Origin: an uncultured Actinomycetota bacterium
GTDB lineage: Bacteria; Actinomycetota; Actinomycetes; JAHEKZ01
Direction: 5' to 3'
DNA: 64,000 nt
NCBI GenBank assembly: GCA_963829525.1
Contig: CAWHIJ010000003.1
Coordinates: 160,001 to 224,000 of the forward strand
In this document: positions 1 through 64,000 of the stretch, one piece after another
Layout: the number at the start of each line of letters is the position of its first letter
Position numbering within the stretch: position 1 is the first letter of the stretch
The notes under the pieces: generated by a model
The model's input: the letters and a program-made list of their open reading frames with translations, nothing else
Database searches by the model: none
What the model was told of the DNA's origin: nothing
Program-made: the position numbers and the translations under genes

Positions 1-66
1 CAGGAGCACGTTCTCCAGGATGCGCTTGCACGCCTGGCGGCAGCCGACCTGTCGCCCACAAGCTGA
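1..66 (+). CDS. 3' end of a gene truncated by the window edge (QEHVLQDALARLAAADLSPTS*)
   Basis: Open frame from base 1 to TGA at 64-66, converging on the MFS gene; too short to assign. Confidence 0.3.
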   Translation, partial: QEHVLQDALARLAAADLSPTS

Positions 67-84
67 GGAGGAGCGTGAGCGCCG

Positions 85-1323
85 TCACTCGATGTCCCGT
101 TCGGCGTCGTCGATCCTGGCATCTGTCAGCACGCGCATCACGCCCAGCGTGCTGAGTGAGATGAGGGCGGCGAGCGCGAAGGTCACTCTGATTCCCCACC
201 AGTTCGCCACCACTCCACCGAACAGGGAGCCGAGCGGCATCGTCCCCCAGGCCAAAAGGCGGTAGGCGCTGTTCACCCGTCCGAGCAACCGATCGGGCGT
301 CACCCGCTGGCGCAGCGACACCATGACCACGTTGCCCAACACCACCGTGATTCCGGACGCCGCCAGGACGCCACCGATCACCCAAGGGTTAGCGGTCAGT
401 GCAGGTACGCCGATGGCCAACGAGGTCACGACGATCATCAGGACCAAGGTCCGGGAACGACCCAGCTTCGTCTCGACCCGCTCAGCGATGAACGTCCCGA
501 GGAAGGCACCAACGGCGGTTGCCGTGAGCAGGACGCCGTACTGCGGCTCGGAGAGACCCATGGGCGAGTTGACCCCGACGGCGTAAAGCACGAACACGGC
601 GAAAGCGGCGCTGAAGGCGAAGTTGCCGAGCCCGGTCAGCAACGCCATCGCGCGTAGCACGCGATGTCCCCGGAGGAAGCGCAACCCTTCGGCAACGTCG
701 GCGCGAATCGTCGTCGATCCGTCGTGTCCGGTTCGGAAGGAGCCACGCAGGAGCAGCAAGATCCCCGCTGCCACGAACCACACCCCCGCAGATCCCGCCA
801 TGACCAGAGCGGCCCCCAAGGTCACCAGAAAGCCGCCCAGCGGTGGGCCGACGAACTCGTTCGCTGTCAGCTCGGCTGCATAGAGGCGCCCGTTGGCTCG
901 CGAGAGCAGCCGCCGGTCCACCACCTGCGGAAGAATCGACTGCGCCGAGGTGTCATAGAGGGTCTCGGCCATGCCGATGCTGAAGGCCACGACGTAAAGC
1001 ACCACGATGGTCGCGACATCCATCGTGATGGCGATGGCCAGGAGTGCAAGCAGTGTCGCTCGCACGGCGTTTGCCGACAACATCACAATGCGGCGGTCCT
1101 GACGGTCGGAGACGGCGCCGGCATAGAGCGAGAAGACGAGCCATGGCAACCCACCTGCCACAGCAAGTCCGGCGATCAATGTCGGGTCGCGGGTGTACTG
1201 GATCGCGATCAACGGCAGTGCGACCTTGAAGACTCCGTCGGCAAGGTTCGACAGACCCGCAGATGACCAGAGCCGCCAGTAGTTGCTGCCAAGGGACTCA
1301 GGCATCGGCTCGTCAGCAGTCAC
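85..1323 (-). CDS. MFS transporter (macrolide-efflux/DHA3-like)
   Basis: About 12 hydrophobic segments, motif-A-like GAVSDRQDRR, C-terminal PDRLLGRVNS. Confidence 0.9.
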   Translation of the reverse strand: MTADEPMPESLGSNYWRLWSSAGLSNLADGVFKVALPLIAIQYTRDPTLIAGLAVAGGLPWLVFSLYAGAVSDRQDRRIVMLSANAVRATLLALLAIAITMDVATIVVLYVVAFSIGMAETLYDTSAQSILPQVVDRRLLSRANGRLYAAELTANEFVGPPLGGFLVTLGAALVMAGSAGVWFVAAGILLLLRGSFRTGHDGSTTIRADVAEGLRFLRGHRVLRAMALLTGLGNFAFSAAFAVFVLYAVGVNSPMGLSEPQYGVLLTATAVGAFLGTFIAERVETKLGRSRTLVLMIVVTSLAIGVPALTANPWVIGGVLAASGITVVLGNVVMVSLRQRVTPDRLLGRVNSAYRLLAWGTMPLGSLFGGVVANWWGIRVTFALAALISLSTLGVMRVLTDARIDDAERDIE

Positions 1324-1373
1324 GCGTCAGGCGTCCACACGCTCGACGTCCAGAAGTGACGCCGGATTGGGGG

Positions 1374-2978
1374 TTAGAACCACTTGGCGTAAAGCAGTTC
1401 CTCTGGAGTGACCACGCGGCCTTCAGGCGGGATACCGTGGAACTGCTCACCGATCGCCTTGGCCCACTTCGACCCGCGCGCCAACAGCTCACGGCTGTCG
1501 GTCTGCATCCGATCGCGGGTGACGAGGATGCCGAGATCGGCGCCGGGATAGCGGTACTCCCCCTCGCCGTAGACCTGCATGTAGTAGGCCTCGGCATCGT
1601 CGCTGACGTTGTGCCAGTCGGTCTCCTCGTGCACATAGGCGATCTTGCCGTCGTCACCCATCCGCCACAGCCCGCTGCGCGGGGCAGCTGTGATGAGCTC
1701 CACGTCATCGGTCACCTGCTTGAGTACGAGCTGGGTCCATCGGTCGAAGTCGCGCCAACGCTGCTGCACCGCGTCGATGTCGATCTCCCAGTCGACATCG
1801 GAGAACTCGAGCATATGGAAGAGAAACAGCGGGATGCCGCCGTACCTTGACGTGATCAGGTTGGTGAGCGGAGACGCGCCGGAGATGCGTGGGTTGATCT
1901 CACCCAGGTAGACATTTCCGTCATCATCGTCGACGAGAAAGTCGAGACAGAAGACACCCTTGTAGCCGACCTCGTAGAGCCGTTCGCCAAGCTTGCGTGC
2001 CATTCGACCTATCTGCTTGCGGACGTCCTCGGTGAACACACCGGGGAAGACATCGTTGCCGCACCAGCCACCGCGGTAGGGCGTGAGCTCGGGGAAGCCG
2101 GTGATGTCGGTTTGGATCGGTCCCACCAGCGTCCCGTGCCGTGTCGCGCAGGCCTCTACCGTGCCGGGGAAGTGATTGATCCGCTTCATCACCTTGAGCT
2201 CAGTGTCGGTGAGCACATCTTCGTTCTCGAGAAAGTCATCCTCGTTGGAAATGAAGAACGTGGTGCGCCCGGAGTCTCCGTAAGGCGTCTGCACGACGAG
2301 GTCGTCTCCCAAGTCGGCACTCTTGGCAAGTTTGCGCAGTTTCTTGTAGGTATTGGCCTTACCCATGACGTTGGGGACGCTGGCCACCCCGGCCTCGTTT
2401 CCGAGCTGAGTGGTGACGATTTTGGAGTCAATCTGCTCGCGCAGCTCACGGGGAGGAAGTGCGATCTCCAACCCCAGTTGATGCGCAAAGCTCTCGGTTT
2501 CTTCATCGAACATGACAAACAGCGCTTTGCCCGGTCCGTTCTTCTTGATGAAGTCAATGACCTCCTTGTTTCCGAGCAGGTATGAGTTCACCGACTCAAA
2601 CGACTCGAAGTCACGTGGACCGGCGTGCGCCGGGGAGAAGGACCTCGAATGTGAGCCGTGGAAGCTGTCGAAGTAGGTGATGTACCGGAAGGATCCGATC
2701 CACTCATCGATCCCCAGCAGGTTGTAGGCAGTCGGTGAGATGAAGTAGACCGGCGACGTGTTCTCACGGAAGTACTGGTAGATGTCGGAGAGGCTGCGCA
2801 ACACGGGGCCCTCAGGTTTGCGACGCGCCCGCGTTGCCTTGGCCTTTTGTGTCTTGGTCGGCTTCTTGGCCGATCCGGTACCAACGTTGCTCATGGTCTT
2901 ATCCAGTCGCCGTGGAGGGCGGCCAGCGCGCTTGTGCTTCTTGCGCTTGCCCTTCTTTTCCTTCTTCTTCTTCGCCAT
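1374..2978 (-). CDS. ATP-grasp carboxylate-amine ligase (actinobacterial biotin-carboxylase-like family) with Lys/Arg-rich N-terminal tail
   Basis: DSKIVTT, VVQTPYGDSGRTTFF, FCLDFL, YLGEINPRISG ATP-grasp motifs. Confidence 0.8.
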   Translation of the reverse strand: MAKKKKEKKGKRKKHKRAGRPPRRLDKTMSNVGTGSAKKPTKTQKAKATRARRKPEGPVLRSLSDIYQYFRENTSPVYFISPTAYNLLGIDEWIGSFRYITYFDSFHGSHSRSFSPAHAGPRDFESFESVNSYLLGNKEVIDFIKKNGPGKALFVMFDEETESFAHQLGLEIALPPRELREQIDSKIVTTQLGNEAGVASVPNVMGKANTYKKLRKLAKSADLGDDLVVQTPYGDSGRTTFFISNEDDFLENEDVLTDTELKVMKRINHFPGTVEACATRHGTLVGPIQTDITGFPELTPYRGGWCGNDVFPGVFTEDVRKQIGRMARKLGERLYEVGYKGVFCLDFLVDDDDGNVYLGEINPRISGASPLTNLITSRYGGIPLFLFHMLEFSDVDWEIDIDAVQQRWRDFDRWTQLVLKQVTDDVELITAAPRSGLWRMGDDGKIAYVHEETDWHNVSDDAEAYYMQVYGEGEYRYPGADLGILVTRDRMQTDSRELLARGSKWAKAIGEQFHGIPPEGRVVTPEELLYAKWF

Positions 2979-3021
2979 CCTGCCGGGACCCTATCCCTGT
3001 TCTGAACCCCGTGACAGGAGT

Positions 3022-4101
3022 TCACGCGATCAATACTGGAGGGTGATCTGGGACGTGATCCCCCGCCGGTTCGTACACCGGCGGCGGAACAGCCACCAGC
3101 GACCGACGGTGGCGCGAATCCTCCTCGAAGTTCTGCAGTGACAGCGTCCATCGATCGTCCGGCCAGCTGAGCTCGAGCATCCTGTGGTCGACGTCGTAGG
3201 CGGCCGTATAGACCGTCCCCCATGTGCTGGTCGCCGTCGAGCGATGAATCGGGGCAGTCAGGAACTGGTTGACGAGGTCTGGCACTCCGAGCACGGGGTT
3301 GGCCACTGCCTCTGCCATCGCCTGTTCGCGAGGAACAGTCGCACAGAACTCGGCATGCTCTGGCCACATGGTCGGACCCTGGCGGTTGGCTGCCGTGATC
3401 ACCCCGCTGACGATCGGCTCGCGGTCGGGGGCGACGTAGACAATTGCGCCGCGACCTGACGCATCCACCAAGGCGATGTTGTACGTCAGCTGGATCGGGA
3501 TCCGGTGCAGCATCGCCACGGCCTCATCGACGTTGGTGGCGAACTCGAGTAGGTAGCGGACCACCAGTCCGATGCCGAAACCGTCGCCGACGACGGGCCG
3601 GCCGCCGAACGCGATCGCCACCGAGAGGCCGTGTGCGTTGACGCCGTCCAGCGCACCCCAAAGGCAGTCGGTCATGGCCATGACGGGGGTCCCATGCCAG
3701 GACGAGGCCAGCACCGTGTTGTCGCACAGCAAGGGCGGGTAGTCGTAGTTGCGCAGCAGCACGTTGCGCTCGCGGTTATAGGTCAGCAGCGAGCAAGCAG
3801 CGAAGAGGGGCGGCGGCCGCCAATGGCTCAAGAACCTGGCCTCCAGGTCGCCGCCGCCAACCGCCTCCACCAGCCGGTCGTAGGTAGGGGCGAGCTCGGG
3901 CATGTAGGTGCGCAGCATCTGGGCGCACTCGGCGTAGCGCGGACGCGCGGCCTCACCCTGGTTCAGGTACCACCGTCGGTAGGCCGGCCACGCGGCCGAG
4001 AAGAACTCGAGCAGCCGTCCGTCCAGGGCGTCCCCGGCGTCGATCGACCGGAAGGTCGTGTCGAGCTCGACGACCTCCGGCGAGACGTGCGGGTGATGCA
4101 T
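3022..4101 (-). CDS. C45 family Ntn hydrolase/acyltransferase, copy 1
   Basis: AA|CS nucleophile (Cys103 from ATG 4101), RNYDY, LDGVNAHGL; start trimmed from the ORF track because the upstream part is antisense to the amidase. Confidence 0.85.
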   Translation of the reverse strand: MHHPHVSPEVVELDTTFRSIDAGDALDGRLLEFFSAAWPAYRRWYLNQGEAARPRYAECAQMLRTYMPELAPTYDRLVEAVGGGDLEARFLSHWRPPPLFAACSLLTYNRERNVLLRNYDYPPLLCDNTVLASSWHGTPVMAMTDCLWGALDGVNAHGLSVAIAFGGRPVVGDGFGIGLVVRYLLEFATNVDEAVAMLHRIPIQLTYNIALVDASGRGAIVYVAPDREPIVSGVITAANRQGPTMWPEHAEFCATVPREQAMAEAVANPVLGVPDLVNQFLTAPIHRSTATSTWGTVYTAAYDVDHRMLELSWPDDRWTLSLQNFEEDSRHRRSLVAVPPPVYEPAGDHVPDHPPVLIA

Positions 4102-4309
4102 TCGAGCCCACCTAGAGACGGAGCAGCAGAACGTACGCCCGAGTATGAGTGATCCGGAGGGAAAATCGACAGCAAACGACACCAAATTGAGCCGAAGTCG
4201 CGACATTCCCGCAGGCAACCCCAGGATCAGCAAATGCCGCGAAACGCCCACGGGTGGCTGTGCGGGGCCACTCCGGGTCACTCGGACGCCCCCGACTAGC
4301 ATCCCCCGG

Positions 4310-5746
4310 GTGGAGTTGCATGAGTACGCCCAATACGACGCCCTGGGGTTGGCTGAACTCGTCGCCGACGGCCAGGTCAGCCCGCGTGAGCTCGCAGCCT
4401 GCGCCGTAGCCGCCGTCGAGCGGGTCGACGGCACCCTGGGGGCGGTGGTCGAGACATACGCTGACCGGGCCGAATCCATCGGCGACGAAATCCCCGCCGA
4501 GCCCTTCTTCGGTGTCCCCACCATGGTCAAGGACCTCTTCCACGGCGAGGCCGGCAAACACTGCGGCAATGGCAGCCGCCTCAGCGAGGACTGGGTGGTC
4601 TCTCTCGACACCGCCTTCTACGACCGGATCCGACGCAGCGGCCTGATCAACGTGGGACGCACCACAACGTCGGAGTTCGGGATCATGGGTACCACCGAGA
4701 CTCTCGCTGCTGGGCTGACCTGCACCCCGTGGAGCTCAAACCACTCAGCTGGCGGCTCCAGCGGCGGGGCGGCAGCCGTCGTCGGCGCTGGGATCGTGCC
4801 GGTGGCCTCAGCCAGCGACGGAGGCGGCTCCATCCGCATCCCCGCGGCCTCCTGCGGAGTCGTGGGGCTGAAGACCTCGCGCGGAAGAGTTACCTGGGGA
4901 CCGCAGATCGCCGAGGCGCTCGCCGGATGGGCGGTGCACTTCATGGTGAGCCGCTCGGTCCGCGACACCGCAGCGATGCTGGACGCCTTGGGTGGCCCCG
5001 CGTATGGCGACCCCTTCGTCATACCTGGTCCAACGCGCCCCTTCCTAGAAGAGGTGGGGAGCTCGGTCGAACCGCTGCGGATCGCCTACTGGAGCACGCC
5101 TTGGTCGGGGCAGGACCCCGACCCCGAAGTTGCTGCTGCCACCGAGTCGACGGCGCAGTTGCTTGAGTCGCTCGGGCACCACGTCGAGCTGGCCACACCC
5201 CAGTTCGACTGGGAACCGTTCCTGATCGCGATGACTGACGTTTGGGCGGCCGACAACGCGCACACCGTCGATGGGCTTGCCGCCTTCCTGGGAAAGACCG
5301 TCAACGCAGACACGCTCGAAGGTTCGACGCTCGCGGCAGTCGAGTACGGGCGCACCATTTCGGCCGGGCGCCTGCTCGATGCCATGGGCCAGGCGAACCA
5401 CCTCGCACGCATCATGGGCTGGTTCTTCGCGTCCTACGACGTCCTCCTGACCCCAACCCTCGGACGCCTACCTGCGCCGCTGAAGATGTACGACCCTTCC
5501 GAGCCCGTGGAGCTGCGGCGAATGTTCGAGACCTGGTCACCGTGGGAGTCGTTCCTACCGGTGTTCAACGCGACCGGCCAGCCGGCCATCAGCCTGCCGC
5601 TGCACATGAGCGACACCGGACTCCCGATCGGCATGCAGCTCGTCGGCGGATTCGGCCAGGAGTCGTTGCTGCTGCGTCTGTCGGCACAGCTGGAAGAGGC
5701 GCTGCCATGGGCCGGACGGATCCCACCGATCCACGTCAGCCGCTGA
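4310..5746 (+). CDS. Amidase signature family protein
   Basis: VKDL, GGSSGG, SDGGGSIRIPAASCG, PAISLP; GTG start at 4310 inferred. Confidence 0.92.
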   Translation: MELHEYAQYDALGLAELVADGQVSPRELAACAVAAVERVDGTLGAVVETYADRAESIGDEIPAEPFFGVPTMVKDLFHGEAGKHCGNGSRLSEDWVVSLDTAFYDRIRRSGLINVGRTTTSEFGIMGTTETLAAGLTCTPWSSNHSAGGSSGGAAAVVGAGIVPVASASDGGGSIRIPAASCGVVGLKTSRGRVTWGPQIAEALAGWAVHFMVSRSVRDTAAMLDALGGPAYGDPFVIPGPTRPFLEEVGSSVEPLRIAYWSTPWSGQDPDPEVAAATESTAQLLESLGHHVELATPQFDWEPFLIAMTDVWAADNAHTVDGLAAFLGKTVNADTLEGSTLAAVEYGRTISAGRLLDAMGQANHLARIMGWFFASYDVLLTPTLGRLPAPLKMYDPSEPVELRRMFETWSPWESFLPVFNATGQPAISLPLHMSDTGLPIGMQLVGGFGQESLLLRLSAQLEEALPWAGRIPPIHVSR

Positions 5747-5761
5747 CCCCCACCTCATCGT

Positions 5762-6016
5762 TCAGCCCTGCCGCCACCTTGACCAGGCGGCCTGCTTGGT
5801 CGTCCCGGCCACGTCGGCCACCTGCGACCAAGACCCGCTCTCGGCGAGCGTGCGCGCCGAGAGTCCAAGGCACTGGCCGACCTCTTCGCTGACGCGGAGC
5901 AACTCCTCGAATGCCCTCCGGTCTGACCGCGTGGCCAGCTCTCGGAGTGCAGTCACAATGAGGTCACCGACCTCGTCGACCGTCTGGGTGCTGAAGTGCT
6001 CGCGACCGTGCATCAT
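5762..6016 (-). CDS. Small HTH protein (84 aa), probable transcriptional repressor
   Basis: C-terminal SWSQVADVAGTTKQAAWSRW matches the actinobacterial SWxxIGxxLGVxKQAAxxRF HTH type; helical N-terminal half. Confidence 0.75.
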   Translation of the reverse strand: MMHGREHFSTQTVDEVGDLIVTALRELATRSDRRAFEELLRVSEEVGQCLGLSARTLAESGSWSQVADVAGTTKQAAWSRWRQG

Positions 6017-6038
6017 GTGCCCACTGTCCACTGCGGCG

Positions 6039-6065
6039 TTGTCCTGGACAAGTTGTCCGGGACAA
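6039..6065. repeat. Tandem pair of 13-bp palindromes (TTGTCCnGGACAA x2) that also folds as one hairpin
   Basis: TTGTCCTGGACAA-G-TTGTCCGGGACAA read directly between the C45 stop and the HTH start. Confidence 0.7.
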
Positions 6066-6086
6066 GTGGTGACTCGACAGCGTGGC

Positions 6087-7358
6087 CTATCGAAGCCGCA
6101 CCTGCACCTCGTCGTCCGACGAGTCGAAGGTGCGACGCCAGGTCCTACCAGGCCAGCGGTAGATGACCTCCCCGTCGTTCGGCCGGTAGTCCGCCGTGTA
6201 GAGCGTTCCAAAGCCTCCCTCGAAGTCGGTGCTCCGTAAGGCCGGGGACAGAAAGGTCGCCGCGGCCGTATCCGCGGCGCAACCATCGCGGTCAAGACCG
6301 CGCAGGACGTCTTGGCGCTCCACGCTCCGAAACCGTCGCGCCAGCTCGGGGCGGTCAGGAACCAAGCCTCGATGGTTCGTAGCCAATGGCATGTCGAAGT
6401 ACTCAGGGTCACGACCTGGCGCCACAAACACCGTGGCCGCCACGCCTGTGCGGTCGGTCATGGTGAGGTTGTAGCTGGCAGCCACAGGCACACGGCCAAT
6501 CACCTGACGCGCCTCTTCAACGGTGTCGCACATCTCCAGCAAGTAGCGCACCACAAGTGGGATGCCGAACCCGTCGCCGGTGCCGGGCAGCCCACCAAAC
6601 GTCAACGAGACAGCCAGCCCACTGTCGTTCATCCCGTCCAACAGACCCCACAGGCAGTCGCTGGTTCCGATCACGCGCCGATCACCCCATTGGCTCGACA
6701 GGCTCACCCCTTCGAACAGCATCGGGTCGTAGTCGTAGTTCCGCAGCAGGGCGCGCTCGCTGCCATTCACGACCAGTTGCGAGCACCCGGGCGCGAACGC
6801 CGGCGGGTTCCACAACGAGAGCATCCGGGCGACGTCACTGTCGTCGTCGGTCAACGTGACGAGGTGCTCCCATGTGGGCAACAGCTCCGGCATGTACCGC
6901 CTGATGGCATCCTGAGACTGCGACAACGAGGGACGCCGGTCCCAGCCCTCGGACGCGTACCACGACAGGTAGGACGCCCGCGTCGCCTCGAGCAGGGCAC
7001 TCCATGCCGGTCCAGGACGCTGTTCGTGGAGACCCAACATCGTGAGACTGACCGGGGCCGGCATCGAAACGGGCTCCACCATCGATGCGCGCCGCCAGTC
7101 GACCGCAGTCCCGCAGGTGGCCGAAGCCGGTGTTGCCCGAACCGGACGGGTGGCATAGGACGCGGACGACGAGGACCAGGTGGAGGCGCCCAGGCACCGG
7201 CCTAGATCACCCATCGACCGTCCGAGGTGCTCCAACGTCCGTGCCAGCTGAGCGCCGTCGTGGTCGGCACGTCGACCAAGTTCGTCGCAGGCCAGCGCGA
7301 GATGGTGTGAAAGCTCCGATGTCGTCAGGGATGCGAGTGAGCTATGCGTCATTGTCAT
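6087..7358 (-). CDS. C45 family Ntn hydrolase, copy 2, with an N-terminal extension resembling the neighbouring HTH protein
   Basis: PG|CSQ nucleophile (codon 6783-6785), RNYDY, DCLWGLLDGMN; ATG at 7358 lies directly under the palindromic operators. Confidence 0.8.
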   Translation of the reverse strand: MTMTHSSLASLTTSELSHHLALACDELGRRADHDGAQLARTLEHLGRSMGDLGRCLGASTWSSSSASYATRPVRATPASATCGTAVDWRRASMVEPVSMPAPVSLTMLGLHEQRPGPAWSALLEATRASYLSWYASEGWDRRPSLSQSQDAIRRYMPELLPTWEHLVTLTDDDSDVARMLSLWNPPAFAPGCSQLVVNGSERALLRNYDYDPMLFEGVSLSSQWGDRRVIGTSDCLWGLLDGMNDSGLAVSLTFGGLPGTGDGFGIPLVVRYLLEMCDTVEEARQVIGRVPVAASYNLTMTDRTGVAATVFVAPGRDPEYFDMPLATNHRGLVPDRPELARRFRSVERQDVLRGLDRDGCAADTAAATFLSPALRSTDFEGGFGTLYTADYRPNDGEVIYRWPGRTWRRTFDSSDDEVQVRLR

Positions 7359-7360
7359 GC

Positions 7361-7407
7361 CGTCAAGTAAACCTTGACGCCGCCCCTTCGTCAAGTTTAC
7401 CTTGACG
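7361..7407. promoter_or_regulatory. Twin 19-bp palindromic operators CGTCAAG-N5-CTTGACG
   Basis: 7361-7379 CGTCAAGTAAACCTTGACG and 7389-7407 CGTCAAGTTTACCTTGACG; the second contains a TAAACT -10-like hexamer on the minus strand. Confidence 0.8.
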
Positions 7408-7438
7408 CCGCAATCCGCCGGCTCAGCACGAACGTAAG

Positions 7439-7464
7439 GTTTCGGGCGGTCCCAAGCCGGGTAC
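7439..7464 (+). promoter_or_regulatory. SigB/SigF-type promoter
   Basis: GTTT-N16-GGGTAC upstream of 7519. Confidence 0.7.
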
Positions 7465-7518
7465 TAGCCGGATGAAGGGACGAGAAGGGCGGCACCGGCA
7501 TGATCGCCGCAGTCGAGG

Positions 7519-7944
7519 ATGGAGACAATGACGCGCATGCAGGAGGAGCTGGACAATGCCCAAAGCCTGTCCGTTCCATGGCTGCTGCCGGAAGGCTCTG
7601 AAAGCGTGACCCTCGCGCGGCATGCTGCGCGTCGCCACCTCACCGCGCTCGGCGTCGCTCCAGAGATCATCGATACCGCCGAGCTGCTCGTAAGTGAACT
7701 CACCGCCAACGTGATCAAGCATGCTGGGGGTCGTCCCACCCTACGAGTGATGCGGCACGATGACGTGATCCGAATCGAAGTGGGCGACTCCCGACCAGAT
7801 CAGTTTCCGGTCGCACGCGACCTTGACACCGAGGCCCCATCCGGACGCGGGCTGCTTCTGGTCACGACTCTCGCCACGTCCTGGGGTTACGAACTCGATG
7901 GCGATGGGAAGTTCACGTGGGCCGAGCTCGAGATGCCTCAATAG
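7519..7944 (+). CDS. RsbW-like HATPase (anti-sigma factor/Ser kinase type)
   Basis: LLVSELTANVIKHA, EVGD, SGRGLLLV, GKFTWAEL. Confidence 0.88.
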   Translation: METMTRMQEELDNAQSLSVPWLLPEGSESVTLARHAARRHLTALGVAPEIIDTAELLVSELTANVIKHAGGRPTLRVMRHDDVIRIEVGDSRPDQFPVARDLDTEAPSGRGLLLVTTLATSWGYELDGDGKFTWAELEMPQ

Positions 7945-7972
7945 CGACGGCACTTGCTGCCTCCACGGCTGG

Positions 7973-8692
7973 TCAGCTCTCCAACGTCATCTGGTCACGA
8001 AGGTGCGCCAAGGTTCGCGTGAGCAGACGTGAGACGTGCATCTGCGAGATGCCGAGCTCGTCGGCGATCTCAGTCTGTGTCATGTTGCGGAAGAAGCGCA
8101 TCTCCAAGAGCCTGCTCTCCCTTTCTGGAAGCATGGCCATCAGCGGCCTAAGAGCGTGGCGGTCCTCTACCCGCTCGAACGACGGGTCGACACTCCCCAC
8201 AACGGCTGCGAGACTCAAGGCGTCTTCGTCAGGGTCGACCAGTGGGTCGATGCTCTGCGTGTTGTAGGCCCGGCCGACCTCCAACCCCTGGAGCACATCG
8301 TCCTCGCTGACCGACAGCCGCTCAGCCAGCTCGGACACCGTCGGTGAGCGGTGCAGCTCGTGGGTGAGGTCGTCTACCGCTTTCGTCAGCGCCATCCGAA
8401 GCTCTTGCAGTTGGCGCGGTACGCGCAGCGCCCAACCCTTGTCCCGGAAGTGTCGCTTGATTTCGCCCAGCACGGTTGGTGTCGCAAAGGTCGCGAACTC
8501 GATCTCACGTGACGCGTCGAACCGGTCTGCGGCCTTCACCAGCGCCAGATAGGCAACCTGCGTGAGGTCCTCCAGCGACTCGCCTCGGCCGATGAAGCGA
8601 CGAGCCAGGTGTTCTGCCAGGCCCATGTGCGACTGGACGAGCAGATCGCGGGCCTGCGTTCGGTCTGACATTGCCGTCATCTCCGTCGGCAC
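7973..8692 (-). CDS. SigB/SigF family RNA polymerase sigma factor
   Basis: DLTQVAYLALVKAADRFD, FATPTVLGEIKRHFRD, TQTEIADELGISQMHVSRL. Confidence 0.95.
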   Translation of the reverse strand: MPTEMTAMSDRTQARDLLVQSHMGLAEHLARRFIGRGESLEDLTQVAYLALVKAADRFDASREIEFATFATPTVLGEIKRHFRDKGWALRVPRQLQELRMALTKAVDDLTHELHRSPTVSELAERLSVSEDDVLQGLEVGRAYNTQSIDPLVDPDEDALSLAAVVGSVDPSFERVEDRHALRPLMAMLPERESRLLEMRFFRNMTQTEIADELGISQMHVSRLLTRTLAHLRDQMTLES

Positions 8693-8702
8693 CTCAGCAC
8701 CT

Positions 8703-9125
8703 TCAGAGCGCGGCGTCGAGGACGGGGCCTCGACTGCGGGTCACAGAGATTACCTGTCCGCGCTCGTCGGTCTCGCTGGAGACCTCGTTGGCGAGGGCCC
8801 GCAGGATGCTCCACGCAAAACCCTCGTCGGGAGCCGTGGATGCCGTCGTGACGGCGGCGGTCAGCCGAAATCGAATCGTGTCGTCGGTCGCCTCGATCTC
8901 GCAGAGCAGTGTCCCCTCGGCGCCGGAAGTCAGAAGGACTGACGCCGCCTCGTCGATCAGGATACGGAGGTCGTCGATGTCGTCGAGCGAGAATTCCAGC
9001 CGGCTCGCGATCACGCCGGCGGCGGCCCGCAGCACGGCGAGATGGTCGGCCTGGGCCGGAACCTCGATCGTCACCATGCCCGGAGCGCCACCTCGCCCGA
9101 TGTCTCGCCCCTGGGTGTCACTCAT
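8703..9125 (-). CDS. Anti-sigma factor (RsbW/UsfX-like)
   Basis: LDDIDDLRILIDEA, FAWSILRALA; lies between the STAS and sigma genes. Confidence 0.85.
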   Translation of the reverse strand: MSDTQGRDIGRGGAPGMVTIEVPAQADHLAVLRAAAGVIASRLEFSLDDIDDLRILIDEAASVLLTSGAEGTLLCEIEATDDTIRFRLTAAVTTASTAPDEGFAWSILRALANEVSSETDERGQVISVTRSRGPVLDAAL

Positions 9126-9468
9126 CGCCGGCGACCGATTCGACAGCAGCTAACTCGTCGTGGTGAAGGTCGAACACGGTGTCCATGCCGGTGAGGTGCA
9201 GGATCTTACGAATAGCTCCGTCGGGCACTACAAAGGCCAGTGCCACATCGGCCTCACGGCAGCGACGTTGACAGCCCACCAGCTCACCGATGCCTGTCGA
9301 GTCGATGAAGCCTACGCCGCGTAAGTCGACCACGATGCCGGCGTCCGCCGCGGTCTCGGCAGCGATCAGACCCTCACGGAACTGCTCCGAGGTGGCGAGG
9401 TCGACCTCGCCCTGGGGCGCAACTACGACTGTAGTTCCGACATTTCTCTGCCAGATCTTCAAGTTCAC
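9118..9468 (-). CDS. STAS-domain anti-sigma factor antagonist (RsbV-like)
   Basis: GEVDLAT, VVDLRGVGFIDSTGIG with the phosphorylatable Ser. Confidence 0.92.
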   Translation of the reverse strand: MNLKIWQRNVGTTVVVAPQGEVDLATSEQFREGLIAAETAADAGIVVDLRGVGFIDSTGIGELVGCQRRCREADVALAFVVPDGAIRKILHLTGMDTVFDLHHDELAAVESVAGDE

Positions 9469-9477
9469 AGTAGGACC

Positions 9478-9503
9478 CTACCCGGCGTGTGAAGACGGCA
9501 AAC
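9478..9503 (-). promoter_or_regulatory. SigB/SigF-type promoter of the STAS-antisigma-sigma operon
   Basis: Minus strand GTTT-N16-GGGTAG ending 9 nt before the GTG start. Confidence 0.75.
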
Positions 9504-9515
9504 CTGCCTCCGGAG

Positions 9516-9541
9516 GTTTTCTTCCGAGCCTGCGCGGGTAC
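9516..9541 (+). promoter_or_regulatory. SigB/SigF-type promoter
   Basis: GTTT-N16-GGGTAC upstream of the small ORF at 9574. Confidence 0.7.
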
Positions 9542-9573
9542 AAGCGCCTTACAACTTCCCGAGGAGGACCGCA

Positions 9574-9705
9574 ATGGCTTTGTTCCGCACCGTCTCCCGC
9601 ATTTCCATGGTCGTGAGCGCCGCGCTCGGCGCCTGGCGGCTGTGGCAGACCTGGCGCCAACGCCACCAGACGCCTACATCACCCCTGGCCACCTCCGACG
9701 TTTGA
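9574..9705 (+). CDS. Unannotated 43-aa protein MALFRTVSRISMVVSAALGAWRLWQTWRQRHQTPTSPLATSDV
   Basis: GAGGAGG RBS 6 nt before ATG, own sigma promoter; below the ORF-track cutoff. Confidence 0.6.
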   Translation: MALFRTVSRISMVVSAALGAWRLWQTWRQRHQTPTSPLATSDV

Positions 9706-9725
9706 TCCAGGCATCCTGCGGGTAA
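9700..9725 (+). promoter_or_regulatory. SigB/SigF-type promoter
   Basis: GTTT-N16-GGGTAA upstream of 9787. Confidence 0.7.
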
Positions 9726-9786
9726 TCCCTGCCTGACATTGATTCTCAAAAAAGAGCGTCTGAAGAAACCGTCCTTGGGAGACCTC

Positions 9787-9930
9787 ATGGAGATGCTGTT
9801 GTGGATCGTGGCCGTCATCTTGGTAGTGAGCGGCATCGTGGCCCTCGTCCGAGGTTCTGTTCTTTGGGGAGTCGTCCTGATCATCGTCGGACTGCTCGTC
9901 GGCCCCGGTGGTGTCAGCCTCTTCACCTAG
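9787..9930 (+). CDS. GPGG-motif small membrane protein (47 aa)
   Basis: Two short hydrophobic helices ending LLVGPGGVSLFT; GGGAGA RBS. Confidence 0.85.
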   Translation: MEMLLWIVAVILVVSGIVALVRGSVLWGVVLIIVGLLVGPGGVSLFT

Positions 9931-10049
9931 CCCACCGCACTTTCACCGAAGAAAACGATCATCGAGGACAGGCACAGCACGAACGACTGACTGAGCAGCA
10001 CAACTGAACAGCACAACAGCCAGGTCACCGCAAGGAAAGAGGGCGTCTG

Positions 10050-11090
10050 ATGCAATACGGAGCAGTTCTCGACGACGAGCAGCTGGCGTCGTCCGCTCTG
10101 CCACCACCGCGTGGACCACTCACTGATGCTCTCTTCGACCTGCTGACGCGTGACGCGCATCGCCCGCGGTTGGTGCTGCCACGTGTCGAGGACGGGGACG
10201 ACGACCCGCTCTACGGCGACGACTCCGCTCTCGCTCTCTACGCCCTTTACGAGCTGCACTACCGCGGCTTCGACGGCGTCGACGTGGCATGGGAGTGGCA
10301 GCCAGACTTGCTGGCCTGGCGAGGAGAGCTTGAGCAAGCGGTGGTCGCCAGACTGCACGAAGAGGTTGGAGCGCTACCGGATCGACCGCAGATTCCCGAC
10401 GCACTCCACGCGCTCATGGAGGATGCCGACGGTCCGAGTCTCTCTCGGTTTCTGCTGGAGACCGGCACCGTTGACCAGTTCCGCGAAATGGCGAAACACC
10501 GCTCCATCTACCAACTCAAAGAAGCCGACCCACATACCTGGATCATCCCCCGCCTCACCGGCCATCCGAAGGCTGCTGCTGTCGAAATCCAGTCAGACGA
10601 GTACGGCGACGGGGTCGCCCGCGACATGCACCAGAACCTCTTCGGGCTCACCATGAGTGAGCTCGGCCTAGATCCTTCGTACCACGCCTACCTTCCCGCT
10701 ATCCCGGGTTGGACGCTGGCCGGAGTCAACGCCGTCAGTCTCTTCGGCCTGCACCGAAGGTGGCTCGGCGCTGCCGTGGGACACCTGGCCATGTTCGAGA
10801 TGACCTCGGTCGAGCCGATGGGCGCCAGCGCTGCGGCGCTGCGGCGGCACGAGTTCGGCGCCGACGCGCGCCACTTCTACTCGGTCCACGTCGTTGCCGA
10901 TGCGCACCACCAAACCGTCGCCGCCGACCAGCTCGCCAAGGGGCTCGTGGACCAGCATCCCGACCTTGCCCACGACGTGCTCTTCGGCGCAGCCGCTGTC
11001 ATGGCGTTGGAAGGCGAAGCTGCGAGGCGGATGATGGCGGCCTGGGAGCGCGACCAGTCGTCGCTGCGTCCCGAGCAATCCGCGTTCTAG
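10050..11090 (+). CDS. Iron-containing redox enzyme / heme-oxygenase-like diiron oxidase
   Basis: LYELHYRGF, LKEADPH, DEYGDG...H, FEMTS, HVVADAHH metal-ligand pattern. Confidence 0.85.
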   Translation: MQYGAVLDDEQLASSALPPPRGPLTDALFDLLTRDAHRPRLVLPRVEDGDDDPLYGDDSALALYALYELHYRGFDGVDVAWEWQPDLLAWRGELEQAVVARLHEEVGALPDRPQIPDALHALMEDADGPSLSRFLLETGTVDQFREMAKHRSIYQLKEADPHTWIIPRLTGHPKAAAVEIQSDEYGDGVARDMHQNLFGLTMSELGLDPSYHAYLPAIPGWTLAGVNAVSLFGLHRRWLGAAVGHLAMFEMTSVEPMGASAAALRRHEFGADARHFYSVHVVADAHHQTVAADQLAKGLVDQHPDLAHDVLFGAAAVMALEGEAARRMMAAWERDQSSLRPEQSAF

Positions 11091-11094
11091 CCTT

Positions 11095-12204
11095 TCAGAT
11101 CTCGACATCTTCCTCAGGCATCGGCTCCACGGCTCGCGTCACTCGGAGGGCAACGAGGGCGACGTCGTCCTCAAGATCCTCCGCTACGAATGCCCTTAGA
11201 TCGGCCAGGATGCCGTCGGCACACTCCTCGACCGACGCCGCCTTCACCGCAACCCGCACCAATGAATCAGCAACCCCGAAGAACTCTCCGCGCGCATTGC
11301 GAGCGTCGGACAGGCCGTCGCTGTACATCAGCACCACATCATTGCGCCGCAGCCGAAGTGAGGCCACCACAGGCGTGTTGCTCCCGGAGATGAGGGAGAG
11401 TGGGGGGACGGGATCCACCTCGAGCTCACGGGCGTAACCGTCCCGAAGCAACAACGGCGGCGGATGGCCCGCGGACACATAGTGCAGCTGATCGACACAG
11501 AACTCGGCCACCAATGCCGTGACGAAGTCGGCGTCGGCGACCTCGCGGGCCACCGAGGCATTCATCCGACCAATGAGATCACCGAGGTCTTCTTCGATAA
11601 ATGCCCATTCGCGGAAGGCACCAACCGCTATGGAGGACGACAGGACGGCCGGAAGCCCCTTCCCTCGCGCATCCGCCACGAGCACACGGAGCCCGAACGG
11701 TGTGAGGACTGCCTCATAGGCGTCCCCCCCGATGTTCGCCTCCATCGATGCCGATACATAGCGCACAGCGGCATCCACCCCGTCCGCCTGCGGCGGATCC
11801 ATGCGCATGATCGCCCGCTGTGCGGTCTTGGCCACCTCACCGACAGCGAAGAGGAGGTTGGCCTCCTTCATGCGTGACTGCGCCGCCACGATGCCTACGA
11901 CAGTGGAGGTCAGCATCGCGGCGATCCTGGCGTCCTGTGAGACGTCCCATGCCACACCGAGCCAGAAGGATCCGAGCACAAAGGCAAGGGCGGCGAACCC
12001 AGCCGCCATCGCGACCCGCACGGCGCGCTGCACCAGAACCGCGGCCAACATCGGAGACACCGCGAGCAGCCCAAACACGGGCTGGCTGGTCTCTTCGGCT
12101 GCGACGATATTGAAGAGGGTGACCGAAACGGTGAACGCGGTGCTTGCCTGCATACCTCGGTCGCGGTACCACGGCTGGACGCGGCGTGACTTCTGAGAGA
12201 TCAC
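11095..12204 (-). CDS. Membrane-bound PP2C/SpoIIE Ser phosphatase (RsbU-like)
   Basis: N-terminal TM helices; IGGDAYE, VADARGKG, SAGHPPP, YSDGL, EDDVAL. Confidence 0.9.
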   Translation of the reverse strand: MISQKSRRVQPWYRDRGMQASTAFTVSVTLFNIVAAEETSQPVFGLLAVSPMLAAVLVQRAVRVAMAAGFAALAFVLGSFWLGVAWDVSQDARIAAMLTSTVVGIVAAQSRMKEANLLFAVGEVAKTAQRAIMRMDPPQADGVDAAVRYVSASMEANIGGDAYEAVLTPFGLRVLVADARGKGLPAVLSSSIAVGAFREWAFIEEDLGDLIGRMNASVAREVADADFVTALVAEFCVDQLHYVSAGHPPPLLLRDGYARELEVDPVPPLSLISGSNTPVVASLRLRRNDVVLMYSDGLSDARNARGEFFGVADSLVRVAVKAASVEECADGILADLRAFVAEDLEDDVALVALRVTRAVEPMPEEDVEI

Positions 12205-12286
12205 GGCTCGAGGATTGTGTGCAGGTCCTCGCCCGTCAAGAGGGGGCCCGTCAGTCCGTACGTCTTTAGCTTCTGGTCACCGGGGC

Positions 12287-13174
12287 TCATGGCGATGTCT
12301 GAACGTTGGGAACACACACCAGTAGCGCATCCGGTTCGGCGCGTACCTTCAGACGCTTCGTCTTGACTCGGTCACCACCGTCAACCTGGTACAACCTGCT
12401 CGACTTCAGTCCGATGTCAATCTTGCGCGCCGATGTCATCTCGACGTACTTCGCGCGGGCAGTCTTTCCAATTGCTGCGCGTCCCAGCACTCTCGCCCAC
12501 TGCGTTGGACTGGTTGCGGTTATGACAGCCACGTCAAGTTTTCCGTCATGAGGGGTCGCGTCGTCAAACGCATCAATCCCGCCGAGAACACGTCCCACGT
12601 TCCCTACGATCACGCATCCAGCCTTGCCGGAGAAGAACTTCACTCCGTCAACCTCGACGCGGACCTTGACCACAGCGCTGTTGACATTCCTGATACCGGT
12701 TAGCACATAGGCGCCACGTCCGAGACGATCCTTCAAGCCCCCGTCAGCGTCACGAATCATCAACGCATCGGCGCCGACACCGGCCATCACCCCGAAGCGC
12801 TCGCCGTTGATTCGACCCACGTCAACCGACCGCACGTCCCCAACCAATCCAACCTCAACGGCCTGCTTGAGGTCGACCGGGATTCCTAGGTTGCTCGCGA
12901 ACAGGTTGCCGGTTCCCGCCGGAAGCACTGCCATTGCGACACCTGTCCCAGCCAAAAGGTTCAGACTGCGCTGGACCGTTCCGTCGCCTCCCCATACGAA
13001 GACCCGTTCCACCCCAGCGTCAATCGCTTTCTGAACGTACTTAGGAGCCTTCTTGCTCTTGGGCACCTCGAACCACAGGGGATCGGTGATGCCGTACCGC
13101 GCAAAGACCTCGCGCAGCTCGGCTAACCCTCCGTCGAGTGACTTCCTATTGTGTGCCACGACGGCGATCTTCAT
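12287..13174 (-). CDS. Diacylglycerol/lipid kinase family protein
   Basis: WGGDGTV, LPAGTGNLFA, YQVDGD; ATGA overlap with the upstream PAP2 gene. Confidence 0.9.
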   Translation of the reverse strand: MKIAVVAHNRKSLDGGLAELREVFARYGITDPLWFEVPKSKKAPKYVQKAIDAGVERVFVWGGDGTVQRSLNLLAGTGVAMAVLPAGTGNLFASNLGIPVDLKQAVEVGLVGDVRSVDVGRINGERFGVMAGVGADALMIRDADGGLKDRLGRGAYVLTGIRNVNSAVVKVRVEVDGVKFFSGKAGCVIVGNVGRVLGGIDAFDDATPHDGKLDVAVITATSPTQWARVLGRAAIGKTARAKYVEMTSARKIDIGLKSSRLYQVDGGDRVKTKRLKVRAEPDALLVCVPNVQTSP

Positions 13175-13932
13175 GAGGTGCTCTTCTCCAGCTCGGCGGA
13201 CTTGGGGGCACGATGGCGGGGGGCTGTGGACCCTATCCACGCGCGCACCGCAAGGATTGCCAACACGACGCTGGCGATTCCTATCAAGAAGCCGACCGCG
13301 ACATCGGTCGGATGATGCATCCCTCGGTAGACACGGGATGCCGCCACGATGGGGCCCACCAGCACCGCCACGATCCACGCAAACCACCGCACCGCCGTCG
13401 ATCGAATGTTCCAGCCGACAAGGACCGCCAAAGTCAGCGCCAAAGCTGTTGCGGCTGCGGTATGACCTGACGGATACGACGAGGTTGGGGGCGAGACATC
13501 GAGTTGCTCAACGTTCGGCCGGTCCCGCGGGACCAGGAGTGTTGTTGCGACAAACACTGAGACCTCGATAAGAAGTGCTGTTGCCAGCAGCAAGACCGAC
13601 GCCCAGCGACGCGCAATCAGAAACCCGATACCGACCAGAATCGCGATGGCAATTACTGTCAGGGTTTCCCCGAGACTGCTGCCGACCAGGGACCACGCTT
13701 CCCCCATCTCGGTGCGAGTCTTTTCGATGTCTTCCGGCAGAGTGCGATCCCACTGCAACAAAGAGCTATCGGCCAACGGGCCGGTAATGAGGACTCCAAC
13801 CCCCGCAATGAATCCAAGAAGGAGCAGCCAACCGCACGAGATCGTGATCCAGAAGCGGCCCCAGCGCCTCGCGGCTTCCTCACTGAGCTCGGGCTCGACG
13901 AATCGGTCTGAGTCGGCAGGAATTGGCGTCAC
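13171..13932 (-). CDS. PAP2 family phosphatase
   Basis: RDRP, SYPSGH, SRVYRGMHHPTDV. Confidence 0.9.
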   Translation of the reverse strand: MTPIPADSDRFVEPELSEEAARRWGRFWITISCGWLLLLGFIAGVGVLITGPLADSSLLQWDRTLPEDIEKTRTEMGEAWSLVGSSLGETLTVIAIAILVGIGFLIARRWASVLLLATALLIEVSVFVATTLLVPRDRPNVEQLDVSPPTSSYPSGHTAAATALALTLAVLVGWNIRSTAVRWFAWIVAVLVGPIVAASRVYRGMHHPTDVAVGFLIGIASVVLAILAVRAWIGSTAPRHRAPKSAELEKSTS

Positions 13933-13941
13933 ACTGGATGT

Positions 13942-13966
13942 ATACCCAGGAGTTCCACGGGTAAAC
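13942..13966 (-). promoter_or_regulatory. SigB/SigF-type promoter for the PAP2-DAG kinase genes
   Basis: Minus strand GTTT-N15-GGGTAT ending 9 nt before GTG 13932; an opposite-strand GGGTAA (13959-13964) precedes 13975. Confidence 0.7.
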
Positions 13967-13974
13967 ACTCTCGT

Positions 13975-14787
13975 ATGACGCCACTGCTGTTGACCCTCGT
14001 GGTCGCCGCCGCCGCCGCTTCCGCCACTTATGGCGCCCTAGCTCTCTGGCGGGCTCACCACCCTGGGAGCGGCTTCGCAGGTAGCGAACCAGACGCGATG
14101 GAAGAAGTCAGCGAGCCAACCCGCGTCTTGGGTACTGGTGTCGCCCTGGCGATCTTGGCAATCGCGGGGCTCTTCCTGGGCGGCCTGGTGCGAGAGATTG
14201 AGCGCGGAACGGCCCTCGTCCGCTGGGACGACCGCGTTGAACGGTGGGCATCTGACAACGCAGGAAACCTGGGGAGCGACGCGCTGAGATTGATTACCCA
14301 CCTCGGCGACACCCTCGTGGTCGTGATCTTGGCCACACTTGCCGCCGTGAGTCTGATCGCCATTCGGCGGCGGAGGCTCGCTCTCTTCGTCGTCATCGTG
14401 GTGTTTGGCCAGTGGGCACTGGCCAACCTCATCAAGGAAGTGACAGCACGGGCGCGCCCGGCCCTTGACCCCCTTGCGCCCTTCAGTGGCTATTCCTTCC
14501 CGTCCGGGCACTCGACAGCTGCGGCAGCCACCTATCTGGCACTCGCCCTCGTGCTGGTGGCGACTCGTCCTGGCTGGGACACGCGACTTGTGGTGTCGGG
14601 AGCTGTCGGCCTCGGCGCCGCGGTAGCGGCGAGTCGCACCCTGCTTGGCGTCCACTGGTTCAGCGACGTCCTAGGAGGCCTCGTTCTCGGCTGGGCATGG
14701 TGCTTCGTTTGCGCCTGGGCGGTGCAACTGACCGACACCCGCAACGGATCAGAAGACCGCGTCGCCTACCGTGTCAAGCATGAATAG
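13975..14787 (+). CDS. PAP2 family phosphatase
   Basis: KEVTARARP, SFPSGH, SRTLLGVHWFSDV. Confidence 0.9.
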   Translation: MTPLLLTLVVAAAAASATYGALALWRAHHPGSGFAGSEPDAMEEVSEPTRVLGTGVALAILAIAGLFLGGLVREIERGTALVRWDDRVERWASDNAGNLGSDALRLITHLGDTLVVVILATLAAVSLIAIRRRRLALFVVIVVFGQWALANLIKEVTARARPALDPLAPFSGYSFPSGHSTAAAATYLALALVLVATRPGWDTRLVVSGAVGLGAAVAASRTLLGVHWFSDVLGGLVLGWAWCFVCAWAVQLTDTRNGSEDRVAYRVKHE

Positions 14788-14848
14788 AACACGCAGGGAA
14801 GGACCACTGCTGTGATCCCGCCCTGCGTGTTCGGGTCATCGATCAGAT

Positions 14849-15022
14849 CTAGCGCTTAACTGCGTCTTTGATCTTCTCGCCGGCCTGCTTGACGTCAGCC
14901 TCCGACTGCTCGGCGCGACCCTTGTTCTCCAGGTCACGGTTGTCGGTTGCGTCACCGATGGCCTCCTTGGCCTTGCCCTTGGCGCTCTCGGCCGCGTTAC
15001 GTGCCTTGTCATCCATTCCCAT
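14849..15022 (-). CDS. csbD: CsbD family general stress protein
   Basis: KGKAKEAIGDATDNRDLENKG...KQAGEKIKDA; GAGGAG RBS. Confidence 0.9.
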   Translation of the reverse strand: MGMDDKARNAAESAKGKAKEAIGDATDNRDLENKGRAEQSEADVKQAGEKIKDAVKR

Positions 15023-15163
15023 ACTGGGGCTCCTCTCAGAACTCTCTGGATACCTTCCATCGAGAAGGACATCCCCGCCACAGCGCTGGCCAAACCTGAT
15101 CGACGACTTTCCGTCGCACACACCAAAGAGCGGGCGAGCTGTAACACATCTGCGGCGCTCCAC

Positions 15164-15646
15164 TCACACACTGCCGGAGGTTGGTCGATGAGCCACGATC
15201 CCCGGGACCCTGACGCGTATCAACAGGCCACTGATCACGAGCGCTGCGATGATCACGGTGGGCACTGCCCATTCACCCAGATCGCCAGCAACTCTGACCG
15301 TTAGCTGACCACATCCAGCGGCTACAAGGCCGGCATACGACCACGTCATGCAATAGGCATGCATGTTGATCGGCAACGGTGACCGGCTGCCCATGAGCAT
15401 CGGCAAGAGCCCGGCCACGATCGTCAGCAGACTTACCACCGCCAGAGCGTGGAAGACGCCGAAGGTGGCATTGCGGTGTACAAATAGCGCGGCCACATCG
15501 ACCGCGACCAGGCAGACGACATAGACCGAGCCGGCCCCACGGTGCCGGCCGATGCCCTTCGGGAGCGCCAGAACCACCGCTCCTACCACCAGAGCAGTGA
15601 CTGCCGCCATGATGTGCCCAGCTGCAGCGAGCCCTTGCCAGTCCAC
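15164..15646 (-). CDS. Membrane protein, DUF2306-like
   Basis: PKGIGRHRGAGSVY, FGVFH, HAYCMTWSY; several TM helices; start inferred. Confidence 0.7.
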   Translation of the reverse strand: MDWQGLAAAGHIMAAVTALVVGAVVLALPKGIGRHRGAGSVYVVCLVAVDVAALFVHRNATFGVFHALAVVSLLTIVAGLLPMLMGSRSPLPINMHAYCMTWSYAGLVAAGCGQLTVRVAGDLGEWAVPTVIIAALVISGLLIRVRVPGIVAHRPTSGSV

Positions 15647-15716
15647 GTCGATGATCAAACCACCCCGGAAACCTGACCGGCCCACACTTGAACCACCCGC
15701 AGGGTAGACAGGAGGA

Positions 15717-16355
15717 GTGTTGCCCCTCCTCGCCGTTGCGCTCGCGTCCTTCCTGACTCTCGCGCTGCTCGTGCAGGCCAGCCCGAGGGTGCGTGGCTGG
15801 GACCATTCAGTCGCCAGGTGGGTGGCCGAGGAGGTTTCGCCCAGCGCCGGCGGTCTCGCCCACGGGCTGACCCAGATCGGCAGCTCCCCCGTCTATATGG
15901 CGGTGTCCATGGTGGTCACCGTTGCCCTGCTGGTGACCCGACGCTTCCGGCTGGCCGGGTTCCTCGTGTGCGTCGTCCTCGGCCAATGGATGCTGTCCAA
16001 CCTCCTGAAGCACCTCTTCGAACGGGACCGTCCCACCATCGACCAGGTGGTCCATGCCTACGGCTACTCATTCCCCTCCGGGCACGCGACGGCGTCCGCT
16101 GCAGTGTTTCTGTCCCTTGCGCTCGTGGTTGCCGCAGTCCGGCCTCAGTGGAACAGGTCGCTGATCATCGGCTCAGCGATCGCCTTGGCAGTGCTCGTCG
16201 CCGGCACCCGGGTCGTCCTCGGCGTCCACTGGACGACCGATGTGCTTGCCGGTCTCGCTCTCGGTTGGACCTGGTGCCTGCTCTGCGCCTGGGTGTTCCG
16301 GGTGCTGCCCGTTCTGCTTACCGCTTCCACAAAGACAGCGACGGTGCGGATATGA
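15717..16355 (+). CDS. PAP2 family phosphatase
   Basis: KHLFERDRP, SFPSGH, TRVVLGVHWTTDV. Confidence 0.9.
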   Translation: MLPLLAVALASFLTLALLVQASPRVRGWDHSVARWVAEEVSPSAGGLAHGLTQIGSSPVYMAVSMVVTVALLVTRRFRLAGFLVCVVLGQWMLSNLLKHLFERDRPTIDQVVHAYGYSFPSGHATASAAVFLSLALVVAAVRPQWNRSLIIGSAIALAVLVAGTRVVLGVHWTTDVLAGLALGWTWCLLCAWVFRVLPVLLTASTKTATVRI

Positions 16356-16819
16356 GGTGGGTCCCCTACGTGGTCAGCGCGGTGGCAGTGGTGGTGACGC
16401 TCGCGGTCGCAGGCGCGGGTACCCGCCCGACCACTGACTGGTACGTCGACCTGGCCAAACCCTCATGGCAACCTGACCCATCGCTCATCGGTCTGGCATG
16501 GACGATCATCTACCCGCTGATCGCGATCGTTGGCGGATTCGTCTGGACCCAGCTCGAGGGGCGCGAACAACTGACGTGGGCTCTGCTGCTGACACTCAAC
16601 TTGGTGCTGAACGCCGCATGGTCGTGGGTCTTCTTCGTAGCTCAGGAGCCTTGGTGGGCTGTCGCCGAGATCACCTTGCTCCTCGTGAGCACCCTGGTGC
16701 TCGTAGCGATGGCCTGGCGCGCCGCACCATGGGCTGGCAGCGCGCTGCTTCTCTACGCAGCCTGGGCTGCGTTTGCCGGCTGGCTAACCTTCACGCTCGC
16801 CCGGTTGAACTCCGGGTGA
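16352..16819 (+). CDS. tspO: TspO/MBR tryptophan-rich sensory protein
   Basis: WYVDLAKPSWQP, LNAAWSWVFF; ATGA coupling to the PAP2 gene. Confidence 0.88.
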   Translation: MRWVPYVVSAVAVVVTLAVAGAGTRPTTDWYVDLAKPSWQPDPSLIGLAWTIIYPLIAIVGGFVWTQLEGREQLTWALLLTLNLVLNAAWSWVFFVAQEPWWAVAEITLLLVSTLVLVAMAWRAAPWAGSALLLYAAWAAFAGWLTFTLARLNSG

Positions 16820-19379
16820 GGGCGAGCGACGCACCATCGGGAGCAGCGTCCACCGTGACGATGTCGCCGTCGTGGACGTCGCCGCCGATGATCAATCGGG
16901 CGAGCGCATCTCCGATCTCGGTCTGGATCAGTCGGCGGAGTGGACGCGCACCGTACGCCGGGTCGTAGCCCTCACGCGCCAGCCACGAACTGGCCCCATC
17001 AGTGACGTCCAGAACAATTCGCCGATCGGCCAACCGCTTGGCAAGCAGAAGCACCTGAAGCCGAACGATTTGAGCAAGCTCGGCTTCCGACAGTGCGTCG
17101 AAGAGCACGACGTCGTCAAGGCGGTTGAGGAACTCCGGCTTGAAGGTGGAGCGCACCATGGACATCACACGATCGCGCTTGGTGGCAGCGTCAAGGTCGG
17201 GATCGACCAGATAGGTCGACCCCAGGTTCGACGTCAGGACCAGCAGCGCATTGGTGAAATCGACGACGCGACCCTGTCCGTCAGTCAGGCGACCGTCATC
17301 GAGCACCTGGAGCAGCACGTCGAAGACCTCGGGGTGCGCCTTCTCGACCTCATCGAGCAGGACAACGGAGTAGGGACGACGGCGAACGGCCTCGGTCAGC
17401 TGTCCGCCCTCTTCATAGCCGATGTATCCGGGAGGTGCACCGACCAACCGGGCCACCGAGTGCTTCTCCCCGTACTCGCTCATGTCGATCCGCACCATGG
17501 CGTGCGGGTCGTCGAAGAGGAAGTCGGCAAGCGCCTTGGCCAGCTCAGTCTTGCCGACACCGGTGGGGCCCAGGAAGAGGAACGACCCGGTCGGGCGGTT
17601 CGGGTCGGCAATCCCGGCACGTGACCGACGCACGGCGTCCGAGACAGCGCCGATGGCCTCGCGCTGGCCAATCACCTGCTTGCCCAGCTCGTCCTCCATG
17701 CGCAGCAGCTTGGCGGCCTCGCCTTCGAGCAGCCGCCCCGCGGGTATGCCCGTCCAGGCAGCCACCACCTCCGCGATGTCATCTGGCCCAACGGTTTCCT
17801 TCACCATGGGAACCGTCTCGTCCGCGGTCGCCGCCGCTTCGACGATCTGTTTCTCGAGCGCAGGGATCTCTCCGTAGAGCAGAGCCGATGCCGTTGCGAG
17901 GTCGCCGTCACGCTGTGCTCGTTCGGCTTCGACGCGCTTGGAGTCAACCAGCTCTTTCAGCTCACCGACGCGGTTCAGCCCGGCCTTCTCCTGTTCCCAC
18001 CTGGCCTGCAGGGCACCGAGCTGCTCTTGCAGATCGGCAAGGTCGGCGCGCAGCTTCTGGAGTCGCTCCTTGGATGCCTCGTCGGTCTCACGAGCAAGCG
18101 CCATCTCCTCCATGAGCATGCGGTCGACCTGACGCTGCAGCTGGTCAACCTCGACCGGGCTGGAATCGATCTCCATCCGTAGCCGCGATGCCGCCTCATC
18201 AACCAGGTCAATCGCCTTGTCAGGAAGCTGCCGCGCGGGGATGTAGCGCTGCGAAAGACTCGCTGCGGCCACGAGCGCGGCGTCCTCGATCTGGACCTTG
18301 TGGTGCGCCTCGTACCGCTCCTTGAGCCCACGCAGGATCGCGACCGTGTCCTCGACACTTGGCTCGTCGACGAGCACCTGTTGGAAGCGACGCTCCAGCG
18401 CCGGATCCTTCTCGACGTGCTCACGGAACTCGTCGAGCGTCGTGGCCCCAATCATTCTCAGCTCTCCGCGAGCCAACATCGGCTTGAGCATGTTGCTGGC
18501 GTCCATGGCCGAGTCGCCCGTCGCACCAGCACCCACCACGGTGTGCATCTCGTCGATGAAGGTGACCACCTGGCCGTCGGAGCCCTTGATCTCATCGAGG
18601 ACTGCCTTCAGTCGCTCCTCGAACTCGCCACGGTACTTGGCGCCGGCGACCATGGCACCGAGGTCGAGTGCCACCAGACGTTTGCCGCGCAACGACTCAG
18701 GGACGTCGCCGGCCACCATCCGTGACGCGAGCCCCTCGACGACGGCGGTCTTGCCGACTCCGGGTTCACCGATCAGCACGGGGTTGTTCTTGGTTCGCCG
18801 GGACAGGACCTGGACGACTCGGCGAATCTCGGCATCGCGCCCGATGACCGGGTCGATCTTGCCGTCACGCGCGCGCGCCGTGAGGTCGACGCCGTACTTC
18901 TCCAACGCCTGGAACGTTCCCTCTGGATCAGCGGTCGTAACTCGAGCACTTCCTCGCACCCGCTCAAGGGCGTCGCTGAGCGCCGTCTCCGTTGCAGCAG
19001 CGGCAGTGAGCACGTCAGCGGCATCGCTCGGCACACCGGCAAGCGCCAGCAGCAGATGCTCGGTGCTGACGTAGCCGTCGCCGCGCTCTTGGGCACGCTC
19101 CTGCGCTCGGGCAAGGACGCGTTGCAAAGCGCCAGACGCCTGCGGTCCGGACGCGGTGGTTCCTGCCACCCGCGGCAGCCGGGCGACAGCGGCCTCCGTC
19201 TTTGCCGAGACGTCGGCCCGGTCTACACCGATCGCCTGAAGCAGAGCAGCAGGGATGCCGTCAGACTCTGCAAGCAGCGCAGCAAGCAGATGGACGGGAT
19301 CAAGCTGCGGGTTGCCAGCGGAAACGGCCGCTTGCTGGGCGCTGGACAGAGCCTCTCGGCTGCGAGTCGTGAAGTCCAT
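16791..19379 (-). CDS. clpB: ATP-dependent chaperone ClpB
   Basis: Two Walker A motifs ([16 protein letters not shown]), coiled-coil middle domain, GARPLRR. Confidence 0.98.
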
Positions 19380-19403
19380 GGGGTGCTCCTGGGGAAGAAG
19401 TGA

Positions 19404-19826
19404 CTAAAGAGATGAGCGGGGGGGCCGGCGCCAGACCACCACAGCAGCGCTGTCCCGCAGTACAACGTCGGTGCCGGGCGTTGTGGTCTGCTTCAGCTGG
19501 GTGATCGCGCGGTGAGCGGCGTCGAGGTCCGCCTCCAGCTGACGCACCCGAGCCCTCAGCTGGTCGGTGAGGTGCTCGAGGTCGAGGATGCGCTTGACGC
19601 CGGTCAGCCCGATGCCCTCGCCAGAGAGGTGCTGAATCTCGCGAAGCCGCTCAACATCGCGAGCTGAGTAACGGCGTCCGCCACCGGAGGTGCGCTGTGG
19701 CGTGACCAGTCCCACGCGGTCGTACTGACGCAGTGTCTGCGGATGCATCCCGGTGAGCTGCGCGACTACCGAGATGGCGAAAACAGGGGCTGTGTCGAAG
19801 TCCTCGAAGTTCATGGACATCGTCAC
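19404..19826 (-). CDS. hspR: Heat-shock repressor HspR (MerR family)
   Basis: ISVVAQLTGMHPQTLRQYDRVGL; directly after dnaJ. Confidence 0.95.
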   Translation of the reverse strand: MTMSMNFEDFDTAPVFAISVVAQLTGMHPQTLRQYDRVGLVTPQRTSGGGRRYSARDVERLREIQHLSGEGIGLTGVKRILDLEHLTDQLRARVRQLEADLDAAHRAITQLKQTTTPGTDVVLRDSAAVVVWRRPPRSSL

Positions 19827-20965
19827 TCCCTTCCGGCCAGCGCGATGAGGTCTGCTCTGGGGTCGTCGGAGGCGGTGGCCTCGGCATAGTCGGCCAGCGC
19901 CTTTCGGGCCTTGCCGTCGACTCGCTGCGGAACCGCAACCTCGACCGTCACAAGGAGATCGCCCTTCTTGCCCTTGACCTCAAGGCCACGCCCCTTGACG
20001 CGAAACGTTCGGCCGGACGGCGTTCCTGCTGGGATCTTGAGACTGACCGCCTCGCTGTCGAGCGTCGGCACGGTGATCTTCGACCCAAGTGCCGCCTCGA
20101 CGAACGTGATGGGCACAGTGAGCGTCAGGTGTTCGCCCTTGCGACCGAAGACCGGGTGAGCCCCAACATGGACAGTGACGAGGAGGTCTCCGGCTGGTCC
20201 ACCGCTGCGACCGGGCGCTCCCTTGCCGGGGACCCTGAGAGTCCCGCCGTCCTTGATGCCTGAGGGGACGCGCACATTGACCGTTCGGGTCTGCATCGTT
20301 GCGCCAATACCGGCGCACGATGCGCACGGGTCGTCGACGACCTGGCCGCGCCCGTGGCAGGCTCGGCAAGGTTCGGCAAAGCCAAAACCACCCTGCTGGC
20401 GAACCGTCTGTCCGCTGCCGTTGCATGCCGAACACGTGTGCGGCGTAGTTCCCGGTTTGGCGCCGCTGCCGCCGCAGGTAGGGCACGCGGCCTCTGCGCG
20501 CAGCTGAACTGATGTGGTCACACCAGAAGCTGCATCTCGGAAGCTGAGGGTGATACGTCCAGTGAGGTCCTCCCCCTTCACAGGACGACGGGCGCCTGTG
20601 CGGCCACCAAAGAGCCCACCCAGCATGTCCCCCAAGTTGGACTCACCGAACAGGTCACCGAGGTTGACCGAGGTCGCGCCACCTGGTGCACCGGCACCGA
20701 AGCCGCCCGGCATTCCTCCGCCGAACGAGCCGCCATACTGACGCATCTCGTCGTACTCGCGCCGCTTGGTCTCGTCGGAGAGGACGTCGTAGGCCTCAGA
20801 GATCTCCTTGAACTTCTCTTCGGCCTTGGCGTCTCCGGCGTTGGCATCGGGGTGGAACTGCCGAGCCAACTTCCGGTACGACTTCTTGATCTCGTCTGCC
20901 GATGACGTCTTGGTGACCCCGAGCACGGCGTAGAAGTCCTTGTCGAGGTAGTCACGTGCGCTCAT
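19823..20965 (-). CDS. dnaJ: Chaperone DnaJ
   Basis: J domain with HPD, G/F region, four CxxCxGxG motifs. Confidence 0.98.
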   Translation of the reverse strand: MSARDYLDKDFYAVLGVTKTSSADEIKKSYRKLARQFHPDANAGDAKAEEKFKEISEAYDVLSDETKRREYDEMRQYGGSFGGGMPGGFGAGAPGGATSVNLGDLFGESNLGDMLGGLFGGRTGARRPVKGEDLTGRITLSFRDAASGVTTSVQLRAEAACPTCGGSGAKPGTTPHTCSACNGSGQTVRQQGGFGFAEPCRACHGRGQVVDDPCASCAGIGATMQTRTVNVRVPSGIKDGGTLRVPGKGAPGRSGGPAGDLLVTVHVGAHPVFGRKGEHLTLTVPITFVEAALGSKITVPTLDSEAVSLKIPAGTPSGRTFRVKGRGLEVKGKKGDLLVTVEVAVPQRVDGKARKALADYAEATASDDPRADLIALAGRE

Positions 20966-21055
20966 CGGTCACCTCCTTCGGCTATCTGTGCGGTTGTCCC
21001 CAGGATGAGTGTGGTGTTTGTTGTGCGAGTGCGGGTGAATGCGTCGTTCTCGGAA

Positions 21056-21649
21056 CTAGGGAGTAGGTGGGTCGGCTACCGCGACACGAGCTGGTCGCAG
21101 TACTCGACCCGCGTATCGGTAGCCCGGCTGCAGAACGGCAACGCACGTCGTCTCGGTGACGGACTCGTCCTCGGAGTGGATCAGGGCTTCATGCACGGTC
21201 GGGTCGAACGCCTCACCCGCAACGCCGTACTTCTCCAGTCCGAGTTTCTCGACCGTCGCTTCAAGCGCCTCGGCCACGGACTTGAAACCGCCACTCAACT
21301 CGTCGTGCTCTCGGGCCCGGTCAATGTCGTCGAGGACCGTCAGCAGCTCGGCCAGAACAGCGGCGGCCGCCTGGTCTCGCACGAGCTCGCGGTCGCGGTC
21401 TACCCGCTTGCGGTAGTTGGCGTACTCAGCGTGCACCCGCTGCACGTCAGCGGTTCGCTCGGAGAGCTCAGCCTCAAGCGCAGCCAGGTCTCCCTCGACC
21501 AGCTGCCCGGCGGCCTCCTCGGCCGCGAGCGCGTCGGCGGGGGAGGTGGCCGCCGGAGCGACCACCTCCCGCACCTGACCGGTCTCGGGGTCGATCCGTC
21601 GCTTGTCACGGATGACCGGACCCTTCGTACCGTCTTCGCGCTCTGTCAT
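21056..21649 (-). CDS. grpE: Nucleotide exchange factor GrpE
   Basis: [33 protein letters not shown]. Confidence 0.97.
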
Positions 21650-23505
21650 GCCTTCGAGCCTTCGTCTGTGTCGCTTGAGTCACTACCCTCGTCGACAACT
21701 TCAGCGTCGACGATGTCGTCGTCGCTGCCGCTGTCACCGGACGCTCCCGCCGCACCCGGAACGTCGCCGGACTGGTACATCGCAGCACCTAGCGCCTGAC
21801 TAGCCGTCGCCACCTTCTCAGCCGCTGCCTTGATCGCATCGGTGTCGGTGCCGTCGAGCGCCTTCTTCAGCTCTGCGAGTGGCTCGTCGACGTTGGACTT
21901 GGCGTCCTCCGGGATCTTGTCGGCGTTCTCAGTGATGAACCGCTCGGTCTGGTAGACCAGTGCGTCCGCTGAGTTACGCACCTCAGCCTCTTCCTTACGC
22001 GCAGCGTCATCAGCGGCGTGGCTCTCGGCGTCGGACATCATCCGGTCGATCTCTTCCTTCGACAGCGCTGAGCCACCGGAGATCTTGACCGAGTTCTCCT
22101 TGCCTGTTGCGAGATCCTTGGCGTGCACGTGAACAATTCCGTTGGCGTCGATGTCGAAGGTGACCTCGATCTGTGGAATGCCTCGTGGTGCCGGTGGAAG
22201 CCCGGTGAGGTCGAAGTCGCCGAGCTTCTTGTTGTACGCAGCGATCTCGCGCTCGCCCTGGTACACCTGGATCTGCACCTGCGGCTGGTTGTCGTCGGCG
22301 GTGGTGAAGATCTCCGACTTCTTCGTCGGGATCGTAGTGTTTCGCTCGATGAGCTTGGTCATGATGCCGCCCTTGGTCTCAATGCCGAGGGAGAGCGGAG
22401 TCACGTCAAGGAGCAGCACGTCCTTGACCTCACCCTTGAGGACGCCGGCCTGCAGCGCTGCTCCGACGGAAACGACCTCGTCGGGGTTGACCGACTTGTT
22501 CGGCTCTTTGCCGCCGGTGAGCTCGCGAACCAGGTCAGCAACAGCTGGCATACGAGTCGACCCGCCGACCAAGATGATCTGGTCGATGTCGGCCAGCTTG
22601 ACGCCGCCATCTTTGATGACGGTCTCGAAGGGGCGCCGGGTGCGCTCAAGCAGGTCGTGCGACAGGTTCTGGAACTGCGCGCGGGTAAGCGTCTCGTCGA
22701 GGAAGAGCGGGTTCTTGTCCGCGTCGATGGTGATGTACGGCAAGTTGATAGAGGTCTGCATCGAGCTCGAGAGCTCGATCTTGGCCTTCTCAGCCGCCTC
22801 GCGAACCCGCTGCATCGCCATCTTGTCCTTGGCCAGGTCGATGCCGTTGGCTGCCTTGAACCGGTCGACCAGGTGGGTCACGATCGCGTCATCCCAGTCG
22901 TCGCCACCGAGGTGGTTGTCGCCACTGGTGGCCTTCACCTCGACGACGCCCTCACCGATCTCGAGCAGGGAGACGTCGAATGTTCCTCCGCCGAGGTCGA
23001 AGACGAGAACAGTCTGCTCGAGGTCACCCTTGTCGAGACCGTAGGCGAGCGCAGCCGACGTGGGCTCGTTGATGATGCGGAGCACATTCAGACCAGCGAC
23101 CTCACCGGCCTCCTTGGTGGCCTGGCGTTGGGCGTCGTTGAAGTAGGCGGGAACGGTGACAACAGCTTCGGTCACCGGCTCGCCCAGGTAGGCCTCTGCA
23201 TCCCTCTTCAGCTTCTGCAGGACGCGGGCACTGATCTCTTGAGGCGTGTACGCCTTGCCGTCGATGTCGACTGACCAGGTCGTCCCCATGTGCCGCTTGA
23301 CCGAACGAATCGTGCGGTCGGGGTTGGTGACCGCCTGGCGCTTGGCGACCTCTCCGACCAGGACCTCGCCGTTCTTGGCAAAGGCGACGATGCTGGGCGT
23401 GGTGCGTGCCCCCTCAGCGTTCGCGATGACGGTGGGTTCGCCACCCTCCAGAACCGAGACGACCGAGTTCGTCGTCCCGAGGTCGATTCCAACGGCTCGG
23501 CCCAT
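21646..23505 (-). CDS. dnaK: Chaperone DnaK
   Basis: [25 protein letters not shown]; ATG 23505 with GGAG RBS. Confidence 0.99.
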
Positions 23506-23570
23506 GGTTTTTCTCCTTCTGAGTTCCGGCACGTCGTGCCAGGTAGTCTGCGGTGAGTCCTATCAAAGAA

Positions 23571-23591
23571 CATGAGTCGCTTCGACGCAAG
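23571..23591. promoter_or_regulatory. HAIR (HspR-associated inverted repeat)
   Basis: CATGAGT-N7-ACGCAAG, 12/14 to CTTGAGT-N7-ACTCAAG, upstream of dnaK. Confidence 0.8.
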
Positions 23592-23609
23592 TTCATCAGT
23601 TGACATAAC

Positions 23610-23646
23610 AGCGAAGACCCCCCGGAACTTCCGGGGGGTCTTCGCT
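23610..23646. terminator. Perfect 18-bp inverted repeat, probable terminator insulating the dnaK promoter
   Basis: AGCGAAGACCCCCCGGAA-C-TTCCGGGGGGTCTTCGCT, about 40 nt after the stop of the upstream minus-strand gene. Confidence 0.7.
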
Positions 23647-23651
23647 TGAGA

Positions 23652-23667
23652 AGTGATCTAGATCACA
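23652..23667. promoter_or_regulatory. CRP-family binding site candidate
   Basis: AGTGATCTAGATCACA, 15/16 to the idealised TGTGATCTAGATCACA. Confidence 0.55.
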
Positions 23668-23688
23668 GTATTCAGCCGGTAGGCACGC

Positions 23689-25516
23689 TCACCGCAGGGT
23701 CACGGTGACCGGCCGGCTCGTGACCTTGTCGACCGCCCGCCCTGTCCCGTTCTGCTGCTTGACGGCCTTGCCGAGGGTCCGGTAGCGGGTGGCCTTGCTC
23801 ACCTTGACCGTCCACCGTGCCGTTCCGTTGGCCGCTGTCTGTCCGCTCTGGATGGTGGCGAAGGATCCGCCTGAGCGCGGCGCTCGCTGCAGGGCGACGG
23901 GCAGGCCCCGAATGGTGTTCTTGCTGTCGGGTCGCGAGAGCTTGACGGTGAAGGTGACCTTGGCGCCCTTGCGCACCCTGGTGGAGCTCGCCTTGATCGT
24001 CGCCTTGTTCTTCGCGACCGAGACGCGCGCGATCGAGGTGCTCAGACCGTTGCTCACGCCGCCGTTGCCCACCACGCCCGCGACCCACACGTCCCACGGC
24101 GAGGTCGGATCGAGCGCAGCCCCGGTGGTGTTATCGAAGTTGGTCGTTCCACCTAGCGGCGGGACATCTACAACCCCGGAAGCCTTGGCGATGAACCGCG
24201 GATTGAGCCACTTGCCGCCCTTCTTGGCGAAGACCGCGAGTGAAGGCCCGGCGGCCGTGCCCACGTCGTTGGCCGTCAGCAGGACGTTCCCTGCCCCGTC
24301 GATCGCGAGGTCGGGGTTGAACCAGTCAGCGGTGCCTGACGCCAGCGTCTTGTCCGACGCCAACGAGACGCCCGACCCGGTGTTGATCCCGAACACCCGG
24401 ACGGCGGCCCGGCCACTGCTGTTGACGGTTGTAGCCGCATAGAGGTTGTTCTTCCGCCATGCGACTCCGGTGAACGCCAGTCCGCCGAGGTTGAGGTCGT
24501 CGCCGCTGGTCTGCACGATCACCGGGGGTGCCACCAGCGGATCGCTCGGGAACACCACGTTCTTGCTGAACTGCGGTGGTGTACTCGATGCCGGTCCCGT
24601 GTAAGTGGCGACAGTGACGTCACCGGTGTCCGGGATTGCGATGAACACGTTGGCCTGCTTGCTCGCGTTGACCGCCGGCGCCTGGCCGTCGTAGGTGTTG
24701 CTGACGCTCGCTGCCCAGCCGCCGGGCTCGGCCCCCTTGTAATAGTCCGACTTCGGGAACATGAAGATCCGGTTGGCCACCACCGCATCGCTCGGGTCGT
24801 CGGCAACCGCCGTGACGGCGATCTTGTCCGAGCTGACACCGACCAGCGGCTTGGACTCGACAACATCCAAACGGCCTGGCTCCTCCTCATCCGACGTGGC
24901 GAAAGCGAACTCGACCGGCTTCAGCCACTTCTTGCCGCTCATCGGTACGGCTGCGGTTCCCTTCGAGATTCGCATCACGAGGCCCACATCACCGCTGTTG
25001 TCGGCAACTGCGACGACGATGAACCGCTTGCCGATCGGGTCGTAGACCACCGACGCCTGAGAGACCGTGACGGGGTTGCTCAAGCCGAAGAACTGCAGCA
25101 GGGTCTTGGTAGCTCCCTTGGGGCGCACACCTGTGGACTTGACGAAGGCGCGGATGCCTCCCTGCGAGCCGTCGCTGACCGTCTGCACCACGTGCGTGGC
25201 ACCGGCGGCCACTCGAGACGCCCTGCTGCCCGGCTCCCTGGATGCCCTGCCAGGTCTGCAAGATCTGCGTGCCCTTGGCCGTCGCCGCTGCCCTCGCTGC
25301 TACAGGCTCAACACTCCGGAAGGCCGAGGGTCGGTTGCCCACCCGAGTGCCGTCGGCGGACGCAGCCACCCGGTCGGCCGACACCAGGAAGAATTCGGGG
25401 TCAGAGGGCCCGCCTGCCCCAGCTGCCGTTGCGCCACCACTCGGGGCAATCACCAGCCCTGCGGCAAGAGCACCAACGACCCCCAACGAGGCCCCACGCA
25501 TACGACGCACCAACAC
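23689..25516 (-). CDS. Secreted beta-rich protein (about 608 aa) split by a +1 frameshift near 25213
   Basis: GGAGG RBS, signal peptide RRMRGASLGVVGALAAGLVIAP; removing one base joins QQGVS to VAAGATHVVQ; C-terminal Ig-like segment. Confidence 0.7.
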
Positions 25517-25812
25517 GACAAACCTCCAGGGGGTCTTCTCTGACGCGCGACAGCGCCCCCGACAGCCACGCGCGTGCAACGCTATTGCCCGAATCGTCCC
25601 AGGGCTAGCGGCCACCCTCGCGAATCGATGTGAATAATGTATCCACTGATCGGCCAGTCAGCCAGGTTACGGTCTGGCGACGATCAGTGGCGGCGCCGAC
25701 TCTGCTCGCTAGGCTCCACTGCACCGGATCGGCGGGCCCCTCGCCCGGGGTCAGCACCAACCGTCAGCGGCTGGGTCGCTCCACACCTAGCCGCGATCAA
25801 GCAGGAGGTTTC

Positions 25813-28005
25813 GTGCGCCCAGCGCTGGCCATCGGTCTGTTGATGACACTCGTCACCGGTCTCGTCGTCGCACGACGCGGCTTCATGATCGGACGACTTA
25901 TCGGTGTGGGCCAACCGCGCCCCAAAGGGAGCCTCCCCGACCCCCGTGAACTCGTGCAGGCAGAGACAGTCGAGGTGCTTGGTCAACGCAAGCTGCTGAA
26001 GTGGACCGTGCCTGGCTTTGCACACTTCTTCGCCTTCTGGGGCTTCATCGTCCTCGGCCTGACGATCCTCGAGGCCTATGGAGCACTTTTCGACCCAGAG
26101 TTCTCGATTCCCGTTCTCGACCAGTGGTCGTTCGTGGCGTTCATCGAGGACTTCTTCGCCGTCATGGTGCTTGTGGCTCTCGTCATCTTCACCGTGATTC
26201 GGATCAAGCAGAACCCGCACCGTGTCGGTCGTCTCTCGCGCTTCTACGGCTCGCACACGGGGGCGGCGTGGCTCGTCCTCTTCATGATCTTCAACGTCGT
26301 CTGGACGCTGCTGCTCTACCGCGGCGCGCAGATCAACTCTGGCAACTTCCCATACCCCGGCGGCGCTTTCGCATCGGAGATCGTCGCCGGCTGGCTCGAG
26401 CCACTCGGCGAAGTAGCCAATGAGCGGATCGAGACGGTCGCGATCCTGCTGCAGATCGGCGTGATCCTCGCATTCATGATCATCGTGGTCTACAGCAAGC
26501 ATCTGCACATCGCGCTGGCTCCACTGAACGTGGCTTTCTCGCGGCGCCCGAACGCGCTGGGTCCGATGCTGCCCATGTACTCCGGAGGACAGCCCATCGA
26601 CTTCGAGGACCCGGGCGAGGACGACATCTTTGGCCGCGGCAAGGTCGAGGACTTTACGTGGAAGGGGCTGCTCGACTTCTCCACCTGTACCGAATGCGGG
26701 AGATGCCAGTCCCAGTGCCCTGCCTGGAACACTGGCAAGCCGCTGTCGCCGAAGCTGCTCATCATGGCGCTGCGAGACAACGCCTTCGCCCAGGCGCCTT
26801 ATCTCATCAAGCAGAAACATCCTGACTACCTCGCGTCGACGGGTGGACCCGCTCCCGCTGTCCCGGTCGAGATCACGGAGTTTCCGCAGTCGGTGCAGGA
26901 CGCCGCCGCACGTCCGCTCGTGGGGCCGACGGAGTTCGACGAGGACGGTCATGGCATCGGCGGCGGCGTCATTGACCCAGACGTTCTCTGGTCGTGCACA
27001 ACGTGTGGCGCCTGCGTCGAGCAGTGCCCGGTCGACATTGAGCACGTCGACCACATCACCGACATGCGTCGATTCCAGGTGTTGATCGAGTCGGAGTTCC
27101 CAGCTGAGCTCGGCGGTCTCTTCAAGAACCTCGAGACCAAGGGCAACCCATGGGGGATGAACGCCTCATCACGTCTTGACTGGGCCGCCGACCTGCCGTT
27201 CGAGGTGAAGGTCGTCGACGGTCCGCTCGATGGTGACACGGAGTACCTCTTCTGGGTCGGCTGTGCCGGTGCGTTCGAGGACCGTGCGAAGAAGACGACG
27301 CAAGCCGTCGCCGAGCTGCTGCACATGGCGGGCGTGACGTTCGCCGTTCTCGGCGAAGGAGAGACCTGCAGTGGTGACACCGCTCGTCGTTCTGGCAACG
27401 AGTTCCTCTTCCAGATGTTGGCGCAGCAAAACGTCGAGACGCTCAACGAGATCGGCGCAAAGAAGGTCGTCGTCACCTGCGCACACTGCTTCAACACCTT
27501 GCGAAACGAGTACCCGCAAGTGGGTGGCCACTACGAGGTCGTACACCACACGCAGCTGCTCAACACACTCGTCCGTGATGGCAAGCTCACACCGGTCTCG
27601 TCGGTGAGCGAGCAGGTGACGTACCACGACCCGTGCTACCTCGGCCGGCACAACAAGGTCTACAGCCCTCCGCGCGACTTGATCGGCGCATCTGGCGCTG
27701 AACTGACCGAGATGCCGCGTAACTCCGAGCGGGGATTTTGCTGCGGCGCCGGTGGGGCCCGCATGTGGATGGAGGAGAAGATCGGCAAGCGGGTCAACAC
27801 CGAACGCACCGAAGAGGCGATCGCGACCGGCGCAAAGACCATCGCAGTCGGCTGCCCGTTCTGCCGGGTGATGCTGAGTGACGGCGTCGCCGAGGTGCAG
27901 TCAGACGTCGAGCGCGAGGAACAGGTGCAGGTGGTCGACGTCGCCCAGCTGCTGCTCAAGGCCGCCAAGAACGGGTCGGTCAGCCAGAGCAGTTCAACCC
28001 CATAG
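25813..28005 (+). CDS. Membrane Fe-S oxidoreductase (FadF/heterodisulfide-reductase-like)
   Basis: TM domain, CTECGRCQSQCP and CTTCGACVEQCP, CCG domains (YHDPCYLGR, CCGAGG); AGGAGG RBS before GTG. Confidence 0.92.
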   Translation: MRPALAIGLLMTLVTGLVVARRGFMIGRLIGVGQPRPKGSLPDPRELVQAETVEVLGQRKLLKWTVPGFAHFFAFWGFIVLGLTILEAYGALFDPEFSIPVLDQWSFVAFIEDFFAVMVLVALVIFTVIRIKQNPHRVGRLSRFYGSHTGAAWLVLFMIFNVVWTLLLYRGAQINSGNFPYPGGAFASEIVAGWLEPLGEVANERIETVAILLQIGVILAFMIIVVYSKHLHIALAPLNVAFSRRPNALGPMLPMYSGGQPIDFEDPGEDDIFGRGKVEDFTWKGLLDFSTCTECGRCQSQCPAWNTGKPLSPKLLIMALRDNAFAQAPYLIKQKHPDYLASTGGPAPAVPVEITEFPQSVQDAAARPLVGPTEFDEDGHGIGGGVIDPDVLWSCTTCGACVEQCPVDIEHVDHITDMRRFQVLIESEFPAELGGLFKNLETKGNPWGMNASSRLDWAADLPFEVKVVDGPLDGDTEYLFWVGCAGAFEDRAKKTTQAVAELLHMAGVTFAVLGEGETCSGDTARRSGNEFLFQMLAQQNVETLNEIGAKKVVVTCAHCFNTLRNEYPQVGGHYEVVHHTQLLNTLVRDGKLTPVSSVSEQVTYHDPCYLGRHNKVYSPPRDLIGASGAELTEMPRNSERGFCCGAGGARMWMEEKIGKRVNTERTEEAIATGAKTIAVGCPFCRVMLSDGVAEVQSDVEREEQVQVVDVAQLLLKAAKNGSVSQSSSTP

Positions 28006-28212
28006 AGCAACCCACCAAGCCCGCCCAGTGCACACTCAGCTGACGCCTCAGCAGACCGAGTGCGACGCTAAATGACGCTTGGATCCGAGACCTTGTGCCG
28101 TATCGTGGAATGAAATCCCCACGATTTGGAACACCGGTGCTCCGTGTGTTGCCATATGTCTTGTTCCTATGTACTACGCCGACGTAAGTCGGCCCTTCCC
28201 TAGAGGTGTGTT

Positions 28213-28356
28213 GTGAGTTCTGTCGTCGCCCCCGTCGAGCGTCTCGTCCAGCGTTTCCAGATATGGCGCTACGAGGAGCAGCACGTTGCCCGCTCGCGCA
28301 GTCAGCGCAACGCCACCGAGCGACTGCAGATCGCCAGGGCAAGCCACCTTCACTGA
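28213..28356 (+). CDS. Unannotated 47-aa microprotein A (IWRY motif)
   Basis: GAGGTG RBS, GTG start, MSSVVAPVERLVQRFQIWRYEEQHVARSRSQRNATERLQIARASHLH; aligns with the next ORF. Confidence 0.65.
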   Translation: MSSVVAPVERLVQRFQIWRYEEQHVARSRSQRNATERLQIARASHLH

Positions 28357-28414
28357 GCATGGCCCCGAGGCCGGCTAGGTCTGTCACACTCGATTCACGC
28401 GAGGGGAGACGACC

Positions 28415-28585
28415 ATGGGTGGCATCACCAAGTCCGCCAAGGACCTGTGGACGCGACTGCTCATCTGGCGTTATCGAGCCGAGCAGGCTGAAGTCGCCCG
28501 ACAGGACAGTGACTCCGAGGAACGACTCCGGATGGCCGAGGAAGGCATCTTTCCTTACGGACGCCCGAACAGCGGCTCCGTGTAG
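28415..28585 (+). CDS. Unannotated 56-aa microprotein B (IWRY motif)
   Basis: GAGGGGAG RBS, MGGITKSAKDLWTRLLIWRYRAEQAEVARQDSDSEERLRMAEEGIFPYGRPNSGSV. Confidence 0.7.
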   Translation: MGGITKSAKDLWTRLLIWRYRAEQAEVARQDSDSEERLRMAEEGIFPYGRPNSGSV

Positions 28586-28597
28586 AGAACCCGTGCG

Positions 28598-29185
28598 TCA
28601 CGCCGTCGGCGGGATGTCCGTCCGATGGAAGTTCAAGAACGACTTGCTCGGCGTCGGGCCACGCTGGCCCTGGTAGCGCGAGCCGTACTTTGCCGAACCG
28701 TACGGGTGCTCAGCCGGTGAAGAAAGCCGGAAGAGGCAGAGCTGCCCGATCTTCATCCCGGGCCAGAGCTTGATGGGGAGCGTCGCGACGTTGCTCAGCT
28801 CGAGCGTGACGTGACCGCTGAAGCCGGGGTCGATGAAGCCGGCCGTCGAGTGCGTCAGAAGGCCGAGACGGCCGAGTGATGACTTGCCCTCCAGTCGTCC
28901 GGCAACGTCGTCGGGGAGGCTCACGACCTCGTAGGTCGACGCGAGAGCGAACTCTCCGGGGTGCAAGATGAACGGCTCATCGCCGTCGGGCTCGACCATG
29001 CGCGTGAGGTCGGGTTGCTCCTGTGCCGGGTCGATGTGCGGGTAACGGTGGTTCTCGAACACCCGGAAGTAGCGGTCGAGACGGACATCGACGCTGGATG
29101 GCTGGACCATCGCGGTGTCGAAGGGCTCGAGCTGGACGCGTCCAGCAGCGATCTCAGCCTGGATGTCACGGTCGGAGAGGAGCAC
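28598..29185 (-). CDS. dcd: dCTP deaminase
   Basis: [38 protein letters not shown]. Confidence 0.97.
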
Positions 29186-29275
29186 GCGGGGAGACTACTA
29201 GCCCGACAATGCCCCGTGGCCCGGGCGGGTCCAGGTGCGGCATAATCACAGGTGCTCTCCCTCGGGGAGAGCCGC

Positions 29276-29346
29276 GCGGGTGTAGTTCAATGGTAGAACA
29301 TCAGCTTCCCAAGCTGACAGTGCGAGTTCGATTCTCGTCACCCGCT
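29276..29346 (+). tRNA. tRNA-Gly (CCC), CCA not encoded
   Basis: Acceptor stem GCGGGTG/CACCCGC, anticodon arm TCAGC-TTCCCAA-GCTGA, T loop GTTCGATT; CATAAT -10 at 29241. Confidence 0.97.
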
Positions 29347-29454
29347 CCCCTCCCTCGGTGGGGCCCCCTCCCGCCGCGATCACCCGTTAGGCCCAGCGCT
29401 GACGGCGGCACGGCGTCGATGCATAGGGGACTGAAAGAGGTGGCCGACTTCGTG

Positions 29455-30261
29455 ATGCGTACCCGCCTGGGCGCACTCGCCCTCGCTGCAGGAGCGATCG
29501 TCTCGATGGTCGCCGCCCCAGCAGCGTCCGTGATCGCCCCCAACCCAGTGCTTCCAACGGCCAACGCCAAGTGGGACTACCAAATCGGAAAGCCCTATAC
29601 CCCGCGCAAGGGCGTCACCGTGGTCTCGCGCGACCGTACCGAAGCGCCACTCGCCGGCGCGTACACGATGTGTTACGTCAACGCCTACCAAACTCAGCCG
29701 GACAGGGTGCGTTGGTGGAAGAACAACCACGACAACCTGCTGCTGAAGAAGCCTGGCGGCGGTTACGTCGTTGACAGCTATTGGGGCGAGGTTCTCTTTG
29801 ACATCGGAACTCCCGAGAAGCGAGACGCGCTCGCCAGCATTGTCAACGGCTGGATCACCCGGTGCGCAGATGACGGCTTTCAGGCAGTGGAGCCCGACAA
29901 TCTCGACTCGTGGACGCGGTCCAACCGGCTACTGACCCGCGATCAAGCCTTCGCCTTCGCAAAACTCCTGATCGACCACGCCCACTCCAACGGTCTCGCC
30001 ATCGGACAGAAGAACGCAGCCGGCCAGACAGCGCGCGGCAAAACCGCCGGCTTTGATTTTGCCGTTGCCGAGGAATGTGGGAGATACAAGGAGTGCAATG
30101 CCTACACCGCTGCTTACGGCGACCAGGTGTACGTCATCGAGTACCGACTTCAAGACTTCACTTACTCGTGCGAGCGCTGGGGTAGCGAGCTCTCGATCAT
30201 CCTGCGCGATCGCAACGTCACTGCTCCCGGCTCGAAGACCTACGTCTACAAGGCCTGTTGA
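29455..30261 (+). CDS. Secreted endo-alpha-1,4-polygalactosaminidase (GH114-like)
   Basis: Signal peptide, WDYQIG, CYVNAYQTQP, AVEPDNLDSW, GQKN, FAVAEEC. Confidence 0.88.
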   Translation: MRTRLGALALAAGAIVSMVAAPAASVIAPNPVLPTANAKWDYQIGKPYTPRKGVTVVSRDRTEAPLAGAYTMCYVNAYQTQPDRVRWWKNNHDNLLLKKPGGGYVVDSYWGEVLFDIGTPEKRDALASIVNGWITRCADDGFQAVEPDNLDSWTRSNRLLTRDQAFAFAKLLIDHAHSNGLAIGQKNAAGQTARGKTAGFDFAVAEECGRYKECNAYTAAYGDQVYVIEYRLQDFTYSCERWGSELSIILRDRNVTAPGSKTYVYKAC

Positions 30262-30908
30262 CGCGACACTCTCCGCGGGATCACCAACCACGCCCCGACG
30301 AGGAAGCAGAGCGCGCCCAACAGCGTCCCACCGTTAGACCATCTCGCGTTCAGCAGTTCGTTCGTGGACGGGACCACATAAGCGCCGACCGCGGATATGC
30401 CGAAGAAGATCGACCCGACCATGTTGAACGTGCTGATCGTCCACGAACGGTCGCGAGCGTGTCCGTGCCGATGACGTCGGACGTCCGGCATCAGCGCAAT
30501 GGCGCTGGAGACTAGGAAGAGAATCGAGCCAACGGCGTCCGGGCGCCAGATCACCTGGTTCTCGACCGCCTGTCGTCCCGATAGGTCAACCAAGGCGGCC
30601 AGCGTCGTGACGTTGAAGAAGATCGTGCCGATCCACTGGATCCAGGAACTGGTCCAGGCCGGCGCTCGGCTCAGCAGGGCCGCGGTTGTGCTGGCGGTCG
30701 GTCCCTCCGGTCCCGACCGCCAGGCCAGGCGCATCTGGATGCTGGACGCCGAGGTGAAGAAGATCGACCCGACGAAGAAGGTGAGCGCACCAACGACCGG
30801 AGACCAGCTGGTACTGAGGCTGAAGACCACGCCAACGGCGAAGCAAGCCGAGCCAATGACGAAGAGCCACCCCATCCAGGTGGTGGCGCGGAGAGAGGGC
30901 GTTGGCAC
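30246..30908 (-). CDS. Integral membrane protein (YrhK-like repeats)
   Basis: Repeated GSxxF helices; start uncertain. Confidence 0.7.
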   Translation of the reverse strand: MPTPSLRATTWMGWLFVIGSACFAVGVVFSLSTSWSPVVGALTFFVGSIFFTSASSIQMRLAWRSGPEGPTASTTAALLSRAPAWTSSWIQWIGTIFFNVTTLAALVDLSGRQAVENQVIWRPDAVGSILFLVSSAIALMPDVRRHRHGHARDRSWTISTFNMVGSIFFGISAVGAYVVPSTNELLNARWSNGGTLLGALCFLVGAWLVIPRRVSRQQAL

Positions 30909-30948
30909 GACGGTGATCTTACGGAGGTCGGAGCCGCAACGTTGGCCA

Positions 30949-32094
30949 TCACACTCGATGCTGCGGCGGCGTCCACACCCAGATCTCAGACGGGGCAAGA
31001 GCCGCCGAAATCACCTTGCTGAGCTCTCGCTGGACCTTGCCGGCATCCATCTGGTGACGAAGCCCCTCTGCGAATGCGTCCGCAGTGCGTTGACCGTCGT
31101 AGGCGGTTCGGTCGAACCGCCGATCGACGGCCCCTCGGACGCGCCGCAGCACGGGCTGGAACACAGCCGCTGCGGCGAGTGTCGCGATTGCGATCGGCCC
31201 CGACCCCGATCCTGGAACGAGGTTGGTCAGAGAGGTCACGACAATTGCGTACACCCCGACTACCGCCGCACTCACGAGCGCGTATGAGATCGAGCGGCTG
31301 ACGATCCGGTCGATCTCGTAGAGGCGATAACGCATCACGGCAATCCCGATTGCGATCGGGATGAGGGCGTACATGATGACGACAACCTGGTTCAGCACGT
31401 CCTCGACATTCCACGGCACGGCGAACGAGAGAATGAACGTGCCGATCACGATGGACGCAGCCCATGCGACCCAGCGAATCTGGGCACGCTCGACCGAGCC
31501 TGCGTGTCGGTAGCGCACCACGACTGATGCCGCACTCACGAAGAAGCAGGCAAGCAGCGGCAGCCCGAGCAAGGGAAAGATCGTGTCGATGTGGGCAATG
31601 ACCCATTCGCTCGCAACGGGGTTGGCAACTCCCGGACGCACTTCGGCATACGCCGCACTGATGAGGACCGTCCCCGTCACAAGCAGCGCGATCGAGAAGT
31701 TCGAGAACCACCGCCAACGCGGGGAAGGGAGCCGTCCATCGGGAAACCTCAGAAGCACCTGGGTGAAGAGAAGCCCGACCGGCGGTAGCCAGATCCAACC
31801 GGTGTCATCGCCGCCGGCGAACCAAAGAAACCAGGCTGCGACTTGCGGATGAGAGTCGGCGAGCGAGTCACCCAGCGCGTAGGCGGGGGCTGCGAGGGCA
31901 AAGCATCCCGACACGAAGAGAAGCATCCAGCCGAGCGGGTTCCGCGGAATCCGCGACGCCAACAGCCAGCCGACTGCCGCCGCGGACCCAACCAAGACTC
32001 CGATGACGAACCCCCGCCAGCCGGCGCCGATGACCAGCCCTACCAGCAGAACCAGCTGAGTCGCACCGATGATGTTGGCGAGGCGGACCATCAC
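30949..32094 (-). CDS. Multi-pass membrane protein resembling the input domain of actinobacterial histidine kinases, with no kinase domain
   Basis: PRNPLGW, FPDGRLPSPRW, ERAQIRW, RYRLYEID, VDRRFDR; ends without an H-box. Confidence 0.8.
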   Translation of the reverse strand: MMVRLANIIGATQLVLLVGLVIGAGWRGFVIGVLVGSAAAVGWLLASRIPRNPLGWMLLFVSGCFALAAPAYALGDSLADSHPQVAAWFLWFAGGDDTGWIWLPPVGLLFTQVLLRFPDGRLPSPRWRWFSNFSIALLVTGTVLISAAYAEVRPGVANPVASEWVIAHIDTIFPLLGLPLLACFFVSAASVVVRYRHAGSVERAQIRWVAWAASIVIGTFILSFAVPWNVEDVLNQVVVIMYALIPIAIGIAVMRYRLYEIDRIVSRSISYALVSAAVVGVYAIVVTSLTNLVPGSGSGPIAIATLAAAAVFQPVLRRVRGAVDRRFDRTAYDGQRTADAFAEGLRHQMDAGKVQRELSKVISAALAPSEIWVWTPPQHRV

Positions 32095-32167
32095 CGCTCC
32101 CTCCGCTCTCGCAGGCGCTCTGCATGGCCAGCCAAGGGGCTGGCGGCACCATGGTGCCCCTGACGCC

Positions 32168-32183
32168 GTTACGGAGGCGTTAC
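32168..32183. promoter_or_regulatory. GTTAC-N6-GTTAC direct repeat (GlnR/MtrA-box-like)
   Basis: CGTTACGGA repeated at 11-bp spacing in a divergent intergenic region. Confidence 0.45.
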
Positions 32184-32239
32184 GGATGGGGTCGAGATAG
32201 TCCCTTCAGGCGAGGCCGCCGCTCAAGGGCGCCTTCAGG

Positions 32240-32277
32240 GCTACCGACGAGTAACATAGAAGTTACTCATCAGTAGC
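32240..32277. promoter_or_regulatory. Two 16-bp TTAC-N6-GTA(A/G) operators upstream of the acyl-CoA dehydrogenase (FdmR-like TetR sites)
   Basis: GCTACCGACGAGTAAC and GTTACTCATCAGTAGC are 14/16 reverse complements of each other. Confidence 0.65.
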
Positions 32278-32294
32278 ACCGGGAGGGCCGGGCC

Positions 32295-34118
32295 ATGGGC
32301 CATTACCAGGCGAACCTTCGCGATATCGAGTTCATGCTCTTCGAGGTGCTGCGACGTGACCAGGTCCTGGGTACCGGTCGCTACAGCGAGGTGGACGCCG
32401 ATACGGCGCGTTCGCTGCTCCGCGAGGTCGAGCACCTCGCCACCACCACACTGGCGGACGCGTTCGTCTCAGGCGATCGAACGCCGCCGGTCTTCGACCC
32501 GGCGACGCACAGCGTCGCGATGCCTCAGGAGTTCGCCAAGGCCTTTCACGCGTACACCGAAGGCGGCTGGCCCGACCTCGACCTCAACGAAGAGCTCGGC
32601 GGAACCCTCGTTCCACCCTCGCTGCGGTGGGCGATCGCCGAGATGGTTCTCGGCGCGAACCCGGCCGTGCACATGTACTCGACCGGACCGGCGTTCGCAC
32701 GTCTCGTCTACGACCTCGGGACCGACGAGCAGAAGCAGTGGGCGCGCGTCTGGGCGCAGCAGCGTTGGGGCGCCACCATGGTGCTCACTGAGCCGGACGC
32801 CGGAAGCGACGTCGGTGCTGGAGGCACCACTGCGTCCGAGCAGCCGGATGGCTCGTGGCACATCACCGGAGTCAAGCGGTTCATCACGTCCGGTGAACAC
32901 GACATGACCGACAACATCATCCATCTTGTGCTTGCCCGCCCTGATGGAGCTGGCCCCGGCACCAAGGGGCTCTCGCTCTTCATCGTGCCGAAGTTCCTCG
33001 TTGACTGGAGCAATGGAGAGCTGCTGGAGCGCAACGGCGTCTACGCCACCAACGTCGAACACAAGATGGGACTCAAAGCGTCCGCAACCTGCGAGCTGAC
33101 CTTCGGCGAGCGCGAGGCCGCCGTCGGGTGGCTGGTGGGTGACGTGCACGACGGCATCGCGCAGATGTTCAAGGTGATCGAGTACGCACGCATGCTCGTC
33201 GGCACGAAAGCTATCGCCACACTCTCGGCCGGCTATCTCAGCGCGCTTGAGTACACCAAGACCCGCGTTCAAGGGCCCGACCTCACGCAGGCATCCGACA
33301 AGACAGCCCCGCGCGTCACGGTGATCCACCACCCAGACGTCCGTCGCTCTCTCATGACGCAGAAGTCGTACAGCGAAGGGCTCCGCGCTCTCATGCTCTA
33401 CGCCGCTTCGGTGCAGGACGCCGTCGAAGTAAAGGAGTCGTCAGGGGAGGATGCCTCAGCCGAACACGCGCTCAACGACCTCCTGCTCCCGATCGTCAAG
33501 GGGTACGGGTCGGAGAAGTCGTACGGGTTGCTGGCGGAGTCTCTGCAGTGCTTCGGCGGGTCCGGTTACCTGCAGGACTATCCGATCGAGCAATACATCC
33601 GCGACGCCAAGATCGACACCCTCTACGAAGGAACCACCGCGATCCAGGGGCTGGACCTATTCTTCCGGAAGATGGTCAAAGACCAGTTCGGCGCCATCAC
33701 TGCGTTGGGCCAGGAGATCAGTGCTCTAGCCGTGGGCGGGAACGCTGAGCTGGCTCGCGAACGGCAGCTGCTCGGCTCGGCCCTGCAGGACGTGCGGGCG
33801 ATGATTGAGGTGATGGCCAGGTTCGCGATGGCATCAGGTACAGATGCACCGCAGGTCTACCGAGCAGGGCTCAACACGACGCGACTGCTGTTCAGCGTCG
33901 GCGACGTCGTCGTTGCGTGGCTGCTGCTGCGCCAGGCAACGGTGGCTCTGGCCGCGCTGGAAAGTGACGTGTCCGAGTCCGACGAAGAGTTCTATCGCGG
34001 AAAGATCGCTGCCGCGCAGTGGTTCTGCCGACAGGTGCTGCCGCACCTCAGCGCTGAGCGCTCGGTCCTCGAAGCCACCGACCTCGACGTCATGGAGCTC
34101 GACGAATCCGCCTTCTGA
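32295..34118 (+). CDS. Acyl-CoA dehydrogenase (FadE5-like)
   Basis: TMVLTEPDAGSDVG, GVKRFITSG, EHKMG, GGSGYLQDYP, LYEGTTAIQ. Confidence 0.95.
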   Translation: MGHYQANLRDIEFMLFEVLRRDQVLGTGRYSEVDADTARSLLREVEHLATTTLADAFVSGDRTPPVFDPATHSVAMPQEFAKAFHAYTEGGWPDLDLNEELGGTLVPPSLRWAIAEMVLGANPAVHMYSTGPAFARLVYDLGTDEQKQWARVWAQQRWGATMVLTEPDAGSDVGAGGTTASEQPDGSWHITGVKRFITSGEHDMTDNIIHLVLARPDGAGPGTKGLSLFIVPKFLVDWSNGELLERNGVYATNVEHKMGLKASATCELTFGEREAAVGWLVGDVHDGIAQMFKVIEYARMLVGTKAIATLSAGYLSALEYTKTRVQGPDLTQASDKTAPRVTVIHHPDVRRSLMTQKSYSEGLRALMLYAASVQDAVEVKESSGEDASAEHALNDLLLPIVKGYGSEKSYGLLAESLQCFGGSGYLQDYPIEQYIRDAKIDTLYEGTTAIQGLDLFFRKMVKDQFGAITALGQEISALAVGGNAELARERQLLGSALQDVRAMIEVMARFAMASGTDAPQVYRAGLNTTRLLFSVGDVVVAWLLLRQATVALAALESDVSESDEEFYRGKIAAAQWFCRQVLPHLSAERSVLEATDLDVMELDESAF

Positions 34119-34186
34119 CACTTCACATCCGGGATTCACATCACAGGGGGCCTGTCCCCGGAGAACTTCCGCATTCGTGGTTGTGA

Positions 34187-36004
34187 TCAGTGGGCGGCGA
34201 GGGGGAGGGTGAGCTCATTCTCCCCGTCGGCGCCAACGGTCACCGGGACACCCCAGTCCTGCTGGTGCACGTGACACGCGGGAAACTCCGCGTCACCGTC
34301 GTCGCAGGAGGCCACCCGTGCGGATACGTGCAGCACGCCGGCGTCGACGGCATCCCCGATGCGAATCACTCGACGAAGCGCGTCAGCGGGGCCAGTGCCC
34401 GCTTCGAGAAGGTGGGCCGGAGTCGATGACACGGAGACGTGGGTGGCGGAGCCGTACCGGTCGTCGAGCTTCTGACCAGGTGGCGGCGTGAAGAGCACCT
34501 CGAGCGCAATCGTTCCGGGGCGCAGCGATACAGCCGGCCGCTGTGACTGCATGCCAGAAGCCTTCACCATGGTGGCTTCGGCCGGAAGTCGCACACGGGT
34601 CAGTCGGTGTGCTGCCGACTCGACGACGAACAGCTCATCTCCGAGTGCGATCAGCCCACTGGGTTCGGCGAGGTCACCGGCGACTGTCGTAACTGTGCGC
34701 GTCACAGGGTCGAAGCGACGAACAGCTCCGTTGTAGGTGTCGGCGATGGCAACCGAACCGTCCGCCAGCACGCAGCAGTCGAGCGGATGCTGCAGCGATG
34801 CCTCGGTTGCTGGGCCGTCGACGTAGCCGAAGTCGAAGAGCCCACTTCCCACTTCGGTGGTGACGACGCCGTTGGTGACCCGACGCAGAGCCGACGTCTC
34901 GGCGTCGGCAAACCACAGCGTCCCTCCGTCCGAGGAGACGGCGAAGCCGGACGGTTGCGCGAACCAAGCCTGCATGAGGTCACCGTCGACGAGACCCTCC
35001 TGGGTCGTTCCCGCACGTAGTGTGAGCCGTCCGGCAAGGGGGTCGTAGCTCCACAGCTGGTGGTTGCCTGCCATGGCGATGGCCACCTCCGACCATGCCG
35101 GCATCCACACGACGTCCCACGGTGAGCTCATGGGAGTGTCGGCGAACGCTTGATCGGGCAAGGGGTCACCTTGCATCCACTGCTGGCCGGTTCCAGCCAG
35201 ATTTCGGACGCGTCCGTCGCGCAGTCGGACACCGCGCAGGGCGTGGTTGACGGTGTCGGCAACGACGACGTCGTATCCGACGCGTGTGCGAATGTCGGGC
35301 GGCAGCAGGCAGAGCCCGTTGGGTTCGTTGAACTGCGCTGCCGTCGCGGCTCCAGGGAGGTAGCCGCGCGTTCCGGTGCCGATACGCCGTATGAGCGTGC
35401 CGCTGGTCGAGTCGAGCTGGGCAAGGGAGTGGTGTCCCGCGTCCGCGACCAACAGGCTGCGATCTGGGAGCAGCACCGCCTTGGCGGGGAACCGCAGAGT
35501 GGTGTCGTCCGGTGCAGCATCTGGCGTGAACGCGTCGTCCGGGTGCAACGTCCCGCGGGACTGGTAGTCGTTGACCAGACGCTCGAGCAGCATGTCGATG
35601 GCGTGGGCGTGGCCTTCGCCCGAATGCTGCGCGATCACGTAGCCCTCAGGGTCGATCAGCACTAGCGTCGGCCAGGCGCGAACGGCGTACTGCTGCCACG
35701 TCTGCAGGTCTGGGTCGTCGAGCACCGGGTGTGTGACCCCATAGCGCTCGACGGCGGCAATCACAGCCTCCGGAGTCCCCTCGTGCGGAAACTTCGGCGA
35801 GTGGACGCCAACGACGACGAGTTCGTCGGTGTACTTGGCCTCCAGGGGTCGAAGCTCGTCCAGCACGTGCAGGCAGTTGACGCAGCACCCGGTCCAGAAG
35901 TCGAGGAGCACGAACCGACCCCGGAGCTCACTCAGGCTGAGCAGGCGTCCCCCGGTGTTCAGCCACCCTCGACCCTGCAGCTCGGGCGCTCGTAGACGGA
36001 CCAC
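34187..36004 (-). CDS. Thioredoxin-like plus NHL-repeat protein
   Basis: DFWTGCCVNCLH, GVHSPKF, AWPTLVLID, multiple NHL repeats. Confidence 0.92.
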   Translation of the reverse strand: MVRLRAPELQGRGWLNTGGRLLSLSELRGRFVLLDFWTGCCVNCLHVLDELRPLEAKYTDELVVVGVHSPKFPHEGTPEAVIAAVERYGVTHPVLDDPDLQTWQQYAVRAWPTLVLIDPEGYVIAQHSGEGHAHAIDMLLERLVNDYQSRGTLHPDDAFTPDAAPDDTTLRFPAKAVLLPDRSLLVADAGHHSLAQLDSTSGTLIRRIGTGTRGYLPGAATAAQFNEPNGLCLLPPDIRTRVGYDVVVADTVNHALRGVRLRDGRVRNLAGTGQQWMQGDPLPDQAFADTPMSSPWDVVWMPAWSEVAIAMAGNHQLWSYDPLAGRLTLRAGTTQEGLVDGDLMQAWFAQPSGFAVSSDGGTLWFADAETSALRRVTNGVVTTEVGSGLFDFGYVDGPATEASLQHPLDCCVLADGSVAIADTYNGAVRRFDPVTRTVTTVAGDLAEPSGLIALGDELFVVESAAHRLTRVRLPAEATMVKASGMQSQRPAVSLRPGTIALEVLFTPPPGQKLDDRYGSATHVSVSSTPAHLLEAGTGPADALRRVIRIGDAVDAGVLHVSARVASCDDGDAEFPACHVHQQDWGVPVTVGADGENELTLPLAAH

Positions 36005-36028
36005 CCTGCGAGGCTACGCGTAGCTCGG

Positions 36029-37459
36029 TCACCACAGGATCTCCGGGCCGCGCCACCCTCTCGATGTTCGGACGCCGAAGAGGACGCGCGACCGGGCCTC
36101 CATGCTCGAGACCATCGCCTCGGCAAGGTTCAGTGCGTGGAGCATCTCCCTGCTGCTGAACCGGGTGAGAAGGTCCTCCACAAGGTCGGCCCGTCCGGCG
36201 TCGAGCAGCACGCGAGCCGACTCGATCGCCGTCTCGAGACCGGCGACGCACCGCCGTTCCACTGCTTCCCAGACCGGCAGCACCTCCGGCAGGAACACCT
36301 CGTGGTGCTCAGCCAATAGGTACATGAGCCGTTTGTGCACCGCGACCGCCGACCTTGTCGCCTCGACCCCCGGCGGAACTGCGCTCTGCGTTGCTCCACC
36401 GTCGAGACCACCGGACACGAACACTGAGCTCTCCCCCGCCGTTAGGTAGCGGTGCTGGGCGAACTCCGGCTCCACCTCTCGCACACCGAGTGGGACAGGG
36501 GTGAACGGCGCAGCCACCGCGCCAACCACTGCGTGCCACAACACCCGTAGATCGGCGTGTTCGTCGGCCGGAAGAAGCGGCACGACCTGTCCATAGCCAG
36601 CAGTGTCGCCGGTGAGCCGATCGGTTCGCACCGCCCAGAAAACGTCCTCAAGGGTGATACCTCCAGGGCGAGCGGCCCGCTCGGCCAGCTGCTCCTCCAT
36701 CCACGCGGCCCCCTCCCATCGGCCCTTTCCGTCGCCGTACACCGCGTTGACGTCAAAAGGTCCGTCACTCGTCCGGTACCACCCATGCTCAACGGCGAAG
36801 TCGACGAGGTGAGGGGCGCCCGCAAAGTAGTCCCGGTCGAGAAAGTCCTCGGGGATGACACCGATATAGCCGGGACGGCTGACCCTGATGCTTTGGGCTC
36901 CGAGTCGCTCGGCGACCCACAGCCCGGCACCACCTGCAAACTCGATCACCACCCACGCCTCGTCTGCATCCGCGATCAGGTGCGAGTTGCCCCCATAGGT
37001 GGACTCGCCGTACTCAGCGATCAGGTCACCGATCAGCTCGACACCCTCGCGGGCGGTGCGGCAACGCTCCAGAGCCAGACGCGCCAGGTCGCTGTAGCTC
37101 GGGCCTTGTTGGTCGGGAGGGGTCAACGCAATCAACCATGGGCTGCTTGTCGACCACACGTCGCGCACTGCCACCCCGTGCTCATTCAGACCACCATTGG
37201 TCAGCGGGGCCGGGACGCCGAGGAACGCCGAGTAGCTCACGCGCAGATGTCGGAAAGTCTCAGGTACCTGAGGAATGGTGGATCGGATACCCGGCATGTC
37301 CGCGGCCGGCGTCACGCCGACCTCAACGACGGCGTCGGGCGCGTGGGTTGCACTGGGGACGAGCTCCAGCCAGTGGCTGGAGGGTTCATCCCCATAGCCG
37401 GCGAGATAGCCGACGCCGTCCGCGGTCAGTTCCTTGCCGACATAGACCGCGTAGCTCAT
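36029..37459 (-). CDS. C69 dipeptidase-like Ntn hydrolase with N-terminal Ser
   Basis: MSYAVYVGKELTADG, GLNEHGVA, ALERCRTAREGV, LIADADEAWVVIE. Confidence 0.75.
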   Translation of the reverse strand: MSYAVYVGKELTADGVGYLAGYGDEPSSHWLELVPSATHAPDAVVEVGVTPAADMPGIRSTIPQVPETFRHLRVSYSAFLGVPAPLTNGGLNEHGVAVRDVWSTSSPWLIALTPPDQQGPSYSDLARLALERCRTAREGVELIGDLIAEYGESTYGGNSHLIADADEAWVVIEFAGGAGLWVAERLGAQSIRVSRPGYIGVIPEDFLDRDYFAGAPHLVDFAVEHGWYRTSDGPFDVNAVYGDGKGRWEGAAWMEEQLAERAARPGGITLEDVFWAVRTDRLTGDTAGYGQVVPLLPADEHADLRVLWHAVVGAVAAPFTPVPLGVREVEPEFAQHRYLTAGESSVFVSGGLDGGATQSAVPPGVEATRSAVAVHKRLMYLLAEHHEVFLPEVLPVWEAVERRCVAGLETAIESARVLLDAGRADLVEDLLTRFSSREMLHALNLAEAMVSSMEARSRVLFGVRTSRGWRGPEILW

Positions 37460-37584
37460 CGCCGACCTTGCAACTGCGTCATCTGTTGAGCCTAATGCCG
37501 GATCCACCCGACAAACCACGGCGAGTCTGGAACGAAAACCGCGCTCACCGCGGAAAGCGTTCCGCAGTCATTGCACGAGAGTGC

Positions 37585-39036
37585 CTACTCGAGGCCCAAT
37601 CCGAGCGCCAGAACGGTATCTACGAAGGCATCCACGTCAGCAAGGGACGTCCGTGGGTTGATGAAACACGGCCGCAGCGCGAACTGACCGTGCACGATCG
37701 TCGAGCTCACCACGAAGCGAGTTTCGCGGGCCAGCCGCCGCAGGATCTCACGGTTGACCGCGTCAACGGCAACCTCGCTCACGTCATCAGCGGGCAGGTA
37801 GCGGAAGACGCAGATCGACAGAACCGGGTCGAGCAGCAGCTCAAGACGGGGGTGTTCACTCGCCCGATGCGCGACATGACGCGCGAAGTCGTTGTCCTGA
37901 ACAACCCGCGCTTGGACCCCATCAGCACCGAGTTCACGCAGGATGCTCCACACCAGCACACCCCTGACTGGCGATGACAGCTCCACGCCGAAGTCGAAGT
38001 AGGGAATGCCCATCGAGTCGAGCGAGACCTGGACGTCGTCGGGTGTGAAGGCACCTTCGAGGTAGTCGGCCGCCTCCTGTGTGAAAGCGCGGTGCAGGAT
38101 CGAACGGTCACGCACGAATGTGGCCGCGATTCCCGTCGGGGCGTTGAGCCACTTGTGGGGATCGGTGATGGCGGAGTCGGCGAGCTCGAGCCCGTCGTAG
38201 AGCGGAGCAACTCGCTCATCGAGGATTCCGGGTAGTCCGTACGCCCCGTCTACGTGGAACCAGGCGCCATGCTTCTTGGCGATCTCACCGCATCGACGCA
38301 GTGGGTCGACCGCGCCGGTGTTGGTCGTCCCTGCTGCGGCAACAACGGCGACGGGTAGGACGCCGTGCGCCACGTCCGCGGTCATGGCCGCATCCAGGGC
38401 ATCGGCGTCGAGGCGAAGCTCGGCATCGGTAGGTACGGTGCGCACCTGGCTGCGGCCAATGCCCAGCACTCCAGCCGAGCGCTGCACGGTGTGGTGCGCC
38501 TGCGTCGAGGTGTAGACGGCCAGCTCGAGTCCACCCAGACCATCGCCGGCCGGGTCGACTCCACGCTGCTCCAAGGCCCACTGGCGGGCCGCCCCGAGTG
38601 CGACGAGGTTCGCTGTTGAGCCCCCGCTGGAGAAGACGCCCTTCATTCCCGCGGGAAGCCCGCAGAGTTCGACGAGCCAGTCGAGCGCCTGCTCCTCGAG
38701 CAGGTTGAAGGCAGTCAATGTCTGCCGCTGCGGCGCCGCGATCATGCTGGCCGCCGCCACCGCAGTGGGTACCGTCGCCGGGCCCGTGGTGATCCACCCC
38801 CACGAGGCCTCAGATGTCAGGTGCGGGCCGTGCGGGAGAACAAGATCGATGTACTCACGCAGCGTCGCGTCGGAGCCGATGCCGTCGTGAGGGAGCGGGC
38901 GGGTGAGCTGCTCCTGCCAGTCGGTCGGCGAGTGCAGTGCGTCGACCCGCTCCTTGGCCAACCACGCGTCGAGGGCCTCCCCCACCTGCGTGAAGGTTTC
39001 GGCAAAACGACCGGTCTCTGGGTGCGGGGTAGTCAC
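37585..39036 (-). CDS. Group II PLP-dependent decarboxylase (aromatic amino acid type)
   Basis: SSGGSTANL, AGTTNTGAVD, HVDGAYG, DPHKWL. Confidence 0.92.
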   Translation of the reverse strand: MTTPHPETGRFAETFTQVGEALDAWLAKERVDALHSPTDWQEQLTRPLPHDGIGSDATLREYIDLVLPHGPHLTSEASWGWITTGPATVPTAVAAASMIAAPQRQTLTAFNLLEEQALDWLVELCGLPAGMKGVFSSGGSTANLVALGAARQWALEQRGVDPAGDGLGGLELAVYTSTQAHHTVQRSAGVLGIGRSQVRTVPTDAELRLDADALDAAMTADVAHGVLPVAVVAAAGTTNTGAVDPLRRCGEIAKKHGAWFHVDGAYGLPGILDERVAPLYDGLELADSAITDPHKWLNAPTGIAATFVRDRSILHRAFTQEAADYLEGAFTPDDVQVSLDSMGIPYFDFGVELSSPVRGVLVWSILRELGADGVQARVVQDNDFARHVAHRASEHPRLELLLDPVLSICVFRYLPADDVSEVAVDAVNREILRRLARETRFVVSSTIVHGQFALRPCFINPRTSLADVDAFVDTVLALGLGLE

Positions 39037-39056
39037 GCGGTGAGGCTACTCCCGGA

Positions 39057-39731
39057 CTACCTGCGGAGCGACCTCCGCAGCGGACGCGCTGCGGGGTCAC
39101 GCACCTGCCATGCCATCACAAGCATCCCCACGACCAGCACGCCTGCCCAGCGCCAGTGCGCCTCCGCCCACTGCGGGCCAGGCGGGGCCAGGACTGGCCA
39201 GCGTTCCCCAAGCATCTGCCCCGCCATCATCAAGCCTATGACGACGAGCACCATGAACTGCGCCGGTTCACTGACGCCGAACTGACGCTGAAGCACCAGC
39301 GACGCCGCGATCGCCGTCACCACGAGCGCGCTGACCTCCACCGCCAGGCCCAGCGCCGTCGACCCCGTGTCCAAGTACCGCCACTTCGCCACAACGGCGG
39401 GTGCCAACGCCATCAACACGGCGACACCCGCAACGCCAAACCGGATCCGCATCAACGCACCCCGTGCAAGGGGCAGCGCACGCGTCATCTCGACGGACGG
39501 ATCGTCGAAGGCGAACACCACTGTGACGGCGGACAATGCAGCGAGCGCCCGGATGAGCCACGCGGCGGCGTCCGGGCTGGTGACGTCCGCTGCACGCCAC
39601 CACACCACCAACCACGACCCTGCGATGCCGACCGCGAGGATCTGGCACCGAGTGAGGCGGGGCGCATACGGGGCTAGCCCTCGGTGCTCGCGACCAGCAA
39701 CAGCTCGCGACGATGCAAGCATGTCGGTCAT
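39057..39731 (-). CDS. Membrane protein, probable ABC permease
   Basis: Hydrophobic, translationally coupled downstream of the ABC ATPase genes. Confidence 0.7.
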   Translation of the reverse strand: MTDMLASSRAVAGREHRGLAPYAPRLTRCQILAVGIAGSWLVVWWRAADVTSPDAAAWLIRALAALSAVTVVFAFDDPSVEMTRALPLARGALMRIRFGVAGVAVLMALAPAVVAKWRYLDTGSTALGLAVEVSALVVTAIAASLVLQRQFGVSEPAQFMVLVVIGLMMAGQMLGERWPVLAPPGPQWAEAHWRWAGVLVVGMLVMAWQVRDPAARPLRRSLRR

Positions 39732-40576
39732 AGCTGCATGGCTCCGGCAGCAGCGGTGGCTGCCAGGACCCCGGCCGAGACGACGAGCCAGCGCAGACGC
39801 CCCTCACGCTCGCGGAGCATGACCGCGCAGAATGCCAAAGCGCACAGCCCCGCCAGGTAAACGGCGTGCCACGTATGCGAACCCTGAAGCGACCACACTG
39901 CGTCAGACCACTCATACGAGCTCAGGTAGGGGGCGAACCACGGCCAGGTGTTGATCGGGAGCCGTTCGGCGTTCAGCATCCACAGCGTGCCGAACGCCAG
40001 TGCGACGAACCCCAGGGGCAGTGAGCCAGGGAAGCGAAGCCACGTCGCCACCATGACGGCGAACAGTCCACCTCCTATGACGATGAGCACGATCTGCGCA
40101 AGCTCGGCGCCGCTGACAGGCGACTTCAGGTCAGTGAGCACCACGTCGTTTCCAAGGAGCGCAAGGGCGCCAATCGCGACGAGGGTGAGCAGACCCGGTC
40201 CAAGCACAACGCCTGCGCACACGCCAGCAGCACGGGCTCGGGGCGAGAGCGGCGAGGACGCCAGCTGGCCCTCCGCCTTCGTGCGGCGCGCAGATGAAGT
40301 GACGAGGTGGCACGTGATGTAGAAGAGCAAACCAGCGTAGAGGGAGAAGACAAAGAACACGGTTCCGTAGGCGGCGGAACGCGTGGGCAATGAGTAGCTG
40401 CGTGCTTCAGCGAGCACGTCAATGCCGATCATCAGTGTGAAGAACCCGAAGACCAGCAATAGCACGGGTGACAACACCATCCGGCGTCCCTCACGCCAGC
40501 CGAGCACCAGTACAGCCAGCCACGTCGCACCAGACTTCTGACGTTCCATCACATGCGATTCCAGCACGGCGCTCAT
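39728..40576 (-). CDS. ABC transporter permease
   Basis: Six or more TM segments, ATGA overlaps on both sides. Confidence 0.75.
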   Translation of the reverse strand: MSAVLESHVMERQKSGATWLAVLVLGWREGRRMVLSPVLLLVFGFFTLMIGIDVLAEARSYSLPTRSAAYGTVFFVFSLYAGLLFYITCHLVTSSARRTKAEGQLASSPLSPRARAAGVCAGVVLGPGLLTLVAIGALALLGNDVVLTDLKSPVSGAELAQIVLIVIGGGLFAVMVATWLRFPGSLPLGFVALAFGTLWMLNAERLPINTWPWFAPYLSSYEWSDAVWSLQGSHTWHAVYLAGLCALAFCAVMLREREGRLRWLVVSAGVLAATAAAGAMQL

Positions 40577-41433
40577 GCCGCCACCTCCTCGTCAAACCGG
40601 CCGACCAGCAGCAGGTAGCCGTCCTCGAGAGTCGGCTCGACGAGCTCAGCACCGTTCGGCGGTGTACCGAGATGACGGAACCGACCCTCACCCGTACGCC
40701 ACACCAGCTCGGCACTGCCGACCCGCTCGTCGGCCAGCCACACGCGTCCGGCGGCAACAGCTGACAGGTCAGACGGCGTTCCCTGGAAGAGCACCCGGCC
40801 CTTATCCAGAACCACGACGTCCTGGCAGAGGGCGGCCACATCTTCGGTCTGGTGGGTCGAGAGCAAGACGGCTCGGCCTTCACCGGCGCATGAGACCAGC
40901 TCACGGAAGCGCAGTCGCTGCTCGGGATCGAGGCCGGCTGTCGGCTCATCGAGCACCAGGAACTGCGGCTCACCCAGAAGAGACGCCGCTAGGGCCACCC
41001 GACGACGCATTCCGCCGCTGAGCGCCCGCACCCGCTTGCCGCTGACCGATGCCAGATCGACGGCGTCGATCACCCGTCGCACCTCAGCGTGCCGCTGATG
41101 GCGGTCGGTCATCTCTTTGAGGATGGCCACGTAGTCGATGAACTCGAAGACGCTGAAGCCGCGCTGGAACCCTGGGTCCTGAGGGAGGTACCCGAGCCGG
41201 CGACGAATCTCAATGCGCTGAGTAGCAGAGGCGGGGTTACGCCCGAAGACCGACACTGCACCTGAGTCAGGGGCCGAGACCGTTGCCAAGATGCGTAGCA
41301 ACGTGGTCTTGCCGGCACCGTTCGGTCCGAGCAGACCTGTGACTCCGGTGCCGATTTCGAAAGTGGCGCCGTCGAGCGCGCGAGTGCGGCCAAACCGGCG
41401 CCGCACCTCACTCACCGTGGCAGCTGTGGTCAT
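40573..41433 (-). CDS. ABC transporter ATP-binding protein
   Basis: GPNGAGKT, LSGGMRRR, LDEPT, STH. Confidence 0.96.
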   Translation of the reverse strand: MTTAATVSEVRRRFGRTRALDGATFEIGTGVTGLLGPNGAGKTTLLRILATVSAPDSGAVSVFGRNPASATQRIEIRRRLGYLPQDPGFQRGFSVFEFIDYVAILKEMTDRHQRHAEVRRVIDAVDLASVSGKRVRALSGGMRRRVALAASLLGEPQFLVLDEPTAGLDPEQRLRFRELVSCAGEGRAVLLSTHQTEDVAALCQDVVVLDKGRVLFQGTPSDLSAVAAGRVWLADERVGSAELVWRTGEGRFRHLGTPPNGAELVEPTLEDGYLLLVGRFDEEVAA

Positions 41434-42248
41434 CGGTTCCTCCTCAGGGCTGAGCGAATCATCGGATCATGGGTCAGCAGGGCAATACAGCCAACGGAGA
41501 GCACCAGCGCCGCCCACTGCAGGGATGCCGAGAGCAGCAGGTGTGCCACGTCGCGGTGATTCGCCAGAGCCACGAGTAGTGGCAGCGCGTAGACGGCGGC
41601 CACCCCTGCTGCGGCAAGCGGCAGTGTGAACCAGCGGGAAACGACGAGGGTGATCGACAAGAGTGCAAGGCAGGGCAGCAACCAGGCGGCCACATCGCCG
41701 CCGCTCGGTACGAAGAGCGACGCGACCAGTGCCAGTACCCCGGACGCGGCAACGACTGCCGTTGAGCGAAGGATGACCAGGCGCAGCGTCGGGTACGGGC
41801 TCGCTAACGAGACCTCGAAGGTCGGGTCGATGCCTCGGCCGTACGAGCCACCGACCGCAAGCACAGGCACGATGGGAGCAAGGATCAGAAACAGCGTGGT
41901 GCCCCCAGATCTGGAGTTGCTCGCCCACACCGCGAAAGCCAGGACAGCAGCCAGAGAGAGCAGCCAAGAGGCATGAAGGGAGGGCGCCACCGATACCAGC
42001 CGCGCATCACTGTCTGACATGCCCAGCGACGCCAGAACCCGCTCGACCCAGCTGCGTCGCGGCATGTCGACGTCGTCCTCGATAGCGCTCCAGATGCCGT
42101 GCATGCGCACTGGCGACACCTCTGCATTTACCGCACTGCGACACTCGGCACACGTCATAACGTGCGCCTCGACAGACGCGGCGCGGGCGCCCACGAGCAC
42201 GCCGGACGCGTACGACGTCACCAACTGCCCGGAAACGTGCCAACTCAT
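41430..42248 (-). CDS. zf-HC2 (ZAS) membrane anti-sigma factor
   Basis: WH...EAHVMTCAECR followed by TM helices. Confidence 0.88.
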   Translation of the reverse strand: MSWHVSGQLVTSYASGVLVGARAASVEAHVMTCAECRSAVNAEVSPVRMHGIWSAIEDDVDMPRRSWVERVLASLGMSDSDARLVSVAPSLHASWLLSLAAVLAFAVWASNSRSGGTTLFLILAPIVPVLAVGGSYGRGIDPTFEVSLASPYPTLRLVILRSTAVVAASGVLALVASLFVPSGGDVAAWLLPCLALLSITLVVSRWFTLPLAAAGVAAVYALPLLVALANHRDVAHLLLSASLQWAALVLSVGCIALLTHDPMIRSALRRNR

Positions 42249-42787
42249 GCCAGTTCCTCCCTCAGCACCTCGCGTGCTCGTTTCATCCGTGTCTTGACCG
42301 TTCCTTGGGGGATGCCCAGCAGCCGCCCGGCCTCGGCCGTCGTGAGTCCGTCCAGCACCGTCGATTGGACTACGGCGCGTAGCTCCGGCGACAGCCGATC
42401 TAGCGCACCCGCAAGGTCGCCGTACTGGACGCCGAGCAACACACGCTCCTCGGCCGAGATCTCCGCGCCGGCCTGCGACATCTCTGCGACAAGGTCCGCG
42501 CGCGGGCTGCGACGCAGCGCGTCGATCAACCGCCGAACACCGATACCCCAGATCCAGGCGGCGACCTCACCCTGCCCGGCGTACTTACCTGCTCCACGCC
42601 AGACGGCGACGAAGGTGTCCTGCACTACCTCGTCGACCAAGCCAGGGTCGGCGCAGCGACGCCCGAGTCGAATGAGCAGCCACCCAGCGTGGCGCGAGTA
42701 GAGCTGCTCCAACGCTCTGCGGTCGCCGTCAGCCACCAGGCGCAGCAGCGCTGCGTCGTTGGGCTCGGTGCTCGGCACGCTGGACAC
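42245..42787 (-). CDS. ECF sigma factor
   Basis: EVVQDTFVAVWR, AAWIWGIG, LGIPQGTVKTRMKRAR. Confidence 0.93.
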   Translation of the reverse strand: MSSVPSTEPNDAALLRLVADGDRRALEQLYSRHAGWLLIRLGRRCADPGLVDEVVQDTFVAVWRGAGKYAGQGEVAAWIWGIGVRRLIDALRRSPRADLVAEMSQAGAEISAEERVLLGVQYGDLAGALDRLSPELRAVVQSTVLDGLTTAEAGRLLGIPQGTVKTRMKRAREVLREELA

Positions 42788-42854
42788 TGTCGTCCCTCTG
42801 GCTCCTCGGGGCTAGACCTTCACCCTTTCTGTCGCACCCGGAGGGGGGATCGGT

Positions 42855-43379
42855 TCAGTGCCCGCGGATCCGCTCGGTCAGCTGCGGCGGGATGACGGCA
42901 TCGGAGTCGCGCCACGCGCCCAGCGCAGCAGTGGTGCCCACGAGTCCGGCAGGGCTATCTCCTGCACCGAAGCAAGCTCAGCAGCCGTGAACCCCTCAGC
43001 GTCGTGAAGCACGACAGCACTGCGGTAGATGAACGGAAGCCTCGCGAGGCCGTCGAGCAGCTCTTCGCGCGCCTCAGCGCGCTCGATGACGACTGCGGAA
43101 TCGACGGTATAGGCATCGTCTCGCCACTTGACCTCGAGTTCCTGAACCTCGTCGTCTGCGGCCTCACCGAGCAGGTCACCGGCCGGATACTCACGATGAC
43201 GACGTGCGGCGTCCACGGCAAGGTTGTGCATGATGCGATGCAGCCAGGTGGCCAGCGACGAATGGTCGCGGAACTGGTCGATCCGGTCCAGACCACGCGT
43301 CACCGTGTCTTGGACGAGGTCGTTGGCGGCCTCGTCGTCGGAGGTCAGCGTGCGTGCGTAGCGGAGCGTCGACGCTCAC
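42855..43379 (-). pseudogene. Decayed ECF sigma factor with an internal deletion
   Basis: Start GTG out of frame with LRYARTL..DLVQDT; region 4 breaks after EIALP and a tail LVGTTAALGAWRDSDAVIPPQLTERIRGH* continues in another frame. Confidence 0.7.
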
Positions 43380-43401
43380 GGATTCCCTGTCCTCAGTGTG
43401 G

Positions 43402-43620
43402 TCAGACGTTCGCGTGCTCGCGAGACGTCGTGCTGATCTTGAACGGAGCGTAGAGCGGGCAGAAGCCAACGGCACTGGTGGCCAGCATCACACCCGCAAG
43501 CGCGTACAGGACGTAGGCGAGTATGCCGGTGGGGCCGGCGACGATCCCAATGATGACGAGCACGGGTGCGATGAGCAGGGCGCGGATCATGCGGTCGGTG
43601 CGTCCCATGTTGCAGGTCAC
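43402..43620 (-). CDS. DUF2892 (YgaP-like) small membrane protein
   Basis: NMGRTDRMIR...GFCPLYAPFKIST; GAGGAGG RBS. Confidence 0.9.
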   Translation of the reverse strand: MTCNMGRTDRMIRALLIAPVLVIIGIVAGPTGILAYVLYALAGVMLATSAVGFCPLYAPFKISTTSREHANV

Positions 43621-43692
43621 GGTTGCCTCCTCGGGGCGATCACTTCGTTGTCTTAACCCATAGACGGATCGACGTCCCAAAGGGATACCGGC

Positions 43693-44466
43693 CTAGAGGC
43701 GGCGGTCACCCAGTGCGGGAAAGCGTTCGCGCCACTCACGCGCATGGGCGAGGTCGAGCTCGGCGCGGATCACCTGCTCCCCGTCACCGGCCTCCGCAAG
43801 GGTTGCACCGAGCGCATCGACCACCAGGCTGGCTCCGCCCATCGTGACGCCCCCGTGGGTGCCGGTGGTGTTCACCGCGACAAGGGGCAGCTGGTTCTCG
43901 ATCGCACGGGCACGCGCCAGCACCGACCAGTGCGAGATCCGTGCGGCGGGCCAGGCCGCCGGAACGACGAACACGTCGGAATCCTCGTCGGTCAGACGTC
44001 GAAACATCTCGGGGAACCGAAGGTCGTAACAGGTAGCCAATCCAAGCCGGCCGACCGACGTGTCAGCGACGACGACCTCGTCGCCCCCGACGAGGTACTT
44101 CGGCTCGCCTTCGGTGAATCCGAATAGATGGATCTTGCGATAGACCGCCCTCACGGAACCGTCTCGGTCGATGACGACGGCGGTATTGGTGAGCGAACCG
44201 TCATCGTGGCGCTCGATGAACGAGCCACCATGCAGCACGACAGAAGCTGAGCGTGCGGCGTCCCGCAGTTGTTGCATCAAGGAATCGCTCAACGACTGGG
44301 CTGTGTCATCCCACAACGTGTACGTGAACCCTCCGTTAGGCCACAGCTCAGGAAGCACGACGAGGTCAGCGGCTGCTTCGGCAGCGACCAGGGAGAGCAT
44401 CCGTCCGACGCGGTCATCGAACGGCTCGCTTTCGTCGAAGTCGAACTGGATGGCAGACACCTTCAT
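43693..44466 (-). CDS. Carbon-nitrogen hydrolase (nitrilase superfamily)
   Basis: LPELW, YRKIHLF, TCYDLRFPE catalytic triad. Confidence 0.95.
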   Translation of the reverse strand: MKVSAIQFDFDESEPFDDRVGRMLSLVAAEAAADLVVLPELWPNGGFTYTLWDDTAQSLSDSLMQQLRDAARSASVVLHGGSFIERHDDGSLTNTAVVIDRDGSVRAVYRKIHLFGFTEGEPKYLVGGDEVVVADTSVGRLGLATCYDLRFPEMFRRLTDEDSDVFVVPAAWPAARISHWSVLARARAIENQLPLVAVNTTGTHGGVTMGGASLVVDALGATLAEAGDGEQVIRAELDLAHAREWRERFPALGDRRL

Positions 44467-44519
44467 ACCGCCAGCCTGTCACGGCGCTCACCACCGCGGA
44501 AGCGTCATTGCATGAATCC

Positions 44520-44618
44520 GTGAAGCGCCTTGCCGTCCTTCTTGCCACCGCCAGTACCGTGTCTGGTCAGGATGGGTCCGGCTTACGGGGACTCCTGGTC
44601 TCGCACCAAGGCGCTCAC
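44520..44618. other. Possible structured intergenic RNA element
   Basis: Closing stem AGCGCCTTG/CAAGGCGCT enclosing further hairpins; no family recognised. Confidence 0.3.
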
Positions 44619-44688
44619 CGTTAACTAGCCCCGCCACCCCGGTTAGCCGCACCACCCGTTTGCGCGAGCCCTGAACGAGCACACCGCC

Positions 44689-46074
44689 TCAGGACCACAG
44701 GTGTAGAAGAGCAGGCTCCTCGAGAACGTCAGCAACGTCCCGGAGGAATCGAGAACCTGTTGCTCCGTCGATAAATCGGTGGTCGAACGAGAGCGAGATC
44801 GTTGACGTCGTGCGTGCTACGACGTGCCCGCGTTCGACCCATGGCTTCTCTCGCCATGTCCCGAAGGCCAAGACCGCCGACTGACCGGGGGTGATCATCG
44901 GTGTTCCACCGTCGATGCCGAAGACCCCGACATTGGTGATGGTGAACGTGCCCCCTACAAGGTCGGCGGGGGCTGCGGTCCCCTCGCGGCCGCGCGACAC
45001 CACATCTGCAAGTGAAACAGCGAGCTCGTGCAGCGTGAGCCCTTCCGCATCTCCCACGTGAGGCACGATGAGCCCTCGATCGCTCGAGACGGCGATACCA
45101 AGCCGGACCGCACGGCGATAGACGATCTCCTGCGCGGCCTCGTCAAACGCGGCGTTTAGGCGTGGTTGTCGGCGCAGGGCTGCGAGGCAAGCAGCCGCAA
45201 CAAGCAGCAGTGGTGTGACCTTGGTGTCGGAGTACTCCGGCAAAGCCCTCATCCGATCGACCAGCGCGGCACTTCGCGTGACGTCCACCTCGACCCACTC
45301 GGTAACCGAGGGAATCGTGGCGGCGCTCTCGGTCATCGCCGCCGCCATGGAGCGCATCACGCCGCGCACCGGTTCTCGTCGATCACCATCCACGACTCCG
45401 CCGACTACCGTTGTGCCGGTCCCGGCGAGCTGCAGGCTCGCAGCAGCTTCGACATCGTCTCGCGTGACGGTGCCGTCTCGGCCTGTGGGTCGTACGCCAG
45501 AGAGTTCTATGCCCAGTTGCTTGGCGAGTCGCCGAACCGGCGGCTTTGCTCGTGCCGTCGACGGGGCACTAGCGTCGTCAGCGAACTTCGCCTCTGCAGC
45601 GCGACCCACCTCGAGACCACCGTGACGTACCGGCTTGACGGGCTCTCCGGGTGGCCCGGCCTCGGGCCGCTCCGTGCCGTGCGGACTCGGTGCACCAACT
45701 CGGCGACGTCGACGGGTGGCTGCCTCAGCGACGCCGTAGCCGACCAATAGCGGCTCTCTGCCTTCGTCGGGCGAAGGTTCTGCGGTCGAGGTTTCAGACG
45801 ATGGGGAGTCCACTACTCCGTCAGTGCTGTCCTCGCTTGCGATCGTCACGAGGGGCGCACCAACCGGCAGGAGGTCTCCCTCGGCCGCGTGCAGTGCGAC
45901 GACGGTCCCCGGATAGGGCGACGGCAGCTCGACAGCGGCCTTGGCAGTCTCTACCTCGACCAGCGGTTGGTTGACCGCGACGGTGTCACCGGCGTTCACC
46001 AGCCACCGCAGGATCTCGCCCTCGGTCAGCCCCTCACCGAGGTCCGGCAGGCAGAACTTCAGCTCGTTCGGCAT
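44689..46074 (-). CDS. 2-oxoacid dehydrogenase E2 (dihydrolipoamide acyltransferase)
   Basis: Lipoyl ETAKA, E3-binding AKPPVRRLAK, DHRFIDG. Confidence 0.96.
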   Translation of the reverse strand: MPNELKFCLPDLGEGLTEGEILRWLVNAGDTVAVNQPLVEVETAKAAVELPSPYPGTVVALHAAEGDLLPVGAPLVTIASEDSTDGVVDSPSSETSTAEPSPDEGREPLLVGYGVAEAATRRRRRVGAPSPHGTERPEAGPPGEPVKPVRHGGLEVGRAAEAKFADDASAPSTARAKPPVRRLAKQLGIELSGVRPTGRDGTVTRDDVEAAASLQLAGTGTTVVGGVVDGDRREPVRGVMRSMAAAMTESAATIPSVTEWVEVDVTRSAALVDRMRALPEYSDTKVTPLLLVAAACLAALRRQPRLNAAFDEAAQEIVYRRAVRLGIAVSSDRGLIVPHVGDAEGLTLHELAVSLADVVSRGREGTAAPADLVGGTFTITNVGVFGIDGGTPMITPGQSAVLAFGTWREKPWVERGHVVARTTSTISLSFDHRFIDGATGSRFLRDVADVLEEPALLHLWS

Positions 46075-46083
46075 GGTCACTCC

Positions 46084-47064
46084 TCAGTAGGCCAACGAGC
46101 GGTCAACAGCATCGAGCACTCGGTCGAGATCGGGCAGGTAGTGCTGCTCGAGCCGAGAAGGCGGATAGGGCGTGTGGAACCCGCCAACCCGCAGCACAGG
46201 TGCCTCCAGCTCGAAGAAGCATGCCTCGGAAATGGCGGCTGCAGCCTCCGCGGCCATCCCCAGAAATGTCGTGGCCTCGTGCGCCACGACACACCGTCCC
46301 GTTCGGCGAACCGACGAGGTCACCGTCTCGAGGTCCAACGGTGACAAGGAGCGAAGGTCGACTACCTCAATGCTCGTTCCGTCGCCCTCCGCGGCTGCCG
46401 CCGCTTCCAGACACGTTCGGACCATCGGCCCGTAACTGACAAGAGTCACATGGTCTCCCGCACGTGCCACGCGTGCTGACCCCATGGGCAACATCGGAGG
46501 GGCCGCGGTGTCGACGTCCGCCTTGTCCCAGTAGCGCCGCTTTGGCTCGAGGAAGACAACTGGGTCATCGCAGGCCACGGACTGCTGCACAAGGTGAAAC
46601 GCATCCACTGGATTGGAAGGCGTCACCACCCGAAGCCCCGCGGTATGTGCGAAGTACGCCTCAGGTGACTCGCTGTGGTGCTCAACGGCCCCGATCCCAC
46701 CTCCGTACGGCAGACGCACGGTTACGGGCATCTTTACGCGTCCTGCTGATCGCGCGTGCATCTTTGCCAGCTGGCTGACGATCTGGTCGAAAGCGACATA
46801 CACGAAACCGTCGAACTGGATCTCCACCACTGGTCGATAGCCGCGCATCGCCATCCCGATGGCTGCGCCCACGATCGACGACTCCGCGAGCGGTGTGTCG
46901 ATGACACGCTGCTCCCCGAAGTCCTTTTGCAACCCGTCCGTCACACGAAAGACCCCGCCCAGGCGTCCGATGTCCTCACCCATCAGCAGCGTCTTTGCAT
47001 CACTTTCCAACGCACTACGAAGACCTGCATTGATCGCTCGGGCCATCGTCAACGTCTCGGTCAT
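46084..47064 (-). CDS. 2-oxoacid dehydrogenase E1 beta
   Basis: GEDIGRLGGVFR, DTPLAE, EIQFDGF, EHHSESPE. Confidence 0.97.
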   Translation of the reverse strand: MTETLTMARAINAGLRSALESDAKTLLMGEDIGRLGGVFRVTDGLQKDFGEQRVIDTPLAESSIVGAAIGMAMRGYRPVVEIQFDGFVYVAFDQIVSQLAKMHARSAGRVKMPVTVRLPYGGGIGAVEHHSESPEAYFAHTAGLRVVTPSNPVDAFHLVQQSVACDDPVVFLEPKRRYWDKADVDTAAPPMLPMGSARVARAGDHVTLVSYGPMVRTCLEAAAAAEGDGTSIEVVDLRSLSPLDLETVTSSVRRTGRCVVAHEATTFLGMAAEAAAAISEACFFELEAPVLRVGGFHTPYPPSRLEQHYLPDLDRVLDAVDRSLAY

Positions 47065-48155
47065 CGGGTGTCCCCGACCGCAAACCCAGCAAGGTACTGC
47101 GAATACTCCTCGCGCTGACGCTCCACCAGCGCATGTGGGCCGGCATAGGCGTGCACGAAAATCTCGTCAACGCCCGGATCCGGCAGCGCCCGGACACCAT
47201 CCCGCAACCGTTGCGCCAACTGCTCTGCCTGTTGGTCGAGGTCATCAAAGAACCCGTCATCAACCAGCTGCTGTTTGTGCAGGAACGAACGAAGGCGCTC
47301 AAGAGGGTCACGCAACCGCCACGCTTCGACGTCAGTATCGAGGCGGTAGCGCGTTGGGTCATCGGAGGTCGTGTGTGCCCCCATGCGGTAGGTGAAGGCC
47401 TCGATGAGTGCTGGTCCGCCGCCTTCTCGGGCCCGTTGCAACATCTGTCGACTCACCGCCAGACAGGCAAGCACGTCGTTGCCGTCAACCCGGACTCCAG
47501 GGAAACCAAACCCCCATGCTCGTTGAAAGAGCGGGATTCTCGTCTGACGTTCGAGCGGTTCAGAGATGGCCCACTGGTTGTTCTGACAGAAGAACACCAC
47601 TGGCGCGTTGAACACACTCGCCCAGATGAAGGACTCGTTGACATCGCCCTGGCTGCTGGCGCCATCGCCGAAGAAGACCATCGATGCGTTCTCAGCCGCG
47701 TCGTGCTGCAGTCCCATCGCATATCCGACAGCCTGCGGGCACTGGTCACCGATGACGATCGTGTACAGCGCGAAGCCATGGTCTTCGGGGTTCCAGCCGC
47801 CGTTGGTCGTCCCTCTGAACAGTCCGAGCAGCGAAAGCGGGTCGACGCCGCGACACCAAGCCACACCGTGCTCTCGGTACGTTGGGAACGCCATGTCACC
47901 GGCGACCAGCGCCCTGCCCGCTCCGACCTGCGCCGCTTCCTGCCCCAGCAGCTGTGCCCAGAGGCCGAGTTCACCCTGGCGTTGGAGAGCCGTCGCCTCT
48001 GCGTCAATCCGGCGAACCAGCACGAGGTCGCGGTAGAGCCCGCGCAATTCGTCATCGGTGACGTCAAGGGGGAAGTCGGCGTTCTCCACCCGCTCACCCT
48101 CCGGGGTGAGGAGCTGGACGAACGTGTCATCTGGAGCATGCGTCGGAATCGCCAT
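47061..48155 (-). CDS. 2-oxoacid (pyruvate or branched-chain) dehydrogenase E1 alpha
   Basis: GQEAAQVG, GDGA...NNQWAIS, YRMGAHTTSDDP. Confidence 0.97.
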   Translation of the reverse strand: MAIPTHAPDDTFVQLLTPEGERVENADFPLDVTDDELRGLYRDLVLVRRIDAEATALQRQGELGLWAQLLGQEAAQVGAGRALVAGDMAFPTYREHGVAWCRGVDPLSLLGLFRGTTNGGWNPEDHGFALYTIVIGDQCPQAVGYAMGLQHDAAENASMVFFGDGASSQGDVNESFIWASVFNAPVVFFCQNNQWAISEPLERQTRIPLFQRAWGFGFPGVRVDGNDVLACLAVSRQMLQRAREGGGPALIEAFTYRMGAHTTSDDPTRYRLDTDVEAWRLRDPLERLRSFLHKQQLVDDGFFDDLDQQAEQLAQRLRDGVRALPDPGVDEIFVHAYAGPHALVERQREEYSQYLAGFAVGDTR

Positions 48156-48266
48156 GCAGCGCCTCCTACCGGCCGGGAGGCAGGATCACTGCGTCGACCG
48201 CTCAAGTCACCGGGGTGTCCGGTGCCCCCATCTTCTGCCCGATGGGGCTTCGATGGAAACACCCCT

Positions 48267-48320
48267 ACGGGTAGTTCTGTCGGCACGGGTAGTTCTGTCG
48301 GCACGGGTAGTTCTGTCGGC
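48267..48320. repeat. Perfect 18-bp tandem repeat x3 (ACGGGTAGTTCTGTCGGC)
   Basis: Read directly; intergenic, upstream of E1 alpha. Confidence 0.95.
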
Positions 48321-48324
48321 GGGC

Positions 48325-49158
48325 TCAGCGGTTGTGGTGTTTGCCCTTGCCTTGCCCCTTGCCCTGCAGATGGCCCTTGTGGTTGCCGTTGCTCCCGGGC
48401 TTGTCCGGCTTCCCGGGCTTGTCCGGCTTCCCGGGCTTGTCCGGCTTCCCGGGCTTGTCCGGCTTCCCGGGCTTGTCCGGCTTCCCAGGCTTGTCCGGCT
48501 TCCCAGGCTTGTCCGGCTTCCCAGGCTTCGGGTCTTGGGGGTTGCCACCACCAGGACTGCCACCACCGACATTGTTCCCACCCCCGTTGTTACCGGAACC
48601 ATCGTTGTTCCCCCCGCCGTTGTTGGGCGGCTTGGTGGGCTTGGGCGAATCCGTCGGACGAGGCGGGTCGGTGGGGTCAGGATCGGTCGGCTCCTGGGTC
48701 GGCTGCTCAGTCGGCTCCCCAGTCGGCTCTTCCGGGGGTTGCTGCGGCGGAGGCGGCGGGTCCACACCGCCCGAAGAGGGCTCGACTCCCGGTGCCTCGG
48801 ACGCCTCAGAACCCGGCACGGCGACCACGGGGCCGCCCACACCGGGCAATGCAACGCCGGGGGTCTCCTGACCGGAGCCTGGCAGCGGTGACGGACCCCT
48901 CGACGTCGTCGGAGTCGGCGCCGGGCCATCCCCTGGGGCGGAGTCGACCTGCAGCGGATCTCCCGCGTCGGGGGTCGGTGCGATGGTGACACCGGCCTGA
49001 GGCCGCGGGGCGCTGTCGAGGGTATGGCCGGCTACGACAGCCATGGTCGTAAGACCACCGGCCACCAGCCCTCCAGCCAGCACGACGGCCACGGCGGCCC
49101 CGCCGGCCGTCTCGGCGCTGGCGGCAAACCAGGCTGAAGAGTGCCGCCATACGCTCAC
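48325..49158 (-). CDS. Membrane-anchored Pro/Gly-rich low-complexity protein with (PGKPDK)7
   Basis: Strong RBS, N-terminal hydrophobic segment, Pro-rich stalk, GNN tract, basic tail. Confidence 0.75.
48393..48528. repeat. Coding 18-bp VNTR, about 7.5 copies
   Basis: TCCC(G/A)GGCTTGTCCGGCT units, G variant five times then A variant three times. Confidence 0.95.
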
Positions 49159-49397
49159 GGCTGACCCTCCCTCCTCACACCCCGATTCCGTAGCTCAGTT
49201 CCGGGGGTGCATCACTTCGACGACACCGATGCTCCCATGGTGCCCCCCAGCTGGTCACATCGGACTACACCGTCTGGGTGAACCGCCGTCGCGCAGCCTC
49301 TGCGCGTGCCGCCGGTGTCGACGATGGTACTGGGGCATAGCCTAAAAGGGCGGGCGATCGACACCTTCGCCCCTCCAGTTGCCAGCACAGGAGAGTC

Positions 49398-50069
49398 ATG
49401 GGCGAAGACGATCACGGCACCGAGCCGCCTACCAGGGTCTTCCTGCTCGACGACCATGAGCTGGTGCGTCGAGGCCTGTCCGATCTGCTCGGCCTTGAGG
49501 ACGACCTCGAAGTTGTCGGCGAAGCGGCTACGGCCGCCGAGGCGCTCGCCAGAATCCCCGCAGCCCGGCCGGACGTGGCAGTTCTCGACGTTCGGCTGCC
49601 GGACGGCAACGGAGTCGAGGTCTGCCGCGAGATCCGTTCCGCGATGCCCGATGTTCACTGCCTGATGCTCACTTCCTACGCCGACGACGAGGCGATGGTG
49701 GACGCGCTCTTGGCCGGGGCGGCGGGGTACGTTCTCAAAGACATCAGAGGAGCCGACCTTGTCGGGGCGGTCCGCCGCGTAGCCCGGGGAGAGTCACTCC
49801 TTGATCCAAAGGCCACCGAACGAGTTCTCCACCGGTTGCGAGGCGGAGAGCCCCACGATGAGCGCCTTGAGTCGCTCACCGGCCAGGAGCGGAGGATTCT
49901 CGACCTCATCGGCCAAGGGATGACAAACCGGCAGATCGGCGACCAGCTGCACCTCGCGGAGAAGACGGTCAAGAACTACGTATCATCGCTGCTCGCCAAA
50001 CTTGGTATGGAGCGGCGAACCCAAGCAGCCGCCTACATCGCCCGCCTGGACGAGCACGACCGCCCCTAG
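49398..50069 (+). CDS. NarL-family response regulator, DosR/DevR-like
   Basis: [54 protein letters not shown]. Confidence 0.93.
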
Positions 50070-50091
50070 GGGGTCGTCGCCCCCGCACGGC

Positions 50092-53710
<3,619 letters not shown>

Positions 53711-53714
<4 letters not shown>

Positions 53715-55342
53715 AGTTCCCGCCCGACGGTGTCAACGACCACGGTGCGGTCAGCGGCCGAGGCCAGCGCCGGACGGTGAGCAACAAGCACCAGCGTTCG
53801 TTCTTCCGAGAGCTCGCCGATCGCCGCGACTACGGCCCGCTCCGTCGCCCCATCAAGACCCGCAGTCGGCTCATCGAGCACCGCCATCGGGGTGTCCCGA
53901 ACGAAGACCCGGGCCAGTGCGATGCGCTGACGCTGACCGACTGAGAGTCCTGCTCCTTGTTCACCGAGGACGCTGTCGATCCCTAATGGGAGGTCGGCCA
54001 CGAAGTCGGCCCCAGCACGACGAAGCGCATCGGAGACCATGGCGTCCGAGGCCGACGGCGCAACCACTCGGACGTTGTCGGCCACAGTGCCACGCACGAA
54101 GCCGGGATGCTGCGGCATCCAGGCGATCTGGTCGCGCCACCGAGCGGCGGCACTGCAATCGCCTGCACGCACCTTGCCCGACGTAGGTGTAGTGATACCC
54201 AGTAGACAGGCCACAGCGGTCGACTTTCCGCCACCGCTTGGCCCTAGCAGTGCGATCGTCTCACCGGGTGCCACCTCGAACGACGTTGCGAGGGAGTCCC
54301 GGCTACGCCCTTCATGACGAACTCGGACCGACTCAAGGATCACTGCCGTGTGTCTGAGATCTGGGGCCACACCCGGTTCGTCTGGGGCCGAGGTCTCGAG
54401 CAGCTCGAACACCTCCTCCGCGGCAGCCAACCCGGCCTGGCTGGCGTGGTAGTGCACGCCTATCTGACGCAGCGGGAGGTATGCCTCTGGAGCGAGCACA
54501 AGGACGAAGAGCGCCGCCCGCAAGGTGATGCCACCTTCGATCAACCGCAGACCCACTTCGACGGCCACGACGGCTACCGAGAGCGTTGCGAGCAGCTCGA
54601 GCGTGAAGGAGGAGAGGAAGGAGATGCGCAAGACCTTCATCGTTCGGTGTCGATATCGCTCGCTGACCTCGGCAATCGCACGCGCCTGCCCTTGCGAGCG
54701 ACCGAAGATCTTCAAAGTGAGCAAGCCGTGGAGGACGTCGAGAAAGTGGCCGCTCAGTGTCTGGAGCGCGTCCCACTGGCGGCGCTGCTCCACTTGCGTG
54801 CGCCATCCGATGAGGACCATGAAGAGTGGGATGAGCGGCACGGTGACCGCAATCACCACAGCGCTCAGCGGGTCGACGACCGCGATAGCCAGCACGACGA
54901 CCAAGGGGATGATGAGCGTGGCGACAAGCTGAGGGAGGTAGCGTGCGAAGTACTCGTCGAGCGCGTCGAGCCCGGACGTCAGCAGCACGACCAAGCGGGA
55001 ACGGCGTGCCGATACAAGCCAACCCGGGCCAAGTCGAGCTACGTGGGCAACGACTTGCTCGGCGAGCTCGGCCTTCACCCGCGCCGACGCCCGTGCCGAT
55101 GCGCTCTCTTGCGCATACGTGGCGAGCGGGCGTAGGACGATCACAAGTAGGAGCGCGAGTAGTTCAGTGGAAATATCGGAGAACTGGTCGCCTTCGACGA
55201 ACACCGCAGTAACCGTGACGGCGATCAGCGCGGCGAGAGCAATCGCCAGCGCAACCTGGACGAACGCAAGCAGCCCGAGCACGACCAACAGCCCTCGAGT
55301 CGCCCGGGCATGCCGCAGCAGGCGGGGGTCAAAGGGGCGCAT
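53711..55342 (-). CDS. cydD: CydD ABC exporter subunit
   Basis: YFARYLPQ, TMKVLRISFLSS, APEAYLPLR, Walker motifs. Confidence 0.95.
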
Positions 55343-55426
55343 GGGTGATCAGTCTGCCCGGTCCGGGCCCGTCAGGCCCGGCCGGGCAGACAGCTCACGC
55401 AGAGACAGACTCGACCGCTAGCGGGC

Positions 55427-56423
55427 TCAGGACGGAAGGTCTTCTGCGCCGATCCGGCGGCGGAACACCCAGAACGTCCACGACTGGTAGACCAGCACGA
55501 TTGGCGTCATGACAACGGCCACCCAGGTCATCACCTTCAGGGTGTACGGCGTCGAGGACGCGTTCTCGATCGTGAGGTTGAAGAGCGGGCTCGTGCTGCT
55601 CGGCATGACATTCGGGTAGAGGGTCATGAACAGGGTGAGCACGGCCAGGGCGATGGTCAGGCCCGGTGAGGATGAAGGCCCAGCCTTCGCGCTTCGTCCG
55701 GTCCATGGCCAGGGCTCCGAGCAACGACGCGGCCGCCAGGACCGACGTGATCCAGGTGCCGACCTCTCCTTGGTCGAGCAGCGTCCAGCCAAGGAAGAGC
55801 ACCGCCGCCACCGCCGTCACCAGACCAACCTTGCCGACGAGGTCATGCGCCTTGTCGCGCACTGACCCGTTCGTCTTGAGGGCAAGGAATGTGGCTCCAT
55901 GGGTGACGAACAGACCCAGCGTGACCACGCCGCCCAAGAGGGCGTACGGGTTGAGGAGGTTGAAGAACCCACCGGTGTACGTGCCCTCGGCGTTGATCGG
56001 CACCCCGCGAACGATGTTGGCGAAGGCGACGCCCCACAGGATCGCCGGGACCAGCGAGCCGATGAAGATCGCCAAGTCCCAGCGGGACCGCCATGTTGCC
56101 GAGTCCTTCTTGCCTCGGTACTCAAAGGCCACTCCACGAATGATCAGCGCCACCAGGATCAGCAACAGCGGCAGGTAGAACCCGCTGAACAGCGTGGCGT
56201 ACCACTCGGGGAAGGCCGCGAACGTCGCCCCGCCTGCGACGAGCAGCCAGACCTCGTTCCCGTCCCAGACCGGACCGATCGTGTTGATCATGACGCGGCG
56301 CTCGGTCTCGCTCTTGCCGATGACCGGCAGCAGGATGCCGACACCGAAGTCGAATCCCTCCAGGAAGAAGTAGCCGATCCAAAGAACGACGATCAGTGCG
56401 AACCAGACGTCCGTGAGTTCCAT
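55427..56423 (-). CDS. cydB: Cytochrome bd oxidase subunit II, +1 frameshift at about 55663
   Basis: LEGFDFGVG, PVWDGNEVWL; removing one G gives ILTGLTIALA...YQSWTFWVFRRR. Confidence 0.95.
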
Positions 56424-56436
56424 GTCTTCTCTCCGC

Positions 56437-57865
56437 TCAGTACGCGAACGTCAGGGGCTTGTCGTTGTCCCGATCGTCGTACGCCTGGTTGACGTCGGCA
56501 CTCGTGACCTCCGGTGGACCAATCTTGATGTACTTCATCAACAGCGCCACCTCGACAACGGCAAGCCCGCCGTAGAGGAGTGTCAGGACGAGCATCGATA
56601 TCCAGACTTCGGCAGGGCTGGTCGCGAGGGAAACGCCGTTAGCCGTGAGCTCAAGTCCGTAGACCACCCACGGTTGGCGAGCCATCTCGGTGAAGATCCA
56701 GCCAAAGCTGTTGGCGAGCAGCGGCATGAAAGATGGTGACGATTCCGATCGTCCCGACCCAGCGAGCCGTGGGATTGCGGCCACCGCGGAAGGCGAAGAG
56801 TGACGCGGCAGCTACCAGAGCAGCCAAGGCACCCCAGCCAATCATGAAGCGGAAGGACCAGTACGCGATGGGAATGTTGGGTGAGTAGTCGGCAGGGCCG
56901 AACTGCTTCTCCAGATCTGCCTGGATGTCATTGATTCCTTCGACCTCACCGCTGAACGAGTCTGTCGCAAGGAACGACGCCAGACCTGGGATCTGCACGC
57001 GGAACGTCTCCTCGGAGCCGTCGAGCGTTCCCAGACTGAAGAGAGAGAACCCAACGTTTTCGCCGGTCTCGTAGATGGCCTCGGCTGCAGCCATCTTCAT
57101 CGGCTGTTGCTCCGTCATGACCTGCGCCTGGAAGTGTCCGGTGACGGCCACTCCCACGAAAGCAATGATGACCGTCCAGGCTCCAACCTTCATCGACGGC
57201 CGCATCACCTGGGTATGACGCTGACGCACCAGGTGCCAGAGCGAAATCCCCAACATGAACGACCCTGCCGTCACAAAGGCCGCCGTGATCGTGTGCGAGA
57301 ACGTGATCAGTGCTGTCTTCTGGAAGAGGACGTCGAAGATGTTGGTGAGCTCGGCACGCCCTGTCGGGTTAAGCGGTGAGAATCCCTCGTCAACGACGTA
57401 GCCCGTCGGGTGTTGCATCCACGAGTTTGCCGCAAGGATGAAGAACGCCGAGATGTTGGTCCCGATCGCAGCTGCCCAGATGGTCGCCAGGTGCGCTTTC
57501 TTCGGCAGACGGTCCCAGCCGAAAATCCACAGGCCGAGGAACGTGGACTCCAGGAAGAAGGCGATGAGGCCCTCCATCGCCAGCGGAGCACCGAAGATGT
57601 CGCCGACGAACCGGGAGTACTCGCTCCAGTTCATGCCGAACTGGAACTCCTGAACGATCCCGGTCACCACACCCATGGCGAAGTTGATCAGGAAGAGCTT
57701 TCCCCAGAACTTGGTGGCTCGCAGGTACTCGTCCTTACCAGTCCGGTACCAGGCGGTCTGGAACCCGGCAACGAGCATCGACAATCCAAGAGTGATCGGC
57801 ACCATCAGGAAGTGATAGACGGTGGTGATCGCAAACTGCCATCGGGCAAGCTCTAACGCGTCCAC
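56437..57865 (-). CDS. cydA: Cytochrome bd oxidase subunit I, +1 frameshift at about 56730
   Basis: RWQFAITTVYH, QEFQFGMNW, QPMKMAAAE; removing one T gives IFMPLLANSFGWIFTEMARQPW. Confidence 0.95.
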
Positions 57866-57930
57866 GGGTCCCCTCGAGTCTTCGGGCGGTCGGTGCAGCC
57901 AGCATCGACCGACTAGCAGGAGGGTGTTCA

Positions 57931-57970
57931 GGGTCGAAAGTCCCGGGTGCAGGACCGGGACGTACGTCCT
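57931..57970. promoter_or_regulatory. Two DosR/DevR-type boxes upstream of cydA
   Basis: GGGTCGAAAGTCCC (57931-57944) and GGGACGTACGTCCT (57957-57970) versus GGGAC-N4-GTCCC. Confidence 0.7.
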
Positions 57971-58004
57971 GTCTCAATCCCCGTGCAATTCAGGTCTCGG
58001 GGCA

Positions 58005-58020
58005 TGTGAGAGTGGTCACA
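58005..58020. promoter_or_regulatory. CRP-family site
   Basis: Perfect TGTGA-N6-TCACA (extends to CATGTGA...TCACATG), overlapping the EamA start and 140 bp upstream of cydA. Confidence 0.65.
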
Positions 58021-58982
58021 TGACTGCACCGGCATCGACTGGGACGCGATCGGCATCTCCGCTGGCCCTGTGGAGCGCCCTGGGGATCGTCTACGTCGTC
58101 TGGGGATCGACGTACCTCGGCATTCGGGTCGTGGTGGACGTGGCTGGGCAGCCACCGCTGTTCCCCACAGGTATTCGATTCTTGACGGCCGGCTCGATCC
58201 TGGCCATGGCGGTGGCATCCCGGAAGGGGTGGCGGGCGCTCCGCGTCCCCCCGCGGGCGATCGCTGGCAGCGTCCTGCTCGGCTTCCTCTTTCTCTTCTG
58301 TGGCGTAGGCATGGTGAGCGTTGCTGAGCAGACCGTGCCCTCGGGGCTGGCTGCTCTCCTGGTGGCCGCGATGCCGCTTTGGGTGGTCCTGATGCGCACC
58401 GGACTTGGTGGCGAACGTCCGGCGAAACTCACCTGGGTAGGCACAGCAATCGGCCTGGGCGGGATCGCCGTACTCGCCCGCCCGGACACCCAGGGTGACG
58501 TTGCCCTGTGGGGCGTCCTGCTCGTGCTGTTCGCCACCGTCTGCTGGGCCTTCGGCGTCTTCATCTCACCCCGCTTGACGCTGCCCGACGACAACTTCGT
58601 TGGCGCCGTCTACGAAATGGTGGGCGGAGGAGTCGTGCTGCTGGTGGCTGGCGCGTTGGTTGGAGAGCTCGCCGACTTCTCAGTGAGCGCCGTCCCTGCC
58701 GAAGGCTGGTGGGCATTTACGTATCTCACCCTGATTGGCTCCGTCGTTGCGTTCTCTGCGTTCGTCTGGCTACTGGGTCACGCGCCTCCGTCGCTGGTCA
58801 CCACATACGCCTATGTGAACCCCGTCGTTGCGGTGTTCCTCGGGTGGCTGATCCTGTCCGAGGCGGTCACCCTGCCCGTCGTGGTGGGCGGCTCGCTCGC
58901 GGTGTTCGGTGTCTCCTTGGTGGTTCGCGGAGAACGTCCCCGACAACAGTCAGAGCCTGAGGAAGTCGCGCAGCACGGCTAG
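58020..58982 (+). CDS. EamA/DMT transporter (YedA-like)
   Basis: VYVVWGSTYLGIR, VPSGLAALL, TYAYVNPVVAV. Confidence 0.92.
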   Translation: MTAPASTGTRSASPLALWSALGIVYVVWGSTYLGIRVVVDVAGQPPLFPTGIRFLTAGSILAMAVASRKGWRALRVPPRAIAGSVLLGFLFLFCGVGMVSVAEQTVPSGLAALLVAAMPLWVVLMRTGLGGERPAKLTWVGTAIGLGGIAVLARPDTQGDVALWGVLLVLFATVCWAFGVFISPRLTLPDDNFVGAVYEMVGGGVVLLVAGALVGELADFSVSAVPAEGWWAFTYLTLIGSVVAFSAFVWLLGHAPPSLVTTYAYVNPVVAVFLGWLILSEAVTLPVVVGGSLAVFGVSLVVRGERPRQQSEPEEVAQHG

Positions 58983-60014
58983 CCAACGGTCGTTCGCAGC
59001 CGCCTCACCAACGGTGACGCGGACGCCCTCACCGGAGAACGGTCGCACCACCACACCGGCCTCGGCTGTCGCAGCGGCGAACGCATCCGCTCGGTCGGCC
59101 AGCGGTAGCCAGACGAAGTTTCCTTGCGCATCGGGGATCTCGAAATCCATGGCGCGGATTGCGCTTTGGACGCGCGAACGCTCAAGGACCAGAACGTTCA
59201 CGCGGCGTAGCAGCTCGGCCTCTCCGGCCAGTGAGGCGATCGCAGCTTGCTCGGCCATGGCAGTCACTCCGAAGGGCAGTTGAGCCTTGCGCAGCTCGCT
59301 GATCACCGTCTTCGGGCCGATCGCGTACCCAACTCGCACGCCAGCGAGGCCATACGCCTTCGAGAACGTCCGCAGCACGACGACGTTGCTGCGCGACAGG
59401 GCAAGGTCGAGAGCATCTGGTGCTGCAGAGTCTCTGACGAACTCAACATATGCCTCGTCGATGGCGACCAGGACATCCTGTGGCACGCGGTCGAGGAAAG
59501 CCTCGAGGTGATCACGTCGCACGGCTGGCCCAGTCGGGTTGTTCGGCGTGCAGACCATCACCAGCCGCGTGCGATCGGTGACGGCGTCGGCCATCGCATC
59601 GAGGTCGTGCGTGCCGTCGCTGGCGAGCGCGACACGGACGAGCGACGCCCCCGCAAGCGTTGCAAGAATGGGATAGGCCTCGAAGGACCGCCAAGGGATC
59701 ACGATCTCGTCGCCGGCGCCGGCCATTGCATTCATCACCTGGGCCAGCACCGCAACCGAACCGGTACCGACTGCGACGTGGTCCGTGTCGATCCCAAGAT
59801 GTTGCCCCAGGGCGGCGAGCAGACGACTGGAGCCGAAGTCGGGATAGCGGTTCACTGATGCTGCGGCGTCAGCGATGGCCGCTTGGACTCCCGGCAGCGG
59901 CGGGAACGGATTTTCGTTGCTCGAGAGCTTCACCGCCCCTGGCGGTGCCGAACGACCTGCCTGGTAGGCGGGAACGGCAGCCAGGTCAGCGCGGGCGCGT
60001 GGGGAGTCGGGCAC
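58950..60014 (-). CDS. pat: Histidinol-phosphate aminotransferase family, probable aromatic aminotransferase Pat
   Basis: KLSSNENP, NRYPD, PNNPTG, DEAYVEF, RTFSKAYGLAGVRVGY; lies outside a his operon. Confidence 0.85.
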   Translation of the reverse strand: MPDSPRARADLAAVPAYQAGRSAPPGAVKLSSNENPFPPLPGVQAAIADAAASVNRYPDFGSSRLLAALGQHLGIDTDHVAVGTGSVAVLAQVMNAMAGAGDEIVIPWRSFEAYPILATLAGASLVRVALASDGTHDLDAMADAVTDRTRLVMVCTPNNPTGPAVRRDHLEAFLDRVPQDVLVAIDEAYVEFVRDSAAPDALDLALSRSNVVVLRTFSKAYGLAGVRVGYAIGPKTVISELRKAQLPFGVTAMAEQAAIASLAGEAELLRRVNVLVLERSRVQSAIRAMDFEIPDAQGNFVWLPLADRADAFAAATAEAGVVVRPFSGEGVRVTVGEAAANDRWLAVLRDFLRL

Positions 60015-60040
60015 CCCCCGAACCTAGCCCGCGGCCACCG

Positions 60041-60156
60041 AACTCGTCCTGGTGACGAGCTCAGGGCGCGACCTCGTCCTGGTGACGAGCTCAGGGCACG
60101 ACCTCGTCCTGGTGACGAGCTCAGGGCACGACCTCGTCCTGGTGACGAGCTCAGGG
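60041..60156. repeat. 30-bp tandem repeat, about 3.9 copies, each with a CTCGTC-N5-GACGAG hairpin
   Basis: ACCTCGTCCTGGTGACGAGCTCAGGGCACG units with no unique spacers. Confidence 0.95.
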
Positions 60157-60223
60157 TAGGGAGGTGCAGATCATCAGCGATTACGCCGTCAATGAGCGGA
60201 GGTCGCGTCAGTACCGGATTCGG

Positions 60224-61509
60224 TCAGGGTGCGCGGGGGTGGGTGGTGAGTTGTTGGCCGGTGGGGCTGGTGACTGTGATGGGTCCGTGGGTTCCCCGTT
60301 CGGGGTTTGCCGTGTTCAGGGTCCATTTGCCTTCGTGGACGGCTCTGTGGTGGTGGCGGCACAGCAGTAGGGCGTTGGCGAGGTCGGTGGTGCCTCCTTC
60401 GTGCCAGGGGACCAGGTGGTGGGCGTCGGTGTGGGCCGGTGGCCGGTCGCAGCCGGGGAAGCGGCAGCCGCCGTCGCGGGCGGCGAGCAATCGTCGCTGC
60501 TGCGGGGAGAACAGCCGCCGGGTGCGGCCGAGGTCGACCACGACGCCGTGGTCGTCGAGGAGCAGCGCGGTCAGCTGCGCGTCGCAGCCGATCCGGGCCA
60601 CCGCCACCGGGTGCAGGAACGCCGAACCGCCGGGTGCTTGCGGGAGCCGCCCCGGCGGCAGCGTCGCTGGATCGGTGTCGCCGGGGACATCTGAAGCAGG
60701 CCTGCGCGGGTCGATGATCACGTGCAGGTGGGGGCGTTCACCCCCGATGACCGGGAGCAGCGCCTGGTCGGCGGCGGAGGCGACGATCTGGACCAGCCCG
60801 TCGGCGCGGCGTTGCGCGGCGGTGCGGGTGTCAGTCGGCGTCGGCGGGGACCAGGAACGGCTCTAGGGCGGCGGTCAACAGGGCGGCTGATTCAGCGTCG
60901 AGGAGGCCGCCCAGGGAGGTCATCCCATCCAGCAACGGAGCCAGGGTCAGATACCGGCGGTCGAACTGCTGACAGCTGTCGGCCAGAGACCCGTCGGGGT
61001 CGACCACGAACTGCAGGTGCTTGCCGGCGGTCCGCACATCGGTGACCGACCCGACCTCGGCCAGGTCGGTCAGCACGGTCACCGCCGCCGGTTGCCGGGA
61101 CTGCGGAATGTGCCGCACGCCGCGTTCGACCGCGCGTAGGTGGTCATAGGTCAACAAGCCTTCACCCACCTTGCTGACCGCGCCGCCGAGGAACCCACGG
61201 GCGGCCCGGGCGATCCGGACCCGCTCAGCGGCCTCCGCACCGCTCACCCGGCACGCACCCCGGATCCACGCCTGCGTCGACGCCGCACCATGCAGCACCT
61301 GGCCGTCACCCGCAGCGTCGAACGCCGCCACCGCCGCCAGGTTCGCCACCGCGACCGCATCAGCCAGCTGCTGCAACCCCACCACCCAGCCCGCACGGGT
61401 CTGAGCGTCAGCGCACCGCCAAAGCCTGCCGGGCATCGGCACCGGACCAAGCCCGCACCTGACCAAGCACCGCAACCAACGGCTCCGGCAACACCTCAGG
61501 GGTAAACAT
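60224..61509 (-). CDS. DUF222/HNH endonuclease (13E12-repeat-like), two +1 frameshifts (about 61412 and 60833)
   Basis: RTAAQRRADGL, DLGRTRRLF, RDGGCRFPGC, AHHLVPWHEGGTTDLANALLLCRHHH; start uncertain. Confidence 0.85.
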
Positions 61510-61629
61510 CGACCAGCGACCTTCCGACGACAACCAGGACCAGGATCAGCAGCGGCCATCACCTGAAATCATCCGACCCCGTAAACCCAGGGGCCCACCA
61601 CGTCGTCTCATCACCAGCTACCAACACCC

Positions 61630-61652
61630 ACGCTAAACCAAGCCACTGACAA
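61630..61652 (-). promoter_or_regulatory. PafBC-type (RecA-independent DNA-damage) promoter
   Basis: Minus strand TTGTCAGTG-N8-TAGCGT equals tTGTCRgtg-N8-TAnnnT. Confidence 0.75.
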
Positions 61653-61670
61653 CGCCCCTAGGCTGCTGAC

Positions 61671-62682
61671 GTGACCGAAGCCGCTGCCGAACTGCCCCCA
61701 CCTGGGCGGATCGGTCACGACGCGCACCCTCGCCGTGCGCTTGGCTTCTCGCTGGCCATCGGTGGTGCCCTGCTCTTCGCGGTCAACGGTTCGGTGTCGA
61801 AGATCACCCTGGAGTCGGGGGTCGACTCCCTCAGCCTGGTGCTCCTCCGCAGCGCAGGAGCAGCAGCCTGTTTGCTGCTCCTGGTCCTCGTGACCGACCG
61901 GAGTCGGCTGCGCCTGCACAGGGCCGAGCTTCCCCTCTTGCTCGTGTACGGGCTCGTCGGCATCGCCATGGTCCAGTGGCTCTACTTCGTCGCGATCGCA
62001 CGACTGCCGGTCGGTGTTGCGCTCCTGCTGGAGTTCACCGCCCCTGTGTTGGTCGCCTTGTGGGCCAGGTTCGTCCAGAAGCAGCAGTTCGGCAGGGCTT
62101 TGTGGCTGGCACTGGCTCTTGCCCTCGGAGGACTGGCGCTGGTCGCACAGATCTGGGACGGGCTCTCACTCGACACCGTCGGGGTGCTCGCCGGGTTCGG
62201 TGCCGCGCTCTCACTGGCGACCTACTACATCGCCGGTAAACACGCACTGGTCACCCGCGACACCATCTCGCTGGCGTTCTGGGCCTTTTTGGTATCAGCC
62301 ATCTTCTGGTCTGTTGCCAAACCCTGGTGGACGATCCCCTGGGACTCGCTAAGTGCCTCTGTTCAACTTCCGGGTGCGCTGGACGGGACATCGGTCAGCG
62401 GATGGGCGTTGATCACCTGGGTCGTCGTGCTCGGAACGGTGGCGCCTTTCCTCATGGTCATCGGCGGGCTGAGTCATCTTGCTGCGACAGAGGCGGGCAT
62501 CGCCGGAATGATCGAACCGGTGCTCGCCGGCGCCGTTGCCTGGGTGTGGCTCGATGAGACACTGACGGTGATCCAGGTCATCGGCAGCCTGGTGGTCATC
62601 ACTGGCATCGTCGTCGCCCAGCGCGCCACCGGCGTCCACCGGGACCACCGCGTCATCTGCGTCATCCGCATCCGCCGGCTAG
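61671..62682 (+). CDS. EamA/DMT transporter, probable +1 frameshift at about 62630 near the C-terminus
   Basis: Ten TM helices, LPVGVALLLEF, IEPVLA; the corrected tail STGTTASSASSASAG* stops before the convergent cupin gene (uncorrected stop 62750). Confidence 0.85.
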
Positions 62683-62691
62683 CCGGTGCCG

Positions 62692-63012
62692 CTAAGTACG
62701 CGAACCTTCTGCAGGGCCGAACACCACCACGAGCCGCAGCTTCTCGGTGATGTCGACGAACCGATGTTCCTCGCGAGCGGGGACAAAGATCACCGAACCT
62801 GGCTCGACGGCGCATTCACCCGTCGGTGTCACGAAGCGAGCCCGCCCAGTCATGCAGACGTAGATCTCGTCCTCGGTGTGTGGTTCCTGCTCGTCAATCT
62901 CGCCGACGTCGAGCACGTAGAGGCCAGTTGAAACGTCAGGAGCGCGCTGGAACTCGATCCACGGCTCGGATCCGCGGGCGCGGTCCAGGTCGTCGACGCG
63001 GTACGACTTCAT
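62692..63012 (-). CDS. Cupin domain protein
   Basis: QEPHTEDEIY, PGSVIFVPAREEHRF. Confidence 0.9.
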   Translation of the reverse strand: MKSYRVDDLDRARGSEPWIEFQRAPDVSTGLYVLDVGEIDEQEPHTEDEIYVCMTGRARFVTPTGECAVEPGSVIFVPAREEHRFVDITEKLRLVVVFGPAEGSRT

Positions 63013-64000
63013 GGCGTGCTCCCATCTTCGAGGATGCGTTCAACCTCAGCGCTGGCGGCGCCCAGCCCACCCAAGGTGAACTCGTCGCGAGCCGTGAGCT
63101 GCTGCGTCACACGATCGAAGTAGAGCACGCTGAACGTCAAGGGGGTCGGGTCTTCGGTCTCCAGCGCACGAAGACCGGCGCCTCCTGTCGAGCCCTGTAC
63201 AAGAAGCTCCGTCCCACCACCGAGGTCGCGCTGATCGCGTTCATGCAGGTGACCGGCGAGAACCAAGGGAACGTCGCCAGCCAAGGGATCAGCTGCAATC
63301 GGGTCGTGCACCATGGCGACGTCAACCGGATCGTCGGACGCCTGAATCACCCGGTCCAGCGCCTGACCGGACGCGACCACCGCCTCATCTGTCGGGTCCG
63401 TCGACTTGTCTGGCGTGAACCGTGGATCCCCGGCGCCGGCAATGACAAGTCCACCAACGGAAATGACGTCGTCATTGAGCACGTAGGTGTTGTCCATCGC
63501 GGCGATCGCGGCCGCGGTGGTTGAGGAGTCGTGGTTGCCTCGAATGAAGACGTAGGGGATGTCCAAAGACTCGATGGGCTTCAGCAGCGAGTTCTCCACC
63601 CCGGTCCCGTGGTCAGCGATGTCGCCAGTGTCGAGAACGACATCAATGTCGTACTGCTCGATGACTGAGCGCATGATCGGCCAGACATTAGGGTTGAGAT
63701 GGATGTCGGAGACAAAGAGTGCCCGAATGGTGTCGGGGTTCCCCTCGAGCGTTGGCAGGTTTCTCGCGGCGGTGGCGAGCTGCGCGACGTTCGCCACCAG
63801 TCCACCCAACTGCTGGCCGTACTCCTTGAAGTTGCTGACGATCATGTCCGCGTCCCCTACCACCTGCGGCACGAAGACCAACAGCCCGGTGTAGTGCGGC
63901 TGAGCCAATGCACGGTTGTTCCAGGTGGCTGCTCCCGCGCCGGCACTGAGCACCAGCACTCCGGTGACGCTCACTGCCGTGATCACCGCCCATCGCGGAC
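63009..64000 (-). CDS. Membrane-anchored metallophosphoesterase, 5' end outside the window
   Basis: SDIH, TGDIAD, RGNHD, MVHDP, AGHLH. Confidence 0.9.
   Translation of the reverse strand, partial: PRWAVITAVSVTGVLVLSAGAGAATWNNRALAQPHYTGLLVFVPQVVGDADMIVSNFKEYGQQLGGLVANVAQLATAARNLPTLEGNPDTIRALFVSDIHLNPNVWPIMRSVIEQYDIDVVLDTGDIADHGTGVENSLLKPIESLDIPYVFIRGNHDSSTTAAAIAAMDNTYVLNDDVISVGGLVIAGAGDPRFTPDKSTDPTDEAVVASGQALDRVIQASDDPVDVAMVHDPIAADPLAGDVPLVLAGHLHERDQRDLGGGTELLVQGSTGGAGLRALETEDPTPLTFSVLYFDRVTQQLTARDEFTLGGLGAASAEVERILEDGSTP

Follow-up and report, generated by a model that had tools for sequence, protein, structure and literature searches.

The cassette described here consists of two genes and a 47-bp control region and lies on the minus strand of the window, the whole 64-kb stretch of DNA that was analysed (Table 1). 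The control region carries two palindromes and precedes the gene of a C45 hydrolase, which is followed by the gene of a small helical protein.

Table 1. Features of the cassette, with positions in the window and the basis of each assignment
Feature	Coordinates	Strand	Basis and remarks
Distal operator palindrome CGTCAAG-N5-CTTGACG	7389..7407	-	Predicted; homologous site in 70/72 loci
Proximal operator palindrome CGTCAAG-N5-CTTGACG	7361..7379	-	Predicted; same ATG-relative position in 67 loci and the window
C45 (IAT-like) Ntn-hydrolase gene, 423 aa plus stop	6087..7358	-	Family profiles, AF2 model, Foldseek; start ATG 7358
N-terminal hairpin domain, residues ~6-59	7182..7343	-	Helices 13-29 and 35-58 (AF2); hhalign homology to the N-terminal half of the small protein
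Linker, disordered and variable, residues 60-97	7068..7181	-	pLDDT <50; alignment; dN/dS 0.47
Cys192 codon, motif PGCSQ	6783..6785	-	Predicted autoproteolytic and catalytic nucleophile; orthologue alignment
Intergenic spacer between the two genes, 70 nt	6017..6086	-	Two tandem 14-nt palindromic units at 6038-6065
Gene of the small four-helix protein, 84 aa	5762..6016	-	AF2 pLDDT 90.8; family of 170 proteins

Family profiles, an Ntn-hydrolase fold and a conserved Gly-Cys site identify the enzyme as a member of the peptidase C45 (IAT-like) family. The C45_proenzyme profile NF040521 matched with an E value of 1.4e-38 and 133 bits (cut-off 85) and PF03417 with 4e-26 and 92.5 bits (cut-off 23.2), both matches starting near residue 113. 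The top Foldseek match of the AF2 model (pLDDT 86.4 overall, >90 in the core) was the IAT precursor 2x1c, with an E value of 9e-13 and TM scores of 0.58/0.67. Cys192 is invariant in 54/54 aligned orthologues and Gly191 nearly so (>=90%); from what is known of the C45/Ntn family, Cys192 is predicted to be the autoproteolytic and catalytic nucleophile. Fold, family profiles and the Gly-Cys autoprocessing site agree with acyl-CoA:isopenicillin N acyltransferase, but the identity is 15-17%, the enzyme of the cassette has in addition an N-terminal hairpin and a linker, and its gene adjoins a regulator gene rather than a penicillin cluster. C45 copy 1 of the window (3022..~4137) has neither hairpin nor operator, in keeping with the original prediction, which had described it as devoid of the extension. 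The RNA fold of the spacer between the enzyme gene and the small gene is unexceptional (z -1.5). A PADLOC search with the enzyme and the small protein matched 0 families of the defence-system models at E <= 0.01, and a toxin-antitoxin reading of the cassette was dropped, there being nothing in its favour.

In the AF2 model of the small protein, helices 13-29 and 33-60 form a hairpin and helices 63-70 and 74-81 a probable helix-turn-helix (HTH), in which the motif GTTKQAAWSRW is invariant. These last two helices are the most invariant part of the protein, which consists of the hairpin and the HTH-like helices only and lacks an effector domain. The assignment of residues 63-81 as an HTH is probable; it is based on the helix pattern and on weak, sub-threshold matches of HTH profiles to residues 62-82. 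Comparison with Pfam and NCBIfam gave no match, a profile search of PDB sequences retrieved only designed helical proteins and nothing relevant, and the ESM Atlas contained only clusters of 'hypothetical protein' from Actinomycetota. In Fis, two helices form an intertwined dimer core that is followed by a C-terminal helix-turn-helix. The four helices predicted for the small protein may follow the same order, and Fis chains were the top Foldseek matches of its model; however, the match is not significant (E 2.6, TM 0.44) and provides a topological lead only. The Pfam families listed at E <= 1 for 32 members of the small-protein family included no Fis-type HTH family.

The two palindromes upstream of the C45 gene have perfect arms and a period of 28 nt, and on the minus strand the ATG begins 2 nt past the proximal copy, just as the original prediction had stated. 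The centre of the proximal palindrome is A/T-rich, and the promoter-proximal arm of the distal palindrome, TTGACG, resembles a -35 hexamer. No other site with 0 mismatches exists in the window; three more sites were found when 2 mismatches were allowed, versus 2.5 predicted by chance. A promoter scan of positions 5600-7600 found no consensus sigma-70 promoter, and there is no room for a Shine-Dalgarno sequence before the ATG.

Related loci were sought in a scan that covered genome contigs, with 80 loci fetched via the small-protein family. In 79 of the 80, the gene immediately upstream, in the same orientation, encodes a C45 orthologue, and the sole exception, L061, is cut by a contig end; the pairing of the two genes holds in 79/79 assessable loci. 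In most of them the start of the small gene overlaps the C45 stop codon or is located a few nt away, an arrangement that points to co-transcription. Beyond this pair no neighbour is conserved between lineages. All 72 loci having the C45 5' end contain a palindrome at a distance of <=90 nt from the C45 start, 70 of them contain two copies, mostly with a palindrome-to-palindrome spacing of 27-30 nt, and in 67 loci, as well as in the window, the ATG lies 1-2 nt downstream of the proximal palindrome. In 851 kb of sequence, 95 perfect palindromes were counted, every one at a C45 start and 0 elsewhere. The gene pair and its palindromes, which the original prediction had proposed to look for in other genomes, do recur there. 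Repression of the operon by the small protein, as put forward in that prediction, gains support from comparative inference: gene pair, palindromes and ATG position are conserved together in 72/72 loci, and the palindrome that accompanies the putative regulator gene overlaps the promoter/start region.

If a different regulator recognised the palindromes, or if these functioned chiefly as promoter elements, the small protein would have another role, such as that of an enzyme partner or chaperone; we regard this reading as improbable. Such a role would suit a protein with no demonstrable membership in a DNA-binding family, and the distal arm TTGACG is itself -35-like. Arguing against this possibility are the perfect 7+7 arms, present twice per locus, the confinement of 95/95 perfect copies to the gene pair and of the window's perfect copies to just two, and the invariance of the small protein, which is greatest in its last two helices. 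The simplest reading is a dedicated local regulator of the palindromes. That the small protein is an autorepressor acting on them is likely and well supported by inference from the comparison of loci.

The enzyme differs from C45 copy 1 in its N-terminal extension, whose resemblance to the N-terminal half of the small protein had been part of the original prediction. A BLASTP comparison of the enzyme with the small protein gave noise only. The Smith-Waterman score of 55 was equalled by 1/2000 and 0/2000 shuffles, and a permissive alignment that spans all 84 aa reached a score of 66, attained in 0/2000 shuffles. Alignment of the 32-member small-protein family with the single extension by hhalign yielded a P value of 6e-6. 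When a profile of nine extension orthologues was used instead, the probability was 94.9% and P 4.5e-8 over 47 columns, with residues 4-57 of the extension paired with residues 6-53 of the small protein. None of the controls came near this value: P was 0.098 and 0.14 for reversed profiles, 0.014 for the most favourable among 60 column shuffles, and >= 0.12 for each of four segments taken from elsewhere in C45. The similarity is therefore significant, which disposes of a second ground on which the original prediction was to be abandoned. The helices likewise match in the AF2 models (13-29 and 35-58 of the enzyme, 13-29 and 33-60 of the small protein), at ~30% sequence identity and with a ~7-residue insertion in helix 2 of the enzyme hairpin.

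The enzyme copy is devoid of the HTH in all three frames, in keeping with the original prediction, which had noted that no KQAA motif appears in the other two. When the 420 nt that follow the palindrome were searched in every frame, both in the window and in 10 related loci, an HMM of the HTH half had no match (best E 0.76), whereas an HMM of the N-terminal half matched 11/11 of these sequences in the C45 frame, with E values from 3.6e-7 to 0.02. The absence of an HTH signal from every frame also led us to drop the idea that a complete but frameshifted small gene precedes the enzyme. The hairpin is conserved in eight other proteins, and orthologue indels in the linker are all in frame. Across 15 pairs of six orthologues (dS ~1), dN/dS of the hairpin was 0.16, close to the 0.13 of the core, whereas that of the linker reached 0.47. 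The hairpin is under purifying selection as strong as that on the catalytic core. Together, these data show that the enzyme in the window's lineage carries a translated, selectively maintained, HTH-less paralogue of the two putative dimerisation helices of the small protein.

Translation of the extension depends on the position of the start codon. The original prediction had named internal starts at 7082 or 7064, with 7358-7085 as leader RNA, as the case that would overturn it. We consider this very improbable. It is true that the GC3 signal is weaker in the extension than in the core and its periodicity weak between 7358 and 7050, that a Shine-Dalgarno sequence cannot be accommodated before ATG 7358, and that the promoter scan was negative. 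However, the ATG follows the palindrome by 1-2 nt in the 67 loci and the window whatever comes after it, the frame stays open through in-frame indels in nine orthologues, dN/dS of the hairpin is only 0.16, and the HMM of the N-terminal half matches the C45 start frame only. Because the conserved palindrome-ATG geometry fixes it, ATG 7358 is, on comparative grounds, the true start of the C45 gene. The same proximity of ATG and palindrome implies that the mRNA is probably leaderless.

Alternatively, the extension might be a relic: a copy of all or part of the small gene would have entered the enzyme gene at its 5' end and be tolerated there as a functionless spacer. Extension and linker add up to ~100 aa, about what the 84-aa gene and a spacer would give; the permissive alignment runs across the whole small protein, and the part equivalent to the HTH is now disordered and fast-evolving. 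Neglect of this kind is difficult to reconcile with a hairpin that evolves at nearly the constraint of the core, at dS ~1, and that is retained, as detected with the HMM of the N-terminal half, in the divergent loci L007, L008, L009, L013 and L079. A relic is accordingly regarded as unlikely.

The hairpin is present in only 10/72 loci having the C45 5' end. In 42/72 its place is taken by a Trp-rich motif, PxxxxWxxWxxYGLxWA, which is unrelated to the hairpin, and 17/72 have no extension. Representatives of the Trp-motif class include the loci of Mycolicibacterium stellerae and Kineosphaera limosa. The operators are the same in all three classes. It follows that the basic circuit works in loci without the hairpin, and judged by this distribution the circuit in general is independent of it. 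In a further variant, seen in other lineages, a single frame encodes the C45 core followed by a linker and, at the C-terminus of the enzyme, the complete small protein. Such fusions were found in protein clusters P0140-P0143 and P0145 (430-475 aa) and at locus L072, which retains the twin palindromes. These fusions make it likely, albeit on indirect evidence, that enzyme and repressor are physically coupled in some way.

A precedent for a helical module shared by a regulator and its partner exists in Bacillus subtilis, where SinI has the helical oligomerisation surface of SinR without a DNA-binding domain and the heterodimer abolishes DNA binding (described in PMC3163267). Similarly, the enzyme hairpin is homologous to the non-HTH half of the small protein and lacks the HTH (11/11 sequences). 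The systems differ in that the hairpin of the cassette is N-terminal instead of C-terminal, is part of an enzyme instead of a free peptide, and is co-transcribed with the repressor instead of being separately controlled; moreover, the heterodimer is putative. Pfam gives no indication of homology to SinR/SinI: at E <= 0.1 the small protein had no match and the enzyme matched PF03417 only.

Mycobacterial ClpC2, as described in the passages devoted to it, represses its own promoter at pseudopalindromic operators that are double in most species, dimerises via an N-terminal four-helix bundle and is freed from DNA by ligand binding, DNA binding being assigned to the C-terminal, ligand-binding domain (PMC10030653; bioRxiv 10.64898/2026.06.30.735635). 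These features resemble those proposed for the cassette with regard to autorepression at often double palindromic operators and N-terminal helical dimerisation; in contrast, ClpC2 as presented there has its own ligand-binding domain and no enzyme partner. The original prediction went further and attributed to ClpC2 a similar 'KQAA-type HTH'. In this form the comparison was not supported: the term helix-turn-helix is absent from the ClpC2 passages of these sources, which place DNA binding in the C-terminal domain, a PDB search with the small-protein profile turned up no chain of ClpC2 at E <= 10, and Pfam gave no Clp_N match.

A third group of related systems, exemplified by PutA and BirA, comprises trigger enzymes and fusions of an enzyme with a regulator; these are metabolic enzymes that reside within, or bind, the transcription factor of their own genes. 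The C45 fusions with the small protein share this architecture. In the window, by contrast, enzyme and small protein are distinct polypeptides that a duplicated dimerisation hairpin is proposed to link, and the catalytic domain is a C45 Ntn-hydrolase; we know of no description of such a hairpin as a link between enzyme and repressor. The cassette seems to represent a hitherto undescribed form of SinI/SinR-like or trigger-enzyme control.

The presence of the hairpin on the enzyme suggests that the enzyme takes part in the control of its own gene. Tentatively, we favour a model in which the cassette is a self-contained, autoregulated two-gene unit in which the hairpin of the enzyme pairs with that of the repressor and probably antagonises repression. 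A probably leaderless promoter, overlapped by the two 19-bp operators, would drive the C45 gene and then the small gene. The small protein would act as repressor by dimerising through its first two helices and placing its C-terminal HTHs on the half-sites of a palindrome, one dimer per palindrome, which would occlude the promoter. The enzyme hairpin, on a flexible linker of ~40 residues, would pair with the hairpin of the repressor and thereby tether the enzyme to it. With a single HTH, the mixed pair would have little grip on the palindromes, and the enzyme would thus counteract repression much as SinI counteracts SinR. Whether the hairpin is available would probably be set by the state of the enzyme, either substrate-bound or autoprocessed at Cys192, such that the enzyme would sense the signal for a repressor lacking its own effector domain.

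The effect of the enzyme may be that of an antagonist or of a co-repressor. Enzyme and repressor are made from one mRNA, so that simple 1:1 titration would need further control, and an enzyme fused to a presumably DNA-binding repressor fits a co-repressor or sensor better than an antagonist. A broader proposal is that the C45 enzyme senses the ligand as one subunit of a split one-component regulator, and that actinobacterial lineages join this sensor to the minimal hairpin-plus-HTH repressor by at least three interchangeable tethers, namely the duplicated hairpin, fusion to the whole repressor and the short Trp-rich motif as a docking element; we regard this proposal as rather doubtful.

Somewhat less doubtful, although still unlikely, is a purely self-associating role of the hairpin, which would derive from the dimerisation helices of the repressor but now serve enzyme dimerisation or retention of the alpha-subunit, without cross-talk to a repressor that would be a plain negative autoregulator. 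Paralogous dimerisation modules often diverge and thereby avoid cross-pairing. The hairpin has diverged from the small protein to the identity given above and has acquired an insertion, and 62/72 loci run the same circuit without it. Furthermore, the similarity of hairpin and small protein within a locus is no higher than between loci (the L009 row being disregarded); thus there is no sign of co-evolution or of maintained mimicry. Self-association alone, however, would leave unexplained why some lineages carry the complete repressor at the C-terminus of the enzyme, which speaks for functional coupling, and why pairing is strict in 79/79 assessable loci with no other conserved neighbour, which suggests that enzyme and small protein function as one unit.

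Should the hairpin indeed pair with the repressor, the state of a metabolic enzyme would feed directly into transcription, with the enzyme acting as a DNA-binding-deficient repressor subunit. SinI/SinR and eukaryotic Id/bHLH proteins employ the same principle of a DNA-binding-deficient partner, which to our knowledge has not been described as a domain of an enzyme. On the broader proposal of a split regulator, the type represented by the window would be the first bacterial enzyme to regulate its operon as a pseudo-subunit in the dimer interface of the repressor. A limited literature search found no paper that joins 'peptidase C45' with an HTH operon, a prior description being possible. The cassette also provides a first functional context for the 170 'hypothetical' members of the small-protein family and for one clade of uncharacterised C45 hydrolases, and it might be used as a compact inducible switch.

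The cassette is widespread in Actinomycetota and occurs in natural variants with the hairpin, the Trp motif, no extension or a full fusion. Being small, widespread and naturally varied, it offers a ready-made comparative system for the evolution of tethers between regulator and sensor. In a quick version of a C45-core tree, with 67 ingroup rows and copy 1 as outgroup and without the frameshifted loci L010, L013, L018, L043, L071 and L073 and eight 5'-truncated loci, the hairpin class is placed on the unresolved base and the Trp-motif class forms one clade with a support of 99.

The C45 Ntn-hydrolase gene and the gene encoding the small protein form, together with the two upstream palindromes, a cassette whose parts are listed in the table. 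The palindromes are spaced 28 nt apart, have identical, perfect arms and, as originally predicted, end 2 nt ahead of the start codon; no other perfect copies occur in the 64-kb window. From about residue 113 on, the enzyme matches profiles of the C45 autoproteolytic acyltransferase/hydrolase family (NF040521, 1.4e-38; PF03417, 4e-26), and Cys192 of the motif PGCSQ is conserved without exception in 54/54 sequences. The second C45 gene possesses neither the N-terminal extension, in agreement with the original prediction, nor the operator. Searches of Pfam and NCBIfam with the small protein found no family. Its relatives comprise 170 actinobacterial proteins of 74-99 aa, of which the C-terminus, SARTLAE-GSWSQVADVAGTTKQAAWSRW, is the most invariant part. 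Four 83-84-aa homologues (protein clusters P0003, P0009, P0013 and P0021) are named 'mevalonate kinase' or 'pantoate kinase' by one source; given their size and sequence, these names look like annotation errors.

Features of the cassette and its surroundings (positions in the window)
Feature	Position	Strand	Remarks
Distal palindrome	7407-7389	minus	CGTCAAG-N5-CTTGACG
Proximal palindrome	7379-7361	minus	CGTCAAG-N5-CTTGACG
C45 gene	ATG 7358, end 6087	minus	423 codons
Small-protein gene	6016..5762	minus	84 aa; 70 nt downstream of C45 gene
Second C45 gene	3022..~4137		core identity 36% to cassette C45
HATPase_c_2 anti-sigma kinase	7519-7944	plus	sigma-factor module; divergent
Group-3-like sigma factor	7973-8692	minus	sigma-factor module
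Two further ORFs	8703-9125 and 9118-9468	minus	sigma-factor module

One genome per species was scanned with the small-protein family, and 80 loci (L numbers) were kept. A C45 orthologue lies directly upstream on the same strand in 79 of them, the exception being L061, which is cut by a contig end; in the majority of loci the C45 stop is overlapped by the small gene or separated from its start by only a few bases. All 72 loci that include the 5' end of the C45 gene carry the palindromes at most 90 nt from the start, two in 70 loci and one in L042 and L073. The 851 kb of locus sequence contain 95 perfect palindromes, all near a C45 start (95/95) and none elsewhere. The flanking genes vary by lineage: an amidase and a second C45 gene in the relatives of the window, amidohydrolase/MFS, permease/CoA-transferase or beta-lactamase/CbiD genes in others. 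As the pair and the palindromes remain constant, the unit therefore consists of two genes and two operators, and by the usual comparative argument the small protein is the dedicated regulator of the cassette, acting at putative operators.

The similarity of the extension to the N-terminal half of the small protein, claimed in the original prediction, is missed by BLASTP. A Smith-Waterman alignment of enzyme residues 1-110 with the small protein scores 55, a value matched by 1/2000 and 0/2000 shuffles. The same extension is present in eight other C45 proteins (420-429 aa), with 52-67% identity to the window protein within the extension; conservation is high over residues 9-59, and the linker that follows varies by in-frame indels. 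Profile-profile comparison of the extension with the small-protein family yielded a probability of 94.9% (P 4.5e-8) over 47 columns, pairing extension residues 4-57 with small-protein residues 6-53. All controls were clean: P was 0.098 and 0.14 for reversed profiles, 0.014 at best among 60 column shuffles and >= 0.12 for four other C45 segments. An HMM of the N-terminal half of the small protein matches the extension of the window and of each of the 10 extension-bearing loci, in the C45 start frame (E 3.6e-7 to 0.02), whereas an HMM of the C-terminal helix-turn-helix (HTH) half has no match in any of three frames, with a best E of 0.76. The profile alignment, its controls and the frame-resolved HMM results confirm the original observation in full, including the lack of an HTH in the extension. 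Five proteins of 866-1949 aa (P0133, P0135-P0137, P0139), possibly of the repeat or coiled-coil type, contain 5-11 repeated stretches that match extension residues ~28-61 (E 2e-11 to 2e-4).

GC3 periodicity is weak in the extension, and upstream of the ATG there is no space for a ribosome-binding site. Despite this, the question of its translation is settled by four observations. The ATG lies 1 or 2 nt past the proximal palindrome in 67 loci and the window, regardless of the N-terminus of the protein; the frame stays open across in-frame indels; the HMM match is confined to the start frame; and dN/dS is 0.16 in the hairpin, 0.47 in the linker and 0.13 in the catalytic core (six orthologues, 15 pairs, dS about 1). 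These observations contradict an internal start with an untranslated extension, and by the same four criteria the hairpin is a selected protein domain. The cassette mRNA is probably leaderless. In the distal palindrome the promoter-proximal arm has the sequence TTGACG. The proximal palindrome has an A/T-rich centre (70% A+T) 17-19 nt downstream of this arm, a spacing that would place both promoter elements inside the operators; a scan for the strict consensus detected no sigma-70 promoter.

The N-terminus of the C45 protein exists in several forms. The hairpin occurs in 10 of the 72 loci (L002-L009, L013, L079), of which L009 (4681-4990) and L013 (4671-5961), both MAG contigs, have hairpin and C45 core in different frames, possibly owing to assembly indel errors or genuine frameshifts. 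In 42 loci, e.g. L063:4865-5968 (Mycolicibacterium stellerae) and L047:4820-5938 (Kineosphaera limosa), a short conserved Trp-rich motif, PxxxxWxxWxxYGLxWA, is followed by a variable low-complexity linker and could be an alternative docking motif. Another 17 proteins start about 5 residues ahead of the core, and three are other or unclear (a different extension in L032; L018 and L043 unclear). In a quick tree of C45 cores the Trp class forms one clade (support 99) and the hairpin class lies on an unresolved base.

The AlphaFold2 model of the enzyme was computed from 54 orthologues; its core is confident, and the best structural match to the model is the Penicillium isopenicillin-N acyltransferase precursor (2x1c, E 9e-13). 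The extension is predicted to form helices 13-29 and 35-58 (pLDDT 75-83), separated from the core by disordered residues 60-97 (pLDDT below 50). The small-protein model (pLDDT 90.8) has four helices, 13-29, 33-60, 63-70 and 74-81, and the predicted helices of the two hairpins agree nearly residue for residue. Foldseek gave no significant match to the small-protein model; the top matches were all Fis (E 2.6, TM 0.44). Fis consists of two dimer-core helices followed by an HTH, the same helix order as in the small-protein model. Since the Foldseek match is non-significant and HTH profiles match residues 62-82 only below threshold, 'Fis-like' serves as a lead and not as a claim of membership.

A search with the small protein against longer proteins revealed five C45 proteins of 430-475 aa (P0140-P0143, P0145) in which a linker of ~30 residues is followed by a C-terminal copy of the complete small protein, HTH as well as hairpin. 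These fusions are encoded in one reading frame and belong to two or more sequence groups; the same fusion exists in genomic DNA at L072:4924-6222, with both palindromes upstream. Their existence suggests that, where the two are unfused, enzyme and regulator likewise function as a single physical unit.

Beyond the observed anatomy of the cassette, the homology of the hairpin and the selection on it, the co-conservation of gene pair and palindromes strongly implies that the small protein autorepresses at the twin predicted operators. An effector domain is absent from this protein, and besides it only the enzyme is a constant component of the cassette; the enzyme's hairpin probably pairs with that of the repressor. 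A mixed pair would contain a single HTH and should hold the palindrome poorly, which favours the enzyme as a SinI-like antagonist, with an availability that would depend on the state of the enzyme. A role as sensor or co-repressor would fit the fusions at least as well. In the main rival explanation the hairpin serves only the self-association of the enzyme. The hairpin is no closer to the small protein of its own locus than to those of other loci, an observation that speaks for a single, old origin and contains no hint of co-evolution. That the enzyme acts as a pseudo-subunit of its own repressor is plausible and, if true, the most interesting aspect of the cassette.

The closest known architectures are trigger enzymes and enzyme-regulator fusions. 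In mechanism, the proposed circuit is closest to SinI-SinR (abstract of PMC3163267). The original comparison with ClpC2 stands as regards autorepression, operators that are palindromic and often double, and dimerisation through N-terminal helices; it does not extend to a shared HTH, as the accessible parts of the sources assign DNA binding to the C-terminal domain and do not use the term HTH (PMC10030653; bioRxiv 10.64898/2026.06.30.735635). No sequence similarity between ClpC2 and the small protein was found, nor, in a literature search, a paper joining 'peptidase C45' with an HTH operon. The cassette is real and conserved, builds on known regulatory principles in a new form and, as far as database and literature searches show, appears undescribed.

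Just downstream of the cassette, window 3022-5746 contains a convergent amidase gene (PF01425) and the second C45 gene. The same arrangement occurs at L003:6280-8992 and in L008 (amidase, 6264-7697; second C45 match, 7961-8857) and is absent from other lineages; it may be a lineage-specific amide-hydrolysis cluster. On the other side, a sigma-factor module (7519-9468) adjoins the cassette, and the corresponding side holds a sigma factor in L003 and an HATPase_c_2 protein in L008. The spacer between the enzyme and small-protein genes has an unexceptional RNA fold (z -1.5) and contains, at 6038-6065, two tandem 14-nt units, GTTGTCC(T/G)GGACAA, each with the palindrome TTGTCC-N-GGACAA. Close relatives have a single partial copy (CACTTGTCC ... 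GACAGTGG), and the repeat may act as a second operator or have arisen by local duplication.
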